Shown here: piece by piece, positions 1 through 64,000 of the stretch | How the letters are laid out: every line of letters begins with the position of its first letter | Position numbering within the stretch: the first letter of the stretch is position 1 | Virus record (IMG/VR): IMGVR_UViG_3300047160_036266 | Coordinates: 279,422-343,421 of that record | From: a virus | Lineage: Duplodnaviria > Caudoviricetes | Reading direction: 5' to 3' (one strand) | Length of the DNA: 64,000 nucleotides | Notes under the pieces: generated by a model | What the model saw: only the letters and a program-made list of their open reading frames with translations | What the model was told of the DNA's origin: nothing | The model's database searches: none | Made by a program: the position numbers and the translations under genes

Positions 1-173
1 GCGCGCTCTATGAGAGGCACGCCTGCGGTCTTCATCATGGTAAAGACGAAACGATCCTCCAGGGGTATTTCCAAGAAGGCGTTGACCTCACGCTTATGCA
101 CGAAGTTGCCCTTCTCATCCCTGTGGCAACAGACTAGGTTGTACGTTCCGGCATCGAATCCTACTGGCATCAT
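1..173 (-). CDS. Actin-fold (MreB/ParM/FtsA-like) ATPase, N-terminal 57 aa only, runs off the left edge; missing from the ORF track
   Basis: Reverse strand reads MMPVGFDAGTYNLVCCHRDEKGNFVHKREVNAFLEIPLEDRFVFTMMKTAGVPLIER. GFDAGT matches the actin-fold phosphate-1 motif (hhDxGT). The ATG overlaps the upstream stop (ATGA at 170-173). Confidence 0.55.
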   Translation of the reverse strand, partial: MMPVGFDAGTYNLVCCHRDEKGNFVHKREVNAFLEIPLEDRFVFTMMKTAGVPLIER

Positions 174-388
174 TCCTCCTGGTACTTACCGAACTTGATC
201 TTGGACGAGGTAAAATCGGGTATCGCCCATTCTACCTTATCCTCTGGAGTTTCGGGGGAAACGGTCCTTGCCGCTACCTTCACTCCATCGGCGTTGAGGT
301 TGATGTTCAGTTCCAAGACTATGGAAACGGTACACTCACCTTGCTGCGTCACAACCCGGACTTCATGGGGCTTGATAAGCTGTGGCAT
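170..388 (-). CDS. Hypothetical protein (72 aa)
   Basis: ORF fills the gap in the minus-strand operon and is coupled to the downstream start. Confidence 0.7.
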   Translation of the reverse strand: MPQLIKPHEVRVVTQQGECTVSIVLELNINLNADGVKVAARTVSPETPEDKVEWAIPDFTSSKIKFGKYQEE

Positions 389-418
389 ATCAGCTATCTA
401 GCCCGTAATTTCCCCGTT

Positions 419-1381
419 TTAACTGAGTGTGATAGGCCATTTTTGGAACATTCTTTCAAGACCGTTGGCCAGGATGTCCGGCGTCAGTTCGGTTAGACAC
501 GGCTTGAGTACGTCCTTGCACTTGGGGCATTGCGGCCACGCAAAGCAGGGACCACAATCCCAATTGCCATCGTCCCGGTGCTTCTGGACCAGCACGAAAT
601 CGTAATATTTGCCGTAAACCTTGCCGTCAATAAAGGTGAAAATACCCGTCAGCGGCTTCTTCAAACCGCCGGCGCAATGGAAGGTGGACGTATCCACGCT
701 TACCACATAGTCGGCACAGTCAATAACGGCCATCCACTGCTTGTGACCTATATTCCAGATGGTCGAGAAGGGCTTGAGATCGTAGAGCGGACTGTTGTGG
801 AGGCCAACAACGAAGCAGCCTTTTTGGTGGAGGTATTTGGCAACCATCATCATTTGCTGCTTGCTCAAGTTCTTCCCAGCTTGGGCGGAAACGGGTGAGA
901 AGACCACGGTTGGCCCCTTATGCTTGCCTTTAAGCTGCCTGATTTTGTCAATCGCCCAGCGCTTTGCTTCCTGGTCGATGTGCAGGTGCATGTTGTGTTT
1001 GGTAAGAATGACCCCGCAATGGCTGGCCCAGATGTCGCTCCGGTGTTTGTCGGCAAAGGGGGCAACCTGAGCCTCGTAGCGGCCACAGGCCGTAGTGGTG
1101 TTGTAACTAATCAGGTAGTCGTGCAGTCTCACCGTTCGGCAGTTTACTACCTCGTCCACAAAGGGGTGGTTCTCGGAGGCGTGAATATAATCCGGGGGCA
1201 CCGCCCAGACGATCTTGCAACCTGGAAAAACCCGTTTGAAGTCCTCAAACATCATGCGGTGCATCAGGATGTCTCCCAGCCCGCCGCACTCTCGAACAAT
1301 CAACACGGTGTTCCGTTTGTTATAGAAATCGCGTAGGCCCACGGGCGAGGGCGGTTTGGGGTGACGAATCAGCTTGACCAT
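419..1381 (-). CDS. Glycosyltransferase family 9 (heptosyltransferase-like, GT-B fold)
   Basis: N-terminal GGLGDILM and C-terminal VVSVDTSTFHCAGGLKKPLTGIF, matching the GT9 DS/TxxxHxAxAxxxP motif. Confidence 0.85.
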   Translation of the reverse strand: MVKLIRHPKPPSPVGLRDFYNKRNTVLIVRECGGLGDILMHRMMFEDFKRVFPGCKIVWAVPPDYIHASENHPFVDEVVNCRTVRLHDYLISYNTTTACGRYEAQVAPFADKHRSDIWASHCGVILTKHNMHLHIDQEAKRWAIDKIRQLKGKHKGPTVVFSPVSAQAGKNLSKQQMMMVAKYLHQKGCFVVGLHNSPLYDLKPFSTIWNIGHKQWMAVIDCADYVVSVDTSTFHCAGGLKKPLTGIFTFIDGKVYGKYYDFVLVQKHRDDGNWDCGPCFAWPQCPKCKDVLKPCLTELTPDILANGLERMFQKWPITLS

Positions 1382-1386
1382 GCTAT

Positions 1387-1419
1387 AAAAGAGAAGCAGC
1401 CCGGAAATATCCGGGCTGC
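1387..1419 (-). terminator. Rho-independent terminator
   Basis: 10-bp stem GCAGCCCGGA/TCCGGGCTGC with a 4-nt loop, followed by TTCTCTTTT on the minus strand, just after the 1448-2065 gene. Confidence 0.75.
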
Positions 1420-1447
1420 CGGTAGCAAGTTCTGCATGAAGAACTCG

Positions 1448-2065
1448 TTAGCTGTTGCACATGGAGGTCACGGAGGCGAGTACCGACACCGATACGGTGG
1501 TGGCACCGGAAGTGCTGTTGTCGAACTCCAGCTTGCTGACCGTCAAATCGCCAGCGTTGAAGACCTGAGTTACCAGGCCACCTAACGTGAATACCGCATT
1601 GGTATTGCCGTTGAGGCGAACCTTGACGCCGTTCGCGCTGTTGTTGGTCAACTGGACGAACGAGGCCGGGTTGCCATACGTTCCAACGAAGTCGATGACG
1701 TTGGCCGGGGTGCTGTAGCTCGTGCCGCCGACAACATTCAGGTTTTGGGCAACCGGGAAGTTGTTTTCCGGGGCGAAGTCAGAGTAAACGCTACCGTCAT
1801 CCGTTACCACATTGATGAAAGCCTGGTCCAGAGGAACCTGCGGATAGGCAAACCGCTTCCAATAGTTGCAGTCCGTGAAGGTCTGGCCGTCACGGAGCTT
1901 GCGCCAGGTCCGGTTGGGTCCGGTGACATAAATCGTGCGCTGAATCGACGGGTTCATCTGCACGCCCAACTGATCGACGCTCGATGGCACTATTGCCTGC
2001 GTGGTCGGGTTAATGTCCATATAACCCTGGTAGGGGTTGTTCAAAGCCACTTGAAATACGCTCAT
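1448..2065 (-). CDS. Probable virion structural protein (205 aa, Asn/Thr/Val-rich, beta-type)
   Basis: Clean ORF with GGAG RBS; composition resembles the neighbouring virion proteins. Confidence 0.6.
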   Translation of the reverse strand: MSVFQVALNNPYQGYMDINPTTQAIVPSSVDQLGVQMNPSIQRTIYVTGPNRTWRKLRDGQTFTDCNYWKRFAYPQVPLDQAFINVVTDDGSVYSDFAPENNFPVAQNLNVVGGTSYSTPANVIDFVGTYGNPASFVQLTNNSANGVKVRLNGNTNAVFTLGGLVTQVFNAGDLTVSKLEFDNSTSGATTVSVSVLASVTSMCNS

Positions 2066-2109
2066 TGTTCTCCTTGAGTGTGATTCCCTGTCCTGGTCTT
2101 CGGGTGTAT

Positions 2110-2724
2110 CTATGCAGGAAGTTCCAAAACTTCCGCCCTTTCAAACATATTTTGGTACAATTTGGTCCCTAGTCCGGTTGGCACCAGGGCTGTTTGGATA
2201 CCCCTCGCCGCCGCAGCGAACAGAAACTCGTTCTCCACGCCGATGACCCAAGCCGCTCCCTGAAAATTATTGCCAACCTCGACTTCCAGGCCCTCGTCCC
2301 TGGCCAGATGGCGGCAGCGGTCGATCTGTTGTGCAGTCAATGATTTGGTTGGGATGACCCCTTCGGGGCTAATGAGGCAATAGTCGCCTGGGGGCGGCTC
2401 CGGGACACTAATGGAGAGTGGGATTTGCGACTCTTCCATAAGGACTTCGACGGGATGGGATTGCAGGTCGCAGGTGAGGTTGCGGATGTAGGCGAAGTTC
2501 AACTCGTTTTCGCGCAGTTGGCTGTAGGTTAGAACATTGGGATGGCCGTCGAGCAGGTGAAAGACTTCATCCATGCACGCTATATAAACCTGAATGCCCG
2601 GCAACTCTTTCTCGATGTTGGGACGGAGCAGCAATAGTTGAACGAGATATTCGTTTGACCTGCCGAAATAACCAATGCAGTAACGGTCTTTGATCTTCGC
2701 ATAATGCGGTAGGACTACAGCCAT
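2110..2724 (-). CDS. Degenerate GT9-like glycosyltransferase-fold protein
   Basis: Start moved to 2724 (GGAG RBS). LISPEGVIPTKSLTAQQI and AWVIGVENEFLFAAAARGIQTALV align by eye to VFSPVSAQAGKNLSKQQM and DYVVSVDTSTFHCAGGLKKPLTGI of 419-1381. Confidence 0.5.
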   Translation of the reverse strand: MAVVLPHYAKIKDRYCIGYFGRSNEYLVQLLLLRPNIEKELPGIQVYIACMDEVFHLLDGHPNVLTYSQLRENELNFAYIRNLTCDLQSHPVEVLMEESQIPLSISVPEPPPGDYCLISPEGVIPTKSLTAQQIDRCRHLARDEGLEVEVGNNFQGAAWVIGVENEFLFAAAARGIQTALVPTGLGTKLYQNMFERAEVLELPA

Positions 2725-2846
2725 GAACACTCCAGACCACGAGAAAGCCAAATTGGGGGCCGACGCCCTCCATGAATTCTTCAATCAGTTCGGGCCACCC
2801 GACGTTTATAACAGAGTCCTTCTGGAAGAGGTTTTCAGGACGCTTT

Positions 2847-3197
2847 ATGGCAAAGATATATCTGTACCTGGCCCGCAGGGACAAAAAGGGCCTGAAGTTG
2901 GTCAGTGTGCTAGAAGGCCCGCTGACAGCCCCGGTTCGGTTAATGGATGTGAAGCTGCTCAACCTGCCCGGCAACATGGAGCAGGAGATTTCCCGCATCG
3001 TCCATGAAAACCGCATGTATTGGGAGCCGTGGTTGGAAAGTGCCGAGTCTTTTGAAGCTTTGAAAAAGGCAGTACGCAGTCGTGGCTATAGACAGGTGCC
3101 GGCCCACGGCAATCCGTTGTATATGGGTGATAGGTTCAGGAAGCAGGCAACAGTCCCGCCATCTAAACCCGTGCCGTCGATGCTGAGAAGGATTTGA
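2847..3197 (+). CDS. Hypothetical protein (116 aa)
   Basis: Start moved to MAKIYLY (AGGA upstream); fills the gap between two minus-strand genes. Confidence 0.7.
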   Translation: MAKIYLYLARRDKKGLKLVSVLEGPLTAPVRLMDVKLLNLPGNMEQEISRIVHENRMYWEPWLESAESFEALKKAVRSRGYRQVPAHGNPLYMGDRFRKQATVPPSKPVPSMLRRI

Positions 3198-3494
3198 TTA
3201 CAGACCGCCCTTACGCACGAAGAGCCTGGAAATGATAAACCGACCTGCATTAACCTCGATGAGCAACGCCTGCCCGTCCATTTCAACTAGAGTTCCGCCG
3301 TCGCGCTTGAACTCCTTAGCTATCTCGTAAAGCTCGCCTTCCTGGGGTTCGATCTTTTCCAAGAGTTTTTTCAAGCTGATCTTGGATTCGACTTGTGTTC
3401 CCACTTGGTTCCTGCGGGCCTCATGCTCGCTTTGGCTTTCCATCCACTTCTTGAACTCGTTGAGTGAAAAGGATGGTTCTCGGTGTTTAGCCAT
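3198..3494 (-). CDS. Hypothetical protein (98 aa)
   Basis: Start at MAKHREP with a GAGG RBS and an upstream TATATA box. Confidence 0.7.
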   Translation of the reverse strand: MAKHREPSFSLNEFKKWMESQSEHEARRNQVGTQVESKISLKKLLEKIEPQEGELYEIAKEFKRDGGTLVEMDGQALLIEVNAGRFIISRLFVRKGGL

Positions 3495-4326
3495 TTTTGT
3501 CCTCAAAGAAAGTCACAATTTCTTCTGGCCTTATATATGGCGCGTTCTCATATTCTAAACCCGCTGAAGAACTTCTTATCTTGATTTCTTGATCCGAAGT
3601 CTTCAGCCAGTACATACACCCGTCGATGAATCCCTGGCCGATTCGCTGCTGAGGATATTGCCACAAGCCGTTGGGTAGTTGCTCGGCACCGGGCCGCTCC
3701 TCGCTAAATGAATCATCACAGCAGGCCAGAAGGAGTTTCCGAAGGTTGAAACGATAGGCAATACAAATGGCGGCACAGATGGGGTTGCGATAATCGTCAA
3801 TCTGGTATTCTACTTCGTTCCCCTTTGTCCCAGAGTACCGCTCGTCACCCACGGGAAGGTAGCGGTACTTTATGCCACGGTAGCGTTGTAGAAACTCGTG
3901 ATTTGTGCGCACCGACGCTATGCAGCGAGGAAATATGCGGGGCATGAAGTGCAAGCACTCCGGGTAGGGATTGTTGACAACATAATATGCTGGAACCCTG
4001 GCTTCCTGCCATTTCTTGAGGGCGGCATTTACGGCTATGATCGTTACCGATTTGTCCAAGCGTCCAAGTACCTTTTGCACGGCGTTGAAGTGATGGCCGT
4101 CCGACACGATGACGACTTTATCATGACGGAATGTTTCTCTGTCCACCCAAGGGTTCCGGCTCCGGTTGTTAATTGTTTCATTTTGCAATAGGACCGGGTA
4201 ATCTTGTTGCCTGGTCAGATTGTTGATGTCAACGTAAGGCACCAGATGCTTGGTGAAGTTCCTGACCCACATACCTGTAGGCGTCAGCAGGTACTCGTTC
4301 TTGTTGCTGTGTTTCTTGATTATCAT
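3487..4326 (-). CDS. Maf/DUF115 (MptE-like) domain protein, putative glycosyltransferase
   Basis: VVIVSDG, IIAVNAAL, YYVVNNP and NPICAAICIAYRFNLRKLLLACCDDSF follow the DUF115 pattern (hhhGxG, hhAVN, AhxhAxxhGxxxhxLhGxD). Start moved to 4326, 1 nt after the upstream stop. Confidence 0.6.
   Translation of the reverse strand: MIIKKHSNKNEYLLTPTGMWVRNFTKHLVPYVDINNLTRQQDYPVLLQNETINNRSRNPWVDRETFRHDKVVIVSDGHHFNAVQKVLGRLDKSVTIIAVNAALKKWQEARVPAYYVVNNPYPECLHFMPRIFPRCIASVRTNHEFLQRYRGIKYRYLPVGDERYSGTKGNEVEYQIDDYRNPICAAICIAYRFNLRKLLLACCDDSFSEERPGAEQLPNGLWQYPQQRIGQGFIDGCMYWLKTSDQEIKIRSSSAGLEYENAPYIRPEEIVTFFEDKNG
3532..3537 (-). promoter_or_regulatory. Candidate late-promoter TATATA box
   Basis: 37 nt upstream of the 3494 start. 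Confidence 0.4.
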
Positions 4327-4327
4327 G

Positions 4328-7300
4328 TTACTTCTTTGGGCATGGCACGATGGCAACGCAGGCGGGGCCATCCTCGCTGTCTTCCCCTGTCAGCTTCGAT
4401 ACGTCCAGTTGAATCTTCACGTCTATCGGTGCGCCCTTGTAGACCAATTCGACCTCCGGCTTCTCAGGCATCACCAATTGGATGATCGAGGGCACGCTGC
4501 CGATCAACTCGATAACACTTGGCACGCCGGCCACCTGGATAACGTCGGGAATGCCAGAGGCATCCAGGGTGATAACTGTCGGCAGTTCCCTCGGCATCTC
4601 GATGGTTATTACAGTAGGCAGGTTGCCAGAGTCCACCACAATCCGGCTGGGGATGTCCGTCGCCACCACTTCGATGGACTGCGGCAGGTCGTGCTTCAGT
4701 TTGATCTCAGTCGGGATTGGTTCCTTCATCTCGACCTGGATATTTGGAATCTTGGGGGTATCCACCTGGATCATTACCGGAATGTCATGGATCACCCGTA
4801 TGTCTGGTATATGCGGCATGACGATATGGATTTCAGATGGAATACCCAGGCTCTCGGCCACTGCTGTCATAGGAATGCCGCCGAAGCTGTCTTGGAAGTC
4901 CTCGCCAAGCTGGGTGGCCCCGACCATTGAGGCGGCGCTAGGACATTGCACCGTGACAATGCAGGAGATCGTCGGCATTGGTGTTGGGAACGTCACCGAT
5001 ATTGTTGGGGCGTCAGCAAAGCTGATAATTGTCGGTACGGTGGCCGGAGCGAAGGTAATGCTCGTGGGGATGGATACGGGCGTAATCGTGATCTCAGTCG
5101 GCACCGTCACCGGAGCAAAACTGATATACGTCGGCAGTGTCACCGGCGTAAAGGCGATGGTCGTTGCAAAGGTTACGGGCGTTATCTTGATCTCAGTCGG
5201 CACCGTCACTGGAGCAAAGCTGATGTAGGTCGGCACCGTCACCGGAGCAAAGCTGATGTAGCTTGGCAGTGTCACCGGGGCGAAGCTTATGTAGGTCGGT
5301 AGCGTCACCGGCGTAAAGGCGATGGTTGTTGCAAAAGTTACGGGCGTTATCTTGATCTCAGTCGGCACCGTCACCGGAGCAAAACTGATATACGTCGGCA
5401 CCGTCACTGGAGTAAAGCTGATGTAGCTTGGCAGTTCCACCGGGGTAAAGGCGATGGTTGTTGCAAAAGTTACGGGCGTTATCTTGATCTCGGTCGGGAA
5501 TGAGACGGGCGTAATCTTGATCTCGGTCGGCACCGTCACCGGGGCGAAGCTGATATAGGTCGGCACTGTCACCGGCGTAAAGCTGATGTAGCTCGGCAGT
5601 TCCACCGGCGCGAAGCTTATGGCGGTCGGGAACGATACTGGTGTTATCTTGATCTCGGTCGGGAAGGAGACGGGCGTTATCTTGATCTCACTCGGCACTG
5701 TCACCGGGGCGAAGCTGATGATGCTGGCTACTGTCACCGGGGCAAAGCTGATATATGTTGGAACGTCTACCGGGGCGAAACTAATGGCAGTCGGGAACGA
5801 TACCGGGGAAATCTTGATCTCGGTCGGGAACGACACCGGCGATACCTTGATCTCGGTCGGGAACGACACGGGGGTTATCTTGATTTCGGTCGGCACCGTT
5901 ACCGGCGCGAAGCTGATGGTACTCGGCACCGTCACCGGCGCGAAACTGATGGTACTTGGAAACTCTACCGGGGCAAAGCTAATGGCGGTCGGGAACGATA
6001 CCGGCGAAATCTTGATTTCAGTCGGGAACGACACGGGCGTAATCTTGATCTCAGTCGGCACCGTCACCGGCGCAAAGCTGATGTAGCTGGGAACCTCCAC
6101 CGGGGCGAAGCTAATGGTACTCGGCACCGTTATTGGCGCGAAGCTGATGGTACTTGGGAATTCCACCGGGGCGAAGCTGATGGCGGTCGGGAATGATACC
6201 GGGGAAATCTTGATTTCAGTCGGGAACGAGACGGGTGTAATCTTTATCTCGGTCGGCACCGTCACCGGCGCGAAGCTGATGTAAGTAGGAACCTCCACCG
6301 GGGCAAAGCTGATGATACTCGGCACCGTAACTGGCGCAAAGCTGATGTAACTCGGCAATTCTATCGGTGCAAAACTGATGGCGGTCGGGAACGATACCGG
6401 GGATACCTTGATTTCGGTCGGGAACGAAACAGGTGTAATCTTGATCTCGGTCGGCACTGTCACCGGCGCAAAGCTGATGTACGTCGGCACTGTCACCGGA
6501 GCGAAACTGATATACGTCGGCACATCCACCGGCGCGAAGCTAATGGCGGTCGGGAACGAGACGGGCGTAATTCTGATCTCGGTCGGGAACGAGACGGGCG
6601 TAATCTTGATCTCGGTCGGGAACGAGACGGGCGCAATCGTAATCTGAGTTGGGACCGTCACCGGGGCGAAGCTAATGTATGTCGGCACCGTTATCGGTGT
6701 GAAACTAATAACGGACGGCACACACATGGGGGTGAAACTGATGATAGTCGGTATTGCGGGAGGCGCAATTTCGATTATCGGAGGAATGTCCACCGGCGTG
6801 ATGAATATAAACGTCGGAATGTATACCGGCGTAATGCTAATGAACGTCGGGAAGGTTATCGGCGTAAACTCAATCAACGACGGAAAATCAATTGGCCCGA
6901 AAACGATGATGGTCGGTATGTCAATTGGCCCAAAGTTGATGATGGTCGGTATCGTTACGGGGCCGAAGTCGATGATCGACGGTATATCAATCGGCCCGAA
7001 ATCAATCACCGATGGGATCGAAATGTCAATGGGTCCGATGTCGATGGCGGACGGCACTACGATGTCAATGATTGACGGAATGCTGACAGGCCCGAACTCA
7101 ATCAAGCTGGGAATCTCAATCGGCGGCTCGACCACGATGACCGATGGTATGACAATTGGCCCGATGGGGCTGATGTCCAGGCACGGCAACACTATGGGCG
7201 GCGGGATGATTGGGACCGAAGGTACGGCCACGCTTGGGAATACCAGCGGCGGGATGGTCGGGCATTCGGGAATCGGGATTTCAAAGGGCTGTTCTACCGG

Positions 7301-8041
7301 GGGAGTCGGCGGTTCGGAAACATTGCTCCGCTGGTTGGGTGTCTGCGCGATCTGGCATTTGCCATTCGACACGCTGATAATGGGGTCGATATTGGCGCTG
7401 GGTGCATAGTTGTAGGTGCCCACCAGTTGGGAAGTCGTGAACGCCCCGTCACCGAAATCGAGACGGAAATCCGTGTAGGTGCCGGTAATAAGGACGTTAT
7501 ACTGGACGTGCGTGCCGGTCGCCGGGTCCGATGAAAGCACGTCGAACTGAAAGGTAATATCCGGGCACGCGAAGTCGTCAAAGATTACCGGGGTGCCTTG
7601 CAAGTGCCGGATGCGCCAGTCCAGGGTCGGCAGGAGGGTCGTGAAGTTCTCCCCGACGAAGTTCTCGATGTTGAGGACGGCGTTGATTAACTGGTTGTGT
7701 TGTTCGGCTATGACAAAACCACGCACGTCCGTGCCACCGGGGTTAAATTGCGTGGGCTGCCCGCCCAGGTTGCGGCAACAGCGTTTCAGGGTGACGACTT
7801 TGCCGCTGGCGTTCTTATCCACGGCGTCGTAATAGAACATTTCGCCGTTGATGACGGCAAAGCCGTTGTCCGCCCATAAATCTTGGCAATCACCGGCTAC
7901 CGGCCTGATGGGGATTTCAAGGGACCAGGGCTGTGTATCGGCGGTCGTAACGGTTTCGGCGGTGTTATACACCAAGAATAGGGTATAATCACTGTCAATT
8001 CCGAAAGGATAAACCGATTGTGGTGGAAATCCGCTTGGCAA
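4328..8041 (-). CDS. 1237-aa virion fibre-like protein: shared N-domain, PKD/Ig-like domain, ~60 x 11-aa Pro/Ile/Thr/Ser repeats
   Basis: PKD signature FRLDFGDG...GTYNY, then the PTEIKITPVSF/PTYISFAPVTV repeats; TTG start with an upstream TATATA box. Confidence 0.8.
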   Translation of the reverse strand: MPSGFPPQSVYPFGIDSDYTLFLVYNTAETVTTADTQPWSLEIPIRPVAGDCQDLWADNGFAVINGEMFYYDAVDKNASGKVVTLKRCCRNLGGQPTQFNPGGTDVRGFVIAEQHNQLINAVLNIENFVGENFTTLLPTLDWRIRHLQGTPVIFDDFACPDITFQFDVLSSDPATGTHVQYNVLITGTYTDFRLDFGDGAFTTSQLVGTYNYAPSANIDPIISVSNGKCQIAQTPNQRSNVSEPPTPPVEQPFEIPIPECPTIPPLVFPSVAVPSVPIIPPPIVLPCLDISPIGPIVIPSVIVVEPPIEIPSLIEFGPVSIPSIIDIVVPSAIDIGPIDISIPSVIDFGPIDIPSIIDFGPVTIPTIINFGPIDIPTIIVFGPIDFPSLIEFTPITFPTFISITPVYIPTFIFITPVDIPPIIEIAPPAIPTIISFTPMCVPSVISFTPITVPTYISFAPVTVPTQITIAPVSFPTEIKITPVSFPTEIRITPVSFPTAISFAPVDVPTYISFAPVTVPTYISFAPVTVPTEIKITPVSFPTEIKVSPVSFPTAISFAPIELPSYISFAPVTVPSIISFAPVEVPTYISFAPVTVPTEIKITPVSFPTEIKISPVSFPTAISFAPVEFPSTISFAPITVPSTISFAPVEVPSYISFAPVTVPTEIKITPVSFPTEIKISPVSFPTAISFAPVEFPSTISFAPVTVPSTISFAPVTVPTEIKITPVSFPTEIKVSPVSFPTEIKISPVSFPTAISFAPVDVPTYISFAPVTVASIISFAPVTVPSEIKITPVSFPTEIKITPVSFPTAISFAPVELPSYISFTPVTVPTYISFAPVTVPTEIKITPVSFPTEIKITPVTFATTIAFTPVELPSYISFTPVTVPTYISFAPVTVPTEIKITPVTFATTIAFTPVTLPTYISFAPVTLPSYISFAPVTVPTYISFAPVTVPTEIKITPVTFATTIAFTPVTLPTYISFAPVTVPTEITITPVSIPTSITFAPATVPTIISFADAPTISVTFPTPMPTISCIVTVQCPSAASMVGATQLGEDFQDSFGGIPMTAVAESLGIPSEIHIVMPHIPDIRVIHDIPVMIQVDTPKIPNIQVEMKEPIPTEIKLKHDLPQSIEVVATDIPSRIVVDSGNLPTVITIEMPRELPTVITLDASGIPDVIQVAGVPSVIELIGSVPSIIQLVMPEKPEVELVYKGAPIDVKIQLDVSKLTGEDSEDGPACVAIVPCPKK
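5000..7110 (-). repeat. Intragenic 33-bp tandem repeat array (near-exact ~5045-6700, degenerate to ~7110)
   Basis: Recurrent units such as gatctcggtcggcaccgtcaccggcgcgaagct, encoding 11-aa repeats. Confidence 0.95.
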
Positions 8042-8059
8042 AGTAACCCCTCTTTTCCT

Positions 8060-8065
8060 TATATA
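8060..8065 (-). promoter_or_regulatory. Candidate late-promoter TATATA box
   Basis: Intergenic, 18 nt upstream of the 8041 start. Confidence 0.5.
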
Positions 8066-8083
8066 CCTCTCGCAGCAACAGCT

Positions 8084-10372
8084 TTAGAAAATCCCCATCT
8101 GCCATTGCGTTCCATCGGGCCTGGACCCCAGCGCCGAAAAGGTCGTGTCCACGTCACTGAACTTGATAAAGGCGTTGGTGCTGTAGTCAAAGCTGAGGTA
8201 GGCTTTGTGGTCGCCATCGGACGTTGCAACCAGGGTGTTGGCTTGGTTGTCGTAGCCGATTACACTGGCATCTTGCAGCACTCGGAAGGATGAAGAGTTA
8301 AGGCTCGTATTGTTCGTCTCCCAAACCCCGCTGGCGTCGTTGTAGGCTGACACCGCACCCGAATTGTTGAAGAAGTACAGTCCTGAATTCAGTGGCACCA
8401 GTCGCCCCTCGATTTTCACCAAACCCGCCATGTCCGGCAACTTCCGAATATTGACCGCCTCCACCGTGCCTACAGGTTCGCTGCGGTAGAAGCTGCGCAA
8501 CTTGAAGAAATCACCCACATTGTCGTTGCGCACGAAATATCCGCTCGCTCCCTTCCAAGCGGAACGATAAACACTCATGTTCCCATCAAGAGGATTACCG
8601 CTGCCGTCATATTGAGCGGGATTTTGCATCAGGTCCGTCGCTCCGTTCAGATAGTTGCTTGTATAGATGGGGGTGTTTGTGTTGGCCTCTGTGATGAGGT
8701 TCGTAGTGTCCATCGTTTGGTTGGTGGGCGAACTGTTGGGGGCAATGGAGCCGGTTACGCCGCCCAGCAAAAAGTGGACGTTGTTGGGTGAGGCCAAGGC
8801 CACCCAATTCCAGGGTCGGTTGATGGTCAAGCGGCGTGTGTAGATGTCGCTGAAACCCTCGTATTCCAAGAACTCGATCCGTTCACTGGACGGTGGGGCC
8901 GTTACGGAACGCCCGCTGGCCCAATAAACAAGGCAAGAACCGCCGTCACCAGATAAGGTGGAGCCACGAGGCGTAAAGCCGTTGTTATGAGTGAACTCGT
9001 ACAGTTGTTGTACGGCGTTTCTGTCGCCGGTGGGCAAGAAGCTGGAATCGTAACTGATCTGGAAAGCAGCCCCCTGTTTCGCCTTGAAAGTTTCACTGAT
9101 GAGGCCGTACTCACGGGATTGAATATTCTGGGTGGCGTCGATGGTCCAATGCCACATATTTAGTTGCTCGATGATGTCGAAGGCGCTGGGCCACTTGGTA
9201 ATCCGGTAGGCCCCAAACTTCGTGTCCACCCGCAAAATTAGGTCGTATATTCCGCCAATGCCGTAAGAGGCCGTGGTCGTCGGAGAGTTCGTGTGTAGCA
9301 GGTCGTCGCCTGCCGCCCAGGTGTAGTGGGTCACTGGATCAATGGGGTTGTTGTACCCGTCGAGCAGTTCGCCAGCGAAAGATCGGCCCGTGTTCGGGTT
9401 TACTCCTGGCGGAACCTCGGCCTGAATGATGCTCCCGGTGACGGCGCGAATGACAGGGGGTGTGACATAAGGACCGCCAATGGGCACGCCAGGGGTGACG
9501 ATCTGCCCGGTGTAGGGTGCGAACTCGAATACCGCCTCGTCAGGGGCGGCAATGCGAGAATTTATCATCCCCGGCATTACCACTGTGTCGGAGCCGAACT
9601 TGTTGGTAACTGTCAGTGTCACGTCGAAGATGCCCGGCTCGTTATAAGTCTTGGTAATGGGACCGCCGCCAATATCAAATACCAGCACGTTGCTCATGTT
9701 TGGCGGCACCGCTGAAATAACCGAGATGATGGAGATAATGCTGCCGGTGTTGTCACCGAAATCCCATTCGATGGTTACGGGATCGTTTACGCTGTCGGTG
9801 GCCAGGCGAAAGCTCTGATTGGTGAAGATAACCGTCATAGGCACCAGGCCAACGGTTTTGTCGGTGGTAAACCAAGCCCTCGGCACCAGCACTAACTTGC
9901 GCAGGAAGTTGATTCTGCCCTCCAGGGTGGGGCCGAAGGGCCGGTCGTCAATGGTGCCCTGGATGCCAATGAAATCCTCGATGGCAATAACGGCATTCTT
10001 GAGGTTGTTGTGGTGATCGGCCATGACGTTCATGGTTACGTCGGTAATGTATTTCGGCTTGGGGCAATCGGTAAAACATGGCAGCAATTCCACGTCATTA
10101 AAGCTCATGGTCACGTTGTCGCTGGCGAGCGTGCGACTGTTGTAGAAAAATGACAAGGCACGCAGGGCCGGGTCGCTACACTGCTCGGTCAGCGTAATCT
10201 GTCCGGTGGCCGGGAACGTGAAGAACATATTCTGGTCCCCAGAGACGTAGATCACCTTGTCTCCGGCGCTGTAATCTTCCGCCAACTTCATGCGCAGGGA
10301 GTCATGCACCAAATAGAGGTTGGTGATGGTGTCAAAAGCTTCCGGGTAGTTGCTGGCTGTTGGAATTGTCAT
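8084..10372 (-). CDS. PKD-domain virion protein (762 aa)
   Basis: IEWDFGDN...KTYNEPGIFDVTLTVTNKFG is a PKD signature; N-domain shared with its neighbours. Confidence 0.8.
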   Translation of the reverse strand: MTIPTASNYPEAFDTITNLYLVHDSLRMKLAEDYSAGDKVIYVSGDQNMFFTFPATGQITLTEQCSDPALRALSFFYNSRTLASDNVTMSFNDVELLPCFTDCPKPKYITDVTMNVMADHHNNLKNAVIAIEDFIGIQGTIDDRPFGPTLEGRINFLRKLVLVPRAWFTTDKTVGLVPMTVIFTNQSFRLATDSVNDPVTIEWDFGDNTGSIISIISVISAVPPNMSNVLVFDIGGGPITKTYNEPGIFDVTLTVTNKFGSDTVVMPGMINSRIAAPDEAVFEFAPYTGQIVTPGVPIGGPYVTPPVIRAVTGSIIQAEVPPGVNPNTGRSFAGELLDGYNNPIDPVTHYTWAAGDDLLHTNSPTTTASYGIGGIYDLILRVDTKFGAYRITKWPSAFDIIEQLNMWHWTIDATQNIQSREYGLISETFKAKQGAAFQISYDSSFLPTGDRNAVQQLYEFTHNNGFTPRGSTLSGDGGSCLVYWASGRSVTAPPSSERIEFLEYEGFSDIYTRRLTINRPWNWVALASPNNVHFLLGGVTGSIAPNSSPTNQTMDTTNLITEANTNTPIYTSNYLNGATDLMQNPAQYDGSGNPLDGNMSVYRSAWKGASGYFVRNDNVGDFFKLRSFYRSEPVGTVEAVNIRKLPDMAGLVKIEGRLVPLNSGLYFFNNSGAVSAYNDASGVWETNNTSLNSSSFRVLQDASVIGYDNQANTLVATSDGDHKAYLSFDYSTNAFIKFSDVDTTFSALGSRPDGTQWQMGIF

Positions 10373-11382
10373 TAAAACACCGTAATCTTTTCTGTTAGGA
10401 ACGCCCGCTTGAGTGCCTGGTTGGCAAATACAATCAGAAGCGAGGGCGAGTAATTGCCTGCCTTCTGGTAAACGTGAGTGGCCGTGTGGTTGTTCGGGTC
10501 TTCTACGGTCATGCTATCCCCGTCATCGAATATCCAGTAACGCTGGGAGATGTTGCCGTCCGTCTGGTCCACGAAGTTAAAGGTCGTCGGCTGCCCGCCC
10601 AGCGAATTGGCCCGCTGCGCCGAGTCTCCCTGGATGGGCGAGACGTAGAAGAACGGGGCCTTGGCGTCATTGCTAACCGTGATATAATTGCTTTTGGTGG
10701 CAATCCCTAATGCCGCTGTCTGCGTAATCAAGTTCATGCTGACGGTGAACGCCCCCTCGGTTAAGTAGGTGTGGATCGGGTTCGTTTCTATCGAGGTCGT
10801 ACCGTCGCCAAAGTCCCACAGGTAACGAACCTCGCCCCGGTTGCTGAAGTTCTGAAAACGAACCCGCAACGGCGGTGGCCCAGACAGCGGGTAAGCGCGA
10901 AACAGGGGTTTCGGGGCCAAAAAGGTCGTTTCCAGTTGCTTGAGGATGCCATTCAGGGAAGCCGCATTGGGGAAATCCTGAACCCCCAGGTTTACCTCGA
11001 TCTGTTGCACGGCGTCCTTGACGGCGTTGTGGGCTTCGGCCATGACCCCACTCGTGACCGCTGTGCCGCTAGGCCAGGTAGTTTGCCTGGAGCCGGCAAA
11101 ACCACGAATGAGTGTCTGGAATTGCGTTGGGGTCGTATTGCCGTAGTAAATCAACTCCGCATCGCCCGTGGCGCTCGGTCCCACTCGCAACAGCCCTGTA
11201 TCGGGGAAGGAAGTGGTATCCTCCACAATGAGATACTTGCCGTTATAAGCAAGGCTCTGCCTGAGAACGGTTTCAGAAAGGTTCTTGGCGACGTACAACT
11301 GTGAGGGGTTGTCCCTTGCCAATGGATATAAGGATAACAACCCCGTCCGGTATCCTGGGTCCAGGGAGGATATTCTACTCAT
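10372..11382 (-). CDS. Two-PKD-domain virion protein (336 aa)
   Basis: YLWDFGDGTTSIETNPIHTY and YWIFDDGDS...ATHVYQKAGNYSPSL. Confidence 0.85.
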   Translation of the reverse strand: MSRISSLDPGYRTGLLSLYPLARDNPSQLYVAKNLSETVLRQSLAYNGKYLIVEDTTSFPDTGLLRVGPSATGDAELIYYGNTTPTQFQTLIRGFAGSRQTTWPSGTAVTSGVMAEAHNAVKDAVQQIEVNLGVQDFPNAASLNGILKQLETTFLAPKPLFRAYPLSGPPPLRVRFQNFSNRGEVRYLWDFGDGTTSIETNPIHTYLTEGAFTVSMNLITQTAALGIATKSNYITVSNDAKAPFFYVSPIQGDSAQRANSLGGQPTTFNFVDQTDGNISQRYWIFDDGDSMTVEDPNNHTATHVYQKAGNYSPSLLIVFANQALKRAFLTEKITVF

Positions 11383-12052
11383 CTAACTCCTTGTGCTTCA
11401 GCATTTCCAGCTTCGCCTTTTGGCCGTCCAATATATGTATCGCCTCCTGCTTAATTGGTGCGTCATTATTAAGGGCCAGGACCGTTTTCATAAGTTCAGT
11501 GTCAATAGGATGTTGCATCAACATCCGCATGTGGATGTCCTGCGTGAGCCGGGCGTTCCAATATTCCTTCTGCGCCCCCAGATCGTCGTAGGGGCGAGGC
11601 GGTTCTATTTCCGCCAGGGCCTCGAAGGCTTGCACGAAGAACCGGGCCTCCTCCTCGGTGTTTTTCAGCCGCTCCCGCAATTGTGCCATTGCCTCTAATA
11701 CGCCAGTCCGCTGGCGTTTGACCCGCCGGACCTTAATTTCGGTTTCTTTAACGTCGAGTTCTTGCGATTGCCGCTCGGCAATGGCGGTGGAGAGGGGTTC
11801 TTGCAACTTGAGGTTGAGGCGGGCTTCCTCTATATCTAGCAGGGCGAGCTTGTCATTTGTGTCCTCAAGCTCCAAAAATATGGCTTTTATCGACTCCCGG
11901 CGCATTTTCAATTCCCGGAGACACTGCCAGAGCTTGCTTTGGTGGGTTGGCTCCTTGCCGATGATAAAGTATTTCATCTGGAAGTAACTGTGGCGGCTGG
12001 CCACGTCGTTTTTCAAAAGAGCGTCCATTTTCGTCAGTAAATCGCTTGACAT
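11375..12052 (-). CDS. Coiled-coil protein, possibly a fibre-assembly chaperone
   Basis: Heptad-like Leu/Glu/Lys-rich core, directly upstream of the fibre-like genes; function is inferred only. Confidence 0.55.
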   Translation of the reverse strand: MSSDLLTKMDALLKNDVASRHSYFQMKYFIIGKEPTHQSKLWQCLRELKMRRESIKAIFLELEDTNDKLALLDIEEARLNLKLQEPLSTAIAERQSQELDVKETEIKVRRVKRQRTGVLEAMAQLRERLKNTEEEARFFVQAFEALAEIEPPRPYDDLGAQKEYWNARLTQDIHMRMLMQHPIDTELMKTVLALNNDAPIKQEAIHILDGQKAKLEMLKHKELDE

Positions 12053-12110
12053 TGGGTTCTCCTTCCGGGAAAATAAGCTGGTATTTTATTAGAGTCGCAC
12101 GGAGGCATTT

Positions 12111-12626
12111 ATGGGCGTCCTACGAGGCAAGCGGTGTTATTTGTCAGGGCCGATCCAGTACGACGATACCGGGCACAACTGGCGGGAAGGCCCACGCAAG
12201 GTGCTGGTCGAGGAATTTGGCATCGACCTGTTCGATCCCTTTGAAGACCCCAAACAGCAGTGGGTGCCTATGCTCATGGATGCGCAAGTGCGCAAGGACT
12301 ACGACACGATGCAGCGGATTTCCCGCCAGTTCGTGCGCAAGGACTTGTGCATGGTGGACCGGAGCGACTTCATCATCTCCTACCTGCCGTTTAAGATGCC
12401 CACTACCGGCACCCACCACGAGATCATCAACTCGGTGAATGCGAAAAAGCCCACCCTCCTGGTCTGCCCGCAGGGGAAGGAATTTGTGCCGTTGTGGTAC
12501 TACGGCTTCATCCCCCACGAGGTCATGTTCGGAAGCTGGGACGAGGTTTATCGTTATTTGCGGGATGTCGAGGCCATGAAGCACACCGAGAATAATCGGT
12601 GGGCTTATGTTTATGGATTGGTGTAA
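12111..12626 (+). CDS. Nucleoside 2-deoxyribosyltransferase / nucleotide N-hydrolase family
   Basis: YLSGPI, DLCMVDRSDFII and GTHHEI motifs. Confidence 0.85.
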   Translation: MGVLRGKRCYLSGPIQYDDTGHNWREGPRKVLVEEFGIDLFDPFEDPKQQWVPMLMDAQVRKDYDTMQRISRQFVRKDLCMVDRSDFIISYLPFKMPTTGTHHEIINSVNAKKPTLLVCPQGKEFVPLWYYGFIPHEVMFGSWDEVYRYLRDVEAMKHTENNRWAYVYGLV

Positions 12627-12627
12627 A

Positions 12628-12882
12628 ATGAAACGCGACGAATGGATACGAGAACGGGCTTATCATCTGTGGCAGCAGCAGGGTTGTCCAGACAAGCGTG
12701 ACCTGGACTTCTGGCTGGCTGCCGAACGCGAATATACCGCCGATCACATCTGTATTATGTCGCTGGGCCACTGCGATCACCAGATTTCCCACCCGACTGT
12801 GGCGGGCGGTCATGTGGCCATTTGTGACGAAACAACGGACTGTTGCAACCTGGCTCGCCACTATCTGCCTGGCGTTCACTAA
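12628..12882 (+). CDS. DUF2934-domain protein with a Cys/His-rich tail
   Basis: IRERAYHLWQQQGCPDKRDLDFWLAAERE. Confidence 0.85.
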   Translation: MKRDEWIRERAYHLWQQQGCPDKRDLDFWLAAEREYTADHICIMSLGHCDHQISHPTVAGGHVAICDETTDCCNLARHYLPGVH

Positions 12883-13463
12883 CAGATTTTCGCGCCGGCG
12901 ATGGCCTTGAACCGACAACCCTTTTCAATAGCCGCCATCGACCAGAAGAGCTTGCACAGTTCGAGGGGGTTCTTGTCGGCCATGTCTCCGACCAGCTTGA
13001 AGGTATTGCGGTGCATGAGGATGCCGTTGAGCGTCCCCTCGTAGAAGATATATTTGCCCTCGGCAATAGGGAAGAGGATGTCGGTGTCTTTTTCCACGAA
13101 GAGGGAGTATTTCTTGTCAAGGTTGGGGCGGACGTAGCTGCCCGCTATTACCAGCATATTCCAGTCAGCCTTGGCGTGCTTCATGCCGACGTTGATGAGG
13201 GAAGTGATCGTGTCTTTCCCTTCGTAGGTTTCACACTGCTTTTTTAACGCTTTCACGTCATCGGCGTGCATGGAGTCGCTTACCGTCACGATCATAGGGG
13301 CGGCGGGATAGTTCCTTTGCAGGTTGGCTATCGTGGAGCGAACGTGGCCCAGATTGTTGTCCGCACAGAGGACGACAAAACCGATTTGCAGCGGTTTATA
13401 GTGATAAAGCTTTGACTGCCCGTTAGCTGAGGGCGATGTCAAAGTCGATTCGGATGGTGTCAT
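12879..13463 (-). CDS. GT-A-fold-like protein lacking a clear DxD motif (start uncertain)
   Basis: IGFVVLC...SLINVGMKHAKADWNMLV resembles the GT2 segment NxGxxxAxxDW. Confidence 0.4.
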   Translation of the reverse strand: MTPSESTLTSPSANGQSKLYHYKPLQIGFVVLCADNNLGHVRSTIANLQRNYPAAPMIVTVSDSMHADDVKALKKQCETYEGKDTITSLINVGMKHAKADWNMLVIAGSYVRPNLDKKYSLFVEKDTDILFPIAEGKYIFYEGTLNGILMHRNTFKLVGDMADKNPLELCKLFWSMAAIEKGCRFKAIAGAKIC

Positions 13464-14196
13464 TTAACGTAATCGCATTCTGTAGGATAAAGCCCAGGTG
13501 ATCCACAGTCGGCGTAAACTGGTTCAAGGTCCAGGGGGCCGATATGTTGGCACTTGGGACGTAAACCGGCCCAGAGCTACTTAACCTGACTCCATTGATA
13601 AACACTCGCAAGCTGCCATCCATATACTGCGTCGGCAAACCCGTCGTGTAGTTCTGATAATTAGTGCTGACGGGCGAAACGTCATAATAGTGCCGATGGA
13701 TTGCGTCCACGGGGAACGCCAGTTGTGCCGAAACCTTATTCGGTGGCGTCACGACCCAGGTGATGGCCCACGACGGTTCAAGGACAATCGGCCCTTGATT
13801 GAACATGACGATGTTTGAGATCGTCTGCACGTCTATGGTCATGTTGGTCGCTTCATCATTGACCAACGCGAGTTTGTCCCGCTCGGCCTGCTGCATTCGG
13901 ACATAAGCAACGCTGTCCGGCCCAATGCCGTCCGTATGATAGCCGATATTGTGCAGGCAGTTATCAACTGCCGCTGGCTTGAGTGACCCGTCGCCGTTCA
14001 GCGACATGCCCAAGCGCTGCGCCAGCGTTGATTGCGTGCCTACCGAGTTTTGGATGTCGTTTTGAACGATGTCCACGGCGTCGTTGACAACCCCAATGCG
14101 GGTGATTAAAGCGTGCAACGGCAGGTTGTCGAAATCAACGTGGTACGGTTGAAGGGCATTATAAAGCGGTACAGGTATCAGGTCAAGTTCAGGCAC
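13423..14196 (-). CDS. Virion structural protein (257 aa)
   Basis: C-terminal GSLRVFINGVRL...TIRIDF beta module typical of phage structural proteins; GGAGG RBS. Confidence 0.65.
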   Translation of the reverse strand: MPELDLIPVPLYNALQPYHVDFDNLPLHALITRIGVVNDAVDIVQNDIQNSVGTQSTLAQRLGMSLNGDGSLKPAAVDNCLHNIGYHTDGIGPDSVAYVRMQQAERDKLALVNDEATNMTIDVQTISNIVMFNQGPIVLEPSWAITWVVTPPNKVSAQLAFPVDAIHRHYYDVSPVSTNYQNYTTGLPTQYMDGSLRVFINGVRLSSSGPVYVPSANISAPWTLNQFTPTVDHLGFILQNAITLNDTIRIDFDIALS

Positions 14197-14204
14197 GGTC
14201 CTCC

Positions 14205-14720
14205 TTACAGGCGATCTCGCAATATTCCTAAGTTATATAGGTCCAGTTCGAGAAAGCTTTGCCAGACATCCTTGGCCTCGGCAAATATCTGTGAATTGTC
14301 CTGAAACCAGCGTACTTCCTTGCCAACCGCCTCGCCGTAGTTGCCCAGCAGTTCCTCGCCCGGTTCGATGTCCCGCAGGGCCATGTACACGATCTCTCCG
14401 GCGTGCTGACTGCGTTTGGGCAAGTTCTTCACCCAACGTAGTTCCACGTTTTGCAGGCTAGGATCGTCGGTGTGGTTCACCATGCCGCCATAGCCCATCG
14501 GTACGATATAGGCGGTGAATTTCTCCCTGGGCGCGAACTTGTAGCGGTTCGCATAATGGGTGCAATGGTCCGCTGCGGAACTGCAACGAACCAGCACCCC
14601 GATGACCTCCAGGTAGTCGCCCTTGGGAATTTGCTCCAGAGCGAAACAGCCCAGGCCGGCGTTGGCCAGGGTGCTGGTCTTGATGCAAAAGCGGGTATCG
14701 GTTTCGTCAACGATGTACAT
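14205..14720 (-). CDS. SET-domain protein (lysine methyltransferase family)
   Basis: STLANAGLGCFA (GxG motif), GMVNH, ALRDIEPGEELLGNYG (ELxxxY). Confidence 0.9.
   Translation of the reverse strand: MYIVDETDTRFCIKTSTLANAGLGCFALEQIPKGDYLEVIGVLVRCSSAADHCTHYANRYKFAPREKFTAYIVPMGYGGMVNHTDDPSLQNVELRWVKNLPKRSQHAGEIVYMALRDIEPGEELLGNYGEAVGKEVRWFQDNSQIFAEAKDVWQSFLELDLYNLGILRDRL
14234..14239 (-). promoter_or_regulatory. Candidate late-promoter TATATA box
   Basis: 37 nt upstream of the 14196 start. Confidence 0.4.
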
Positions 14721-15025
14721 TACTCCTCGCTCTCTGCCAGGCGTGGTCCGCCGTGGTCGATCATACCGGCCTGGATGCCGTCGTATATTTCTTCCAGAGT
14801 GTATTCGGCACCGACGAACTCGTTGAAGCTATTTACAAAATGCGCCATGATGTCGCCGTGGACTGCCTTCCTCAAATGGGGGTTCTGGTTACAGTAAATA
14901 ACGGCGCTCCGCAAGGAATCTTCTTCTATCAGGTAGTCAAATAGCTGATCGTCAACAAATAGCGCGTTGATTTCCTTGCCGCACTCCTCGTTGTGAACCC
15001 GCCGGATTTCTATTTTCTTAGACAA
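14720..15025 (-). CDS. Hypothetical protein (101 aa)
   Basis: In the operon; its stop overlaps the SET start (TAATG). Confidence 0.7.
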   Translation of the reverse strand: MSKKIEIRRVHNEECGKEINALFVDDQLFDYLIEEDSLRSAVIYCNQNPHLRKAVHGDIMAHFVNSFNEFVGAEYTLEEIYDGIQAGMIDHGGPRLAESEE

Positions 15026-15497
15026 AGGACAACCTCCAGTTCCATGTAATTTGCATCTGTGCCGTTTTGCTCAGGTCAGGGAAGGTCGCCATGCTATACA
15101 GATCGCCTGAATTCATTTGCAACGCCATCTCATTCAATGTAAATCCGTTGGCCTCTTGAAAAGTGATTACCGAAGTAAAGAGGGCCTGGGTTGGCGCTGT
15201 CTGGTCGATGCTTGCCATGACTGGCTTGTTGGCACGGGTAACACCGAACAGGCCGTTCCTCTCGGTGCTGACAAACTTTATCGTGCCGCCGCTCGTCCCA
15301 CCATCGCCAAAGATCATGCGGGAAATGAAGAAATCATAAGCAGGGCCAATCTGGTTGGTTAGGCTTTGGGCCAACGCCTGCCGCCCCAAGCGCAGGATGG
15401 TATTGGGAAACCGGATGACCTCTTTTGGCCGGTCGTCCTGGTACTCTATGACCGCCTCGACACATCCTTTAATTGTCAATGCGTCCTCTTTGTTCAT
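15018..15497 (-). CDS. Tail-collar fibre / baseplate protein (DUF3751-like)
   Basis: NTILRLGRQALA, ISRMIFGDGG, EANGFTLNEMAL and FPDLSKT...ITWNWRLSF. Confidence 0.65.
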   Translation of the reverse strand: MNKEDALTIKGCVEAVIEYQDDRPKEVIRFPNTILRLGRQALAQSLTNQIGPAYDFFISRMIFGDGGTSGGTIKFVSTERNGLFGVTRANKPVMASIDQTAPTQALFTSVITFQEANGFTLNEMALQMNSGDLYSMATFPDLSKTAQMQITWNWRLSFV

Positions 15498-18400
15498 ATC
15501 TCTCCTTTTTCCTTAGTCCCGTCTGCATACTCGATGGTAAATTGGACGGACTCGCCTTGTGCGATTGAATCCACGACCTGGCCAGCGGGCTTGTTAAGCT
15601 GACTGAACAAGAATTGGGGCGGGGCAGCGCCCAGCACGGCGTTCAAGTCCTGGTCGTTCGTGATAATCTCCTTCCCTCGCCGGTCGATCTGGTCAAATCT
15701 CATCCCCTGAATCGTGTACGGCTGCTTGATATACTGGTAGATATTGAACGTCACCGTAGTTCCTCCGGCTGCCAGCGTTTTCCACGGATATTGAGTACCC
15801 GTGAGCGTCAAATGGGCACCGTTTATTGCTGCAATAGAGTAGTAATCCGTGCCGATAACCACCAGGAAGTCTTCCTTGAAGTAACTGTTGTCCAGCGGCG
15901 TGGCCGGCGGATTCGAGCCGTTGCTGATTCCCAACGAAGACTCCAGGTTGGTGCCGGCGTTAAGCTCCTGACCCACATAACCCAAATACCCTATCTGATT
16001 ATCCGCCAAGCGGTTATAGATGTGGATGGTGCGGCTGCCGACGTTGCCCAAGGTCCAACCCAAAATATGGAACTTCTGGATGAGAGCGCCGTTGGGAACG
16101 AAATCGCTGATCTGATACTGCCCGCCCGCCGAATCCAGCATGTACTGGCCTATCTTGGTAACGGTCGTCAAATCGGACATCATACTATCGTTGCTGATGT
16201 CCACCAAGGCACGGGGAGTGATAATCAGACTGCCCGTGGTACTGCTGGCCACCTGCACGCTGGTGTCCGTGAGGACGTTATAAGTGATCCCCGTAACATT
16301 GCTCGGTGGCAGAGTGCTGGTGTAATCCAGAACCAGTCCGCCGTTTGGCAATACTTGATTCACGGTGTAGGGTGTGGCGGAATAGGCGGGGATTTGTATT
16401 TTCCACGGGCCTCCACTCTGTCCGTGAGCAATGTCCCACTCAGAAACAACACCAAGCTCGGAGAACGATAGGTTGGTGTCCTGCAATTCCACCAAGTTGT
16501 CTTGGGTGATGCTTGCTGCCGTATTTGCGTACACATTATTGGAAAGCCGGAAGGTGAAGGGGGCGGTGCTAACCGGCTCTGTCAAGGTGGTGGGGGCAAT
16601 AGGGGCGATGTTCGCGTAATTCGTATTTGGTAAGGTTAGCAAATATTGCCCGGCAAGGGGCGAGGGGGCCAAAATCTCAAGGACATTATGACCCCCCAAG
16701 TTCATGCCGATGCGACTGAAGTTTACCAGCGGGCAGGCGATAACAATGTTGTCGTTGTAGGCGGTGCCGCTGGAGTTGTTGACGACCAGAGTGCTGTTAG
16801 CCAGCACGTTACGTTTTACCTGGGCCACGTCAAATCCCCCAAACATAGCCCGGCTGAACACATATTGTGCGCCGCCAGCTACGACTTCTTCTTGTCCTGT
16901 GTACTGCACAAGAGTTTCGATGGTTTCTACGGGTGACTGGATAAACTCATCCACACCGCCGCTGAAGTTGATGGCGTGGAGGACGGCGTGGAATGGCACA
17001 AAATCCCTGATGATTTCCTGGGCTTCGAGGAGCCGGTCGTTGGACAGGTTTTGAATCTCCAGGTCCAGGCTAAATTTGCTGCCCTGGCACTGGCTACAAG
17101 GGTCGAGGAAATCCTTATCAATGTCGCAGGGCAGGTAGGAGTCACGGAGGCTGCCGTTGTACTCGTCCATCATGTAGGCATTTTCGGAATATGGAAACTC
17201 AGTGCGTATCTTGCCGAAGATGACATCCTCTTGGAATGGATGCCTGTTCGGGATGATGACGCCGAACATCGGATCGTCTTCGTCCATGATCCGTACATTC
17301 CAGTTCTTGAGCGGTGCAATTTGTGCCCGCTCATCCCGTTGGTCAGCCAGCGGTAGCATCCTGATGTAATTCTCCACAAGTTGGCGATTGGGATTAGGCA
17401 CCGGGCTGACCAGATAGAGGATGAGGATGCTGTCGCCCGGCTGTAGCGGTGGCCCAACCCATGTCATGGTCGTAATACCTTGAGTGGTGTTGAAATTAAC
17501 GTAGGCCAGGTTGGTCAGGGTGTAGCTGGCGTCAGCGGCGTGGCGGATAGACAACTGGAAGTTGGCGGGGTCCACGGGCTGCGCCATATTGGTCAGGACG
17601 AAGGTATTGGCCCCCTCGAAATCGAACTGATCCTGCCAGGTGTACGGGGAGATCACCTGCCACATGCGGGTGAATTTGGTCATATTCATGCCCGCCTGCT
17701 GGAAAGCCTCCTGTAATGCCGTTATACTGCCCTTGCCTTTCAACAGGGGGATCGCACGCTTGATCTGCCGCCGCCACCGGGTCGGATCACTCGATCTGAG
17801 TTTCAGGTTAAACAGTCGGGCGAGCAGAGGTAAAAGGGCCTCGGCGGTAGCGTTGGCATCCAGAAGGTCCACAATCTGATTCGCCAGGTTCTCCAAATCG
17901 GTAAAACCCTTGGCCACAGCGTTGTTAAGGCTCGTCAAGGTCGGCTGCGTCAGGTCATTTACCGCCAGGGGCGTTGTGTAGACCAACGGCAGATATTGAG
18001 TCAGTAGTGTTTCGTACTTCCCAGGCTTGGTCTGGTGCGTTGGAATGCTGGTTGTTGCTTGCGTGTCGCCCAAAAGCGTGAATTTGTCATGGGCCGACTG
18101 ACTGGTGCCGGCTGGTAGCATGGCCCAGGTCCAGCAAATGAAGTAATCTCCCTCGCGCACCCCGACCGGGTTCCAGGCGAACTGAAAGTGACCAAACTGC
18201 GGATTGCCCTGGTCGTCCGTGGGAATGTTTTGTAGCGGCGAGTTGTCAGGATCGGTGCTGAGCCACGCTGGAAAATCCGCATTGCCAATAACGGCAATGG
18301 GCGTGGCTTCATTAAAGTAAACGGGTGCCACCGTCGCTTGGGATGCCGCCGCCTGCTGGGCAACCTTGGCCGCTTCGATATTCTCCGGCGTCGGGTTATC

Positions 18401-18631
18401 ACATGCCAGTTGTACGGCCTCTTGGACACTGGTTAATGCCGCCTGAGCGTATATGAGTTGGTCATATTCCGCCGGATTGCCCAGGGCAAAGTCTCGCTCG
18501 ACGTAAAAGATCGTGACACTGTTGACAATATACGGATTGGCGCTGAAGCAGTCGTCCGCATCTGGCGTCAGAATGTCGAACAGCACCGTATCATTGATGG
18601 TCGGGTTTTGATCTATCGTCTTAACTGCCAT
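15494..18631 (-). CDS. Baseplate wedge protein with a P2 gpI-like domain (1045 aa)
   Basis: LLDANATAEALLPLLARLF...RRQIKRAIPLLKGKGSITAL; position after the gp6-like gene. Confidence 0.75.
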   Translation of the reverse strand: MAVKTIDQNPTINDTVLFDILTPDADDCFSANPYIVNSVTIFYVERDFALGNPAEYDQLIYAQAALTSVQEAVQLACDNPTPENIEAAKVAQQAAASQATVAPVYFNEATPIAVIGNADFPAWLSTDPDNSPLQNIPTDDQGNPQFGHFQFAWNPVGVREGDYFICWTWAMLPAGTSQSAHDKFTLLGDTQATTSIPTHQTKPGKYETLLTQYLPLVYTTPLAVNDLTQPTLTSLNNAVAKGFTDLENLANQIVDLLDANATAEALLPLLARLFNLKLRSSDPTRWRRQIKRAIPLLKGKGSITALQEAFQQAGMNMTKFTRMWQVISPYTWQDQFDFEGANTFVLTNMAQPVDPANFQLSIRHAADASYTLTNLAYVNFNTTQGITTMTWVGPPLQPGDSILILYLVSPVPNPNRQLVENYIRMLPLADQRDERAQIAPLKNWNVRIMDEDDPMFGVIIPNRHPFQEDVIFGKIRTEFPYSENAYMMDEYNGSLRDSYLPCDIDKDFLDPCSQCQGSKFSLDLEIQNLSNDRLLEAQEIIRDFVPFHAVLHAINFSGGVDEFIQSPVETIETLVQYTGQEEVVAGGAQYVFSRAMFGGFDVAQVKRNVLANSTLVVNNSSGTAYNDNIVIACPLVNFSRIGMNLGGHNVLEILAPSPLAGQYLLTLPNTNYANIAPIAPTTLTEPVSTAPFTFRLSNNVYANTAASITQDNLVELQDTNLSFSELGVVSEWDIAHGQSGGPWKIQIPAYSATPYTVNQVLPNGGLVLDYTSTLPPSNVTGITYNVLTDTSVQVASSTTGSLIITPRALVDISNDSMMSDLTTVTKIGQYMLDSAGGQYQISDFVPNGALIQKFHILGWTLGNVGSRTIHIYNRLADNQIGYLGYVGQELNAGTNLESSLGISNGSNPPATPLDNSYFKEDFLVVIGTDYYSIAAINGAHLTLTGTQYPWKTLAAGGTTVTFNIYQYIKQPYTIQGMRFDQIDRRGKEIITNDQDLNAVLGAAPPQFLFSQLNKPAGQVVDSIAQGESVQFTIEYADGTKEKGEI

Positions 18632-18638
18632 GTCTTCC

Positions 18639-20198
18639 TTATTCGTACATGAATGTTACCGTAATCATATCGGGTCGAATTATCTCATAGAACTCGGTGG
18701 TAACTATCGTCCCGGAGTTCGCCGGATCATTAGTGACGAAGTTGATTTCATAGCGGGAAACCTGGCCGATAGTGGATAGTGCCTTCACGATGTCCGAGTC
18801 GCGCAACGTCTGGCCGTATTCCCAATTGGTCAGGGCGAAGAACGACTTAACCAAATTGGTGATCCTGATGTTATATTGGTCTTGGAACTTCTTGTAGGAC
18901 TTGTCCATTATCACTTCGATCCCGACATCCACCAGGACCACAACGCCGTCTTTGATACACACAAAATCCGTCACCATTTGCAGCCCTGCTAGATATTCTT
19001 GCAGGGCCACTTTAAGCTCGTTAGGGGCGGTTATCAGGCCAGCCGGCGGGCCGTTGGTGCCGTCGTAGGCCAGCACATAAATGTCCACCACGTTGGCGGC
19101 ACAACCGTAATTTCTCAGTACCGCCGTACTCTTGCCGACCTTGCCGTTGTACGGTGTGGCAAATTGGTCGCACAAGGTCTTGTAGTCCTGGGCCGTCACG
19201 GCTCGGTTTTGCGTCTGCAAATAAGCGGGTAATTTTTGGCGTATGTCATCAATGGTATCGCCATCGTAACCGAATTCACCCTTGGTATAATTGGACAGAT
19301 TGACCGGCACCGGGAATTGGATGCCGCTGACATTCGCAATGGTTTCGGTGTTTACGAAGTTGGTTACAATGTTGCCTTTGACCCCGCCTCCGACCCGATA
19401 GACTGCCTGAATAACGGACCCGGTGGATGGAATCAAACCGGCCAAATTGTTACCAAAAATAATGAAGGCGCTGTACGTTGAATCGTACTCAACTCGGTAC
19501 TCACGCCTGGGGTTCGAGTCGGTAAAGTAGTCCACCCGTTCCCAATAAACCCCGTCTACGCTCACCTGAATAGAGCCATAGATCACCGGGAAAAACGCTA
19601 GAGTGTAGTTCTGGTTGGGCTGGCCGTTGCCCACGAACTGATCGGTATAGGTAATGCCCTCCAGGCCAACGACATTGTTGTTGACGGCGCTGCCGGCCAC
19701 GATCATGATGTCCTGGCCGAAAATGGGATTGTTATTGGAATCTGCCGGGTACAGTTCTATGGTCATGTTCTGGTCGCCAAAGTTCACCTGTACATCGAGG
19801 GGAGCGGGCATGGTCAGGTCTTGCAACAGCGGGTTGTTTATTTTGGCACTCCACATGGAGCGGGCCGCAATAGGAGGAGTCGGCTGGAAACCCACAAGCC
19901 TTGCCAGGCGGAACGCATTGTCTATCTCAGTTACCGTGTCAATGAATACCTCGTTGGCGATCTGGTCGGTCTTGAAAGACAGGGTATCCGCCAGGAATGC
20001 CCAATTCTCGATCAGCATGATGGCCAGGTCCGATTCTACAAAGTCGTTGAACTGGTCGCCAAACTGCTGCTGAATGTAATCCACCAATCGGGCCTTCATC
20101 GACCAGAAATCCTGGTTCGTGTAGTTGAGGTTGAATATATTTGGTGGGACGCTCGCTTGTGATTGCGCAAACGGTGTCACTGGACAATCATTAGGCAT
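18639..20198 (-). CDS. Baseplate wedge protein, T4 gp6 / baseplate J-like
   Basis: YTNQDFWSMKARL, FGNNLAGLIP, YRVGGGVKGN and QNRAVTAQDY. Confidence 0.9.
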   Translation of the reverse strand: MPNDCPVTPFAQSQASVPPNIFNLNYTNQDFWSMKARLVDYIQQQFGDQFNDFVESDLAIMLIENWAFLADTLSFKTDQIANEVFIDTVTEIDNAFRLARLVGFQPTPPIAARSMWSAKINNPLLQDLTMPAPLDVQVNFGDQNMTIELYPADSNNNPIFGQDIMIVAGSAVNNNVVGLEGITYTDQFVGNGQPNQNYTLAFFPVIYGSIQVSVDGVYWERVDYFTDSNPRREYRVEYDSTYSAFIIFGNNLAGLIPSTGSVIQAVYRVGGGVKGNIVTNFVNTETIANVSGIQFPVPVNLSNYTKGEFGYDGDTIDDIRQKLPAYLQTQNRAVTAQDYKTLCDQFATPYNGKVGKSTAVLRNYGCAANVVDIYVLAYDGTNGPPAGLITAPNELKVALQEYLAGLQMVTDFVCIKDGVVVLVDVGIEVIMDKSYKKFQDQYNIRITNLVKSFFALTNWEYGQTLRDSDIVKALSTIGQVSRYEINFVTNDPANSGTIVTTEFYEIIRPDMITVTFMYE

Positions 20199-20655
20199 TG
20201 GTTACTCCTGGGTTTAAGTTGACGTTTACTGGCGTCGTTGCGCTGGCAAGCGGCACTTCCAATCTTAACTCCTGTACTTCTTTCATATTCTCCGGGTCAA
20301 AGAATAATATCTTGATGCTCAATATGTGGTCTATGTCCGTCTTGGTATCAAGTGGATTTAGTTCGTCTTCAGAAACACCGTTCGATACGTCGATCTGCGA
20401 CACCGTAATGCGTGGCTCCCACATCTGAATGCTGTTGATAATCATTTGTTTGGCACTGTCCGCCAACAAGTCATCGTTCTGCTCGAATATAAGAGTGTTC
20501 AGCGGAGTACCATAATCAGGCAGCATCACCCGCTCGCCTGGGTTCGTCAATAATAGCTGCAACAGGTCCGATTTTACTTGTTCAATTCCATGCTGAACGT
20601 GCAGCAGACCTCTGGGATGAACCGTGATTGGATACGGCGCTCCTAGAAACTTCAT
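20191..20655 (-). CDS. Baseplate wedge subunit, gp25/GPW-like
   Basis: LLLTNPGERVMLPDYGT...IQMWEPRI. Confidence 0.92.
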   Translation of the reverse strand: MKFLGAPYPITVHPRGLLHVQHGIEQVKSDLLQLLLTNPGERVMLPDYGTPLNTLIFEQNDDLLADSAKQMIINSIQMWEPRITVSQIDVSNGVSEDELNPLDTKTDIDHILSIKILFFDPENMKEVQELRLEVPLASATTPVNVNLNPGVTNA

Positions 20656-22925
20656 TATGCACCCCCTCCACCGCCTCCACCGCCACCGTTACCTCCACCG
20701 CCGCCGTTGCTACTGCTCATGTCGCAGAGCGGGTCGAGCATAAAGATAGATGCGGCGGGTGCGTCTTTGGAAGCCGTACCGTATATCCGGTCGCTGAGTC
20801 GTAAGCAGCCATCCATATAGACGACCACCGGGCCGACGCAGGGGCCTTTCGAGCCATCGGGTTCCGGGCAGTCCTTACCGGCTAGGAGAAGAATAACTTC
20901 ATCGGCCAGAAAAAGATGCAGCTTGGCAATATTCAGATAGTTTTGCTTTACGTCCACGATCTTGTCCCGGCTGACTATTTCCATCTTGTCAGAGGGGTTC
21001 TTGTCAGGATCGCCTACCATCTCGATCACGTTGTCGTAAGTGGAAAGAATGTAATCCCCGCCGGCTCGCAGGAAGATTTGGCCGGGACCGGACGGCTTCT
21101 CTTGGAACCGCATGATGTGCGGCCCCCGATCTTTGTTGTCCTTCTGAGGGCAGAATATCTGAATGTACTGCTCCTGGGTTTTCTCCTGGTCGTGATCGTC
21201 GGACCACTTCATCTCCAGGCCATAACCGGAGCGAATCCGAATAAACGCCTGATCGGCCTTGTTGTCCGGCGGAACCCCGCACTGTCGGCAGGGGGCGCAT
21301 TGTTTGTTGCCCTCGTCATGCAGTTCGATCATGTGCCGACTGGTAGACTCAAGCAGAATGCCCCGGCCCTTCCCGGCAAAATTGGGCGGGCATTGTCCGC
21401 CCGAACCGCTGTCGCTGTCGCACGGGTCGGCGCATACCGTGTCGTCACCCAACTCGAATAGGTTGCCGCAGGCCGTGCGGAACCTAATGCCGTTGGTGGG
21501 GCCTCGTATGCCTGCACATATTTCCGAATCGTCAAATATGATCTGGTGGCCGGTGGAGGAGCGCATGTACATGCGACCCACATATTTGCCATTGCAACCA
21601 GGATCAAAGGGCTGCAAGGATCGCTCCCAGGTAGGTTCGCCGCTTGGTTCTTCCACCGAATCGTCCATCACTATGGTGTGACCGCTGATGCTCATTAGCT
21701 GAATGCCGCTCTGGGGCAGGTCGCATTTATTCGGCCCGATACCCATTGCCTGGTACGGGCGGCATTCCTGCTGGTGCTTGAAAAAGGGATTGGCCCCGGT
21801 CTGGGAGTGGGCGTACTTGGTGTCTTTCTCCAAGCAATCGCCCCCAGGCGTTCGAGGGTGTCCCCCGACAATCGTGCTGTTACTTTCCTTGCCTTCGCAT
21901 TCGTCCTTTTCCTTGGCCGGTACGTCCTGTGGCTGCCCGCCCTGGCTCTGCGCAGAAATGGCTGCCAGCATGTCCTCCTGGCTGGATGAACCGGACCCGG
22001 AATCCTGGTCCGGCACCCCGGTATCCATCAGCCCTTTTTGCTTGGTCACGTCCTCGCTGGGGCTGGGATCGGATACGCCCTCCCAGCAGCTTACATCGCC
22101 GGGTGGTCCGCCACCGCAGGTTGGGTGTGCCCACTGGCCGGCAAAATGCAGGTGGTCGTCTTTCATCATGATCCAATTGCCGCAACCGGACATAAGCTCG
22201 ATGCGCTTCCAGCGACGGTTGCAACGTGGGTCGCCATCGACCATCTTCAGCATGTGCTTTTCCGGCGTCTTGAACCCAAATATATGCGGGTAAGTGATGC
22301 GCTTCTGGGCCTCCGGGTTGTTGTCAAAGTCCGCAACCGAGTTGATGTCAAAACCGTTGTAGTTTTCGGTATTCCACGGCGGAAAGACCTGGGATTCATC
22401 GTCCGGGCCGCACAGGTAGCCGTGGCGGTGGCCTTCCCAGATGCGCGAATATTCATCGACGTTGATACCCCAGACATGGTTGCCGGGTGTTCCTCTGTCT
22501 CGGCCCCAGGTCGTTCCGATATAATAGGGCGAATTTCTCTGTCCGCCCTCAAACACAATACATACCGTGGACCCAGCCGGCGGCACCCACGTCACGCCAC
22601 TATCATCGAAACCTCCGAAGGGCGAAACAGGGAAGGCCCAGGGCAGGGATTTAATGGGCCGCTGCGGGTCGTGAAAGAGTGGGCAGAAGAACCGGACTCG
22701 GTTCTGCTTCCATATGTCGATGGTGTCCACCACCAAGGCCGTGGCGATGCCCATTTGCTGCTCGGACTGCGGCACCATCATGAAATGGCTCTTCTGGACG
22801 TAGTGTTCCTCCAGGTTGGCCTGCGTTTGCTCAAGTTCGTCTTTCAGCCTTTGCAGGTCTTCATATACCCTGCGGATTTTCTCCGGTATGCTGATATTTT
22901 CAGGCAGCGGTTCTAAGTTTGGCAT
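20655..22925 (-). CDS. Baseplate central spike, gp5/VgrG-like, Cys-rich with a poly-Gly tail
   Basis: OB-fold signature RVRFFCP...LPWA...PPAGSTVCIVFEGGQRNSPYYIG; repeated hxhxSxxGHxhxhDD strands. Confidence 0.85.
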   Translation of the reverse strand: MPNLEPLPENISIPEKIRRVYEDLQRLKDELEQTQANLEEHYVQKSHFMMVPQSEQQMGIATALVVDTIDIWKQNRVRFFCPLFHDPQRPIKSLPWAFPVSPFGGFDDSGVTWVPPAGSTVCIVFEGGQRNSPYYIGTTWGRDRGTPGNHVWGINVDEYSRIWEGHRHGYLCGPDDESQVFPPWNTENYNGFDINSVADFDNNPEAQKRITYPHIFGFKTPEKHMLKMVDGDPRCNRRWKRIELMSGCGNWIMMKDDHLHFAGQWAHPTCGGGPPGDVSCWEGVSDPSPSEDVTKQKGLMDTGVPDQDSGSGSSSQEDMLAAISAQSQGGQPQDVPAKEKDECEGKESNSTIVGGHPRTPGGDCLEKDTKYAHSQTGANPFFKHQQECRPYQAMGIGPNKCDLPQSGIQLMSISGHTIVMDDSVEEPSGEPTWERSLQPFDPGCNGKYVGRMYMRSSTGHQIIFDDSEICAGIRGPTNGIRFRTACGNLFELGDDTVCADPCDSDSGSGGQCPPNFAGKGRGILLESTSRHMIELHDEGNKQCAPCRQCGVPPDNKADQAFIRIRSGYGLEMKWSDDHDQEKTQEQYIQIFCPQKDNKDRGPHIMRFQEKPSGPGQIFLRAGGDYILSTYDNVIEMVGDPDKNPSDKMEIVSRDKIVDVKQNYLNIAKLHLFLADEVILLLAGKDCPEPDGSKGPCVGPVVVYMDGCLRLSDRIYGTASKDAPAASIFMLDPLCDMSSSNGGGGGNGGGGGGGGGA

Positions 22926-24461
22926 TTATCCTAATCCTCCTGGTCCTCCTGTTTGCCCGGCTGGGGCAGGAAGAGCCACTTCAAGTGTTGTGGTATATGA
23001 ACCGTCAGCGATCTGGTGGTCTGCCCCCGATACTCTCCACTTATCGGAAGAGAAAATGTTATTGCATGGCGGGACGGCCAGCCAGTCGCACGACTCAGTT
23101 CCTTCTGATACAACCCGGAAGGGATTGACTACCACAATCCCGATTCGCCAATTTGCACCAACGTACACGTTGTTGGTGAACCTGGGATCACCCTGTATCT
23201 TTAGTTTGGCTGTGGTGGGCTGATAGGTGCCACTCGTATTACGTTGAGCCGCCAGATGCGAGTTGATGGCTGACTGTAACCGCTCCGCAACCAAGGCCGG
23301 CGGACGCCAGTTTACATCGCTTTGGGGCGGTGCCACGAAGGTCTGCACGCCCGAAGGTGGGGCCGGAGTTGAGCGGCTATAGAGGGTTCGACAAAGCGCC
23401 TGCCGTCGCTCCTGGGGTTGATCCGTTCGGCTGGTGAGACTTCGCTGCGCAAAGCCGCCGGGACCACCAGTAATATCTCCTGCCCCCAGGTTGAAGGCCA
23501 TGTCGTACTTGGTCTTTGGCTCGAATGATAAAACGGGGCTGCAATCACCGCCGTTGACGATAAAGGTTCCCCAAAACTCCCTGCCCGATGGGTTCTGGTT
23601 GCAGGCCAGCGTTGGGTCTTCCATGAACAGGATCGTGGGCGGATTCTGCATACAAGGGAGAATCGTGTAGACGCCCTTATCCCGATCCGTGGTAAGGCTA
23701 TTGAGCCATGTTCTCGATGCCGCCAGTGGTTGCTGTTGATTTGCCGCCCAGGTACTATACGGCCCGTTCCGACCGCCCTCGCTATTTCTAAAGGAATATT
23801 CTTGCAGAGTGCCATCCGCCATGCGCTGAAACTGCGTTCGCTGAACCGGAGGGTTGGTGCGGCTGTGAAGCTGCCGTATCGCCGGGACTAATCGCATCCG
23901 CTGGTCATCGCTGCCGAACGGCAGATTGACACGGGTACTTGCGCTACAGAGGGTTGCATGGATGGCCTTGATCGTGAACTTAACACGCCCGGCACTATAC
24001 TCGACCTCCAGTTCTTTGATGACTCCATAAATGTACCCGCCGAATGGGGCCGGTAGTCCAGACAGGTAGTATGGTTGAACGTATCCGGTGCTACAACTTT
24101 TCCTGATCCATCCAAAATCGGCGGTCAGAGAAAAATTGCCGCTGGTAATGTCCGAATATACGTTGTTAGCAAAGTCCGAGAACTCTCCTCCTTGCTCATC
24201 CATGATTTCGGCTACAACCTCATAGGCTTTTCCGCAACTTACCTGAAGGGATTTGAGTACGGCGGTGTTGTTGACAGCCGGTGCGGACTCATTACCAACG
24301 GTTACATAGCTACTGCTATTGGTTTCGCCCTCGCCTCGTGTCAATGACACGATGGCGTAGGGGGCCGCTACGGCTTCTGGCTCTGGTCCGCCACTCTGCC
24401 TGCTTCCAATGGAGGGTGGGTCTAGGTTATAAAATCTGAGGCAACTAAAATCACAAGCCAT
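22926..24461 (-). CDS. Baseplate hub protein, gp27-like
   Basis: C-terminal LKIQGDP...WRVSGADHQIADGSYTTTLEV; position upstream of the spike gene. Confidence 0.65.
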   Translation of the reverse strand: MACDFSCLRFYNLDPPSIGSRQSGGPEPEAVAAPYAIVSLTRGEGETNSSSYVTVGNESAPAVNNTAVLKSLQVSCGKAYEVVAEIMDEQGGEFSDFANNVYSDITSGNFSLTADFGWIRKSCSTGYVQPYYLSGLPAPFGGYIYGVIKELEVEYSAGRVKFTIKAIHATLCSASTRVNLPFGSDDQRMRLVPAIRQLHSRTNPPVQRTQFQRMADGTLQEYSFRNSEGGRNGPYSTWAANQQQPLAASRTWLNSLTTDRDKGVYTILPCMQNPPTILFMEDPTLACNQNPSGREFWGTFIVNGGDCSPVLSFEPKTKYDMAFNLGAGDITGGPGGFAQRSLTSRTDQPQERRQALCRTLYSRSTPAPPSGVQTFVAPPQSDVNWRPPALVAERLQSAINSHLAAQRNTSGTYQPTTAKLKIQGDPRFTNNVYVGANWRIGIVVVNPFRVVSEGTESCDWLAVPPCNNIFSSDKWRVSGADHQIADGSYTTTLEVALPAPAGQTGGPGGLG

Positions 24462-24468
24462 ATTCCTC

Positions 24469-24801
24469 CTATGCCATTAAGGTTGTTGTATTGGGTATCC
24501 TAATATTCGTTCCGGCCTTGAAGTCGTAAATATCGAATATGTTGTTGGCTTCCATAATCTTCCACCAATAATCGGAAAAGCCGTAGGCACGCTGCGCCAC
24601 CAAGTCGGGCCGGAACTCCAATCCCTTCGTCACCATCATGAATTTATCCTTGTCGGATGGCACGAACGCCTGCCGTTTGTAAGTGACAAAGGTGATCCGC
24701 TTCAGGTCGGTGTAATAGATAACGTCCGATTTGCTGTAACGACTGGTAGGCGGTACATATTGTCCTGCATTGATGGTTGTCGTTTCGATGCTGTTGGCCA
24801 T
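24469..24801 (-). CDS. Baseplate wedge gp53 / LysM-like tail protein
   Basis: RPDLVAQRAYGFSDYWWKIMEANNI...GTNIRIP. Confidence 0.85.
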   Translation of the reverse strand: MANSIETTTINAGQYVPPTSRYSKSDVIYYTDLKRITFVTYKRQAFVPSDKDKFMMVTKGLEFRPDLVAQRAYGFSDYWWKIMEANNIFDIYDFKAGTNIRIPNTTTLMA

Positions 24802-25335
24802 TTAACCTCCGCTCTGAATGATCCGTTCCTGGCCCGGCAAGTTGTTGCTGTCGTATACTACTTCCCACGTCAAATCCACGTCTAATTTGTACGGCAAGAA
24901 GGTTTGGGCGTCCCAAGCCACTTCCGTGGGGAATTTAACAGAGTAGCTTTTCAGCACCACACACAAGGGACCATCGGCCAGCAATCGCCCGCACTGTATC
25001 TTGGCGATGGGCGGTGGCACATAAGGCGTCGAACTGGTTCCCTGTCCCGGATAAACCAGACTTTCCAGTGCCCGCAGGTAGCCAAGGTTCTTGTTGATGT
25101 CCTGGGTCGTGCAAACAATCAGGTGAACCGTCATGGATATACTGCGGTTCTCACCGTGGGCAAAGGTCTTCAGCGGGAACGCCCGCCCGATCACATTCTC
25201 GTCCGAATACTGTGCCTGCTTGCCGTCCGAAATATCCGGCAGCACATTCAAGTTGATCGTCGGCCCTCGTGGTATCTGGATGTTGCATCTTTCCAGATTA
25301 TTAAGAGCGCCAGTTTGACTCGTAGCCTGTGGCAT
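24802..25335 (-). CDS. Tail-tube initiator (gp48/54 or P2 gpU-like)
   Basis: YSDENVIGRAFP, RSISMTVHL, PPPIAKIQCG, VLKSYSVKF; directly downstream of the tape measure. Confidence 0.75.
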   Translation of the reverse strand: MPQATSQTGALNNLERCNIQIPRGPTINLNVLPDISDGKQAQYSDENVIGRAFPLKTFAHGENRSISMTVHLIVCTTQDINKNLGYLRALESLVYPGQGTSSTPYVPPPIAKIQCGRLLADGPLCVVLKSYSVKFPTEVAWDAQTFLPYKLDVDLTWEVVYDSNNLPGQERIIQSGG

Positions 25336-25378
25336 AGTATCCTTGTGTTTGGGGAAGAGATGGGGGTGCTGGCTCAGG

Positions 25379-25384
25379 TATATA
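25379..25384 (-). promoter_or_regulatory. Candidate late-promoter TATATA box
   Basis: Intergenic, 43 nt upstream of the 25335 start. Confidence 0.5.
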
Positions 25385-25403
25385 TGAGTGTCAGCGGCAA
25401 ATG

Positions 25404-28400
25404 TTAGGAGTTGGCGAAGTTATTGGGCAGTACGCCTAAGTTGGCGCTCTGGACCGCCTGACCCATCGGAACGTCAGGGAAGCGTGGTGGACGACCTGGA
25501 ATGGTGCGATTCTGCGTGCGCCGTGGCTCGCCACCCATGCCGGTTACTGGCGCTGGCTTCGGCTTGAAGTATTCAACCAGCTTGGCCAGCAACTCCTTCT
25601 GCTCCTGCTCCACCGCAAGTGTCTGCGCTGTAAGTTTCGTCAATTCGGCCATTTCGGCAAGCGGACCCGTTGCTGCCGCCGGGGCCTGATCGGTAGCATA
25701 GCGCTGCTGCATTGCCGTGTGCAGGTCGGTCATGGACTGAGCCACGGCGACTTGCGTTGCCGGCTGCTCGGTGGCTGCCTCAAGTCGCACGCCGGTTGCT
25801 CCACCCAACGTCTGAATAAGACGGTTGACGGCCCCCATCGTTTCCACGTCATGAACGTAGATGCTACCCCGCTGCAAACCCTGGTTGGCCAGGTCCGTCA
25901 TGCCCTGGTTCGCCTGTGCCTGGGCTTGTTGATTCTGCTGCTGTGCTTGCTGTTGCTGCTGCTGTTGTTGAGTCTGCCTATCCCGCCACTGATTAAAGCT
26001 AGTTGTCAGGGGGCCGGTAGCAGCCCGAACACTGTCGCCCACAGTCTGGGAAATACCAGTGATACGTCCAGTCAGATTTGTGGTGGAATCCGCCACTGCC
26101 TTGGAGGTTATCTTTGCCGATCCCGTAACGGCCCTATCGACTCCCGTAACATTGGCTTGGGTACTCTGTTGGGAGGAGGTAGTTATGGTCTGTTCCGAGA
26201 AGCGGTTCTGGGTCTTTTGGGTGTAGACCATAGTGCTTATCAACTCGCGCAGGGCCTCTTCAACCCCAACATCCTGGGTTTGCTGAATCTCATCGGGACC
26301 GCCTGGGGCAGCCCCCGGTGCCCGTGGACCGGCATTGGCCCGGACTAATGCCGCCCCCATCGCTTTATCCATTCCGGCCATGCCTCCGGCGGCTTTAGGC
26401 GGTGCTGCGGCGGGTGTAACGCCGCCGCCGGGGGCTGCACCCGCTCCTCCCGGCCCTAATGCGGCGGGATTGACGAAGCTGGCCGTTGCATTACCCCCTG
26501 CCATATAATTGGCCAATTGACCGGCATCCAGGGGTGGCATTTTACTCAATGTCGTTGCCACATCGCTGATCTGCCCGAAATTGATCTTTGTAAGGCCCGA
26601 AACGTCCACGTCCACGTCTGCCAGACCCGCCAAAGTGCCGCTGAGGGTGGCAATAACCGTGTCCATCTCCCCCAAAACATCGTTGAGAACTTCAAGGGAG
26701 TCGATCACCCCCTCAAGTTCTTCTGTGTCGGCAAAGTTCTCCTTGATGGGGTCGATTATGCCTGTCCGTATTGCCTCTGCCGCCCCCTTGAAGAAGTTGG
26801 CGAACTTGTTGGTCGAGTCCGCAAGGTCAATATCCCAATCCGGGCCGGTGTTTAGCTTGTTCATTTGGGTGGTAACAGCATCAACAACCTCGTTCACCTT
26901 GGGGAGAATACGGGATACGGCGTCGATTTCCTTAACGACCTCTTCAAGCTTCCTCGAATGCGGGAAATACCTCCAGATGGGGTCGATTATACCAATGCTG
27001 ATACTGAGGGCGAGGCTTCTGAAGAATATAGCGAATCTAAAGGCATCCATCTGCTTCTTGGACTGGTCTTCCCAGGTCGGGAACTCTCTGCCGAACTTGT
27101 TGACCTCTTCCATCATCTTGTCGATGGTTTTCCGTACTTCCGGTATCAATTTCTGGACTATTTCTAGTCTCTTTAGCAGGTCAGCGAGTTCCGATGACGG
27201 CGGGAACCACACCTGGACCGGCTGGATCATGCCCTCGCTGATGCCCCTGGCAATATCCGTGAAGTAGGCGGCGAAGTCCCGGAACTTCCAGTTCATCTTG
27301 ACGCTCCTCCACCATATGCCGAAGAAGCTCTGGCCATAGTCCTTGATTTCATTCGTTATGTCTTCGCAAACCTTCCTGACCGCCGGGAGGAACTTCGGCA
27401 CCATTTCGAGGCGAGCGATCAACTCTTGGAATACCTTGGCCGGCGGGAACCACTGGCGCACCGGATCAATCATGCCCGCCTTCAGGTTCCAGGCTATATT
27501 TCGGAAGAAGGTGCCGAATGCAAACAAATCCCAGGCCGTATTCAACATCTGAGCGGCAACGCCGATTGTGCCGCCAAGCCTCTTCATTTCATTGCTCAAG
27601 GCGTCGATCATCGCTCCGACCTTCGGCAGCATGTTCCTTACCCCGTCCAAACGCCCGTTGACTTCCACGAAGAAGGCGCTCTCTGGGAAATATTTGCGAA
27701 TGGGTTCCAGAATGCCTTTGCCCAAAGCAACGGCTATGGTCCTGAAGAACTCGGAGAAGATCGTAACCTGGGCGGCAATGACGCCCTGCATTCTCCACCA
27801 CGGTGCCTTGGAGAACGTGTCCATCTCCTTGGCCAAGTCCTCGATAAACTTGGGCAGTTTCTTGACCAAATCAACCATGCCCTGAAGCTGGGCCTGCGCC
27901 TCCTGAACTTCCTGTGGCTTCGGGAAGGTAGTCTTGATCGGTATAAAGATGCCGTCACCCAGAGCGCGTGATATGCCGCCAAACCATTCGCCAAATTTCT
28001 TTACGGCATCGCCCATCGTTTTTACATTTGGCTCCCTGGGCGGGTCGTTGAACCACTTAATGCTGTTGGCCAAATCTACGATGAACTTCGGCAACAGGTT
28101 GATAAGCCGCACCGCACCCGCCAGGCTCATGGCCGCAATCGACAAGTCGCGTGGGTCGCCAATGTCATAGATGATCGGATCAACAATGCCGTGGCCGATA
28201 AAGTTGAACACCCCCTTGAAGAAGTCCTGGTAATTATCCGTGCTGTTCTCCAACTGTGTGAGGACGTTGCCGGCCAGGTCATCGCCCGCCTGCATCAGCG
28301 GGACCAGTCCATATTGAATGCCGTAGATTACCGGCGGGATGCTCTTGATAAGAGGCACCAATGCCTGCATGGACTCAGAAGCTATCTTCACGTCCCGTGG

Positions 28401-31400
28401 ATCACCTATAACATAGAAGATGGGGTCGATGATGCCTTTGCCAAGGAACCTGGCCAACGCCCAGAAGAACGTACTGAACGCTTTGGTCGTCTTGGCATCG
28501 AGGTTAGCAGCGACCTTGCCCGCATAGGTTCCGGCGTCCACCATTGGCAGAAGACCATAAACGGTCATCCAGACCACCGGCGGGATGGAGGCAATTAACG
28601 GCACCATCGCCTTCATGGACTCGGCGGCGATCTTCACATCCCGTGGGTCGCCAATGACCTTGAAGATCGGGTCGATAATACCTTTGCCCAGGAAGTTGGC
28701 CAGGACACTGAAGAACGTGTTGAATTTCTTGGTTGTCTCCTCGTCAATCTTCTTGGCCATCTGTCCCGCATACTTGCCGGCGTCAACCATCGGCAACAGT
28801 CCGTACACGGTCATCCAGACTACCGGCGGGATCGACGCAATCAGCGGCACCAACGCTTTCATGACCTCCGCAGCAATCTTTACGTCTCGTGGATCGCCAA
28901 TGACCTTGAAGATCGGGTCGATAATGCCTTGGCCAAGGAATTTGGATAAGGTCATGAAGAACTTGTTGAACTCCTTGGTGGTGGACGTGTTTATTTTGGA
29001 AGCAATCTCATTGGCCTTTGTACCCTCTTCGATCATCGGGATGAGGTTCCTTGCCACCATACGCACGACGGGCGGAATATAGGCGATCAACGGCACCAAC
29101 GATTTCATGACATCGGCGGCGATCTTCACGTCGCGTGGATCACCGATGACGTAGAAGATCGGGTCAATGATGCCCCGGCCAAGGAAGGTGGCCAGTGAGG
29201 AAAAGAACTTGTCGAACTCGTCGGCCTTCGCAAGCAGGTCTTTCGCAGATACACCGTGCGTGCCCTTCTCCACGATGGGGATGAGACGGGTGACTACCTG
29301 ATGAATGATCTTGGGAATGGCCTTGAGGACCGGGATGATTGCCTTCATCGTCTCGGCAGCGTCCTGCGCTTCCTTGGCGGGGCCAATGCTCTTGGCAGCG
29401 GCGAGGACCGCCCGCAGCAAGTATACGACGGGCGAGGACATAATCTCAAAGGCTTTGACGGCATCCCACATCCAGTCGGCTATAATCTTTGCCACCGTAG
29501 AGGAAGGCTGCCTGCTCAGGAGCCGCTGGGCCTTCTCGATTGCCTTGAAGACGGCAGTACCGGACTTCAGAGTGCTGCCAATAGCTTCGCCAAGTTTCTT
29601 GGCCTCTTCGGGACTCATGCCGCCTGTTATTCCCCGCCCCATGCCTACCAGCGAGGCAATAAATGGAACAACCGGGGCTGCAATAATCTGGAAAGCCTCG
29701 GCACCCTTTTCCATCATGTTGGCGGTGTCTGTAGCCGCCTCCTTGGCACTCTTAGTTACCCAGAAGAAGAAGCCGCCCTTGAATTGAGTCTTGCCCAATT
29801 CCTCCAAGGTCTGGCGAGTTTTGGCCACGGCATCGAATACCGCCCCGCCCGCCTTGAGGGTGGTTTCCAGCGCCTCTCCCAACTTCTTGGCCTGCTCTTC
29901 TGGCATACTGCCGGTGATCTGCGCTCCCAGCCCCATTAAGGAAGAGATAAAAGGCACCACGGGTGCTGCAATGATGTCGAATACCTCGGCACCCTTCGTC
30001 ATCATGTCGGCGGTTTCCTGGGCCTCTTTGATGGCACCCTTCCCGGTGATCCATGACCAGAAGCTCCCGCCGCCTAACTTGACCAGGGTTTCCTTGGCCT
30101 TATTGACTGAATCAAGTACAGCCCCGCCGGCCTTCATAACGGTCTGGAGATTATCGCCTAGTTTCTTGGCCTCGTCCTCCCCTATGGTTGAAGTCACCAT
30201 TGTGCCGAAGTCCACGAGCTTGCTAATGAAATCCGGGATTGGTCTGGAAATCTCCTCAAATACGCTGATGCCGGTGCGCATAAGGTCAGCCGTTTGTTGG
30301 GCTTCTTTTACCGCACCCTTCCCCGTTATCCACGCCCAGAAACTCCCGCCGCCCATCTTCATGAGGATGGTCTTCGAGTCTTGCACCGCTTGCAAGGTAA
30401 TACCCATTGTCTTCATGAGCGCCTGGACGTTATCGGAAAGCTCCTTCGCATCATCGGCGTCAAGACTGGTCGTGATCTCCTGACCGAATTCGACTACCTT
30501 CTTGGCAAAGTCCTTGACTGGCTTGGAGAACGTGGTAAATACGGTGATGCCGGTGCGCATGGTTTCCGCCGTTTCCTCGGCCTGCTTTTCAGCGCTCTTG
30601 CCTGTGATCCATGACCACACGCTTCGGCCAGCCATCTTGATAAGCGTCTCTTTGGACTCCTGAACAGCCTTCAGCACCACGCCCATCGTCTTCATGAGGG
30701 CCGTGACGTTATCGGCAATCTCCTTGGCGTCTTCGGCGTCTATGTTGGCGGTGATCGCCTCACCAAAGTCAATGACCTGCTTCACAAAGTCCTTCACCGG
30801 CTCCTTGACGATCCCAAAGACAATAATGCCCTTACGCATCATGCCGGCGGTTTCGTATGCCTCAGTAACGGCGCTCTTGCCAGTTATCCAGCCCCAGAAG
30901 CTCGGCCCGCCCATCTTGATGAGGATGCCTTTTATTTCCTCTACACCCTTGAGGACGACGCCACCCGCTTCGATTAGCGTTTTGAAGCTATCGGCTATTT
31001 GCTTGGCCTCTTCGGCGGAAGTACCCTGGATGATCGCCCGGCCCAAATCCAGCAGCGCCCTGATGAAGAACTGGACGGGCTGTGCCATGATGCCAAAGGC
31101 GACGATGCCGGCCCACATCATGGCAGCAATAAAGACCGCCCACCAACCAAGCAGACCAAAACCAGCCAGCAAAGCGCCGTATTTGATTATGTTCCAGGCC
31201 ACCGTACCCATAGCGTCAAATACTGCCTCTACCATCTTGGCCATGTCCTGGGCCTTAGCGGCAGTACCCCACAGTCCTTCGAGTACCTTGATAAAACCAA
31301 GTATGGCCGCTCCAAGCACTATGATGGGCGGCGACATGAGTGCCAGAGCGATAATGCCGATCCACGCCAACTTAACTATCCAAAGCGCAGTCCAGCCCAG

Positions 31401-34400
31401 GGCACCGAAGCCGGCGAGCAATGCACCCGCCACGATAATGCCCAGAGCAACTTTGCCCATTGCTTCAAAGCTGTAATTGACCAGATCGACCGCTTCCTTA
31501 GCCTGGGCCACAGTCCATAAGCCACGAAGGAACTCAATGAAGAATATGATGGCGGCGGCTAAGGCTGCGATAGGCGGCGTCATAAGAGCCAGGGCAAAGA
31601 TGCCCAACCAGGCGTAACCGACAATCCAGAATACCCCCAAACCCAGGGAGCCAAAGGCCACCAACAACCCGCCGCCTATCAATATGCCGAGTGCCGTTAT
31701 TCCCATTGCCTCGAAGGTGTAATAGGTTAGATCAGCGGCCTCCTTGGCTTGGGCAACGGTCCACAGTCCTTCTAATACCTTGATGAATGCGATAAGGGCG
31801 GCGGCGAGAGCGAGGACGGGTATGCCAATGGCGATAAGTGCGCCAATGCCAAGCCAGGCATAGCCAATGATAATGGGTGCAGCCCAGACCAGCGCACCAA
31901 GGCCAATCATTATTCCGGCACCTACGGCTATTCCCGCCGCAACCAACCCAAACGCCGTGAAACTTGCCTGAACCAGTTTCACGGCCTCCTCGGCTTGCTG
32001 GACGGTCCACAAACCCTCCAGAGCCTTAATGAAGAGGATGATAGCAGCGGCGAGAGCCAGGACAGGAATGCCAATGGCGATAAATGCCCCAATGCCCATG
32101 TAGGCATAGCCAATGATAATGGGCGCTGTATAGGCGAGCGCACCGAGTCCGATCAACGCCGCACCGGCCACCACAATACCTATTGCAACCAAGCCCATTG
32201 CCGAAAAACTAGCTTCCACCAGTTTGGCAGCTTGCTCGGCCTCTTTGACCGTCCACAAAGCCTCCAGGGCCTTAATGAACAGAACCATTGCGGCAAAGAG
32301 GGCGAGAACGGGGATCGTCAGGAGGGCCAGGGCAATGATGCCGAGATAGGCGGCGGCAATAAGTTTCCAGGCGAATTTGGCCAGCACCCCAAGTCCCATC
32401 ATCGCCGCCGCAGCAGCAGTAAAGCCCAGGGCCACTATGCCAATGGCTGTGAAGGTAGCAGCCACCAGCTTGGCAGCATATTTGGCCTCTTCGAGCGTCC
32501 ACATGCCTTCAATCATCTTGATGAACAAGATCATGGCGGCGAGAAGGATGGTCGTAGGTATCATGACGAGGCCGATGGCAATGGCGCTCTTTGTCATTTG
32601 CCAGGCCAGCTTCGCTGCCTTGCCAATAGTTGGCATGTACTTCATGTACTTGTCTGCGCCGTATATTGCCGCACCAATTGAACCCGCCGCAATTAACGTA
32701 ACTGTGATAGTGAAGGCTGCTTTCAATGCTTCGGACGGGGTGATTGGGGCTTTGGCAATCGCCTTTACCAGCAGGTACATCGCTGCCATGACTGCCAGTA
32801 TCGGCAAAGCCATCATTGCCAAGCCCTGGGCTGCCTGGAACAATTCCTGCTGGAGTTCCTTAACCTTCGCCTTATCCTTCAGGATTTTGAACTCTGGTTG
32901 CTTCATGCCCTTATCGGCAAGCCACAGCGCACCACCGACAACACCCGCAGCAAATACGGTCGTGGCGATAGTAGTTGCCACCTTGAGGGCATCGCCGCCG
33001 GTGATCGGAGATTTGAGGATCACCTTTACCAGCCCATACATAGCCGCCATTACTGCCAATATGGGGAGCGAGAGTATACCCAGGCTGGCAGCCACCCTCC
33101 ACATATTGCCGGCGAACCTCTTAGCCAGCCGGACGTTCTTCAGCATCTTGAACTCTGGCTGCTTCATGCCCAGGTCGGCAACCCAAAGCGCACCACCGAC
33201 AATTCCGGCTGCCAGGAAGGTCACGGCAATCGTGGTTGCCGCCTTCATTGCTTCAATCGGACTGATGGGTGCCTTGGCGACGAGTTTTACGAGGAGGTAC
33301 ATGGCTGCCATGATGGCCAATATGGGCAACGACAAGATGCCCAGGCTGGCGGTTACTCTCCACATATTGCCAGCAAACCGCTGGGCCAGCCGGACGTTCT
33401 TGAGAAGCTTGAACTCCTTTTGCTTCATTGCCCAATCGGCACCCCATAGTGCAGCACCGATTACGCCGGCAGCCAGGAAGGTTGTGGCAATGGTGAAGGC
33501 CGCTTTCAATGCTTCCGTGGGACTGATGGGGGCTAGGGCGATTAACTTAACCAAGGCGTACATGGCTGTCATGACGGCCAATATGGGCAGCGAGAGCAGA
33601 CCCAGGCTTGCAGTGACCCGCCACATATTCATGGCGAACCGCTGGGCCAGCTTGATGTTCTTGAGAATCTTGAACTCTTTTTGCTTCATTGCCCAATCAG
33701 CGCCCCACAGTGCAGCGCCAATTACACCCGCAGCCCCTATGGTTGTGGCGATGGTGAACGCCGCCTTCATTGCCTCGCTGGGGTTAATGGGCGCTCTGGC
33801 AATTGCCTTAACCAAGATGTACATGGCGAGCATGATGGCGAGGATGGGGGTAGACAGCAGCGCCAGTGACCCAGCCACCCTGAACATTTGCCCGACCATC
33901 TGGACGGTGCCCTTGATGTCCAGAAGCGTGCTGAATTCAGGCTGGGCCATGCCCTTTCTGGCACCAAAGATAGCGAGGCCGATAATACCGGCGGCGGCTA
34001 TTGTGGTGGCAATGGTGAAGGCTGCCTTCATGGCCTCGGCGGGACTAATCGGTGCCCTGGCAGCAGCTTTAACGAGCAGGACCATTGCCGCCATCAGGGC
34101 GATAATAGGAGCGGCCATCAGGGCGAATGCCCCAGCGGCCTTGAAAAGCTTGCCGGCGACTTGCGCCGCCTCCTTCATGTCAGGCAGTTCGTTGAGGACT
34201 TTCTTGATGCCTTCGAGTTTGCCAGTGAGGGTTTTATCAACCCCACCTGCACTGGTGGCTTTGAGCGCACCTGCACCCGGCCCGGCGACTTCGGCTTGCT
34301 TGAGGAGGCCGGCTTCCTTCCTCTGGAGGATGGATTCTCGCTTGAGTTGACCGGCCACCCCCTTCGGACCCATATTCGTGACCATCTTCTCTTCTCTCTT

Positions 34401-37400
34401 GAGCAGTCCCTCCTGCCTCTTGAGAAGTTCCTGATGGACCCTTGGATCGCCGGTCTGGGCTGCGGCCTGAATCCGTTCCCCCCGCAATCTGGCGGCTATT
34501 TCCTTGCCCTTCTCTTTTTGCTGTGCTGGAGTTAAGCCCTTTAGCTCCTCTTTCATCTTCTCTTTTTGGGCTTTAGCACCAGCGGTATACTCAGCCTGTT
34601 GGGTCTTGCTCATGCCCAGGTCGCGTGGCCCTACCGCCTTGTCGCTCATCCGGCAGACGCAGTGGCGTATCTCGGCCAGAATGCGAATAAGCTGCTGGAG
34701 ACTCTTCTGGAGAATACTGTGAGTCGTATCATCGCTTGTGGGTGTAAGCGCAGGCGCTTCTGGACCCTTCAGCCCCAATAAACCTCCTGCCGTGGTAGTG
34801 GTTGGAGCGCCTGGCAGCTTAGGGCCGGTAGGAGCGGGTCCGCCCGGAGTTTGGGAAGGAACTTTGGCAGCAACCTTTTTTTCTAGTTCATCCTCAAAAT
34901 CACCGAATATTCTTGGCCCAAGGTAGGGAATCTTCTTGAGAACGGGGAAGATCGTGCCCAAGCCCTGTTTGTTAAGGGTTATGAGGTTCAGGATACCCTT
35001 GCCGATAGTCGTGGCAACCAAAGTGGCAATAAGGCCGGTTGTGCCAACCAAAGCCAGTAGGTGATGGATGGCCTTCTGGCTGAAGTTCCTGATGCTGTCG
35101 TTGACTTCCATCATCGTCTGGTTCAACTTGCTCATGGGGTCAAGTTGAGCCTTCTGCGCCGTCGCCAATTCCTGCTCGCCCTTGGAAAGCTGGGCACCCA
35201 ACTCACGGAACTTGGTGGGGTCTTTAAGAGCTTCCTCGATGTCCTTGGTGCTGATCTTCAGTTCTTGTTTTCCGGCCTTCAACAACCCGGCGTTTATAGT
35301 CTTGAGGCTTTCCTCAATAGCCGTCTTGGCAGCCCCCGCACTGGTGGTCCACGAGTGGCCCATCGCCTGGAGGTCGCCCTCGAAGTCCTTGCGCCGCTCG
35401 CTGAACTTGGCGAGGGCTTGATCCATGTTTTGAGCGCCCTTGGTGGCTTCATCCAGTGCCGTGAGCATGGACAGGGACGCCGACATGCGCAGGGCACGCT
35501 CCTTCTCCATGAGCGTGGCCTTTTCTTCCAGCGTCAGGTTCTTCTCGCGCTCCTTGTTGATGTCGGCCAAGCGATCCGCCAATCCTTTGCCCGATTCCTT
35601 CATGGCGATTATTGACTGGCGGAATTCCCCTAGCTCCATGCCGTAGGCAGCCTTCAGGGTGACATTGACCTTGAACTTGGCGGCATCACTCATCTGGTCG
35701 ATGGCTTCCAGACTTTCGACCCCGAATCCCTTGAGGATTTCTTCCATGCCCCTGGCCATGTCCTTCACACCCTCCTTGGTGCGAGTGACGGTGCCTTCCA
35801 GAAGGTCTTGAACTCGTCCGACCTTGCTGGCGGCAACGAAGAGGACATTCCTCGTTTCGCTTGAAGCCTTTAACAGCAACTCGGCGCTGCTGCTCATGGC
35901 CCGTATCAGCGGGTCCATTTGCTGCTGGACGCCCAACTTCTGGGCGTTGGCAGCAATTTCGAGGACGTTCTTGGCGCTTGCCGCTGTAAGTTGAGCGGCA
36001 TTGCGGAGCATGGTGATATATTGCTGGCCGGTGCCAAGGGCGGTCTTCAAGGCGTCCCCGGTTAGCCCTGTATTGCGGGCCACTTCCCGCATCCCTCGAC
36101 CCATCTCGGCAATCTGCATCTCGCTCATGCGGCCTTCAAGGGTCCATTTGTGGAAGGCATCCCCCAAATCGCCGGCTGCCATACCGAGTTGTCTTTCGGT
36201 GTTTAGCTGGGCCACGGTTACGGCATGAGCCACCTTTAAGTCTCTAATGCCGCCCTTAACCGTTTTGAGATAAGCTTGCTGGAACTTGGTGCGATCTACG
36301 CCAGTCTGCTTCACCGTGGTCCCAATATTTTCCCACTGTCTTTGCAGCAGCTTGCTTTCGCCTGTGACCCCAGCAACCTCGTAGGCGGCAGCCCGAACGT
36401 CCTTGATGAATAAAACCTCATCCTTTATCACGCCGCCGAAAAGGGTGTCCAATGCACTCTGGCCCTTTTCGGTGAAGCCCATTATTGTGTTCTCTATCGA
36501 AAACAGCATTCGCTTCATGTCGTTATAAAGCGACATGCGCGCCCACAGGAGCTTGTTATAGGATCGCTGGGTGCGCAGTGACTCCCGCCCGATTTCCTCT
36601 TCCTCTTCCAGCACATGCAAAATCTTCTCTTGGCCCTCCAACTGCTTATTGGTGGCATCTGCGGTGGCCTTGGCACCACCGCCGGTGGCCGCACCACCGC
36701 CGACAACAGCAAGACCGCCTCCGGCGGGGGCAACTGCGAGTTTGGCCACGGCTCCGCTTATCTTGTCACAACAACTGTCAATGGCGGCTTTAATGGCGTT
36801 GAGGACTTTGATGGCCGCTTCGTCTATAACGGGCAGAGGCCCACCACCCCCGCCACCACCGGCAGGCACGACATGACCGCCCCCGCCCGCACCACCGCCG
36901 CCTCCTACACGAATCGTGTCAGGCATTCCGGCATGTCCCGCTGGCAGGTGTTGAGCGGCCTCGGCAGGCTTGCCGGCTGCCGCCGCAGCACCCCCGATTG
37001 GCACTTTGTTTACTAGATCATCGAGAGTCTGCCGCAGTTCTTGGGTTTCGGTTTTCAGTTGCGATATAATAGCTGTTTGCTCCTGGTCCCGTTTATCGAA
37101 CGCCGCCAGGGCCTTATGAAGTTGATCGTCTTTGGTATGTACTGTACCCTTATGCAAAGCAGCTTGGGTGAGGGAACCCAGATCATCTTGCATACCCTCG
37201 ATCCCCTTGGTGGCATCGTCCAGGGTTGCCGGCTGTTGCTTGCCCCCGCCCAGGTTGGCAATGTCCTTACTAATCGTTGATAGCAAGGTTGTGGATTCGG
37301 CATCCTTGACTATAAGGCCCTTGCCGTTTATGGCAACCTTGTGTATCTCCTTGATTTGCAGGGCCATTGGCTTGATGTGACTGGTTGCCAACTTCTCGAT

Positions 37401-37868
37401 GCTTACCAGCTTGCTGGCCATGTTGACCACATTATCGAGGATGGACTGGACCTTGGACTCAAGACCCTGACTCACTTTCTCGACCGGCGACATCGCCGCA
37501 CGCTCGGCTTTGGCGGCGGGCGGTGCATTGGCGACCGCAGCACTGGCGTTGGCGTACTGCTTGCTCTCGGCAGCTTCCTTAGCAAAGCGAGGATTGATTT
37601 GCTCGATAAGCCGGGCGATATTTTGCAAGACGGGTGTATTCTTTTCGGTAGCTGCCTTGTTAGCAGCGATATTCTCGTTGATCTTATTGAGGGTCTGTTG
37701 CATGGCGGCAAACGAACGCGAGAGGTCTTCCTTCCTCTCCTCGCCCCGGACGGTAGGTGCGCCGACCTTGCCCGTCATAAGGGTCTTTAGCAATTCTTTC
37801 ATCTCGCTGGTGTTCGTAACGAGTGGCTGAATTACTCGACCAAAGGCATCTTCAAAAGCTGCTGCCAT
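25404..37868 (-). CDS. Giant tape-measure protein (4154 aa)
   Basis: Ala/Gly/Leu-rich helical composition, ~80-93-aa internal repeats, a hydrophobic central block, and the canonical position before tube-initiator, LysM, hub and spike genes. Confidence 0.85.
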   Translation of the reverse strand: MAAAFEDAFGRVIQPLVTNTSEMKELLKTLMTGKVGAPTVRGEERKEDLSRSFAAMQQTLNKINENIAANKAATEKNTPVLQNIARLIEQINPRFAKEAAESKQYANASAAVANAPPAAKAERAAMSPVEKVSQGLESKVQSILDNVVNMASKLVSIEKLATSHIKPMALQIKEIHKVAINGKGLIVKDAESTTLLSTISKDIANLGGGKQQPATLDDATKGIEGMQDDLGSLTQAALHKGTVHTKDDQLHKALAAFDKRDQEQTAIISQLKTETQELRQTLDDLVNKVPIGGAAAAAGKPAEAAQHLPAGHAGMPDTIRVGGGGGAGGGGHVVPAGGGGGGGPLPVIDEAAIKVLNAIKAAIDSCCDKISGAVAKLAVAPAGGGLAVVGGGAATGGGAKATADATNKQLEGQEKILHVLEEEEEIGRESLRTQRSYNKLLWARMSLYNDMKRMLFSIENTIMGFTEKGQSALDTLFGGVIKDEVLFIKDVRAAAYEVAGVTGESKLLQRQWENIGTTVKQTGVDRTKFQQAYLKTVKGGIRDLKVAHAVTVAQLNTERQLGMAAGDLGDAFHKWTLEGRMSEMQIAEMGRGMREVARNTGLTGDALKTALGTGQQYITMLRNAAQLTAASAKNVLEIAANAQKLGVQQQMDPLIRAMSSSAELLLKASSETRNVLFVAASKVGRVQDLLEGTVTRTKEGVKDMARGMEEILKGFGVESLEAIDQMSDAAKFKVNVTLKAAYGMELGEFRQSIIAMKESGKGLADRLADINKEREKNLTLEEKATLMEKERALRMSASLSMLTALDEATKGAQNMDQALAKFSERRKDFEGDLQAMGHSWTTSAGAAKTAIEESLKTINAGLLKAGKQELKISTKDIEEALKDPTKFRELGAQLSKGEQELATAQKAQLDPMSKLNQTMMEVNDSIRNFSQKAIHHLLALVGTTGLIATLVATTIGKGILNLITLNKQGLGTIFPVLKKIPYLGPRIFGDFEDELEKKVAAKVPSQTPGGPAPTGPKLPGAPTTTTAGGLLGLKGPEAPALTPTSDDTTHSILQKSLQQLIRILAEIRHCVCRMSDKAVGPRDLGMSKTQQAEYTAGAKAQKEKMKEELKGLTPAQQKEKGKEIAARLRGERIQAAAQTGDPRVHQELLKRQEGLLKREEKMVTNMGPKGVAGQLKRESILQRKEAGLLKQAEVAGPGAGALKATSAGGVDKTLTGKLEGIKKVLNELPDMKEAAQVAGKLFKAAGAFALMAAPIIALMAAMVLLVKAAARAPISPAEAMKAAFTIATTIAAAGIIGLAIFGARKGMAQPEFSTLLDIKGTVQMVGQMFRVAGSLALLSTPILAIMLAMYILVKAIARAPINPSEAMKAAFTIATTIGAAGVIGAALWGADWAMKQKEFKILKNIKLAQRFAMNMWRVTASLGLLSLPILAVMTAMYALVKLIALAPISPTEALKAAFTIATTFLAAGVIGAALWGADWAMKQKEFKLLKNVRLAQRFAGNMWRVTASLGILSLPILAIMAAMYLLVKLVAKAPISPIEAMKAATTIAVTFLAAGIVGGALWVADLGMKQPEFKMLKNVRLAKRFAGNMWRVAASLGILSLPILAVMAAMYGLVKVILKSPITGGDALKVATTIATTVFAAGVVGGALWLADKGMKQPEFKILKDKAKVKELQQELFQAAQGLAMMALPILAVMAAMYLLVKAIAKAPITPSEALKAAFTITVTLIAAGSIGAAIYGADKYMKYMPTIGKAAKLAWQMTKSAIAIGLVMIPTTILLAAMILFIKMIEGMWTLEEAKYAAKLVAATFTAIGIVALGFTAAAAAMMGLGVLAKFAWKLIAAAYLGIIALALLTIPVLALFAAMVLFIKALEALWTVKEAEQAAKLVEASFSAMGLVAIGIVVAGAALIGLGALAYTAPIIIGYAYMGIGAFIAIGIPVLALAAAIILFIKALEGLWTVQQAEEAVKLVQASFTAFGLVAAGIAVGAGIMIGLGALVWAAPIIIGYAWLGIGALIAIGIPVLALAAALIAFIKVLEGLWTVAQAKEAADLTYYTFEAMGITALGILIGGGLLVAFGSLGLGVFWIVGYAWLGIFALALMTPPIAALAAAIIFFIEFLRGLWTVAQAKEAVDLVNYSFEAMGKVALGIIVAGALLAGFGALGWTALWIVKLAWIGIIALALMSPPIIVLGAAILGFIKVLEGLWGTAAKAQDMAKMVEAVFDAMGTVAWNIIKYGALLAGFGLLGWWAVFIAAMMWAGIVAFGIMAQPVQFFIRALLDLGRAIIQGTSAEEAKQIADSFKTLIEAGGVVLKGVEEIKGILIKMGGPSFWGWITGKSAVTEAYETAGMMRKGIIVFGIVKEPVKDFVKQVIDFGEAITANIDAEDAKEIADNVTALMKTMGVVLKAVQESKETLIKMAGRSVWSWITGKSAEKQAEETAETMRTGITVFTTFSKPVKDFAKKVVEFGQEITTSLDADDAKELSDNVQALMKTMGITLQAVQDSKTILMKMGGGSFWAWITGKGAVKEAQQTADLMRTGISVFEEISRPIPDFISKLVDFGTMVTSTIGEDEAKKLGDNLQTVMKAGGAVLDSVNKAKETLVKLGGGSFWSWITGKGAIKEAQETADMMTKGAEVFDIIAAPVVPFISSLMGLGAQITGSMPEEQAKKLGEALETTLKAGGAVFDAVAKTRQTLEELGKTQFKGGFFFWVTKSAKEAATDTANMMEKGAEAFQIIAAPVVPFIASLVGMGRGITGGMSPEEAKKLGEAIGSTLKSGTAVFKAIEKAQRLLSRQPSSTVAKIIADWMWDAVKAFEIMSSPVVYLLRAVLAAAKSIGPAKEAQDAAETMKAIIPVLKAIPKIIHQVVTRLIPIVEKGTHGVSAKDLLAKADEFDKFFSSLATFLGRGIIDPIFYVIGDPRDVKIAADVMKSLVPLIAYIPPVVRMVARNLIPMIEEGTKANEIASKINTSTTKEFNKFFMTLSKFLGQGIIDPIFKVIGDPRDVKIAAEVMKALVPLIASIPPVVWMTVYGLLPMVDAGKYAGQMAKKIDEETTKKFNTFFSVLANFLGKGIIDPIFKVIGDPRDVKIAAESMKAMVPLIASIPPVVWMTVYGLLPMVDAGTYAGKVAANLDAKTTKAFSTFFWALARFLGKGIIDPIFYVIGDPRDVKIASESMQALVPLIKSIPPVIYGIQYGLVPLMQAGDDLAGNVLTQLENSTDNYQDFFKGVFNFIGHGIVDPIIYDIGDPRDLSIAAMSLAGAVRLINLLPKFIVDLANSIKWFNDPPREPNVKTMGDAVKKFGEWFGGISRALGDGIFIPIKTTFPKPQEVQEAQAQLQGMVDLVKKLPKFIEDLAKEMDTFSKAPWWRMQGVIAAQVTIFSEFFRTIAVALGKGILEPIRKYFPESAFFVEVNGRLDGVRNMLPKVGAMIDALSNEMKRLGGTIGVAAQMLNTAWDLFAFGTFFRNIAWNLKAGMIDPVRQWFPPAKVFQELIARLEMVPKFLPAVRKVCEDITNEIKDYGQSFFGIWWRSVKMNWKFRDFAAYFTDIARGISEGMIQPVQVWFPPSSELADLLKRLEIVQKLIPEVRKTIDKMMEEVNKFGREFPTWEDQSKKQMDAFRFAIFFRSLALSISIGIIDPIWRYFPHSRKLEEVVKEIDAVSRILPKVNEVVDAVTTQMNKLNTGPDWDIDLADSTNKFANFFKGAAEAIRTGIIDPIKENFADTEELEGVIDSLEVLNDVLGEMDTVIATLSGTLAGLADVDVDVSGLTKINFGQISDVATTLSKMPPLDAGQLANYMAGGNATASFVNPAALGPGGAGAAPGGGVTPAAAPPKAAGGMAGMDKAMGAALVRANAGPRAPGAAPGGPDEIQQTQDVGVEEALRELISTMVYTQKTQNRFSEQTITTSSQQSTQANVTGVDRAVTGSAKITSKAVADSTTNLTGRITGISQTVGDSVRAATGPLTTSFNQWRDRQTQQQQQQQQAQQQNQQAQAQANQGMTDLANQGLQRGSIYVHDVETMGAVNRLIQTLGGATGVRLEAATEQPATQVAVAQSMTDLHTAMQQRYATDQAPAAATGPLAEMAELTKLTAQTLAVEQEQKELLAKLVEYFKPKPAPVTGMGGEPRRTQNRTIPGRPPRFPDVPMGQAVQSANLGVLPNNFANS
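26740..34160 (-). repeat. About 28 degenerate coding repeats in the tape measure, with exact periods of 261, 246 and 279 nt
   Basis: Anchor motifs recur at 34024/33763/33502/33241/32980/32719 (261 nt), 32497/32251/32005/31759/31513 (246 nt), 30886/30607/30328/30049 (279 nt) and 29134/28888/28642/28396/28150 (246 nt). Confidence 0.9.
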
Positions 37869-37876
37869 TACATCCT

Positions 37877-38443
37877 TTATGTAGTACCCGGCGTACCAGT
37901 TGTGCCAAGCGGTTGCTCCTCAGTTGACTGAGCCGGCGGATTAACCGTCCGGTTAATCTGGTCACGCACGGCCCGGCGTATCGTGTCTACTTGAGTGGGG
38001 TCGAGGGTTCGTACTGTTTGCAGTACCTTGAGGAGAAATGCACAATCCAACTTCTTTATCTGGCGTATGCCCAGACGTTTATATTGTCGGAACGCTCCTA
38101 CTATATATGCGTCTCCCTTGATGTTATAATACGAAAACCTTGGATTATCACAATTCGGCTGCAACAGGCGCAGAATATAAGGGAATGTCAAATAGTGCAA
38201 ATTCACCCCACGAATATAATCCCGCCACACGTCGGTTATAATCACCAGCGGCGTTGGGTCGTGGCCGGGCTTGAAGTAGAGGTAGCTGAAGGTGACGAGG
38301 CTGCCCTTGTTGATGGTCTGGAAGCTCGGCCCGAACTGGTTGGCCGGCAGCCTGGCGTAAGGAGGCACCTGGCCCGTCTGTTGGACTTGCCCTAAAGCGG
38401 TGAACAGATTTCCAGCAAGCTGGTTACTCGGTAGTGGTGGCAC
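37877..38443 (-). CDS. T4 gp2-like DNA end protector
   Basis: GSLVTFSY...DPTPLVII...IRGVNLHYL resembles gp2 (FxYxxxxxDxxPLhh...GhNLHYL). Confidence 0.55.
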   Translation of the reverse strand: MPPLPSNQLAGNLFTALGQVQQTGQVPPYARLPANQFGPSFQTINKGSLVTFSYLYFKPGHDPTPLVIITDVWRDYIRGVNLHYLTFPYILRLLQPNCDNPRFSYYNIKGDAYIVGAFRQYKRLGIRQIKKLDCAFLLKVLQTVRTLDPTQVDTIRRAVRDQINRTVNPPAQSTEEQPLGTTGTPGTT

Positions 38444-38447
38444 GAAC

Positions 38448-38453
38448 TATATA
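38448..38453. promoter_or_regulatory. Candidate late-promoter TATATA box at a divergent junction
   Basis: 4 nt upstream of the 38443 start; palindromic. Confidence 0.5.
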
Positions 38454-38561
38454 GGCGGGGTCATTTCTTACTTTACAACCGATTCCTCCTGGCGGATACT
38501 GAAGAAAGTTCTGACGGGCCACGGTCTTGGTGTACCTAGCTGGGCAGAGGAGGACTCAAAA

Positions 38562-38840
38562 ATGGCTGAACAACAGTATTGGATTTACCAGTTTGACGAC
38601 GTTCCTATGACGGGCTGCCGCACCATCTGCCGGCACGTCAATCGGGGGTTGACCAGCCGGGGCACGTTGTTTTGCTCGGACTGTCAATGCGAGTGGGAGT
38701 GGGGTGTCCCCCAAGCCGCTCCGCACTTTGAACCGGGCTGGTGCTACACCCAGCGCACCCTTCGGATGCTGGCCCGAATTCTGCCCGAATTCAAGAAGCG
38801 AAGCTTCTTGGATTGGCTGTGCAACCCCGATGGCTTCTAA
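38562..38840 (+). CDS. Small Zn-binding protein (92 aa)
   Basis: Start moved to MAEQQ after AGAGGAGG; CRTICRH and CSDCQC. Confidence 0.7.
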   Translation: MAEQQYWIYQFDDVPMTGCRTICRHVNRGLTSRGTLFCSDCQCEWEWGVPQAAPHFEPGWCYTQRTLRMLARILPEFKKRSFLDWLCNPDGF

Positions 38841-39949
38841 AAGGCGGGATCGCCCACCCGCCCCAGCCGGGTATGTTCGGGCAGGACGCTCCGTACCTTG
38901 GCAGAAAGTTTCTTCATGTGCCACTCGCGCTGGGGCAAGTGGCCATGTTTCTTTATGCGCTCCTTGATGAGCCGCACGAATTCATGCACTTCGGCCCCTT
39001 CGGGCCAGCCAGCAACCCGTGCCACTTCCTTCCAGTTGCCCTTCCCATACGCCTCCACGAAGTCCACAAAAGCTGGATGAGCCTGCGGCCTGGGTGAGTC
39101 CAGCTTATATTCCATCCACTCCCCGAATTTCTTCGGCTGCTGCTGCCGCTGGTTAATCATTTTGAGGAAATACTCCATCAGGGCGTTAAAGCGTTGTCCC
39201 GCCGCCTGCAACTGCCCCTGGTAGGGAGAAACATCCATGCCCCATACCTTTGACTGGCCCTGCTCCTCGAAACCCTTGAAGTAGCGTTCAATCTTGTCGC
39301 TTAACGGAGCCAGGGCCATCATCTTGTTCACGTCGTAAGGCTGGCCGGGATAGTAGCGAGCGTACAGGGCGGCATATTGCTTGGCGTGCGCCCGCAACTC
39401 CCCAGGATCGGTGAAATAGTCGATCTTGCCTTTGTCGTACTCCGGGCTGCCCCTGGGATGGCTTCCACTTAAATATGGATTGGCGTGTTGCTGGTTGCCT
39501 GGCGATACCTTCCCCGATGAAAGGTGCGTCATTTCGTGATGCAGTTGGAAATACAGGCGGGAGATCATGGCCTGAAGGGGCAGGTCGTTATATTCCTTGG
39601 CCTGGGCAATGGTGTTGACGTTCAGGTAGATGTTTAGGATGCTTGTGCCGAAATCGGCACCCGTGTCCTTTTGGGTGGGCTTAATCCTAATCACCAATTG
39701 ATCGCCAATGGGCGACTGGTGGCCCTTGACGGTCGCCGGCACACGGATTTCTACGCCCCGCTCCGGCACGGCCTCGCTGCCGAAGTTCCGCATGACGGCG
39801 AGGCCCTTGGCGTTATCAACGATATACTCGGAAATCCGCTTCTGCTTGTTGTTCTGGAAATACTGGTGCAGGGACTTATTGATGATCCCGAAGGCCGCTT
39901 CTGCGACAGCATCCTCGTATTGTTCGTGGGGGTGGCTAAGGTCATCCAT
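38837..39949 (-). CDS. HExxH metallopeptidase-like protein (370 aa)
   Basis: LHHEMTHL followed by YFTDPGELRAHA. Confidence 0.55.
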   Translation of the reverse strand: MDDLSHPHEQYEDAVAEAAFGIINKSLHQYFQNNKQKRISEYIVDNAKGLAVMRNFGSEAVPERGVEIRVPATVKGHQSPIGDQLVIRIKPTQKDTGADFGTSILNIYLNVNTIAQAKEYNDLPLQAMISRLYFQLHHEMTHLSSGKVSPGNQQHANPYLSGSHPRGSPEYDKGKIDYFTDPGELRAHAKQYAALYARYYPGQPYDVNKMMALAPLSDKIERYFKGFEEQGQSKVWGMDVSPYQGQLQAAGQRFNALMEYFLKMINQRQQQPKKFGEWMEYKLDSPRPQAHPAFVDFVEAYGKGNWKEVARVAGWPEGAEVHEFVRLIKERIKKHGHLPQREWHMKKLSAKVRSVLPEHTRLGRVGDPAF

Positions 39950-39950
39950 A

Positions 39951-40157
39951 TTAGTCAGCGTAACGCATGTCGTCGTAATACTGGCGTGCTGTGCGGGCGT
40001 CTACTTCGCCGGCACCCTTGCACAACTGGCATTCCTCGCCGTCCACTTCACCCTCACCCCGGCAGGCGGGACAGTTGGTGTCGTCATCATAAGGTGAAGC
40101 CAGCTTCCAGGCGTCATAGCCCGGCAGGTTCTCGATGTACTGCTGAAACGTCTTCAT
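39951..40157 (-). CDS. Small protein with a DnaJ-type Zn finger and a capsid-targeting-like N-terminus
   Basis: MKTFQQYIE start; CPACRGEG and CQLCKGAG. Confidence 0.75.
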   Translation of the reverse strand: MKTFQQYIENLPGYDAWKLASPYDDDTNCPACRGEGEVDGEECQLCKGAGEVDARTARQYYDDMRYAD

Positions 40158-40166
40158 TGTTCTCCC

Positions 40167-40661
40167 TTACATCTTCGAGTGGACCAAGTTGCTGTAGTCG
40201 GTGCCAGTGGTGCGGACAATGATCCTGCCTTGCCCGTCCGAATTCTGATCCAGTTCCGCACTGCGGATGTCGTTTTCCGCCTCGGCGCTCTTGGTGAAGA
40301 ACTTCTTGATTTCTTCGGTCACGGCCTGGATAATCTGATGAGCGGCTTCCTCGGCTTTGTAGTCATCGCCCATATAATCGTTGTACATTTCCTCCAGGTC
40401 CAGGGGATATGCCTTGCCGTAGGGGTGGGTCATTTCCTGCTTCTGCACCCGGTAGGCCAGCACGTCACCGATCTTGTAAATACGGATGCCGTCGAAGGAC
40501 AAGCTCTTCGTGGGACTTTTGACGAAGAGAAAAGGGTCATCCTCGTTAAGATGGTCGGTGACGCCAATCCCCTGGCGTTCGAGCAGCTTCTTAACCAAAC
40601 CTAAGTGCCGTTTGCTCTCCCGCATCTTCTTGTCTACAAACTCGATGAATCCTTGTGGCAT
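40167..40661 (-). CDS. Hypothetical protein (164 aa)
   Basis: Clean ORF in the minus-strand operon. Confidence 0.7.
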   Translation of the reverse strand: MPQGFIEFVDKKMRESKRHLGLVKKLLERQGIGVTDHLNEDDPFLFVKSPTKSLSFDGIRIYKIGDVLAYRVQKQEMTHPYGKAYPLDLEEMYNDYMGDDYKAEEAAHQIIQAVTEEIKKFFTKSAEAENDIRSAELDQNSDGQGRIIVRTTGTDYSNLVHSKM

Positions 40662-41520
40662 GTTGGTATCTAGTCCTGAACCTGGGATTTCTCGGCGTCG
40701 TGTGATTATGATAGCCGTTCTTCCGAAGAAAATGCGCGTAGAACCGATCCAGCAGGCTCAGGTCCGATACGAACATGAAACCGTTATTGTCTCGAAAGAG
40801 CGGAGCGTGGTACATCATAAAGGCCGTCTGGGGCCTGCCCCACCAGTACAAGAACAGATAGTCGGGCATTATGCAAAAGCACGGCACCCCGGTAGCCCAG
40901 GCCATTTGCGCCACCGCACTGTGGGTGCCAATCACAAACTCGGCGTGACGTACCAGATCGAATAGTTGCCGCAGATTGGTATGATTCAGTAGGTTAATCG
41001 CACCCTTGATATGAAGACTTTCTGCCTTGAAATAGGAATTATCCTCGGTGAACAACTCTCCGCTGTAATCGTAATAGCAGTCCTTGCCGACAAGGACCGG
41101 AAATAAACCCATCTTATAGGCTTGGTCGCACAGCAGTTGTACCACCGGGGTTTCTATGTCCTTGTCGCTGCTCGACATGGCGTGCAAGACTATGTACTTG
41201 CCGGGAGGTCGCAGTGACTCCCCTTCGAGTAGCGGGATTTCAATTTGGTGTGCCGGGGCCTGCGGCGGCGGGTACAGGCTGAAGGTTCTGGCATGTGCTT
41301 CGATCACTCGTGCTACGTTGGGGCTGGTCCCCAGCAGTTCCGTCATGGTTCCTTGCTGGGAAGAGTTGTTGATGACAAATACCTTCCTGTCCCAGCAGGC
41401 GTAGGGGCCGTTAAACAGCATGTAGATGCAGTCTCCCAGCCCTCCGGTCAATTCAACGGTGTTATACTCCGGCTCTTTCCTGGGCAAGTGCCTGAGCGTC
41501 CTAAAAAGCCGAAACCTCAT
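40591..41520 (-). CDS. Glycosyltransferase family 9-like
   Basis: TGGLGDCIYM, YIVLHA and LVRHAEFVIGTHSAVAQMAWATGVPCF. Confidence 0.75.
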   Translation of the reverse strand: MRFRLFRTLRHLPRKEPEYNTVELTGGLGDCIYMLFNGPYACWDRKVFVINNSSQQGTMTELLGTSPNVARVIEAHARTFSLYPPPQAPAHQIEIPLLEGESLRPPGKYIVLHAMSSSDKDIETPVVQLLCDQAYKMGLFPVLVGKDCYYDYSGELFTEDNSYFKAESLHIKGAINLLNHTNLRQLFDLVRHAEFVIGTHSAVAQMAWATGVPCFCIMPDYLFLYWWGRPQTAFMMYHAPLFRDNNGFMFVSDLSLLDRFYAHFLRKNGYHNHTTPRNPRFRTRYQHATRIHRVCRQEDAGEQTALRFG

Positions 41521-41538
41521 CCCATAAAAGAGAAGATA

Positions 41539-42879
41539 TTAGCAGTTACGCAACAGTATTTCTGGGGCCGAAGGCACGCAGCGCTGCAACACACGCAGGT
41601 CAGACGGGTTGCCCTGGTACGGGGTTTCCTTGAACACGATGCCCTGGAAGGAGGTAGACGCTTCCCGGATGATGTTAAGTTGCGCCGTGAGGAACAGGGT
41701 TCCTTCTCGCCGCACCATGAACTCGTGGTCCTCCATTTCTGGCTCGCCGTCCTCGTCGGTTTGGCCGGTTTCTTTCTGGTAGAGGATTTTCAGGTCCATG
41801 AAGGGAATGATGGCCCCGTTGTCATCAATCATGGCCTCAGACTCCTCGCCCATGCTGGTTTTGACGATCAACTTGCCGTCCGTGTAAGCGGAGCGCAGGG
41901 AGTTGGTCAAGTCCCAGCCCAAGGTGTAGACGGTTCCATCCGTGCCCACCACGTTGGCGACGAAAGCCCTGGTCTTAAAAGTCTCGGCTATACTTTCCAT
42001 GACCACCCGGCGTCTCAACACATCCTTTTCTTCCGGGCTGCCTTCGTCCAGCCGTTTCAATTCCGGTTCGGAAAGGTAACGCTCCGGGTCGTCTTCCCGT
42101 AGGCTCCATTTGCCGATGTCAACCATACCGAAGCGAGCGTTAAACCGGGTGGACAAGCGGATGGAATATTCCTTCTCATTATAAATCACGTCCTCGGCGT
42201 TGCCGCCAGTACCAACCTGCACCCCGCCAATTAAGGCGGCAATATATTTCCGGTGCAGGTCGCCCTTCATGCCCAGACAGCCGTTCAGCTTGATGAAGAT
42301 GTTGTTTAGCTCTGGATGCGTCTGGAGAGTGTTCCAAATATGGTTCACCACCGATACCGAAGGGTTGTTCTGGTCCAGTTCTTCGCGCAGCAGCTTCCGA
42401 ATTTCCTTGGAAGCCTGGTCGATGTTGGCGTTCTGCCGCAAGAACTGCACCTGAAGGTTGTCCTCCACGAACTTCCGGGGGTAGGTGTCCAGGTCCAGGT
42501 CACGAATCTGGTGAATCATGTCGATGAGCTTCTGGGTGTCGCCCTTGATGGACTCCTTGAAATACAGGTTCTTCCACTGCTCGAAGTCCGGGGACTCCCC
42601 GCCCTGGTCCTTGGGCATGTCCGGTGCCTGGGGATCATTGGTCACGTCCGGCTGGTCGCCGGGCTTGCTGCCGGCCTGGTCCTTGGGTGGCGTTCCCATC
42701 TGGTTTGGCGGCGGGTTGGCGATGCTTGGATCGCCGGGTGGCGGGCCAGGCGCACCCGCTCCTGGCATCCCAGGAGGCCCGGCAGTGCCTCCTGGTTGGC
42801 CCGCTTGGGGGTCTGGCCCCCAGCCTGCACCCGGAGATTGTTCGGCAATTAGCCAGTCGTCAATAATGATTTGCGTCAT
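41539..42879 (-). CDS. Hypothetical protein (446 aa) with a Pro/Gly-rich disordered N-terminus
   Basis: Long ORF coupled to the upstream gene (ATGA); no family recognised. Confidence 0.75.
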   Translation of the reverse strand: MTQIIIDDWLIAEQSPGAGWGPDPQAGQPGGTAGPPGMPGAGAPGPPPGDPSIANPPPNQMGTPPKDQAGSKPGDQPDVTNDPQAPDMPKDQGGESPDFEQWKNLYFKESIKGDTQKLIDMIHQIRDLDLDTYPRKFVEDNLQVQFLRQNANIDQASKEIRKLLREELDQNNPSVSVVNHIWNTLQTHPELNNIFIKLNGCLGMKGDLHRKYIAALIGGVQVGTGGNAEDVIYNEKEYSIRLSTRFNARFGMVDIGKWSLREDDPERYLSEPELKRLDEGSPEEKDVLRRRVVMESIAETFKTRAFVANVVGTDGTVYTLGWDLTNSLRSAYTDGKLIVKTSMGEESEAMIDDNGAIIPFMDLKILYQKETGQTDEDGEPEMEDHEFMVRREGTLFLTAQLNIIREASTSFQGIVFKETPYQGNPSDLRVLQRCVPSAPEILLRNC

Positions 42880-43379
42880 TTCTTCTCGTCCTTCTTGGGT
42901 TCGTCCTTTTTGGTCATGTTCTCGATCAACTCGATGAGGGCACGACGATTGCCGCTGGTGTCGCCTATATTTACGGTGACGTTTTCTTGTTTTGCGTTCT
43001 GAACCTTGACCGGAATCGTTTCCTTGAGCTTCAGCCGGGTCATCTCGCTGGCGATCTTCGACATCTTATCGGGGATGTCACTCTTGATTTTCATGAGGTT
43101 GACCAAAGCTTCCTTGGAAGCGGTGGTCGAGTCCCCTTCGTTAATGACAAGTTCAGCAAAGCTGGTAATGTACTGATCGCATTCCCGCCGGTCGTCCCGG
43201 CACATTTTGAGGATTTCCTGGTAGACATCGAGCAACACAGCGTCTTCAATAATGGAAGGTGGTGGGGCCGGCAGCGGACGCTCCGGCAAAACCTCGTACT
43301 CCTGGGAGGGCACGGAATTCAGGCCGTTCAACCCGGCTTCGATTTCAGTAATCACGGCTGCATCAATTTGTTTCGGCAT
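42876..43379 (-). CDS. Helical protein, weakly like a T4-type small terminase
   Basis: Helical core then QNAKQENVTVNIGDTSGNRRALIELIE, reminiscent of the gp16 C-terminus; ORF is solid, function is weak. Confidence 0.35.
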   Translation of the reverse strand: MPKQIDAAVITEIEAGLNGLNSVPSQEYEVLPERPLPAPPPSIIEDAVLLDVYQEILKMCRDDRRECDQYITSFAELVINEGDSTTASKEALVNLMKIKSDIPDKMSKIASEMTRLKLKETIPVKVQNAKQENVTVNIGDTSGNRRALIELIENMTKKDEPKKDEKK

Positions 43380-43386
43380 AACAGTC

Positions 43387-43392
43387 TATATA
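43387..43392. promoter_or_regulatory. Candidate late-promoter TATATA box at a divergent junction
   Basis: 7 nt upstream of the 43379 start and 37 nt before pyrD. Confidence 0.5.
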
Positions 43393-43429
43393 GGGCATGA
43401 CCCTTCAAAAGAATCCATAAGGAGGCCGG

Positions 43430-44281
43430 ATGATTGAACTCCACAACGGACACAGAATGGATTTCTTGTGCGCTAGTGGAGCATTGGGCTTGGACGGCCA
43501 GGGATACTTCTGGGAGTGGCCGCTCGTGTACGCCAACATCATCCGCCCCCACGAACTTACCATCATCACCAAGACGCTCACCCGCTTCCCCTGCCCTGGC
43601 AACCTGTCCTGGTGGCATCCCTGGACTTGCTTTCGGTTCATCAAGGACGGGACCGTAAACAGCGTGGGCCTCAGCAACCCCGGCATCCGTTGGTGGATCA
43701 AACATTTCCCTCGCTTCCCGCAATACAAGTTCATCATTTCCATCCTGCCTACCAGTGTGCGGGAGGCTGCCTTTATGGCCCAGATGCTCAACCCTCTGCC
43801 CGTGGTGGGGATCGAGTTTAATGCTTCCTGCCCCAACGGTGAGGAATGGACCGAAGACAAAATCTGTGAACTTAGCAGCACCTTGGCCCTCGCCTCGCGC
43901 CACCCCGTCATCGTCAAGTTGGGCTACACCCAGCCGTATGTGCGCGTATGCGAGCATCTGGATGGGGTGGTTGCGGCCTTTGATCTAATAAACAGTGTGC
44001 CGTGGCCAGAAATCTTCCCCAATGCAGCCTCGCCCCTGAACCCGTCCGGCGGCGTTTCGGGAGCGGTCATCGTTCATCAAGCCAGGGAAGCGTTATGGAA
44101 GGCCAAGGTCGTAACCACCAAGACCCCCATTATTTCCGGCGGCGGCATCAACGACATGAGAGAAGTGGTGGTACGGCGGTGCATGGGTGCGGAAGCCTGG
44201 ACCTTCGGCACCCTCTTTCTGCGCAAACCCTGGCTGCCCAATCGGATAGCCGCCAGTTTGCGGAAGCTCTGGCTCTATTAG
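43430..44281 (+). CDS. pyrD: Dihydroorotate dehydrogenase (family 1-like)
   Basis: ASG, TKT, VNSVGLSNPG, FNASCPN (catalytic Cys), VIVKL, LINS, GGVSG and PIISGGGI. Confidence 0.9.
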   Translation: MIELHNGHRMDFLCASGALGLDGQGYFWEWPLVYANIIRPHELTIITKTLTRFPCPGNLSWWHPWTCFRFIKDGTVNSVGLSNPGIRWWIKHFPRFPQYKFIISILPTSVREAAFMAQMLNPLPVVGIEFNASCPNGEEWTEDKICELSSTLALASRHPVIVKLGYTQPYVRVCEHLDGVVAAFDLINSVPWPEIFPNAASPLNPSGGVSGAVIVHQAREALWKAKVVTTKTPIISGGGINDMREVVVRRCMGAEAWTFGTLFLRKPWLPNRIAASLRKLWLY

Positions 44282-44284
44282 GCC

Positions 44285-44887
44285 ATGAAGGCTATATATT
44301 TCCGCACAATCTGCGAAGTGGGCGTCGGACCACCAGAGTGGTCGCAATTTAGTGACATACTCGATACCGCCTGCTACCGAAAAGCCCTGTTGATCGACCC
44401 CGACCCAGGCTTTTGTGCGGCGTTGCGTCAGCGCTGGCCCGACCCACGGGTGCAGGTCTGTGAAAATGCCGTGATCGAGGGAAAACCCCGCCCGGTGGAA
44501 ATGATAAATTGCTCAGCGACCACCTATGTCAAGGGCATCAAACACTGCCCTGCGATGGAGGCCGGATATGACCATACCAACAAGGACCAATACTTCCTTG
44601 ACCACGATCTAAACCCGGCGGACTATCCCAACTACACGACGGCAGGTGTGCCGTTCTCATGCTTGGACGATGGCGAGATTGACGTGCTGGCGGCAGATTG
44701 TGAAGGGTCTGAATGGTTTGTGTTGCAGGACATGCGCAGCCGACCCTGGTTCATTCGCCTGGAAACCAGTTACGAGCATCCTTACCGCCAGGAGATTGCC
44801 AACTGGTTAGCACGCGAGGGTTACGAGGAAATAATACGGGATGGGTCGGATACTTTGTGGAAGAAAACGTGGCCGGTGGATAAATAG
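44285..44887 (+). CDS. FkbM-family SAM methyltransferase
   Basis: EVGVG, LLIDPDP and IDVLAADCEGSEWFVL (DxEGxE). Confidence 0.8.
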   Translation: MKAIYFRTICEVGVGPPEWSQFSDILDTACYRKALLIDPDPGFCAALRQRWPDPRVQVCENAVIEGKPRPVEMINCSATTYVKGIKHCPAMEAGYDHTNKDQYFLDHDLNPADYPNYTTAGVPFSCLDDGEIDVLAADCEGSEWFVLQDMRSRPWFIRLETSYEHPYRQEIANWLAREGYEEIIRDGSDTLWKKTWPVDK

Positions 44888-44919
44888 GATGTGTTAGCTA
44901 TTCTTGCTGGAAGGGTAGA

Positions 44920-46653
44920 ATGAGAACCAAATTTGAAGAGTATCTGTTGTTCAAGGAAGCCGAAGAAAACGGCGATTCTGACAATCATCACGGTGATTCG
45001 GACAAGCATTACGGTGATTCTGACAAGCATCACGGTGATTCTGACAAGAAGAGTGATGGCGGCGGTTCGTCCGGGGGCAGCGCGAGCGGTCCCGGCGACG
45101 AAGTTAGCCAGAAGGCCAAGTCGCTCATCACATCGAAAATCAAGTTGCAGAAGAAGGAGGGCAGCAACGAGTTCGCTCCGTTCACGGTGGACCGTGCCAG
45201 CCATCCGAACCTGCGCTACCTCATTAAAGCATTTGCAGATTCCGATAAAGTCGGCCTTGGTTATACCACTATTGACAAGACCAAGGGCGAAATGGAGCCG
45301 ATGCTAAAGAAAAAGACGCTACACCTTACCGGCGGGGCTGTGCGTGACCACCTGAAGGGCAAAACCCCTCGAAATTATGATCTGGTCACGGATGCCACGC
45401 CAAGTGAAATGCGCATGATCCTATCCAACCCCGAACACGGTTTTACGGAAGTCCAGCCCCGTGACCCAAAGTTGGCCCAGGATGAGCGCTATCATGAGCT
45501 ACCTCCAGCGGGTAGCAGGAACAAAGTCTTCTATCCAAGCCGCTGGGATAAACAGGGCAAGGAACTTGAATTCACGGTTGAAATCAACGGGGAGAAATTT
45601 GATCTTGCTACCCTATCCAAACACTCGAAGAGTCGCCGGGTCAGCCCGGATAAAGGCGAGTCCGCATCTTCCGTTGAGGAAGATTCCCTAAACCGGGACT
45701 TCACCATCAACGGCATGTATATCCCGCTCAACCAAAGCGATGGAGAGAACTCCGACTTGGTGGACCCACATGGCGGTGCCCACCACCTGAAAAATGGTGA
45801 GGTCGTCGCCATCGGGAGCCTGATTGACAAGCTGCGGGCTGATCCTTCAACCTCACAGCGATATGTCAAGATGCTGAGCCGCTTCGGCAACCCGGACAAG
45901 ATTCCAGACAAATATAAGGCCACCATCGAGCGATACAAGGACATGCAGGATGTGGACAAGGGCCACGTCCGCAAGGAATTCCTTTCCGGCCTCGAAAACC
46001 CCGACGTGGACCCACGCAAGTATCTGGGTGCCTATAGCAAACTCGGTCTAATGGGAGCGGTGTTCCCCGGACATGACTTCAATCCCGACGAGATGCCGCC
46101 GGACTTCAAGGGCGACCGCTGGCTCGCACCAGCCTGGGTTCTTCGCAAAGGCGATCCCCAACAGGTTATGCAGATGTTAGTTGGCCAGGGCTGGTCCAAG
46201 CAGGAGGCCCAGGACATCACCCACCTGATAAAGATGGCTCAGTGGGCCGACAAGGGCTTCGACGCTGACCAAATGTACGATCTGAAGAACAGTCACAACG
46301 GCTTGACGAAAAACAAGCAGCGTGAGTGGATGCAGATGATCGGCAAGCAGGGGAACCAGTCCGATGCCTACTTTATGCACGATGACAAAGACCTTGCCAA
46401 GATGGTAGACGGCCCGGACGGGAAGAAGCAGATCAACCCCAAGTTCCACCAACACCTGGGCCGCACGCCCAAGCCGGGCGAGCTAGAGGGCGTCCGCAAG
46501 GACTTGTCCAAGAATCGCTTCGTGGACATGCTCAATAAGCTCAAGCATCATAAAGCCGGTGGCGAGGATAAGGACAAGGACAAGCCGTTCCCTTCTCACG
46601 ACTCTGAAGATAAGAAGCAGGAGTGGGTTTCCGTGGCGGCTTTCCGCTACTAA
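44920..46653 (+). CDS. Class II nucleotidyltransferase (CCA-adding/poly(A) polymerase family) with substituted catalytic motifs
   Basis: GGAVRD, PRNYD, EEDSLNRDFTINGM and LVDPHGG. Confidence 0.85.
   Translation: MRTKFEEYLLFKEAEENGDSDNHHGDSDKHYGDSDKHHGDSDKKSDGGGSSGGSASGPGDEVSQKAKSLITSKIKLQKKEGSNEFAPFTVDRASHPNLRYLIKAFADSDKVGLGYTTIDKTKGEMEPMLKKKTLHLTGGAVRDHLKGKTPRNYDLVTDATPSEMRMILSNPEHGFTEVQPRDPKLAQDERYHELPPAGSRNKVFYPSRWDKQGKELEFTVEINGEKFDLATLSKHSKSRRVSPDKGESASSVEEDSLNRDFTINGMYIPLNQSDGENSDLVDPHGGAHHLKNGEVVAIGSLIDKLRADPSTSQRYVKMLSRFGNPDKIPDKYKATIERYKDMQDVDKGHVRKEFLSGLENPDVDPRKYLGAYSKLGLMGAVFPGHDFNPDEMPPDFKGDRWLAPAWVLRKGDPQQVMQMLVGQGWSKQEAQDITHLIKMAQWADKGFDADQMYDLKNSHNGLTKNKQREWMQMIGKQGNQSDAYFMHDDKDLAKMVDGPDGKKQINPKFHQHLGRTPKPGELEGVRKDLSKNRFVDMLNKLKHHKAGGEDKDKDKPFPSHDSEDKKQEWVSVAAFRY
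44971..45054 (+). repeat. 4 x 21-bp coding repeat (GDSDxHH)
   Basis: ggcgattctgacaatcatcac / ggtgattcggacaagcattac / ggtgattctgacaagcatcac / ggtgattctgacaagaagagt. Confidence 0.95.
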
Positions 46654-49313
46654 CCCTTCTTCGTATATCCGGGCTGCCCCTCAAGGTCCAGAATGTGCAA
46701 CTCGTCCATCGCACGAGTGTAAGCAACGTATTTCGCGTTGGCTTCCTGTGCCAAGTCCTCTGGACGCTGGGCCTTGGGGTGCGGGAACTGGTCGTCGCGC
46801 AGAATATACACCCTGCTGAACTCCAGTCCTTTTGACTTGTGGGCCGTCGTCAGGATGACGGGATTCTGCTCCTCGACCTTCCGGCGATATTCATTCAGAT
46901 CGCGCTCGTTCTCGGCTACATCCAGACCCGACAAATTGGCCTTCAGCCAGGCTTTGAACTGGCTGATCGTCTTTTGCGCCGGCCTGCGGCCTCGATCATC
47001 AGGGTAATCATCGCTCATCTCCGGGGCGAACATACCAATACAGTTCACCAACGCCTGGGTGGTATCCCGCAGTTCTTGCATCATCGCCCGCTTGGAGTTC
47101 GGCTGGCCCTGGTCCTCGAAACGGTCGTCTTCCTTTTGCTGGTGATCCTGCAACTTGTCCTTCAGGTCCGATATGGGCTGGTAATCGGTCGTACCCGTCA
47201 TGCGCATAATCTTGGCGATATGCTCCAACAAGTCCTTGGCCACGTCTTTGCCGACGATGATAAACGGCACCGCACTCGCCAGAAGCTTCAAGGCAGCGTT
47301 GACCAGCGGCTCGTTGGTCCGGGAGATAAACGCCGTGGGCTTGATATTGCCCTCCATTTTCTCCTTGCGCAACTGGCCGAAGGCGTCTTCGTATTTCAGT
47401 TCCTTGTGCGTGACCTCGCCCTCGCCGCCGTCCTTGAAGACCTTGCCCTGTTGCAAGTTGTTGACGTGAGTATTCTGGTTGGCGTAATCCAAGATGGCTT
47501 TGCGAGAGCGGAAATTCTTGGACAGGGTGAAAGGTTTCCAGCCCTCTTTATTGGCTGATAAGCCGCCCAACTGCTCGGCCAGATTATTGAAGGCGTCACC
47601 GTCAGCGCCCCTGAACCGATATATAGCTTGGTTGGGGTCGCCCACGGCCACTATTTTAGCGCCGGCATCATGAAGCTTCTTTAGGGCGATCTTCTGGTTC
47701 TCGTTGAAATCCTGCACTTCATCCGCCAGCACCACGTCATAATGCGGCCAGTGCAGTTCCTCGGCGTGGATGGAGGCATACCACAGGTCATCGTTGAAAT
47801 CCCGGAACTGCCCCATGTTGTATTCAAAATCATCCTTCTTCAAGACATGCTGCGAGGCGTGCGGGAGGGTTTCATCCAGCATCCACATCGTCGCCTGCAT
47901 CATCTCCTGCTTGTAGTTCTTCTTCATGAAGTCGTAGCCCAGGATGCGGCGCAGGTGGCCGGTGATCGTGGCATAGTAGCTGGGACTGTCGGCGTAACGG
48001 TCGATTCTCTCTTTCACGTCGCTCAGGCTGGTGTCGATGTCGTACTTGTCCATGACCTTCTCCAGCTTGGGCTGGACCTCGGCTTTATTGCGAGGATCGA
48101 GGGAATAGGACTTGGCCAGCCCCGTCAAGGTCAGGACTTCCTCCTTGAAAATATATTGCATCGAGTTGAGGATGCTGGTAAGCGTCTTCTTGATCTTGCT
48201 GTCGGCGGACACCATCTGGGCGGCATCCTTATTGGGAATGCCAAGGCTCTGGACCAATTGATTGAACTGCGGGGAATAGGTGGCGAGAATGCGGGCCTTC
48301 TCGATCATGCCCTTTTCGCCTGGGTGGTTCTTGCTAATCTCCACCGTGCGGCTCGTCTGGCGGATGCGGCCCTTGTTCTCCGGCGATCCAATCACCCTCC
48401 CCAAGAAGCCGTTGGTCGTTTCGACCTGCACCCATTGCGGAAACTTTTCTTTGGCCTCGACTTTGTTCTTGGTGTTGAAGACCAAATAGAGCCACTTCTG
48501 GCCGGGGTTGCCATATTTCCAGGCCAGGTGCTTGAGCATGGTGGTTTTGCCCGATCCAGCCAGGGCGTTAATCATGATGTGATCTTGGGTGCCGCCCTCC
48601 ATGATCTGCTTGAACTTCTCGTCAATCTGGCGCTGTTCGCTTTTCTCGCCGGGGGCGGTGCCGCTGTCCAGCATCTCGTCGGAGAGGATATGCTTGTTTC
48701 CTACGGGGCCGGCGGGGCTGGGCTTGGCCGGCTCTGGGGCCGGATCGGCATGGGGCCTGACGTGGGCCATAAGGTCTTCGATATTCTTGGACGTGATCGG
48801 CTGACCCGTCTCTTCGTCCTTGACGGACGTGACGATGTTCTTGACGGCCTCGCCAGGAATGATGGCGGTTCTCTTCTCGGCGTCCAGGGAGATCATCTCC
48901 CAGGAGGCGTCTTTTCGCTTGGCCAGGGCAACGTCCTGTCCGATGCGGAAACCCTGGGAGTTGTTGCCGGTGATTTTGGCCAATACCCAGGTTGGTCCGG
49001 CGGCTGGTTGCATGGAAGGTAAAGCCCTCGCTGGTGGACGCTCCTCCGGCGGGGGAGCAGCGGGTGGTTCGGGTCTTGGAGCAGGATGGGGAGCCGGTTT
49101 AGCAGCGGGCTTGGCTGCCCGACGCTTGGCTAGTTCCTCTTCAATTTCTCTACGGAATTCGGGGCTGATGAGTCCGGGATTATCGACGTTTTGCAAGGCC
49201 CAGGTCAGCCAGCCGCTATCAACTTCGCTGTGGTGCTTCCCTCGATGTTTGCCGAATCCAAACACACCCTCGTTCGTAAGGGTGAGCCAGCTTTTGAAAG
49301 TGAGTGTGTCCAT
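46650..49313 (-). CDS. UvrD/Rep-family SF1 helicase with an N-terminal extension and Pro-rich linker
   Basis: ALAGSGKTT, DEVQD, VGDPNQAIYRFRGA, LSKNFRS, TAHKSKGLEF and YVAYTRA. Start moved to 49313 because the longer ORF start crosses a terminator. Confidence 0.92.
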   Translation of the reverse strand: MDTLTFKSWLTLTNEGVFGFGKHRGKHHSEVDSGWLTWALQNVDNPGLISPEFRREIEEELAKRRAAKPAAKPAPHPAPRPEPPAAPPPEERPPARALPSMQPAAGPTWVLAKITGNNSQGFRIGQDVALAKRKDASWEMISLDAEKRTAIIPGEAVKNIVTSVKDEETGQPITSKNIEDLMAHVRPHADPAPEPAKPSPAGPVGNKHILSDEMLDSGTAPGEKSEQRQIDEKFKQIMEGGTQDHIMINALAGSGKTTMLKHLAWKYGNPGQKWLYLVFNTKNKVEAKEKFPQWVQVETTNGFLGRVIGSPENKGRIRQTSRTVEISKNHPGEKGMIEKARILATYSPQFNQLVQSLGIPNKDAAQMVSADSKIKKTLTSILNSMQYIFKEEVLTLTGLAKSYSLDPRNKAEVQPKLEKVMDKYDIDTSLSDVKERIDRYADSPSYYATITGHLRRILGYDFMKKNYKQEMMQATMWMLDETLPHASQHVLKKDDFEYNMGQFRDFNDDLWYASIHAEELHWPHYDVVLADEVQDFNENQKIALKKLHDAGAKIVAVGDPNQAIYRFRGADGDAFNNLAEQLGGLSANKEGWKPFTLSKNFRSRKAILDYANQNTHVNNLQQGKVFKDGGEGEVTHKELKYEDAFGQLRKEKMEGNIKPTAFISRTNEPLVNAALKLLASAVPFIIVGKDVAKDLLEHIAKIMRMTGTTDYQPISDLKDKLQDHQQKEDDRFEDQGQPNSKRAMMQELRDTTQALVNCIGMFAPEMSDDYPDDRGRRPAQKTISQFKAWLKANLSGLDVAENERDLNEYRRKVEEQNPVILTTAHKSKGLEFSRVYILRDDQFPHPKAQRPEDLAQEANAKYVAYTRAMDELHILDLEGQPGYTKKG

Positions 49314-49340
49314 GCTGGGATTATTTAGCACCGCAGGTGC

Positions 49341-49387
49341 AAAAAGAAAACCCCGGCGATCCCATTTCTGGAACCGCCGGGGTTTTC
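49341..49387 (-). terminator. Strong rho-independent terminator ending the candidate ncRNA
   Basis: GAAAACCCCGGCG-GTTCCA GAAA TGGGAT-CGCCGGGGTTTTC then TTTTT: 13 perfect pairs plus 6 pairs (two G.U) and a GAAA loop. Confidence 0.9.
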
Positions 49388-50215
49388 CCAGCAGATCAGT
49401 TTCCACACTCCGCACACGCGCTTTCGCGTTTGCTATGCAGAAGTACGAAGTGCGCCAATTGAGTCCGTCATCCTTTGGTGTTATTGCAGCTTTCCACAAG
49501 GTATGTCTGCCTGCTCAGGCCATTTGGACCCGCCGCTGACCCTGTGGCGTGACAGTATGAGGTTTGCGAACGGCTTGCACCTTCTCACTCCCTTGGGGTT
49601 TGAACGCCGGTTCCTACTTCTGCCCAACGCTTTGCAGCGTCATGCGTCCCATAGCACCACCAACGCCCTTGCCTTACGGTCGCTCCTCGGCTCTTGCCGT
49701 CACCTTGACCCCATACCCTCCTCATCTTAACGCCGGAGGAGTAGCGTCGTTTCGTGGGCGGCTTTTTGCGTGCCGCCAGGCTCAGCACCGATATGCTCGC
49801 TCGCCAGCGATGCTCCGTTAATGAGCGGAGGGCTTTTCAGCGGGGCACTGCTACTCCCCGCCGTATACCCCTCGGTGCAACCAGGACTCTCGCATCCACC
49901 GCTCAGGCACCCTTTTGGGGCGGCGTTCCTAAGCGTTCATCAGGACACCTGTTGCGGCCTATTTACCCCCTGCCCATTTCTGGTCAAAGGGCTGCTTAGC
50001 CACCATCCTGGTTCCGACTGCCTGCCGTGGTTTCCCGGATCAAATCCCCCTCCAGAGCAAGTCTTGAAGGTTTCATCTCCCCGTTGTGCCGAATAGCACT
50101 CCCTACCCTCGGTCTTGGTTTTCGTCTCGGCGGGATTTTTCACCCGTCCGATTGCCCACGGCCTTCCCGTTTCCCCGCCCCCTTTCCAGAGAGCGGGCGG
50201 ACTCGTCAACCCGGT

Positions 50216-50238
50216 TGTCAAAGAGCAAGGCTCTCACC
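50216..50238 (-). promoter_or_regulatory. rrn-type antitermination leader (boxB-like hairpin plus boxA)
   Basis: GGT-GAGA-GCC (50238-50229) immediately followed by TGCTCTTTGACA (50227-50216), 11/12 identical to the E. coli boxA TGCTCTTTAACA. Confidence 0.75.
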
Positions 50239-50251
50239 GTTGCATGATCTT

Positions 50252-50280
50252 CTTTTACTGCACCCTGCCGAAGTTGTCAA
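50252..50280 (-). promoter_or_regulatory. sigma70-type promoter for the candidate ncRNA
   Basis: TTGACA (50280-50275), 17 nt, TAAAAG (50257-50252): perfect -35, weak -10. Confidence 0.55.
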
Positions 50281-50307
50281 CCCCGTTTTACGTTTTCTGC
50301 GGAGAGG

Positions 50308-50336
50308 TTTACAACTGTCGCATCCTCTAGTATAGT
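50308..50336 (+). promoter_or_regulatory. sigma70-type promoter, probably giving a leaderless RNA-ligase mRNA
   Basis: TTTACA, 17 nt, TATAGT, with the ATG 7 nt later and no SD. Confidence 0.7.
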
Positions 50337-50343
50337 AAGTACC

Positions 50344-51063
50344 ATGAAGTCCGACAAGAGCCTACTCCCGGAATTTCCACGAACACGCCACCTGCCGTAC
50401 AAGCCCAATGCTGTGCGGGACGATCTGGTGGCGTCGGAGGATGATTGCGCCGTAATCTTCACCCTGGCAACCGTTTACGTCGAGGAGAAAGTGGACGGGG
50501 CCAACAGCGGCATGATGTTCTATGAGGACCGCCCCATAATAAGAAACAGGAGCCATGTGCTGAACAAGGGCTACCTGAAGGACACCCCGGCCAAGGTCCA
50601 GTTCCGCCCGATCTGGAACTGGTTTTATCAGAATAAGAAGTCCTTCGCTGATATAAACCGCATGGCGGGCGGTTCCGTGGGAATATATGGGGAGTGGATG
50701 TACGCCCTGCACGGGATCGAGTACGACCGGCTGCCCGACTGGTTCATCGCCTATGATGTCTACGACCCGGAGGCAGGAAAGTTTCTGGACACGGCCAAGG
50801 CCCGCCATCTATTGGAGGCGGCTGGCTTCCAGACCACGCCCTTCCTCCACGGCGGTCCCGTCGAAAGCTGGGAGCAGCTAGAGCGGTTCTGCCACGAACC
50901 CTCGGCGTTTTCTGGCAAGGACCGGCGGGAAGGGGTTTATATCAAGGTGTCGGACGGGCGATTCACCACCCACCGTTTCAAAATGGTGCGGGGCGATTTT
51001 ACCCAGGGATGCAAGTGGAACGAGAAGAGGATCACCAAGAACCAACTCTTCAAGGGGAAATGA
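50344..51063 (+). CDS. ATP-dependent RNA ligase (Rnl2-like nucleotidyltransferase domain)
   Basis: FPRTRHL, EEKVDGAN (KxDG), YGEW, FIAYDV, EGVYIK and KMVRGDF. Confidence 0.88.
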   Translation: MKSDKSLLPEFPRTRHLPYKPNAVRDDLVASEDDCAVIFTLATVYVEEKVDGANSGMMFYEDRPIIRNRSHVLNKGYLKDTPAKVQFRPIWNWFYQNKKSFADINRMAGGSVGIYGEWMYALHGIEYDRLPDWFIAYDVYDPEAGKFLDTAKARHLLEAAGFQTTPFLHGGPVESWEQLERFCHEPSAFSGKDRREGVYIKVSDGRFTTHRFKMVRGDFTQGCKWNEKRITKNQLFKGK

Positions 51064-51064
51064 C

Positions 51065-51511
51065 ATGGCCGATCACTGGCGCGAAGTACGGGTGACGTTT
51101 CTGGCGGACCACGAGGACACGACGACTGCTCAGGATGAGGACAGTCCGGTGATGGTCTTCTGGAAGAGCGACACCTTCTACGCTGAGGTTCAGGACCAGG
51201 GCGAGGACTGGCGGATGCACGTTCTCGACCAGGAAACCGCCCTGGAATGGTACGACGTTCCCAAGAACAAGGTCCGCATCTTGCCGGTTGATTACTATAC
51301 GGCGGACGTGACCTTCCTGAAAGAATGGCAGTTCACCACGCCGGATGACACCGAACTGACGGTGGAACGCCACGAAACCTACGAGGCGGGTGTCGTGGAT
51401 GACGGCACCGAAACCGTGGACTTGCTGCTCAACGCCCTGATGCGGCCCATCAACCAGATCAAGCAGGTGCCACGGAGCATTTTGCGGGTGGCACGAAAAC
51501 CGGAGGATTGA
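51065..51511 (+). CDS. Acidic hypothetical protein (148 aa)
   Basis: Tightly packed in the operon. Confidence 0.75.
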   Translation: MADHWREVRVTFLADHEDTTTAQDEDSPVMVFWKSDTFYAEVQDQGEDWRMHVLDQETALEWYDVPKNKVRILPVDYYTADVTFLKEWQFTTPDDTELTVERHETYEAGVVDDGTETVDLLLNALMRPINQIKQVPRSILRVARKPED

Positions 51512-51512
51512 C

Positions 51513-52010
51513 ATGGCTGGGACCATACTGACCCTGGAACGCAAGCGCATCGACCGCCACCGCCTCTATGGGGTGGTGGTGGCCGAGTCGGATCAGTTGA
51601 TGTTGCTGCACCAGAACGACGACTTCCAGTTCGACGGCTATGTGGTCGTCCGCAAGAAGGACATCACCAAGAGCCTGACCTCGGAGGGCACCGACCACTG
51701 CATCGCCATCATGAAGAAGGAAGGGCTGTGGGAGCCGGTGCCACGCAGCGTCAAGCGGCTGCCGGTCGATTCCTGGGGCAGCCTCCTGAACCGCTTCGTG
51801 GGCAAGGTTGTCATCCTTGAGGCCGAGTGGACGGACGACTTCTACATCGGCCCCGTGCTGGAAGTCCAAAAGAACGCCGTCGTCATCGACTATATTGACT
51901 GCTGCGGCAAACGCATGGGCGAGGAGAAGATTTCCTTCCGGCGTATTACCCAGGTGCGCTTCGGCGGTCGTTATGAAACGATGCACGAGAAGTACATGGA
52001 GAAGGAATGA
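51513..52010 (+). CDS. Hypothetical protein (165 aa)
   Basis: GGAGG RBS; tight packing. Confidence 0.75.
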   Translation: MAGTILTLERKRIDRHRLYGVVVAESDQLMLLHQNDDFQFDGYVVVRKKDITKSLTSEGTDHCIAIMKKEGLWEPVPRSVKRLPVDSWGSLLNRFVGKVVILEAEWTDDFYIGPVLEVQKNAVVIDYIDCCGKRMGEEKISFRRITQVRFGGRYETMHEKYMEKE

Positions 52011-52282
52011 AGGCTTGCGAACTAAGAATCGGTGACAGGGTGCGGATCACCGCCATTCCCGGCGAAGGTGTACCCAATTACACACTCCACCGGGAAACCC
52101 GGCAGGTCTACCAGAAGATCATCGCCCGGAAGCGCTCGGTGCGCATTTCGGAAATTGATGAGGATGGGCAGCCCTGGTACACCGTCAAGTTCCGGCGCAA
52201 GAATGGGAAGTGGGAGGAACACGTCCTCAATATCATGGACAGCGACACCAATTGGGTGCCTGTTAAAAGAAAGGTCAAATGA
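52007..52282 (+). CDS. Hypothetical protein (91 aa, SH3-like beta composition)
   Basis: ATGA coupling at both ends. Confidence 0.75.
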   Translation: MKACELRIGDRVRITAIPGEGVPNYTLHRETRQVYQKIIARKRSVRISEIDEDGQPWYTVKFRRKNGKWEEHVLNIMDSDTNWVPVKRKVK

Positions 52283-53001
52283 AAATATACAAGGAACACC
52301 ACAGCTTCGCCCCCGTCCTTCGGGACCGCTTCGCCACCGTGATTACCATTACCGATGAGGATACTCTGGAGGCGGCGAGCCATTATGATAATGCTTGCTG
52401 TCTCAATTTCGCTTCGCACAAGCGGCCTGGCGGCGGTTATAAAGCCGTGCAACATATACCCATGCCCATCAAGACTCAGGAGGAAGACCTTTTCCGGCGG
52501 TCCAACTTACCGGATATAATGGACACCAAGCAGGTCCGCCAGCACTACCCGCTTACCGGCGTGGAGGGTATCTATTGCGGCGGCGTCCAGGTCGAGCGGG
52601 ACAACAAGCTGGTGGCGCACGACCCTTATACGGTGTCGGTTATAACCGTGCCGGCGGTCGTTAATCCCCAGCCAGAACAAAAAGGTCTGGTCCGGGACAA
52701 GGTGAGGCGAATTTTGGAAATCGCCGCTGAGCAAGGCCATGAGGTATTGATCCTGGGTGCTTGGGGCTGCGGCGTTTTCAACAACGACCCGGAGGAGATC
52801 GCCGGGTTGTTCCTGGGCTTCCTGGTCGGTGAGTTCCGGGGCGTGTTCAGCGAGGTAGTCTTCGCCATCCCCGGCAAGGAAAGCCGGAACCACAAATTGT
52901 TTGTATCGGTGCTTCATGAGACTGTATACTCGGCCCAAGTCAACCCTGTCCAAATACCGGAGGCGGAAGCTCGCCCTGGAGAAGACACGCCAGTGGCTTG
53001 A
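52279..53001 (+). CDS. TIGR02452 / bacterial PARG-like macrodomain (ADP-ribose glycohydrolase)
   Basis: LNFASHKRPGGG, TQEEDLFRRSNL and LILGAWGCGVFNNDP. Confidence 0.88.
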   Translation: MKIYKEHHSFAPVLRDRFATVITITDEDTLEAASHYDNACCLNFASHKRPGGGYKAVQHIPMPIKTQEEDLFRRSNLPDIMDTKQVRQHYPLTGVEGIYCGGVQVERDNKLVAHDPYTVSVITVPAVVNPQPEQKGLVRDKVRRILEIAAEQGHEVLILGAWGCGVFNNDPEEIAGLFLGFLVGEFRGVFSEVVFAIPGKESRNHKLFVSVLHETVYSAQVNPVQIPEAEARPGEDTPVA

Positions 53002-53227
53002 GCAATACCACGCACCGAAGGAACCGCCAGCGGAACCCCGCAAGGAACACAAGAGGACCAAGCCGGACCCAAAGGAACAAAAGTCCTTCTACCGCCGCCA
53101 ACAGGAAAAGGGCTGGCGGGCGCAGAACGAAGAAGATTACTACACGCCCACGCAGCAGGAAATGACCAAGATTTTGACGGTCGCAGAGGCCCTGGCCCTG
53201 CTCGACCGAATGGGGGAGAACGCATGA
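52916..53227 (+). CDS. Basic hypothetical protein (~103 aa)
   Basis: Fills the gap and couples to the next gene by ATGA; overlaps the PARG 3' end. Confidence 0.55.
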   Translation: MRLYTRPKSTLSKYRRRKLALEKTRQWLEQYHAPKEPPAEPRKEHKRTKPDPKEQKSFYRRQQEKGWRAQNEEDYYTPTQQEMTKILTVAEALALLDRMGENA

Positions 53228-53850
53228 GCAACGTCAAGATCACCGACATGCAGAAGAAATGGCTCGGCCTGCCCGAACCAACCTTCTGCAACGGCAAGAA
53301 GAAGCTCAAGCTCTGGGACTTCGACGGCACGCTCTATAACTCCCCAGACCGTGCCGAAGGGGAGGTTCTGTACCTGGAGGGAACGGGTAAGGAGTGGCCC
53401 TTCGGCGGCTGGTGGGGTCGTATTGAAACTCTCATGCCGCCCATCATCCCCGATCCGCCGCCACGGGACAGGCTCATTCTCTGGACCTACGAGCAATACC
53501 TCCAGGCCAAGGCCGACCCCCAGGCTCATAACGTCCTGCTCACCGGGCGTCCCTACAAGAACCGCCAGCGGGTCCAGGCCATCCTTGCGCACTTTGATAT
53601 TTCCTTCGATGAGGAATATTACCGGGGGATGCGGGGCCTCGACGGACACGATACCTTCGAGATCAAGTGCGGCATCATCGAGAACCGCCTGGTCAGTAGC
53701 CGCCTCGAAGAGATCGACCTGTGGGAAGACCGCCCCGAACACACCGGGCCGTTCACGGCCTTCCTCGGTCGCCTCAAGTCCAAGTACCGCAATACTTTGC
53801 GTAGGGCCGTGGTGCATGACGTGCCTAACCAGGCGCATTACGAGGTTTAA
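53224..53850 (+). CDS. HAD phosphatase, Swiss Army Knife RNA-repair-like family
   Basis: WDFDGTLYNSP, WW, LLTGR and LWEDRPEH. Confidence 0.85.
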   Translation: MSNVKITDMQKKWLGLPEPTFCNGKKKLKLWDFDGTLYNSPDRAEGEVLYLEGTGKEWPFGGWWGRIETLMPPIIPDPPPRDRLILWTYEQYLQAKADPQAHNVLLTGRPYKNRQRVQAILAHFDISFDEEYYRGMRGLDGHDTFEIKCGIIENRLVSSRLEEIDLWEDRPEHTGPFTAFLGRLKSKYRNTLRRAVVHDVPNQAHYEV

Positions 53851-53881
53851 TCCCCCGGATTTTTAGTATATAATCCGGGGG
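53846..53881 (+). promoter_or_regulatory. sigma70-type promoter with its -10 inside a 10-bp inverted repeat
   Basis: TTTAAT, 17 nt, TATAAT (53869-53874); CCCCCGGATT (53852-53861) / AATCCGGGGG (53872-53881). Confidence 0.6.
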
Positions 53882-53885
53882 TGTT

Positions 53886-54209
53886 ATGACATACGAGAAT
53901 TATCGGAGGCTGATTCGTCTATTGCGTCAACAGTGCCCGGCGGCGTTTCCGGTGACGGTACGCCGGGTTCGTCTCAGGGACAAGGACGGGGACTGTTCCA
54001 AGAAGGATAGTCGTTTTCTCATCCGCATAAACAAGGAGTTGGGGGAAAGCGGGTCCATCGACGCCCTGTTGCACGAGTGGGCGCACGCACGGGCGTGGAA
54101 CCATTTGCATGACACTTGCGACCATTCCGAATTTGAAAAACGGGTGCATGACGCATCGTGGGGCGTGGCCTATGCGGAAGTGTACCGAATATTTGAGCAG
54201 AACTTCTAA
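53886..54209 (+). CDS. Small HExxH metallopeptidase-like protein (SprT/ImmA-like)
   Basis: DALLHEWAHA. Confidence 0.65.
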   Translation: MTYENYRRLIRLLRQQCPAAFPVTVRRVRLRDKDGDCSKKDSRFLIRINKELGESGSIDALLHEWAHARAWNHLHDTCDHSEFEKRVHDASWGVAYAEVYRIFEQNF

Positions 54210-54502
54210 TGAAAAACCTGACCGTTGACGGCGGCTCGCCACCCCCGACCCTGATGGGGCTGGTGGAGGAAGTGTTCAAGAGCGGTACGCCGGAGGAGGC
54301 GTTGGCCCTGGCAATGCAGTGGCTCTATGCCAAGAAGCTCCAGGGCAACCCCCTGCAAGACAAAATCAACAAATGGAAACAACATTGGGGTCCAGTGACA
54401 CAGCAGAAGGTTCTGAACTTCGTCCGGGACCATGAAATGGACGCCGAAATTGTTTCCCGGCTGGCGATCCCTGTTGTCACTCGATGCAAGGTGGATATAT
54501 GA
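54209..54502 (+). CDS. Hypothetical protein (97 aa)
   Basis: TAATG and ATGA coupling. Confidence 0.7.
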   Translation: MKNLTVDGGSPPPTLMGLVEEVFKSGTPEEALALAMQWLYAKKLQGNPLQDKINKWKQHWGPVTQQKVLNFVRDHEMDAEIVSRLAIPVVTRCKVDI

Positions 54503-54777
54503 AACCGATGTCTTACCGGCAACTTCAACGCTTTTCTGACAAGGTATCGCCCTGGGTGGGCCAGACGCCAGGTGTGGCCGGTACGGGTATCCAGTTGGAC
54601 GAAGGCCACGTTGATACCTTTGTCATTTACTTGGAACATAAAATCGAGGACAATATAAAGAGTGACCTGCTCGCCCGGTTGCAACAGGCGGCTCCCAAAG
54701 ACCGGGAGTTGCGTGTTCTGTGGCAAATAACCGGGAAGATGGAGCTTCAAGAGAAAGGAAGGAAAGATGCTGATTGA
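54499..54777 (+). CDS. Hypothetical protein (92 aa)
   Basis: Start moved to the ATGA overlap. Confidence 0.7.
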   Translation: MKPMSYRQLQRFSDKVSPWVGQTPGVAGTGIQLDEGHVDTFVIYLEHKIEDNIKSDLLARLQQAAPKDRELRVLWQITGKMELQEKGRKDAD

Positions 54778-55531
54778 CCGAGTGACATTCACCGGGGCGG
54801 ATGATTCTGTGACCCCCGCACAGTTGGCGCGTGTTCAGGAGGAATGCCCCCGGATCGAGTGGGGCATCCTCCTCAGCAAAAGCATGGAAGGCAAAGGAAC
54901 TCGGTTTCCCAGCCGCAACTGGCTCGACAACCTTGCCAAACGCGAAGTATACTTGCCTATGCTTAGCGGCCACCTGGGCGGGCGGTGGGTACGCGAACTG
55001 ATCGCCGGCAGGTTTACCTACCGTGAGGAGCGGCCCAACCACTTTGCCATTTGGCACCGGATGCAGTTGAATTTCCACGGCGAGCGGCTGGAGCCAGTCG
55101 AGGCGTTTTACTGGCAGTTGGCGTCTTGCCACGATGAGAAGACGTTCATCTTCCAGATCGACGGCGTGAACGACTGGTTGTACTACGCCCCCGACGAGCC
55201 TTCGGACGACCCACGGGCTGTGCAGGGCGGGGCAATGGCCCACGGCCTCAACGCCCTGCCACTCTTGGACAACAGCCACGGGGAGGGGCTGCTACCGGAA
55301 CGGTGGATTCCCATACCACACCGGGAAGTCCTGACGGGCTATGCCGGCGGGTTGGGTCCGGCGAACCTGGCCGACGAACTGAAGCGGATCGAGGATGCCG
55401 TGGGCGAAGGCGTTATCTGGATTGACTTTGAAACCAGGGTCCGTAGCGATGACGACATCTTGTTCGACCTGGACAAGTGCCGCCGTTGCTACGACATCGC
55501 CCAACAATGGCTTCGCCCAAAGGAGGAGTAA
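54767..55531 (+). CDS. Phosphoribosylanthranilate-isomerase-like TIM-barrel protein (phage type)
   Basis: VTFTGADD, LLDNSHGEG, GYAGGLGPANL and WIDFETRVRS. Confidence 0.7.
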   Translation: MLIDRVTFTGADDSVTPAQLARVQEECPRIEWGILLSKSMEGKGTRFPSRNWLDNLAKREVYLPMLSGHLGGRWVRELIAGRFTYREERPNHFAIWHRMQLNFHGERLEPVEAFYWQLASCHDEKTFIFQIDGVNDWLYYAPDEPSDDPRAVQGGAMAHGLNALPLLDNSHGEGLLPERWIPIPHREVLTGYAGGLGPANLADELKRIEDAVGEGVIWIDFETRVRSDDDILFDLDKCRRCYDIAQQWLRPKEE

Positions 55532-55532
55532 C

Positions 55533-55991
55533 GTGGCATTACGAGATGAACTGCGTTCCAAGCTGACCCAGGCGATGAAGGGCAAGGACGAGCAGGCGAA
55601 AAACCTGCTCCGTCTGGTTATTGGGGAGGTTGATACGGTTGACGCCCGCCAGGGCAAGTGCGCCGACGAGGCGGCGGACACCCAGCGGATTGCCGGCGTC
55701 ATCAAGAAGATCATGGAGGGCAATGCCGAAACCATCCGCCAGATCGGCAAAATCCTCGACCCACGGGTGCATCAGTTGATCCAAGAGAATTCCTATCTCA
55801 AGCAACTGCTGCCGCCCACGCTGTCAGACGAAGAGCTTCGCCCCATCCTGGCGGAAGTGGCCGACAATATCAAGTCGGCCAAGAATGAAGGCCAGGCTAC
55901 CGGAATCGCCATGAAGCATCTGAAGACCAAGGGTGTGGCCAACGCCGAATCGAGCATGGTGATCGCCCTGGTCAAAGAACTGCGGGGGTGA
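55533..55991 (+). CDS. yqeY: GatB/YqeY-domain protein
   Basis: GTG start after AAGGAGGAG; LTQAMKGKD...LLRLVIGE...LKQLLPPTLSDEEL...GIAMKHLK. Confidence 0.85.
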   Translation: MALRDELRSKLTQAMKGKDEQAKNLLRLVIGEVDTVDARQGKCADEAADTQRIAGVIKKIMEGNAETIRQIGKILDPRVHQLIQENSYLKQLLPPTLSDEELRPILAEVADNIKSAKNEGQATGIAMKHLKTKGVANAESSMVIALVKELRG

Positions 55992-56494
55992 TTATGAAGA
56001 AACCCACGGCCAACTGCAAGCACGCCCACTTCGAGATCGAGCATAAGTGGCACTATTCACAGGAGGAAGTTGACGAAGGCGTGGGGTGTTGGGCCTGTGG
56101 CGGCGTCCTCGTGCGCAGTGGCAGGAAGCCTTTCACCGAACTGGATCAGTTCGGCATGGAGGACAAACTCCGGGCCGAGTGCGAGGCCGACCCCAAAAAA
56201 GCCCAGGAAGTTCTGGCCTTCATGAACCGCCCAGAATATACCTGTCCGCCCTGCGAACATAAGCGCATCCAGGGCTTCAAACAGTTGGACCGCTCCAAGG
56301 GCATCGACATCAAGGAGTTGATCGAGGAGTTGCGTGGCCGTAAGGGGCGGCTCAAGTATTACTACGACACCCTGGAACGAATCCGGGAAGTGGAAGCCTG
56401 CGTGCCGGATTGTCCCTACCGGGAACGGCTGCCGCAGTGGTACAAAAACCTGGATGATGTCAACAAGAAGATCGAGGGCTTTGACGATGATTGA
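55988..56494 (+). CDS. Cys-containing hypothetical protein (168 aa)
   Basis: CWAC and CPPC; operon packing. Confidence 0.7.
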   Translation: MIMKKPTANCKHAHFEIEHKWHYSQEEVDEGVGCWACGGVLVRSGRKPFTELDQFGMEDKLRAECEADPKKAQEVLAFMNRPEYTCPPCEHKRIQGFKQLDRSKGIDIKELIEELRGRKGRLKYYYDTLERIREVEACVPDCPYRERLPQWYKNLDDVNKKIEGFDDD

Positions 56495-56873
56495 AATGCG
56501 CTACAACAAGGGTGGCGGCGACAAAATCTACTTCTTCGGCCTCAACGACTCCGATCTGGAGCGTTTGAAGCAGGAGAAGATGATCGTCCTCAGCGACAAC
56601 CGCCTGCACCCCACCCGCATGGAATATGTGGAGCCGGGGGCGGCGTGCATCGAGGTCGATCAGATGACCACCACCGTCTGCAAGGTCGATGACGAGTTCC
56701 TGGCGAAGCTCCAGCGTTTCGCCAAACACAACGAACCCGCAGCCACCTTCCCGCTGCCCCGGTTCGGCCACTCCGGCTGTCTGGCCTACGGCAAGACGGA
56801 CGAGGAGTGCGAGAAAAACATCAAGCGCCGTCTGGCAGTGGGCCAAATGGCGGCGGAATGGACGCCCAGGTAA
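56487..56873 (+). CDS. Hypothetical protein (128 aa)
   Basis: Start moved to MIEMRY after GAGG. Confidence 0.7.
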   Translation: MIEMRYNKGGGDKIYFFGLNDSDLERLKQEKMIVLSDNRLHPTRMEYVEPGAACIEVDQMTTTVCKVDDEFLAKLQRFAKHNEPAATFPLPRFGHSGCLAYGKTDEECEKNIKRRLAVGQMAAEWTPR

Positions 56874-56897
56874 CTCTACTAGAGATATGGGGGGTTG

Positions 56898-57665
56898 ATG
56901 CAATCCATCTGTTCGTGGTGCAAGAAAGATTTAGGACCACGCGAACCGCTCGATAACCCGGCCATCACCCACGGCATCTGCCCGGATTGCCAGCAGGAAC
57001 AAATTCGGGAAATCGAAGCCTACCAGCACAAGCAACAGGAGACGACAGCTATGTATGAACGCTTTACCGACCGTGCCCGCAAGGTCTTGCAGTTGGCCAA
57101 CCAGGAGGCCCAGCGGCTCAATCACGAATATATCGGCACCGAACACGTCCTCATGGGACTCCTCAAAGAAGGGTCCGGGGTCGCCGCCAACGTCCTGAAG
57201 AACCTGGACATTTCGCTCTACAAGGCCGAAGAACTCATCAAGCGCATCGTCCAGCCCGGCCCCGATGAAGTGACGATGGGCAAACTGCCCCAGACGCCCC
57301 GCTGCAAGAAGGTCATCGAGTACGCCATCGAGGAAGCCCGCACAATGGGCCTCAACTACCTCGGCACCGAACATCTGCTGCTGGGCCTGCTGCGGGAGAA
57401 GGAAGGCATTGCGGCCCAAGTGCTGGTCGAGTGCGGCAGCAACCTCGATGCCGTTCGGGATGAGGTTCTGCTGCTGATCGGCAAGGCGGAACCCAAGGAT
57501 GCCAAGGCCAAGCAGCGGCTCAACGACCACTACGGTGCCGTTGTTGCCCGCATCAAGGAACTGTGCGGGGAGGCGGACCCCAAGGATGCGTTCGAGCGCA
57601 TCCTGACGGCGATCAAAGTCTTTCAGGAGTCGGAGCCGCCGGCTGCCCCGGATTTGACCATTTAA
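56898..57665 (+). CDS. Stand-alone Clp N-terminal (Clp-repeat) domain protein with an N-terminal CxxC...HGxCxxC module; no AAA+ domain
   Basis: CSWC...THGICPDC, then MYERFTDRARKVLQLANQEAQRLNHEYIGTEH...TPRCKKVIEYAIEEA...GTEHLLLGLLRE. Confidence 0.88.
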   Translation: MQSICSWCKKDLGPREPLDNPAITHGICPDCQQEQIREIEAYQHKQQETTAMYERFTDRARKVLQLANQEAQRLNHEYIGTEHVLMGLLKEGSGVAANVLKNLDISLYKAEELIKRIVQPGPDEVTMGKLPQTPRCKKVIEYAIEEARTMGLNYLGTEHLLLGLLREKEGIAAQVLVECGSNLDAVRDEVLLLIGKAEPKDAKAKQRLNDHYGAVVARIKELCGEADPKDAFERILTAIKVFQESEPPAAPDLTI

Positions 57666-57674
57666 CGGAGGAAC

Positions 57675-58544
57675 ATGGATTATATTGTTTCGGCAGAGGA
57701 CACCCCCTACTACCACTGGCAACTCGAACTGCTGATAGAGAGCTTCAAGAGGCACGGTCTTCAGGACCGCCTCTTGATAGCTCTCGCCAGCGGTGACGCA
57801 ACCCGCTCCCCGGACCTTTCCCAGAAGAATCTCGCCAACCACCCCCGGCTTTTCACCTTCGATAACATTGGCCGCAAGCGGGGCTATCCCTATCTCAACA
57901 AGCCCTACGCCGTGGCCACGGCGGTCAGGCAGGACAAGATCAAGCAGCCGTTCGCCGTTATTGATCCCGACATGGTGCTGTTCGTCCCCCTGCGCCCGGA
58001 AAAAGAACCCCTGGCGTTCCAGGTGAACCCCTTCTTTAACGTGGAACTGGTCCGGCAACACGTCCCCGACATCCAAGACCACCTGACCCGTATCTCCGGC
58101 AAGCCGGACCATTGGTTCCCGGTGGGCAGCGTTTATAATTTCAACGGCATTCCCTCCGAGATATTCAACCGGGTCGTTTCCTGGGCGGAACTGCTGGCCT
58201 TCGACAGTTCCAAAGCTCAGGTGGAGGCCAAAAAGCCGATTGTTTACTGGCGCTACCTGGAGCGGGTCGGCTGGGCGCTGGCCTTCTTGGATTATCTCGG
58301 CAAGGTGCCTTACCGGGCGACCCACACTTATGAGATGGCCCTGCTGGACCATAACATTCAGCACAATTTCATCCACTACACCAACGGCCAGCCGCCGGTC
58401 TTCAGCAAGCACCTTTTCAAATTCGAGCCGCCCGTCTTCCTGACCGGAGCAGCCTCCCCGTTCGAGGCGCTGCTGAGCGAGTCCCCCACCACCACCAGCG
58501 TGTATATGCAGCAGATTGTAAAGTCATATCTGGGTCTGGCTTGA
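57675..58544 (+). CDS. Plant-type peptidyl O-glycosyltransferase-like protein (HPAT GT95 / SGT1 GT96-like)
   Basis: VSAEDTPYYHWQLELLIESF, YPYLNKPYAV and VIDPDMVL (DxD). Confidence 0.6.
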   Translation: MDYIVSAEDTPYYHWQLELLIESFKRHGLQDRLLIALASGDATRSPDLSQKNLANHPRLFTFDNIGRKRGYPYLNKPYAVATAVRQDKIKQPFAVIDPDMVLFVPLRPEKEPLAFQVNPFFNVELVRQHVPDIQDHLTRISGKPDHWFPVGSVYNFNGIPSEIFNRVVSWAELLAFDSSKAQVEAKKPIVYWRYLERVGWALAFLDYLGKVPYRATHTYEMALLDHNIQHNFIHYTNGQPPVFSKHLFKFEPPVFLTGAASPFEALLSESPTTTSVYMQQIVKSYLGLA

Positions 58545-58549
58545 TTGGC

Positions 58550-58578
58550 TAGACAGAGCAAAATCTGAAGGTTATTAT
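58550..58578 (+). promoter_or_regulatory. sigma70-type promoter
   Basis: TAGACA, 17 nt, TATTAT. Confidence 0.65.
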
Positions 58579-58602
58579 GTAGATACCATGCGAAAGGAGG
58601 CC

Positions 58603-59253
58603 ATGAACATGATAGCCGCATTGTACACGCACGGACGGTGTGTAACCGGGCGTCACCACGGCGAAGCCTTTGAGAAACTTTCTGACACGGAACGGGACGA
58701 AGAACTGCTGAGCGGCTTCCTCGACACGGAAACCGGCAAGTTTGTCACGGACGGCATTTACTTCTATCTCAAGCGACTCCTCCTCATCCGCCACGGCGAG
58801 TACGAGCCGGAGGGCGACGACCCGCCCATCAATAATGATGGTGTGGAACACTTGCGCCACCTGGGCGAGTGCCTGTCGCATCTCGACCTGGGCGGCTACC
58901 TCTGCTACACCAGCCCGCTGCGCCGTTGCCGGCAGTCGGCGGCGATCCTGTCCTCGCAGGCCCACATGCACTTCACCGTGGATGACGACATCCGGGAGTG
59001 GGAGGACAACGAGCCGCTGGAACACTTCCGCCAACGCATTGTCCACGTCATCGAACACCTGCCCAGCAAGGCCCTGCTCCTCACCCACTGTGATTTTATT
59101 CTGCACCTGGCTTATATTGCCACCGGCGAAAGCCTGCATTTTGAAAACCGTGCCGTACCCACCGGCAGCGTAACCGTTATTCACGACGACAAGATTTTGT
59201 GCGTCGGCCAGGAGGCCGAAGTGCTGGAAAATTCACAGGCCATGCTGTTATAA
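58603..59253 (+). CDS. Histidine phosphatase (PGM family) with an extra N-terminal domain
   Basis: LIRHGE, YTSPLRRCRQSA and LLLTH; start after AAGGAGG. Confidence 0.85.
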   Translation: MNMIAALYTHGRCVTGRHHGEAFEKLSDTERDEELLSGFLDTETGKFVTDGIYFYLKRLLLIRHGEYEPEGDDPPINNDGVEHLRHLGECLSHLDLGGYLCYTSPLRRCRQSAAILSSQAHMHFTVDDDIREWEDNEPLEHFRQRIVHVIEHLPSKALLLTHCDFILHLAYIATGESLHFENRAVPTGSVTVIHDDKILCVGQEAEVLENSQAMLL

Positions 59254-59254
59254 T
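59246..59254 (+). promoter_or_regulatory. Extended -10 promoter upstream of clpP
   Basis: TG-T-TATAAT, 14 nt before the ATG. Confidence 0.55.
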
Positions 59255-59268
59255 GGGGAAGGTGAACC

Positions 59269-59895
59269 ATGCACAGATATATGATTGTCGATCCCAAGAT
59301 ACGGGCAAAACGGGCGGACCTGCTGGACGAGCCGGTGGTCATTCGCCTCAACAAACACTTCAACGAGGAAATGGCCGAGAAGTTCGCCACCGAGATGTCC
59401 AAGGCGCACGAAACCGGCCAAACCATTATCCCCATCGTGCTGGACAGCTTCGGCGGCGAGGTTTATTCCCTGCTGGACATGATCTCGCAAATCCAGAACT
59501 CCCGCCTCCCCGTCGCCACCATTGTCGAGGGCAAGGCCATGAGCGCCGGGGCCATGCTCTACGGCTTCGGCTGGAACGGCTACCGCTACATGGCGGAAAA
59601 CGCCACGCTCATGATCCATGACGTGTCCTCCTGGCACGGCGGCAAGGTCGAAGAAATCAAGGCCGACGCCAAGGAGACGGAACGGCTGCATAAACTCATC
59701 TTCGGGATGCTCGCCAAGCACCTGGGCAAGAAGGAGGATTATTTCCTCAATATCATCCACGACAAGGGCCACGCCGAATGGTACGTCACCGCCAAGGAGG
59801 CCAAGCGGCACGGCCTGTGCAACCACATCGGCGTTCCCGAATACAAGGTTGAAATAAATCTCAACCACAAATTTGGCTTGCCAGGAGCGAAGTAA
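59269..59895 (+). CDS. clpP: ClpP-family protease
   Basis: DSFGGEV, GKAMSAG (Ser), LMIHD (His) and EWYVTAKEA. Confidence 0.9.
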   Translation: MHRYMIVDPKIRAKRADLLDEPVVIRLNKHFNEEMAEKFATEMSKAHETGQTIIPIVLDSFGGEVYSLLDMISQIQNSRLPVATIVEGKAMSAGAMLYGFGWNGYRYMAENATLMIHDVSSWHGGKVEEIKADAKETERLHKLIFGMLAKHLGKKEDYFLNIIHDKGHAEWYVTAKEAKRHGLCNHIGVPEYKVEINLNHKFGLPGAK

Positions 59896-59912
59896 ACCCT
59901 TAAAATGCCTGT

Positions 59913-60146
59913 GTGTATACCAGACGTTACATCAAACCAGACGGGGCCGAAGTAACCGAACGATACCAAAGCTGGTCGGAGACGATGTTCGAGCAACTTT
60001 GGCTAAGTCTGGCCTACACCTTCGTGGGACTTATCGGCTTCTTCTCGCTGCCTTTCGTGGGGGTGTATCGGTGGTTCCGGCCAGTCCAGCTAAGTTACGG
60101 CGAACATAAAGCAGGCATGGAGGCAAATCATGAACGGCCTGGTTGA
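59913..60146 (+). CDS. Small membrane protein
   Basis: One hydrophobic stretch; weak start. Confidence 0.45.
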   Translation: MYTRRYIKPDGAEVTERYQSWSETMFEQLWLSLAYTFVGLIGFFSLPFVGVYRWFRPVQLSYGEHKAGMEANHERPG

Positions 60147-60363
60147 TTATACCTCGCAACAGTTGGTCGAGGAACTGACCAATCGCCAGACGTGGGTAGG
60201 GCTGGTCATCCACTCGGAAAACGAGGCACGACCGCCCTACACCAGCTACCACCGCAACTTCGCCTTACGCTTCAACACCGAAACGCTCAACCTCGCTGTC
60301 GTGCGCACCCTGCTCGAAGAGGTTTTGGAGAATCTTCCTCAGTTTGAGGACGCTTCTCCTTGA
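60130..60363 (+). CDS. Hypothetical protein (77 aa)
   Basis: GGAGG RBS. Confidence 0.7.
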   Translation: MNGLVDYTSQQLVEELTNRQTWVGLVIHSENEARPPYTSYHRNFALRFNTETLNLAVVRTLLEEVLENLPQFEDASP

Positions 60364-60391
60364 TCCTCACTTTTATTACGGAGCCTCCACC

Positions 60392-60682
60392 ATGATTCTC
60401 CGGCCCAAAAAGCAGCACTCCCAAAAAGCCTTCGAGCGCATCACCGACTATGAAGCCCGCTTCATCTCGGAGGCTTACGCCAACGGCACGCCGCCCTGCC
60501 CCGACTGCCAAAAAGGCCAGTTCCTCGGCGGACCCCAGGGCGGGGCCTCGCAAAACGTCCGCTGCAACTCCTGCGGGGCCGAGTTCAACCTCTGCCTGTG
60601 GGGCAACCTGTGCATCGGGGAACGCATCACCGACCGGGGCACCGTGGATCATTCACGCGACCAGTTCTACCCCAAGGAATAA
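60392..60682 (+). CDS. Zn-ribbon protein
   Basis: CPDC...GPQGGASQNVRCNSC; start moved after GGAG. Confidence 0.7.
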   Translation: MILRPKKQHSQKAFERITDYEARFISEAYANGTPPCPDCQKGQFLGGPQGGASQNVRCNSCGAEFNLCLWGNLCIGERITDRGTVDHSRDQFYPKE

Positions 60683-60685
60683 ACC

Positions 60686-61009
60686 ATGCTACCCGTTCTC
60701 CTCCTCTTCCTGGCTCCCTCGGACGTGAGCTTCAGCCCCGCCCGACTCGAAAAAGACCTCCTCGGCTACACCGTCAGCGTCGATAAAAAAGACTGGACCT
60801 TCTCCAACAGTCCGGGCGACCATACCAAAGTCAAGACCATCAAAGGGTTTACAGTCACACCCCGGAAGCTGTCCGTGGACGTGGAGTTGGACTGTCATTT
60901 ATGCTGACCTTCGCGTGACATGGGTGGAGTTGCCACCCTGCACTACCGGCGGGAGTGGGGCGAGTGGAAGCTGGACAAGATCGACGCCTCGAAACTCAAG
61001 CGGGAATAG
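60686..61009 (+). pseudogene. Exported protein gene interrupted by one in-frame TGA (60905-60907), or read through
   Basis: The same frame continues ...DCHLC*PSRDMGGVATLHYRREWGEWKLDKIDASKLKRE*. Confidence 0.45.
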
Positions 61010-61056
61010 TTTACAAAACCTTCTTCTTTCACCTACAGTCCACCTGGAGTCCTGTC

Positions 61057-61437
61057 ATGAGGCTCGTACCGCTGCTGTCGCTCTTGCTGCTCCTGCTCCT
61101 GGCGGGGTGTTCGCCCACGGAGCCGGGCTTGCGGGACATGACGCTCATCGAAGGCAAGTGGAAGGTGGTCAGCATCGAGGGCAGCGACCAGAAGGAAGTG
61201 GGCAAGGAAGTCTTTGAAATCAAGAAGGTCGGAGACGGCTGGAAGGCGTACACGGAACACGAGAGCGTTCGCTACGACGTGGACCTGCGCCTGGACACGT
61301 CCACGGCACCCTCGACGCTCCAGTTGGTCAAGGACGGCAAGGTGGTGGGGGCCTTTCGCGTCAAAGTCGAGGGGGAGAAGATGACCTGGAAGGCCACCGA
61401 CGATTCCTACCAGGCGGTGATGGAGAAAGTACCGTGA
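61057..61437 (+). CDS. Lipoprotein, TIGR03067 (planctomycete) / lipocalin-like
   Basis: MRLVPLLSLLLLLLLAGC lipobox; IEGKWKVVSIE...LDTSTAPSTLQL...VEGEKMTW. Confidence 0.65.
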   Translation: MRLVPLLSLLLLLLLAGCSPTEPGLRDMTLIEGKWKVVSIEGSDQKEVGKEVFEIKKVGDGWKAYTEHESVRYDVDLRLDTSTAPSTLQLVKDGKVVGAFRVKVEGEKMTWKATDDSYQAVMEKVP

Positions 61438-61634
61438 CCGACAGACAGAGGCTTATTCTGAAGCTTTCCGTGGGTTTCATGCTGGCCAACATCCGCCGCA
61501 AGGAGTCAACGACCCTGGGCGTGGTGTTGGAGGCGTGCGAGATCGCCGGCCAGCCGTTGGGCGAGGCCAACCCGTTGTTCGGTGTGACGCCCGAAGAGTT
61601 GGAGGAACTGATCCCCCTTTTGGACAAGGAGTGA
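61434..61634 (+). CDS. Hypothetical protein (66 aa)
   Basis: GTGA coupling. Confidence 0.6.
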   Translation: MTDRQRLILKLSVGFMLANIRRKESTTLGVVLEACEIAGQPLGEANPLFGVTPEELEELIPLLDKE

Positions 61635-61637
61635 GTG

Positions 61638-61988
61638 ATGCCGCAGACCATGAAGTTCCCGGTCAAGAAACTGGCGACCCTCATCAAGAAGAACCGGGAC
61701 GACCACCGCAACCAGTTCCTCAAGGCCCAGGAGGGCTACAAGGAGGACTTCCTGAAGGAACTGGAGATGATGCTGGAGGAGGCCCGCAAGGGCAAGCGTT
61801 ACCGTCGTTCTGTCTCCCTGGTCGAGCCGATGGACATGACCAAGGAGTACGACCGCATCCTCAAGATGCTGGAACTGACCGTGGAGGAGGAGATCGAACT
61901 CAACCCGACCGAGTTCGCGCAGTACGTCATGGACGATTGGGGCTGGAAGGCGCAGGTGACGGCGACCAACACGCAGTACATCAAGTAA
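61638..61988 (+). CDS. Hypothetical phage protein (116 aa)
   Basis: AAGGAG RBS; followed by a terminator. Confidence 0.8.
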   Translation: MPQTMKFPVKKLATLIKKNRDDHRNQFLKAQEGYKEDFLKELEMMLEEARKGKRYRRSVSLVEPMDMTKEYDRILKMLELTVEEEIELNPTEFAQYVMDDWGWKAQVTATNTQYIK

Positions 61989-61999
61989 CGGAGGGGCAG

Positions 62000-62031
62000 C
62001 GCCCGCCCTCGGTTGGGGGCGGGCGTTTTTT
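62000..62031 (+). terminator. Rho-independent terminator
   Basis: CGCCCGCCCTC-GGTT-GGGGGCGGGCG followed by TTTTTT. Confidence 0.88.
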
Positions 62032-62048
62032 ATTGGCGGGGGCTAAAT

Positions 62049-62282
62049 ATGGACAAGGTGATCTTGCTGACGCTGGCCTGCCTGATGTATTATTTCCGCA
62101 AGCAGGTGGTGGAGTTTTGTGATTATTATGTCTTCAGCGACACCGACGCCGCCTGTTGGCTGTGCGGCCACCCGAACCGGGTAAGTAGTAACCTGCGTTA
62201 TTTCGAGTGCGGTCGGTGCGGCATGGACAACGGACTTTTTGAGGGGCGTGGGGTTATTCCCCCCATTAAAATACATGAATGA
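62049..62282 (+). CDS. Small Zn-ribbon protein
   Basis: CWLC...CGRC. Confidence 0.6.
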   Translation: MDKVILLTLACLMYYFRKQVVEFCDYYVFSDTDAACWLCGHPNRVSSNLRYFECGRCGMDNGLFEGRGVIPPIKIHE

Positions 62283-62607
62283 GCAACATTACCAGTGTGT
62301 GAAGTGCGGCCTGCCGGTGGCGGGCTTTGTGGAGACGGGGCGTTTGGACCCCGACGACCCCGACCTGTTGGAAGAAGAAGGTTTGTGCGAGTCGCACCTG
62401 GAGGAATATTACAAACCTCTCTATGAGGCGCAAAAGAAGAAATACATTGCCTGGTGGTTGAAGGTCATGGAGAAAAGGCTCAACGCCCGTCCGGGTTATC
62501 GGGACTGTCTGCTGGCGGCGATCAAGGAGAAATACTTTGCACGAGGAGATCAGACGAATCTTACAAAGCCCGGAGTTTCTGGAGGGGCTGAAAGAACGGG
62601 TTGTTGA
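62275..62607 (+). CDS. Cys-containing hypothetical protein
   Basis: CVKC...LCESH; start moved to MNEQH. Confidence 0.6.
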   Translation: MNEQHYQCVKCGLPVAGFVETGRLDPDDPDLLEEEGLCESHLEEYYKPLYEAQKKKYIAWWLKVMEKRLNARPGYRDCLLAAIKEKYFARGDQTNLTKPGVSGGAERTGC

Positions 62608-62791
62608 GGAACAGGCCAAGTGGCAGCGCGAAGCACGCACGATGCTCCAGAAACACTACCCGGAGCATGTTGCTCATAACAGGGGACAACTGGCCGAAGG
62701 GGATTGGGAGTATTTCGACGCGATGTTCGTGTCTTACGAAATAATCTGTGGTTGCGGCTGCCGCCTGCTGGTGACACGGGAGATGCTATGA
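62537..62791 (+). CDS. Hypothetical protein (84 aa)
   Basis: AAGGAG plus TTG start. Confidence 0.55.
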   Translation: MHEEIRRILQSPEFLEGLKERVVEEQAKWQREARTMLQKHYPEHVAHNRGQLAEGDWEYFDAMFVSYEIICGCGCRLLVTREML

Positions 62792-63051
62792 CGCAGGAAG
62801 AGTTTGCCCGCCGGGCTGCGGCATTCTGGGCGCATTTCGACGTGCAGCAGCGGCGGCGCAACCGGGTGATTCTCGTGCAAGTGCTGGTGACGCTCTTGTT
62901 GCTGGGCTTCCAGGTGGCGAGTGTGTGTCTGGGCTGGTTGCCCAGCGAGAGCAACTATGTGTGGATGGCGTTGATTGTGGGCTGGGGGATTTTCTGCATC
63001 CTGTGGATGCGCTGGGTGAACAAAGAGAAGTTCGAGTGGACTGATGAGTGA
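62788..63051 (+). CDS. Two-TM membrane protein
   Basis: ATGA coupling; two hydrophobic helices. Confidence 0.7.
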   Translation: MTQEEFARRAAAFWAHFDVQQRRRNRVILVQVLVTLLLLGFQVASVCLGWLPSESNYVWMALIVGWGIFCILWMRWVNKEKFEWTDE

Positions 63052-63319
63052 CGAATTCTACATCCGGGGCAAGAAATATGTGGACCGCAACGGGGAACTA
63101 TTCCGTTTGGCGTGTCGTTTTCGGGGGACGCGCCACATGGAAGAGGGGAAGCAGATTGCCGAGAGGAAGAGGATCGTTGAGGAGTATCGTGTCGAAGTCG
63201 AACGGCTGATAGCGACGGGGCTGTGGGATTACGCCCCCAACTTTGACGAAATGTTGCCTCATGAGTACATGCCGGCCTGCTTTGACGAATACTGGCTCGG
63301 CAAGAAGGACGAATCATGA
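63044..63319 (+). CDS. Hypothetical protein (91 aa)
   Basis: Operon packing. Confidence 0.7.
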   Translation: MSDEFYIRGKKYVDRNGELFRLACRFRGTRHMEEGKQIAERKRIVEEYRVEVERLIATGLWDYAPNFDEMLPHEYMPACFDEYWLGKKDES

Positions 63320-63765
63320 TGATTCTGGTGGGCTTGGTGGCGGCGTTATTTTTCGGCACCCTGGTCGAATACCTGCTGCACCGGGCGATGCACGAGTGGG
63401 GCTTCTTCACGGCTCGCCACTGGTATCACCATAAAGTGAACCACGCCCACGACTGGTTGTGGGATGCCTTCTGTTATTACTTGCCGTTGTCCACGCCGCT
63501 GTTGTTGATCGGACTCTTGGGCGGTTTCTATTTCTTCGTGGGCTGGTGTGTGGGCGACTTGGTATTTTGCTTTATCCTGTCGGCCTGCCATTACATTCAG
63601 CACCACCACCCCCGGAAGGTCTTCTGGATGCGTTACCCGATTCACAAGCTGCACCACCGCTGTCGCAAGGCCGACAGGTGTTATAATTACGGTATCGTGA
63701 CGTGCTGGTGGGACCATGTGTTTGGAACGTATCATGTACCCAAGGTGACAAATGCCCGGCAGTGA
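63316..63765 (+). CDS. Sterol desaturase / fatty-acid hydroxylase family protein
   Basis: His boxes EYLLHRAMH, HWYHH, HYIQHH and HKLHH; YNYG...WWDHVFGT. Confidence 0.85.
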   Translation: MMILVGLVAALFFGTLVEYLLHRAMHEWGFFTARHWYHHKVNHAHDWLWDAFCYYLPLSTPLLLIGLLGGFYFFVGWCVGDLVFCFILSACHYIQHHHPRKVFWMRYPIHKLHHRCRKADRCYNYGIVTCWWDHVFGTYHVPKVTNARQ

Positions 63766-64000
63766 CGACAAGCGCTTCTACCGTGACCTGAAGCGCAAAA
63801 TTAAGAAGGCCGGCAACAAGAAGCGCCGGCGCTTGGAGAAGCAGGAACTTGCCGACAACCCCGGCGAGGCCCACTGGACGGAGTACGAATATGGCCGCAA
63901 CTCCAGCGAGTGGCTGAACGGCATGGACGAGGACAAGACCCGTGAATCCAAGGATAATCGCCGCCGTCATACTGATCGTGGCGACACTGATAGTGCTTAG
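63752..64000 (+). CDS. Basic hypothetical protein (82 aa)
   Basis: Lys/Arg-rich ORF ending at the window edge. Confidence 0.6.
   Translation: MPGSDDKRFYRDLKRKIKKAGNKKRRRLEKQELADNPGEAHWTEYEYGRNSSEWLNGMDEDKTRESKDNRRRHTDRGDTDSA

Follow-up and report, generated by a model that had tools for sequence, protein, structure and literature searches.

To our knowledge, very few non-coding RNAs of bacteria and phages exceed about 500 nt and have complex conserved folds: the rRNAs, RNase P, tmRNA, introns and OLE and, on the same short list, GOLLD, ROOL, HEARO and raiA. Nearly all of those known to us have proved to be ribozymes, the cores of ribonucleoproteins (RNPs) or, recently, RNA-only cages. GOLLD is a cage of this last kind and is built as a 14-mer. 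Two further systems are relevant to the RNA described here. The pRNA of phage phi29, of about 170 nt, is an abundant structural RNA that works by assembling with the phage machinery, and the Y RNAs encoded in bacterial and phage Ro60 (Rsr)/RtcB loci act as a tether or regulator of a protein machinery. Both GOLLD and ROOL self-assemble into an RNA-only particle (10.1101/2024.12.08.627333).

The locus analyzed here is well supported as a stand-alone gene for a multi-domain, pseudoknotted non-coding RNA of about 900 nt that lies outside Rfam and belongs to a small clade of giant soil phages (45-62% G+C). The window, that is, the whole stretch of 64,000 nt that was analyzed, is the terminal 64 kb of a 343-kb IMG/VR virus record estimated to be 69% complete (CheckV). 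The record carries one tmRNA gene (12849-13200 in the coordinates of the 343-kb genome) and 12 tRNAs, eight of which are tRNA-Leu, a complement that fits a giant ("huge") phage. The RNA is single-copy in this genome and lies in a 1.03-kb divergent intergenic gap between a helicase gene on the minus strand and an RNA ligase gene on the plus strand. The initial reading of the letters, made without database searches (the sequence-only reading), had singled out this gap as the only gene-free stretch of about 1 kb in the window, and the gap is indeed the longest stretch of the window without an open reading frame (ORF) of at least 120 amino acids. A second gap in the genome, of 969 nt (197911-198879), has small ORFs inside and folding z-scores of only -3.1 and -2.7.

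On the 3' side of the RNA is a UvrD-like SF1 helicase gene (46650..49313, minus strand; Pfam UvrD-helicase/UvrD_C, PHROG DNA helicase), which is convergent with a gene for a nucleotidyltransferase of the CCA-adding-enzyme type (44920..46653, plus strand; Pfam PolyA_pol head domain). Divergent from the RNA is the RNA ligase gene (50344..51063, plus strand; Pfam RNA_ligase, PF09414, 2e-28), and beyond it are genes for a PARG-like macrodomain protein (52279-53001) and a "Swiss Army Knife RNA repair" HAD phosphatase (53224-53850).

The sequence-only reading had left two options for this RNA, a divergent relative of GOLLD or ROOL or a new class of giant phage non-coding RNA. Like GOLLD and ROOL, the RNA of the window is phage-encoded, falls in the 600-900 nt size class, stands alone, has several domains with pseudoknots and many GNRA loops, and is more conserved in its 3' part. 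Membership in either family is nevertheless highly improbable. Searches with the Rfam 15 models, which include GOLLD, ROOL, OLE, raiA, HEARO, RNase P, tmRNA and the group I and II introns, gave no match in the whole window at gathering scores and no family match at E <= 10 to the RNA of the window or to its diverged relatives of lower G+C content in L015 and L018; the permissive search of the window (E <= 10) returned only look-alikes of terminator hairpins. Thus, the RNA is not a recognizable member of GOLLD or ROOL. Whereas proximity to tRNA islands is described as frequent for GOLLD and ROOL, no tRNA gene was found in the 64-kb window with ARAGORN, and the nearest tRNAs of the genome are about 200 kb away. 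Unlike GOLLD and ROOL, the RNA also has a boxA leader, occurs in giant soil phages, and has a helicase, a CCA-type nucleotidyltransferase and an RNA ligase as its constant neighbors.

The same searches bear on the idea that the RNA is an ORF-less self-splicing intron, another known ribozyme, or a housekeeping RNA resembling RNase P or tmRNA. Its size and the complexity of its fold are in the range of ribozymes, and many junction nucleotides are invariant among the homologues. No model of group I or II introns, RNase P or tmRNA matched at E <= 10, however, and the RNA interrupts no gene, since the unit lies between two complete genes and has its own promoter and terminator; against a tmRNA-like role, the phage already has a separate tmRNA gene. 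An RNA of these known kinds is therefore quite unlikely.

Transcription of the minus strand would begin at a sigma-70-like promoter. The promoter-like element (50252..50280, minus strand), read directly from the letters, has TTGACA (50280-50275) and TAAAAG (50257-50252) separated by a 17-nt spacer, the arrangement named in the sequence-only reading, with a -10 hexamer that is non-canonical. A consensus promoter scan did not call this element because TAAAAG ends in G and not in the usual T. The -35 element and a AGTAAAAG.AGATCA block are kept in the relatives L011 and L010, with a spacer that varies, and L018 has TTGACA-16-TGaTATAGT at the equivalent place. From this element, the start of the transcript is predicted near 50245.

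The leader (50215..50243, minus strand) consists of the hairpin GCAACGG-UGAGA-GCCUUGC (50243-50225) overlapping a boxA-like 13-mer, TGCTCTTTGACAA (50227-50215), which is 18-30 nt downstream of the predicted start; the boxB/boxA leader seen earlier in the bare letters is thus present, with its hairpin running into the 13-mer. The leader block with TGCTCTTTGACAA is invariant in three homologues, and in L018 the boxA-like GATCTTTGACAA directly follows the promoter. TGCTCTTTGACAA differs by one base from TGCTCTTTAACAA, which we take to be the rrn boxA of E. coli. With this consensus, a boxA near the predicted start, after a hairpin and on an untranslated transcript, the arrangement is that of an rrn-type boxA leader, and it resembles the leader of rRNA operons in having a hairpin and then a boxA-type 13-mer right after the promoter. 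It differs from such leaders in that the putative boxA precedes no rRNA but stands at the head of the phage RNA and of a cluster of phage tRNAs: the only other exact copy of the 13-mer in the 343-kb genome is on the transcribed strand upstream of tRNA genes, which supports a real boxA on untranslated phage transcripts. BoxA binds NusB/NusE and thereby blocks Rho termination, as established for rRNA (PMC4807359). By the proposed mechanism, the hairpin and rrn-type boxA in the first ~30 nt would recruit the host Nus antitermination complex, and the long untranslated transcript would then escape Rho and fold co-transcriptionally.

A strong intrinsic terminator would end the transcript just short of the helicase gene. 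It spans 49341..49389 on the minus strand and has a G+C-rich stem (49389-49344), a GAAA loop (49368-49365) and a U tract. The GAAA-capped terminator and U tract had been recognized from the letters, with a stem of 19 bp; the stem is in fact 21 bp long. Compensatory changes are found in it, 10 of the 21 pairs having double changes across the homologues, and in L018 an equivalent terminator, likewise with a GAAA cap, lies at 1757-1794.

With its terminator ending 28 nt ahead of the helicase start codon, the RNA might be thought to act in cis, as a long leader or attenuator of the helicase mRNA, and the order of RNA then helicase is common to all homologous loci. Conversely, the 21-bp terminator and its U tract stand between RNA and helicase; in L023, an unrelated gene of 274 amino acids on the opposite strand separates the two; L018 has two tandem copies of the RNA; the high-depth contigs described below end inside the RNA body and do not extend into the helicase gene; and helicase homologues of 48-57% identity exist without the RNA. 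A role as a helicase leader is thus very unlikely, and a gene of its own is the better account of the unit.

Five further copies of the RNA were found, three of them full-length and one partial, with one relative carrying two tandem copies. The full-length homologues were retrieved using a conserved block as the search pattern. L011 (identical to L023; JGI contigs) is 90% identical to the RNA of the window. L010 (identical to L012 and about the same as L013 and L040; IMG/VR and JGI contigs) is 73% identical and has the order RNA ligase, RNA, helicase. L015, on a contig of a metagenome-assembled genome from NCBI, was reached through its 65%-identical helicase, has a lower G+C content and holds the 3' 590 nt. 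L018, a Logan contig with a helicase of 50% identity, was found by covariance models only: R1 scored 55 and 27 bits, R2 30.5 and 23 bits, and R3 19.6 bits (copy 1, E 5e-5), and the spacing of these matches indicates that the whole RNA is present twice in tandem, in copies that have diverged. The two copies share one promoter, one boxA and one terminator directly upstream of the helicase gene.

No match was obtained with blastn of the RNA against 50,697 phage records, in the entire IMG/VR records of the RNA ligase homologues L003-L005, or with the R1 and R2 models in the RaK2 genome, and no description of the RNA was found in the literature. Pattern scans recovered L010 with one 20-mer and nothing with a second, and L010 was the sole match of a 28-base degenerate pattern; a G+C-rich 19-mer gave seven matches, all judged to be chance. 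A metagenome scan yielded L011 and L013, together with the chance match L014. The first of two scans of genome contigs gave no match, and the sole match of the second (L039) was also due to chance. Helicase homologues of 48-58% identity (L016, L017, L019-L022, L033-L035) had no RNA by nhmmer or by the models (R1 on all of these loci, R2 on L016-L022). Among the nucleotidyltransferase homologues L041-L050 (53-65% identity), a single 16-bit match fell within an ORF of 430 amino acids and was judged false.

Both the folding energy and the pattern of substitutions point to a structured RNA on the minus strand. The minimum free energy of the minus strand is -386.9 kcal/mol (z = -5.8 against shuffles), compared with z = -1.4 for the plus strand. 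With RNAalifold on the whole-length alignment of four sequences, on which the structure itself was chosen, 223 consensus pairs were obtained with 96.8% of cells paired. Double changes of the compensatory kind occur in 55 of these pairs; in 30 control alignments, whose columns were shuffled within conservation classes, the corresponding number was 17.7 +/- 3.5 (maximum 25), and the energy was -118 +/- 9, against -223.6 for the real alignment. Sliding the partners by 1-3 columns left 4-11 compensatory pairs and 36-43% pairing. When the structure was mirrored on the plus strand, only 83.8% of cells were paired, so it is the minus strand that the G-U pairs identify as the RNA. An independent helix finder working on a segment-wise alignment identified 11 helices that are 100% canonical in all sequences, each with 3-8 compensatory pairs. 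The comparative set as a whole is small, with six sequences that come from about five phage lineages, of which two are close; in each of the models R1, R2 and R3, 0 of 500 shuffles reached the observed values, with domain alignments that were fitted to their models, which favors the models somewhat. Pairs are thus kept by compensatory substitution above controls, as in structured non-coding RNAs in general.

A protein-coding signal was sought among the homologues, and the expectation that the region is non-coding was confirmed. Substitutions show no 3-base periodicity, the indels whose length is divisible by three number 0 of 5 between the window and L011 and 3 of 18 between the window and L010, and stops are found in all six frames of every homologue.

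In the architecture that would result, a long-range helix closes off four parts, which are in order the 5' domain, the junction core, a variable arm and the 3' domain, and a long hairpin lies between the first two; all coordinates that follow are on the minus strand. In the 5' domain (model R3, 50009..50207), the 5' strand of the closing helix is accompanied by a multi-branched region and by a hairpin of 10 bp with a GGAA cap (50197-50174). The model of this domain has 51 pairs with 95.7% pairing in four sequences, and 17 double-change pairs against 5.3 +/- 1.8 in shuffled alignments and 1-2 with the partners slid. The closing long-range helix is formed by GAGUCC (50204-50199) with GGACUC (49466-49461). 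Next is a long hairpin (49949..50008; RNAalifold columns 291-340) with a conserved CAGAAAUGGG loop region, in which several pairs have changed on both sides between the window and L010.

The conserved core (model R1, 49723..49889) is a multi-helix junction that holds the most conserved blocks: AGUCCU.GU, CACCGAGGG, GGAAAAGCCCUCC, CUGGCGAG, UCGGUGCUGAGCCUGGCGG and GAAACGACG. Its 40 pairs (96% paired in six sequences) include 29 double-change pairs, against 12.4 +/- 2.4 in shuffled alignments and 3-7 with the partners slid. An H-type pseudoknot (49718..49741) follows, in which the loop of the hairpin after GAAACGACG (CUCCUC, 49741-49736) pairs with a segment about 10 nt downstream (GAGGAG, 49723-49718). 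Read by eye from anchored sequences, the pairing is kept in six sequences with differing letters: CUCCUC:GAGGAG, CUCCUC:GGGGAG, CCCUC:GAGGG, UUCCUC:GAGGAA, CCGAC:GUCGG and UCAGC:GCUGA, the two closest relatives differing by a single change, A to G.

The variable long arm (49554..49722) has a GCAA-capped hairpin at its tip (49640-49627), ranges from 150 to 210 nt among the homologues and is indel-rich in alignment A1, with flanking stems kept by double changes. The invariant AGGCAGACAUACC..UGGAAAGCUGCA lies in the 3' domain (model R2, 49391..49553), which also supplies the 3' strand for the closing helix and forms a 12-bp hairpin (49452-49406); the 37 pairs of this domain (94.4% paired in six sequences) include 17 double-change pairs, against 6.4 +/- 1.8 in shuffled alignments and 2-4 with the partners slid. 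The individual hairpins listed in the sequence-only reading are all present in the sequence. Compensatory changes in the homologues were found for the hairpin at 50197-50174, for GCGGGG...CCCCGC (49863-49839), for the hairpin at the tip of the variable arm and for that at 49428-49419, whereas for CC-GUAA-GG (49679-49672) and GGU-GCAA-GCC (49581-49572) the comparative model supports other pairings.

Public libraries provide a different kind of evidence. Across about 18 soil DNA studies, the stretch is present at low, even depth, flat at 2-5 in the soil DNA runs. In two small libraries labeled METATRANSCRIPTOMIC/RANDOM PCR (X2 and X4), for which contigs with one depth figure each are at hand, the RNA body forms contigs of its own: 675 nt (49417-50090) at a k-mer depth of 873 in X2 and 576 nt (49477-50052) at a depth of 240 in X4. 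Pieces of the flanking helicase gene in X2 have depths of 2.7-6.3. The excess of the RNA body over the phage's own genes is thus about 150-300-fold in libraries that are flagged "RNA? (probably DNA)" and made by random PCR, which is uneven, and the RNA accounts for about 0.5% of the bases of X2 (873 x 675 nt / 120 Mb). Several diverged relatives of the RNA are also present in X2 at depths of 5-14.5, matching the blocks 49518-49620, 49772-49838 and 50101-50163 with replaced stretches in between; several of them match the core R1 block. Over the runs as a whole, diverged relatives numbering at least four are represented by pieces of contigs.

These depths have to be weighed against the view that there is no functional RNA at all and that the region is a decayed gene, a set of small ORFs or, behind the depth spike, a high-copy DNA fragment. 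Short ORFs are present on both strands, the spike comes from random-PCR libraries flagged as probably DNA, and contigs of 32-53 kb in X2 and X4 indicate that these libraries contain DNA too. An excess that is limited to the RNA body, recurs in two samples and extends to the cores of relatives is, however, hard to explain by DNA alone, and the high-depth contigs end differently in X2 and X4, which argues against a discrete element. The strand-specific covariation and the covarying pseudoknot largely refute this view, and the lack of codon periodicity, the indels not in threes and the stops in every frame of all homologues also speak against it; it is the least credible of those considered here. 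The RNA product appears to accumulate far above the other sequences of the phage. The original proposal of a stand-alone structured non-coding RNA on the minus strand is upheld by the homologues, the covariation, the strand asymmetry, the non-coding character and the depth in RNA-labeled libraries; of its two options for the family, the new class gains support from the homologues, the covariation and the absence from Rfam, and the divergent GOLLD/ROOL relative is disfavored by the lack of an Rfam match in the window, L015 and L018 and of a nearby tRNA gene. Taken as a whole, the locus is very probably a new giant phage non-coding RNA gene, led by a boxA and ended by a terminator, for which a role in an RNA module is proposed.

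The proposed role derives from the gene neighborhood. The RNA was found only at loci where the helicase and nucleotidyltransferase genes are adjacent, in four lineages (the window; L011/L023; L010/L013/L040; and L018, whose nucleotidyltransferase is only 34% identical), and the two genes form a convergent pair in L011/L023, L040 and L018 as well. The RNA is absent from five loci with only the helicase and about six with only the nucleotidyltransferase, where the two genes are not adjacent. The order of RNA then helicase is kept throughout, with the one extra gene of L023 in between, and the RNA ligase is also the divergent neighbor in L010/L040, L011 and L023, that is, in all three lineages in which that flank is visible. 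The co-occurrence with helicase and nucleotidyltransferase favors an RNA that works with RNA-end-processing proteins; as a synteny argument for a repair module it is weak, because the phages are related and shared ancestry could explain it. The wider neighborhood, with the PARG-like macrodomain protein and the HAD phosphatase, is one of RNA-end repair.

On this basis, it is tentatively suggested that the RNA may be a component or scaffold of a module with the SF1 helicase, the CCA-type nucleotidyltransferase and the RNA ligase. The RNA could serve as a tether or platform, or as a substrate that is maintained, as Y RNAs serve Ro60/RtcB modules. The likeness to the Y RNAs of Ro60/RtcB loci lies in a non-coding RNA beside an RNA ligase and RNA-end-processing genes. 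The differences are that the RNA of the window is about nine times larger than a Y RNA and matches no Y RNA model, that its ligase is of the Rnl type (PF09414) and not RtcB, and that no TROVE domain (PF05731) was found in the 343-kb record, which is 69% complete. With phi29 pRNA the likeness is conceptual only: the sequences are unrelated, and the RNA of the window has no adjacent packaging genes.

Next in likelihood, but doubtful, is that the RNA self-assembles into a nuclease-resistant, RNA-only particle like GOLLD and ROOL, which would fit its size, its ornate fold and the way it seems to persist in virome-like libraries. It is unlikely that the RNA is a decoy for host defenses that target RNA, and a ribozyme is less likely still. 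A broader form of the particle idea, on the whole improbable, is of a particle that shields the RNA from nucleases and is possibly associated with the virion; it could be a cage made of RNA only or an RNP that also contains the helicase and nucleotidyltransferase. Such protection would explain both the ~0.5% share of bases in a virome-like random-PCR library and the enrichment of the relatives. If true, the particle would represent a third unrelated lineage of giant self-organizing phage RNAs, and the first for which protein partners can be identified.

As a new and unrelated class of about 900 nt, this RNA offers a tractable case, with a cassette of promoter, boxA and terminator, a covarying pseudoknotted core and a natural tandem duplication. 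The putative boxA would mean that the phage employs, for non-coding genes of its own, the antitermination signal of the host's rRNA. The apparent high abundance of the RNA, together with its fixed RNA-processing neighbors, makes the purpose of giant phage RNAs directly testable.

The RNA ligase gene beside the ~900-nt structured RNA is preceded by a near-consensus promoter, TTTACA-17-TATAGT, on the plus strand (window 50308-50336), and this promoter and that of the RNA stand back-to-back. The promoter ends 8 nt before the ATG at 50344; therefore, as predicted from sequence, the RNA ligase mRNA would be leaderless. On the other side of the RNA, the UvrD domain of the helicase is preceded by an N-terminal extension of ~220 aa (window 48650-49313, minus strand) that contains a Pro/Ala-rich low-complexity linker. 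This extension might serve to bind RNA or a partner.

In L023, a JGI contig from a 90%-identical relative, an inserted 274-aa gene on the opposite strand separates the terminator of the RNA from the helicase gene (L023:1629-2453, minus strand), and its product has no match in Pfam. The Logan contig L018, from another relative, encodes a helicase 50% identical to that of the window and has the RNA twice, as strongly diverged tandem copies within a single promoter-to-terminator unit of ~1.7 kb (L018:90-1800).

Outside the window, the whole 343-kb phage record (G000:C1) has another stretch, of 969 nt, that is devoid of ORFs of at least 120 aa (197911-198879; L037:912-1880). Small ORFs are present; two of these, ~90-100 aa long and both on the minus strand, resemble each other and are separated by a bidirectional terminator. 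This stretch was rejected as a second giant RNA because its folding z-scores are only -3.1 and -2.7.

The same record encodes a tmRNA with the tag AENDLRLAA (12849-13200) and 12 tRNA genes (99858-129931): eight for Leu, with five different anticodons, two for Phe and two for Ser. A second copy of the 13-mer boxA-like motif of the RNA's leader occurs in the region of about 128845-129132 (L036:2845-3132, minus strand), where a 111-aa ORF is followed by the 13-mer, ~270 nt of non-coding sequence and then tRNA genes. The ~270-nt stretch might encode a further small RNA or contain a leader for processing.

Follow-up and report, generated by a model that had tools for sequence, protein, structure and literature searches.

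The closest described relatives of the element studied here lie in the leaders of bacterial rRNA (rrn) operons, where boxA loads NusB-S10 and is both essential for the rrn anti-termination complex and sufficient to prompt its assembly; a GA variant of the motif, AUGAUCUUUGAAA, binds NusB of Bacillus subtilis (PMC13753749). boxA also precedes suhB and CRISPR operons (PMC5725501; PMC13753749). Full-text literature searches returned no paper tying boxA to huge or jumbo phages, to phage tRNA arrays, or to Planctomycetes. Here, we describe a candidate boxA of the rrn type at the head of a large noncoding RNA (ncRNA) gene in a phage.

The window, by which we mean the whole 64,000-nt stretch analyzed, occupies the final 64 kb of one virus record of 343,421 bp (55.8% G+C; 69% complete by CheckV). 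The leader and the ncRNA are read from its minus strand. From position 50280, 5' to 3', this strand carries the -35 hexamer TTGACA (50275 to 50280), a 17-nt spacer, the -10 hexamer TAAAAG (50252 to 50257), AAGATCAT, and GCAAC-GGT-GAGA-GCC-TTGC, which overlaps TGCTCTTTGACAA and is followed by CCGGGT. Transcription is predicted to start near 50245 and to yield a structured, untranslated RNA of ~900 nt (49341 to 50245, minus strand), which ends in an intrinsic terminator made of a long G+C hairpin and a T-run (49341 to 49387, minus strand). There is no gene-like open reading frame (ORF) between 50343 and 49313; the ATG of a UvrD-like helicase gene stands at 49313, downstream of the terminator, and on the other side of the ncRNA, the plus strand carries an RNA ligase gene from 50344 onward. 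Given the ORF-free span, the promoter, and the terminator, we consider that the motif heads a promoter-to-terminator unit of ~900 nt. No Rfam family matches the ncRNA region under gathering or E-value thresholds, and a blastn search of 50,697 phage records with the RNA gave no match. The RNA ligase gene has a putative promoter of its own, TTTACA-17-TATAGT (window 50308 to 50346, plus strand), which stands back to back with that of the ncRNA and is kept in the homologous loci L271/L310; it ends 7 nt before the ligase ATG and suggests a leaderless ligase mRNA.

An earlier sequence-only reading of this DNA had proposed an rRNA-style boxB-boxA leader at this place, and the motif is indeed there: GGTGAGAGCC (50238 to 50229) is followed by a single T and then by TGCTCTTTGACAA (50227 to 50215), all on the minus strand, with the 12-mer of that reading at 50216 to 50227. 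The motif lies on the sense strand ~18 nt past the predicted start, beginning at about +19. It agrees with the E. coli boxA consensus at 12 of 13 positions, in keeping with the likeness first noticed, and at 13 of 13 with boxA from the rrn leaders of Adhaeretor mobilis and other Planctomycetota. The 3' extension CCGGGT (50209 to 50214, minus strand) places a GGT three bases past boxA (+17 to +19 of the motif), a feature frequent in Planctomycetota leaders. The boxB-like hairpin, GCAA-c-GGU GAGA GCC-UUGC (50225 to 50243, minus strand), is also present but larger than first claimed, with 7 bp, one bulge, and a GNRA loop (-5.8 kcal/mol in ViennaRNA; RNAalifold columns 129 to 147). It begins 2 to 8 nt past the predicted start, and in the ViennaRNA fold, its 3' strand overlaps the first three boxA bases; the hairpin would sequester these bases, which counts against the boxA reading. 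The rrn order of boxB then boxA holds, as a stem-loop lies directly 5' of boxA both here (7 bp) and at a second copy described below (8 bp), and base changes in relatives preserve the pairing. We treat boxB as a soft feature and a functionally weak criterion, because rrn boxB is of little weight for anti-termination even in E. coli (PMC12360218). No clear boxC was identified at the leader.

Comparison with planctomycete rrn leaders came out in favor of the boxA assignment. Host leaders were fetched by scanning a species-genome collection with a 16S word, which we take to be the PLA46 probe, and 120 loci were obtained. Among the 80 record titles listed for these loci, most named Planctomycetota and some named other phyla, and Rfam found a 16S gene at the expected place in three loci; the set is validated by these titles and these three matches only. 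A match to TGCTCTTTGACAA at 11 to 13 of 13 positions is present in the 600 nt before 16S in 34 of 45 Planctomycetota leaders, mostly 170 to 250 nt ahead of the gene, whereas shuffled leaders have such a match in 6 of 900 cases. The host leader consensus is TG(A/T/C)TCTTTGACAATTTGGT. The 13-mer is exact in five Planctomycetota loci, among them Adhaeretor mobilis, in which it lies 237 nt ahead of an Rfam-confirmed 16S gene. GGT at +17 to +19 occurs at 29 of 44 Planctomycetota sites versus 0 of 27 from other phyla, and both phage copies carry it. The idea that the phage captured a host rrn leader is unsupported, as the likeness to host leaders ends at boxA and GGT. On two planctomycete chromosomes (loci L152 and L171), the rho and nusB genes are same-strand neighbors no more than ~1.5 kb apart (neighborhoods G003:C1:3599751-3601875 and G006:C1:4240110-4242126).

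A 19-nt matrix was then built from the 44 Planctomycetota leader sites only, and both strands of the 343-kb record were scanned with it. Of 686,806 positions, the two highest scorers are record 129120 (minus strand, 23.1 bits) and record 329648 (minus strand, 21.3 bits), the latter being window position 50227; at the base composition of the record, 0.027 matches of at least 21.3 bits are expected. The next-best position reaches 16.6 bits, and the third and fourth matches are antisense within long ORFs. Host sites score a median of 27.6 bits on the same matrix (range, 4.9 to 33.3). No boxA above 16.6 bits was found in the other ncRNA genes of the phage (tmRNA, RNase P RNA, and other tRNA clusters).

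The top-ranked position is a second copy of boxA (record 129120 to 129102, minus strand). The 15-mer TGCTCTTTGACAACC recurs exactly at record 129120 on the sense strand of a tRNA array, the kind of recurrence that the sequence-only reading had proposed to look for. The TGA of this copy is the stop codon of a 99-amino-acid ParB-like ORF, and an 8-bp hairpin lies just before it. Downstream, ~260 nt of structured RNA without an assigned family come first, then a tRNA, Y-RNA-like units, and further tRNAs, so that the copy precedes ~2.5 kb of mostly untranslated RNA (ncRNA plus tRNAs). Since the ParB-like stop codon overlaps the copy, boxA stands where ribosome cover ends and the untranslated stretch starts; the same overlap with coding sequence puts an extra constraint of its own on this copy. 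Each copy lies in the sense orientation, directly after a hairpin and at the start of an untranslated RNA. The ~260-nt RNA between copy 2 and the next tRNA (L001:2345-2600, minus strand; record about 128845 to 129100) is also found in L312, another tRNA-array locus, with its ends kept and its middle replaced (alignment A3). Back-translated searches with the helicase and the ParB-like ORF gave no viral relatives.

Three other huge-phage tRNA arrays (L312, L314/315, and L317-319) each contain one top-scoring boxA in the sense orientation, and the chance of such a matrix match is 1.7e-4 per locus. The ParB-like gene of L312, 92% identical to ours, ends in CGCTCTTTGAAAACTCGGT; there, the copy 2 site (L312:2791-2809) reads CGCTCTTTGAAAAC, with three bases changed and TTGACA lost to TTGAAA, and still scores 22.8 bits. 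In the other two arrays, a single outstanding match lies between tRNA genes: TGATCTTTTACAATTCGGT, at 25.6 bits, in L314/315 (L314:291-309; L315:271-289) and TGATCTTTGAAAATCTGGA, at 22.7 bits, in L317-319 (L317:1775-1793; also L318 and L319). Phage tRNA arrays may carry boxA as a general feature. The broader proposition, that huge phages with hosts in Planctomycetota and probably in other phyla routinely plant a host-dialect rrn boxA in tRNA arrays and before large ncRNAs, we regard as evenly poised between true and false. The array boxAs, of the planctomycete/Bacillus type, either follow a tRNA-like gene at 3 to 4 nt or cover the stop codon of the ParB-like gene. Just upstream of its tRNA-Ser/ParB-like/boxA segment, L312 encodes a 225-amino-acid protein with a ribosomal L7/L12 domain (PF00542; L312:1078-1755).

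Homologues of the ~900-nt RNA were found via a metagenome scan and via the neighboring RNA ligase gene. Two further lineages, L271 and L309/310/311, both have the helicase/RNA/ligase arrangement; the L271 RNA is about 90% identical (92% mean column identity, alignment A1), and that of L309-311 is more diverged, with a ligase that is 71% identical. The boxA sequence TGCTCTTTGACAA is invariant in L271 and L309-311, so that conservation among homologues, on which the sequence-only reading had made its case depend, is found. In alignment A2, the -35 hexamer and AGTAAAAG are invariant as well, while the spacer and the upstream DNA diverge; at least 8 of the 17 spacer bases differ, and the -35 is unchanged across the three lineages. 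Fixed hexamers around a diverging spacer are what one would expect of a real promoter. The stretch from GCAACGG to CCGGG holds only one substitution, a U to C that turns a U.G pair of the hairpin into C-G. CCGGG is invariant, the last T of CCGGGT is a C in L309-311, and the bases right past CCGGG diverge (TTGACGAG versus CAAAGGAG in A2).

Other relatives give no such picture. Both the ncRNA and boxA are absent from L305-L308, the RNA ligases of which are 59 to 74% identical, and neither the 532-kb relative G001 nor record G002 has a DNA-level homologue of the RNA, the best blast match being coding sequence. In G001, matches to the 13-mer with one mismatch are no commoner than those to a control pattern (8 versus 6). 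One G001 sequence, GGTTCTTTGACAAC (16.2 bits; L258:1495-1513, minus strand; G001:C1:491154-491166), lies 7 nt past a tRNA-Leu and ~110 nt before a phage-encoded EF-Tu gene; its score alone is within the chance range for a 532-kb genome. The helicase homologue of a more distant relative carries an intein (PF14890 match; L306:567-3860).

That the transcript is untranslated, as the sequence-only reading had argued, is borne out by the homologues. No ORF is conserved, several 1-nt indels break the frame between them, and the RNAalifold structure has 308 pairs, 41 of which show double compensatory changes. The indels and the 41 compensatory pairs argue for an RNA that is untranslated and structured. 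The terminator is likewise conserved with compensatory changes (RNAalifold columns 1037 to 1048).

We put at roughly 70% the probability that the element is a functional rrn-type boxA, one that provides an untranslated phage RNA with N-independent anti-termination borrowed from the host. We infer that the host RNA polymerase would start at the sigma-70-type promoter near 50245 and that the nascent RNA would fold the small GNRA hairpin and then expose UGCUCUUUGACAA, to which host NusB-S10 would bind. Together with NusA, NusG, and probably SuhB/S4, NusB-S10 would turn the polymerase into an rRNA-style anti-termination complex, which would resist Rho on RNA that has no ribosome protection and may chaperone its cotranscriptional folding, until transcription would stop at the intrinsic terminator (49341 to 49387). 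The same signal would be reused in the tRNA/Y-RNA array. rrn anti-termination acts mainly on Rho-dependent and less on intrinsic terminators, which would fit a layout that ends at an intrinsic terminator.

The machinery for this appears to be available. NusB and Rho domains were found in all five planctomycete genomes reached via the loci; S10 is, to our knowledge, a universal ribosomal protein, and we assume it in a planctomycete host. The phage record, at 69% completeness, has no match to NusB, S10, NusG, or the RNA polymerase beta subunit (Pfam Rpb2_6), which fits use of the host polymerase and Nus factors, and in a record of this completeness, a phage RNA polymerase or Nus factor could sit in the missing part. 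Thus, as far as sequence analysis reaches, the earlier suggestion that the phage borrows the rRNA transcription machinery of its host is supported, and we infer that this host is a member of the Planctomycetota.

The alternative that fares best, although we judge it unlikely, accepts that boxA binds Nus factors and gives it a main role other than protection from Rho, as a folding or processing platform or in a negative capacity. There are precedents for both: the rrn complex acts as a folding and processing platform for 16S, and the boxAs of suhB and hisG promote Rho termination or block translation, in line with the finding that boxA can, depending on context, stimulate Rho-dependent termination (PMC12360218; PMC5725501). 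The phage RNA itself offers a hint in a possible long-range helix that begins right after boxA. RNAalifold pairs columns 158 to 161 with 951 to 954 and 168 to 173 with 943 to 948, joining CCGG and GAGUCC after boxA (50214 to 50211 and 50204 to 50199) to a possible 3' strand, GGACUC..UUGG (49455 to 49466, minus strand). The helix spans ~750 nt (window 50214-50199 with 49466-49455) and would enclose the body of the RNA; we tentatively liken it to the leader-trailer helix of rRNA precursors, and closure of this kind recalls rRNA maturation. The comparison is tentative because the helix shows only invariant positions or one-sided changes and no double compensatory change, which equally weakens it as an argument for a processing role. 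A negative role of the suhB kind sits poorly with the 50 nt downstream of each copy, which, unlike at suhB, contain neither a ribosome-binding site nor the start of an ORF. Moreover, both copies precede a long untranslated RNA, where anti-termination is needed.

Less probable again is coincidence, in which the bases would be kept only by the demands of RNA structure (the 3' strand of the hairpin and the closing helix) or, at copy 2, of the encoded protein. Single matches to such a word are cheap: the 12-mer with at most one mismatch has a chance expectation of 0.29 per window and turned up at least once in 27 of 100 shuffles, so that the match alone is nonsignificant in 64 kb. Most of the 44 metagenome and at least 119 viral matches to the word look like chance or coding sequence; in the viral-contig scan with a 14-mer, which gave the latter, a tRNA was nearby in 1 of the 22 loci examined, which tells little either way. 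The conservation of boxA among the RNA homologues is no higher than that of other core blocks of the RNA and so does not single it out. Significance comes instead from the rank on the host matrix, the second copy, and conservation. The two top-ranked matches, against 0.027 expected, are both in the sense orientation at the head of an untranslated RNA; the match reaches the phylum-specific GGT; and boxA recurs independently in three further phage tRNA arrays, with a chance of 1.7e-4 per locus.

Finally, we think it very improbable that the motif works as DNA, with TTGACA as the -35 of a second promoter or with TTGACAAC/TTGACG words as regulator sites: three TTGAC words do fall within 75 bp (50280, 50221, and 50208) and TTGACAAC occurs 13 times in the record, a few of them in promoter-like contexts, but there is no acceptable -10 at 15 to 19 bp past either copy, the third word, TTGACG, is not conserved (CAAAGG in L309-311), the hexamer is TTGAAA in L312 with the boxA score kept, and a -35 element leaves unexplained the TGCTCTT upstream of the hexamer, which is conserved and matches the host boxA. 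A second promoter on the boxA TTGACA was rejected on the grounds of the missing -10, the unconserved TTGACG, and the loss of the hexamer in L312.

If the rrn-type boxA works as proposed, the host polymerase would be converted into the rRNA anti-termination complex for the production of phage RNA. This would offer a mechanistic entry point to the expression of kilobases of untranslated RNA by giant phages, here tRNA arrays, Y-like RNAs, and a ~900-nt RNA, in hosts that have Rho, and it would argue that these RNAs are made by the host polymerase and are untranslated. It would also be independent sequence evidence for Planctomycetota, a phylum from which very few phages are known, as the hosts of an uncultured soil phage. 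Being phylum specific (GACAA...GGT), the boxA dialect could serve as a sequence-only marker of the host phylum for uncultured phages.

Among known systems, the phage element is most like the bacterial rrn leader with its boxB-boxA(-boxC) order. The phage 13-mer is the leader boxA of several Planctomycetota, a hairpin stands directly before boxA, close to where the long, structured, untranslated transcript is predicted to start, and the predicted promoter is of the sigma-70 type. In principle, no phage N-like factor would be needed. Unlike an rrn leader, it is phage borne, it heads a ~900-nt RNA and a tRNA/Y-RNA array rather than rRNA, and at its second copy, boxA and the stop codon of a protein gene overlap. 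With lambda nutL/nutR, it would share the principle of a phage boxA RNA that recruits host NusB-S10 to escape termination. In the lambda nut sites, however, boxA comes before boxB, which binds the N protein, whereas here the hairpin precedes boxA in the rrn order and the bases past boxA diverge between relatives, so that the site lacks the lambda-type nut arrangement. Lambda boxA is a shortened form, whereas the phage studied here has the full rrn consensus, and the target is untranslated RNA rather than delayed-early mRNAs. Like the boxA before gammaproteobacterial CRISPR arrays, the element lies ahead of RNA that has no ribosome protection (PMC5725501; PMC13753749); such arrays show that boxA can act outside rrn operons. 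The suhB and CRISPR cases are chromosomal, and the suhB boxA acts negatively (PMC5725501), whereas here the setting is a large-ncRNA gene and a tRNA array of a phage and the phylum is a different one. If it works as proposed, boxA-dependent regulation would extend beyond rRNA, suhB, CRISPR arrays, and lambdoid nut sites. We therefore see in this locus a known element, boxA, in a new setting: the ncRNA gene and tRNA array of a giant phage, written in what appears to be the dialect of the Planctomycetota.
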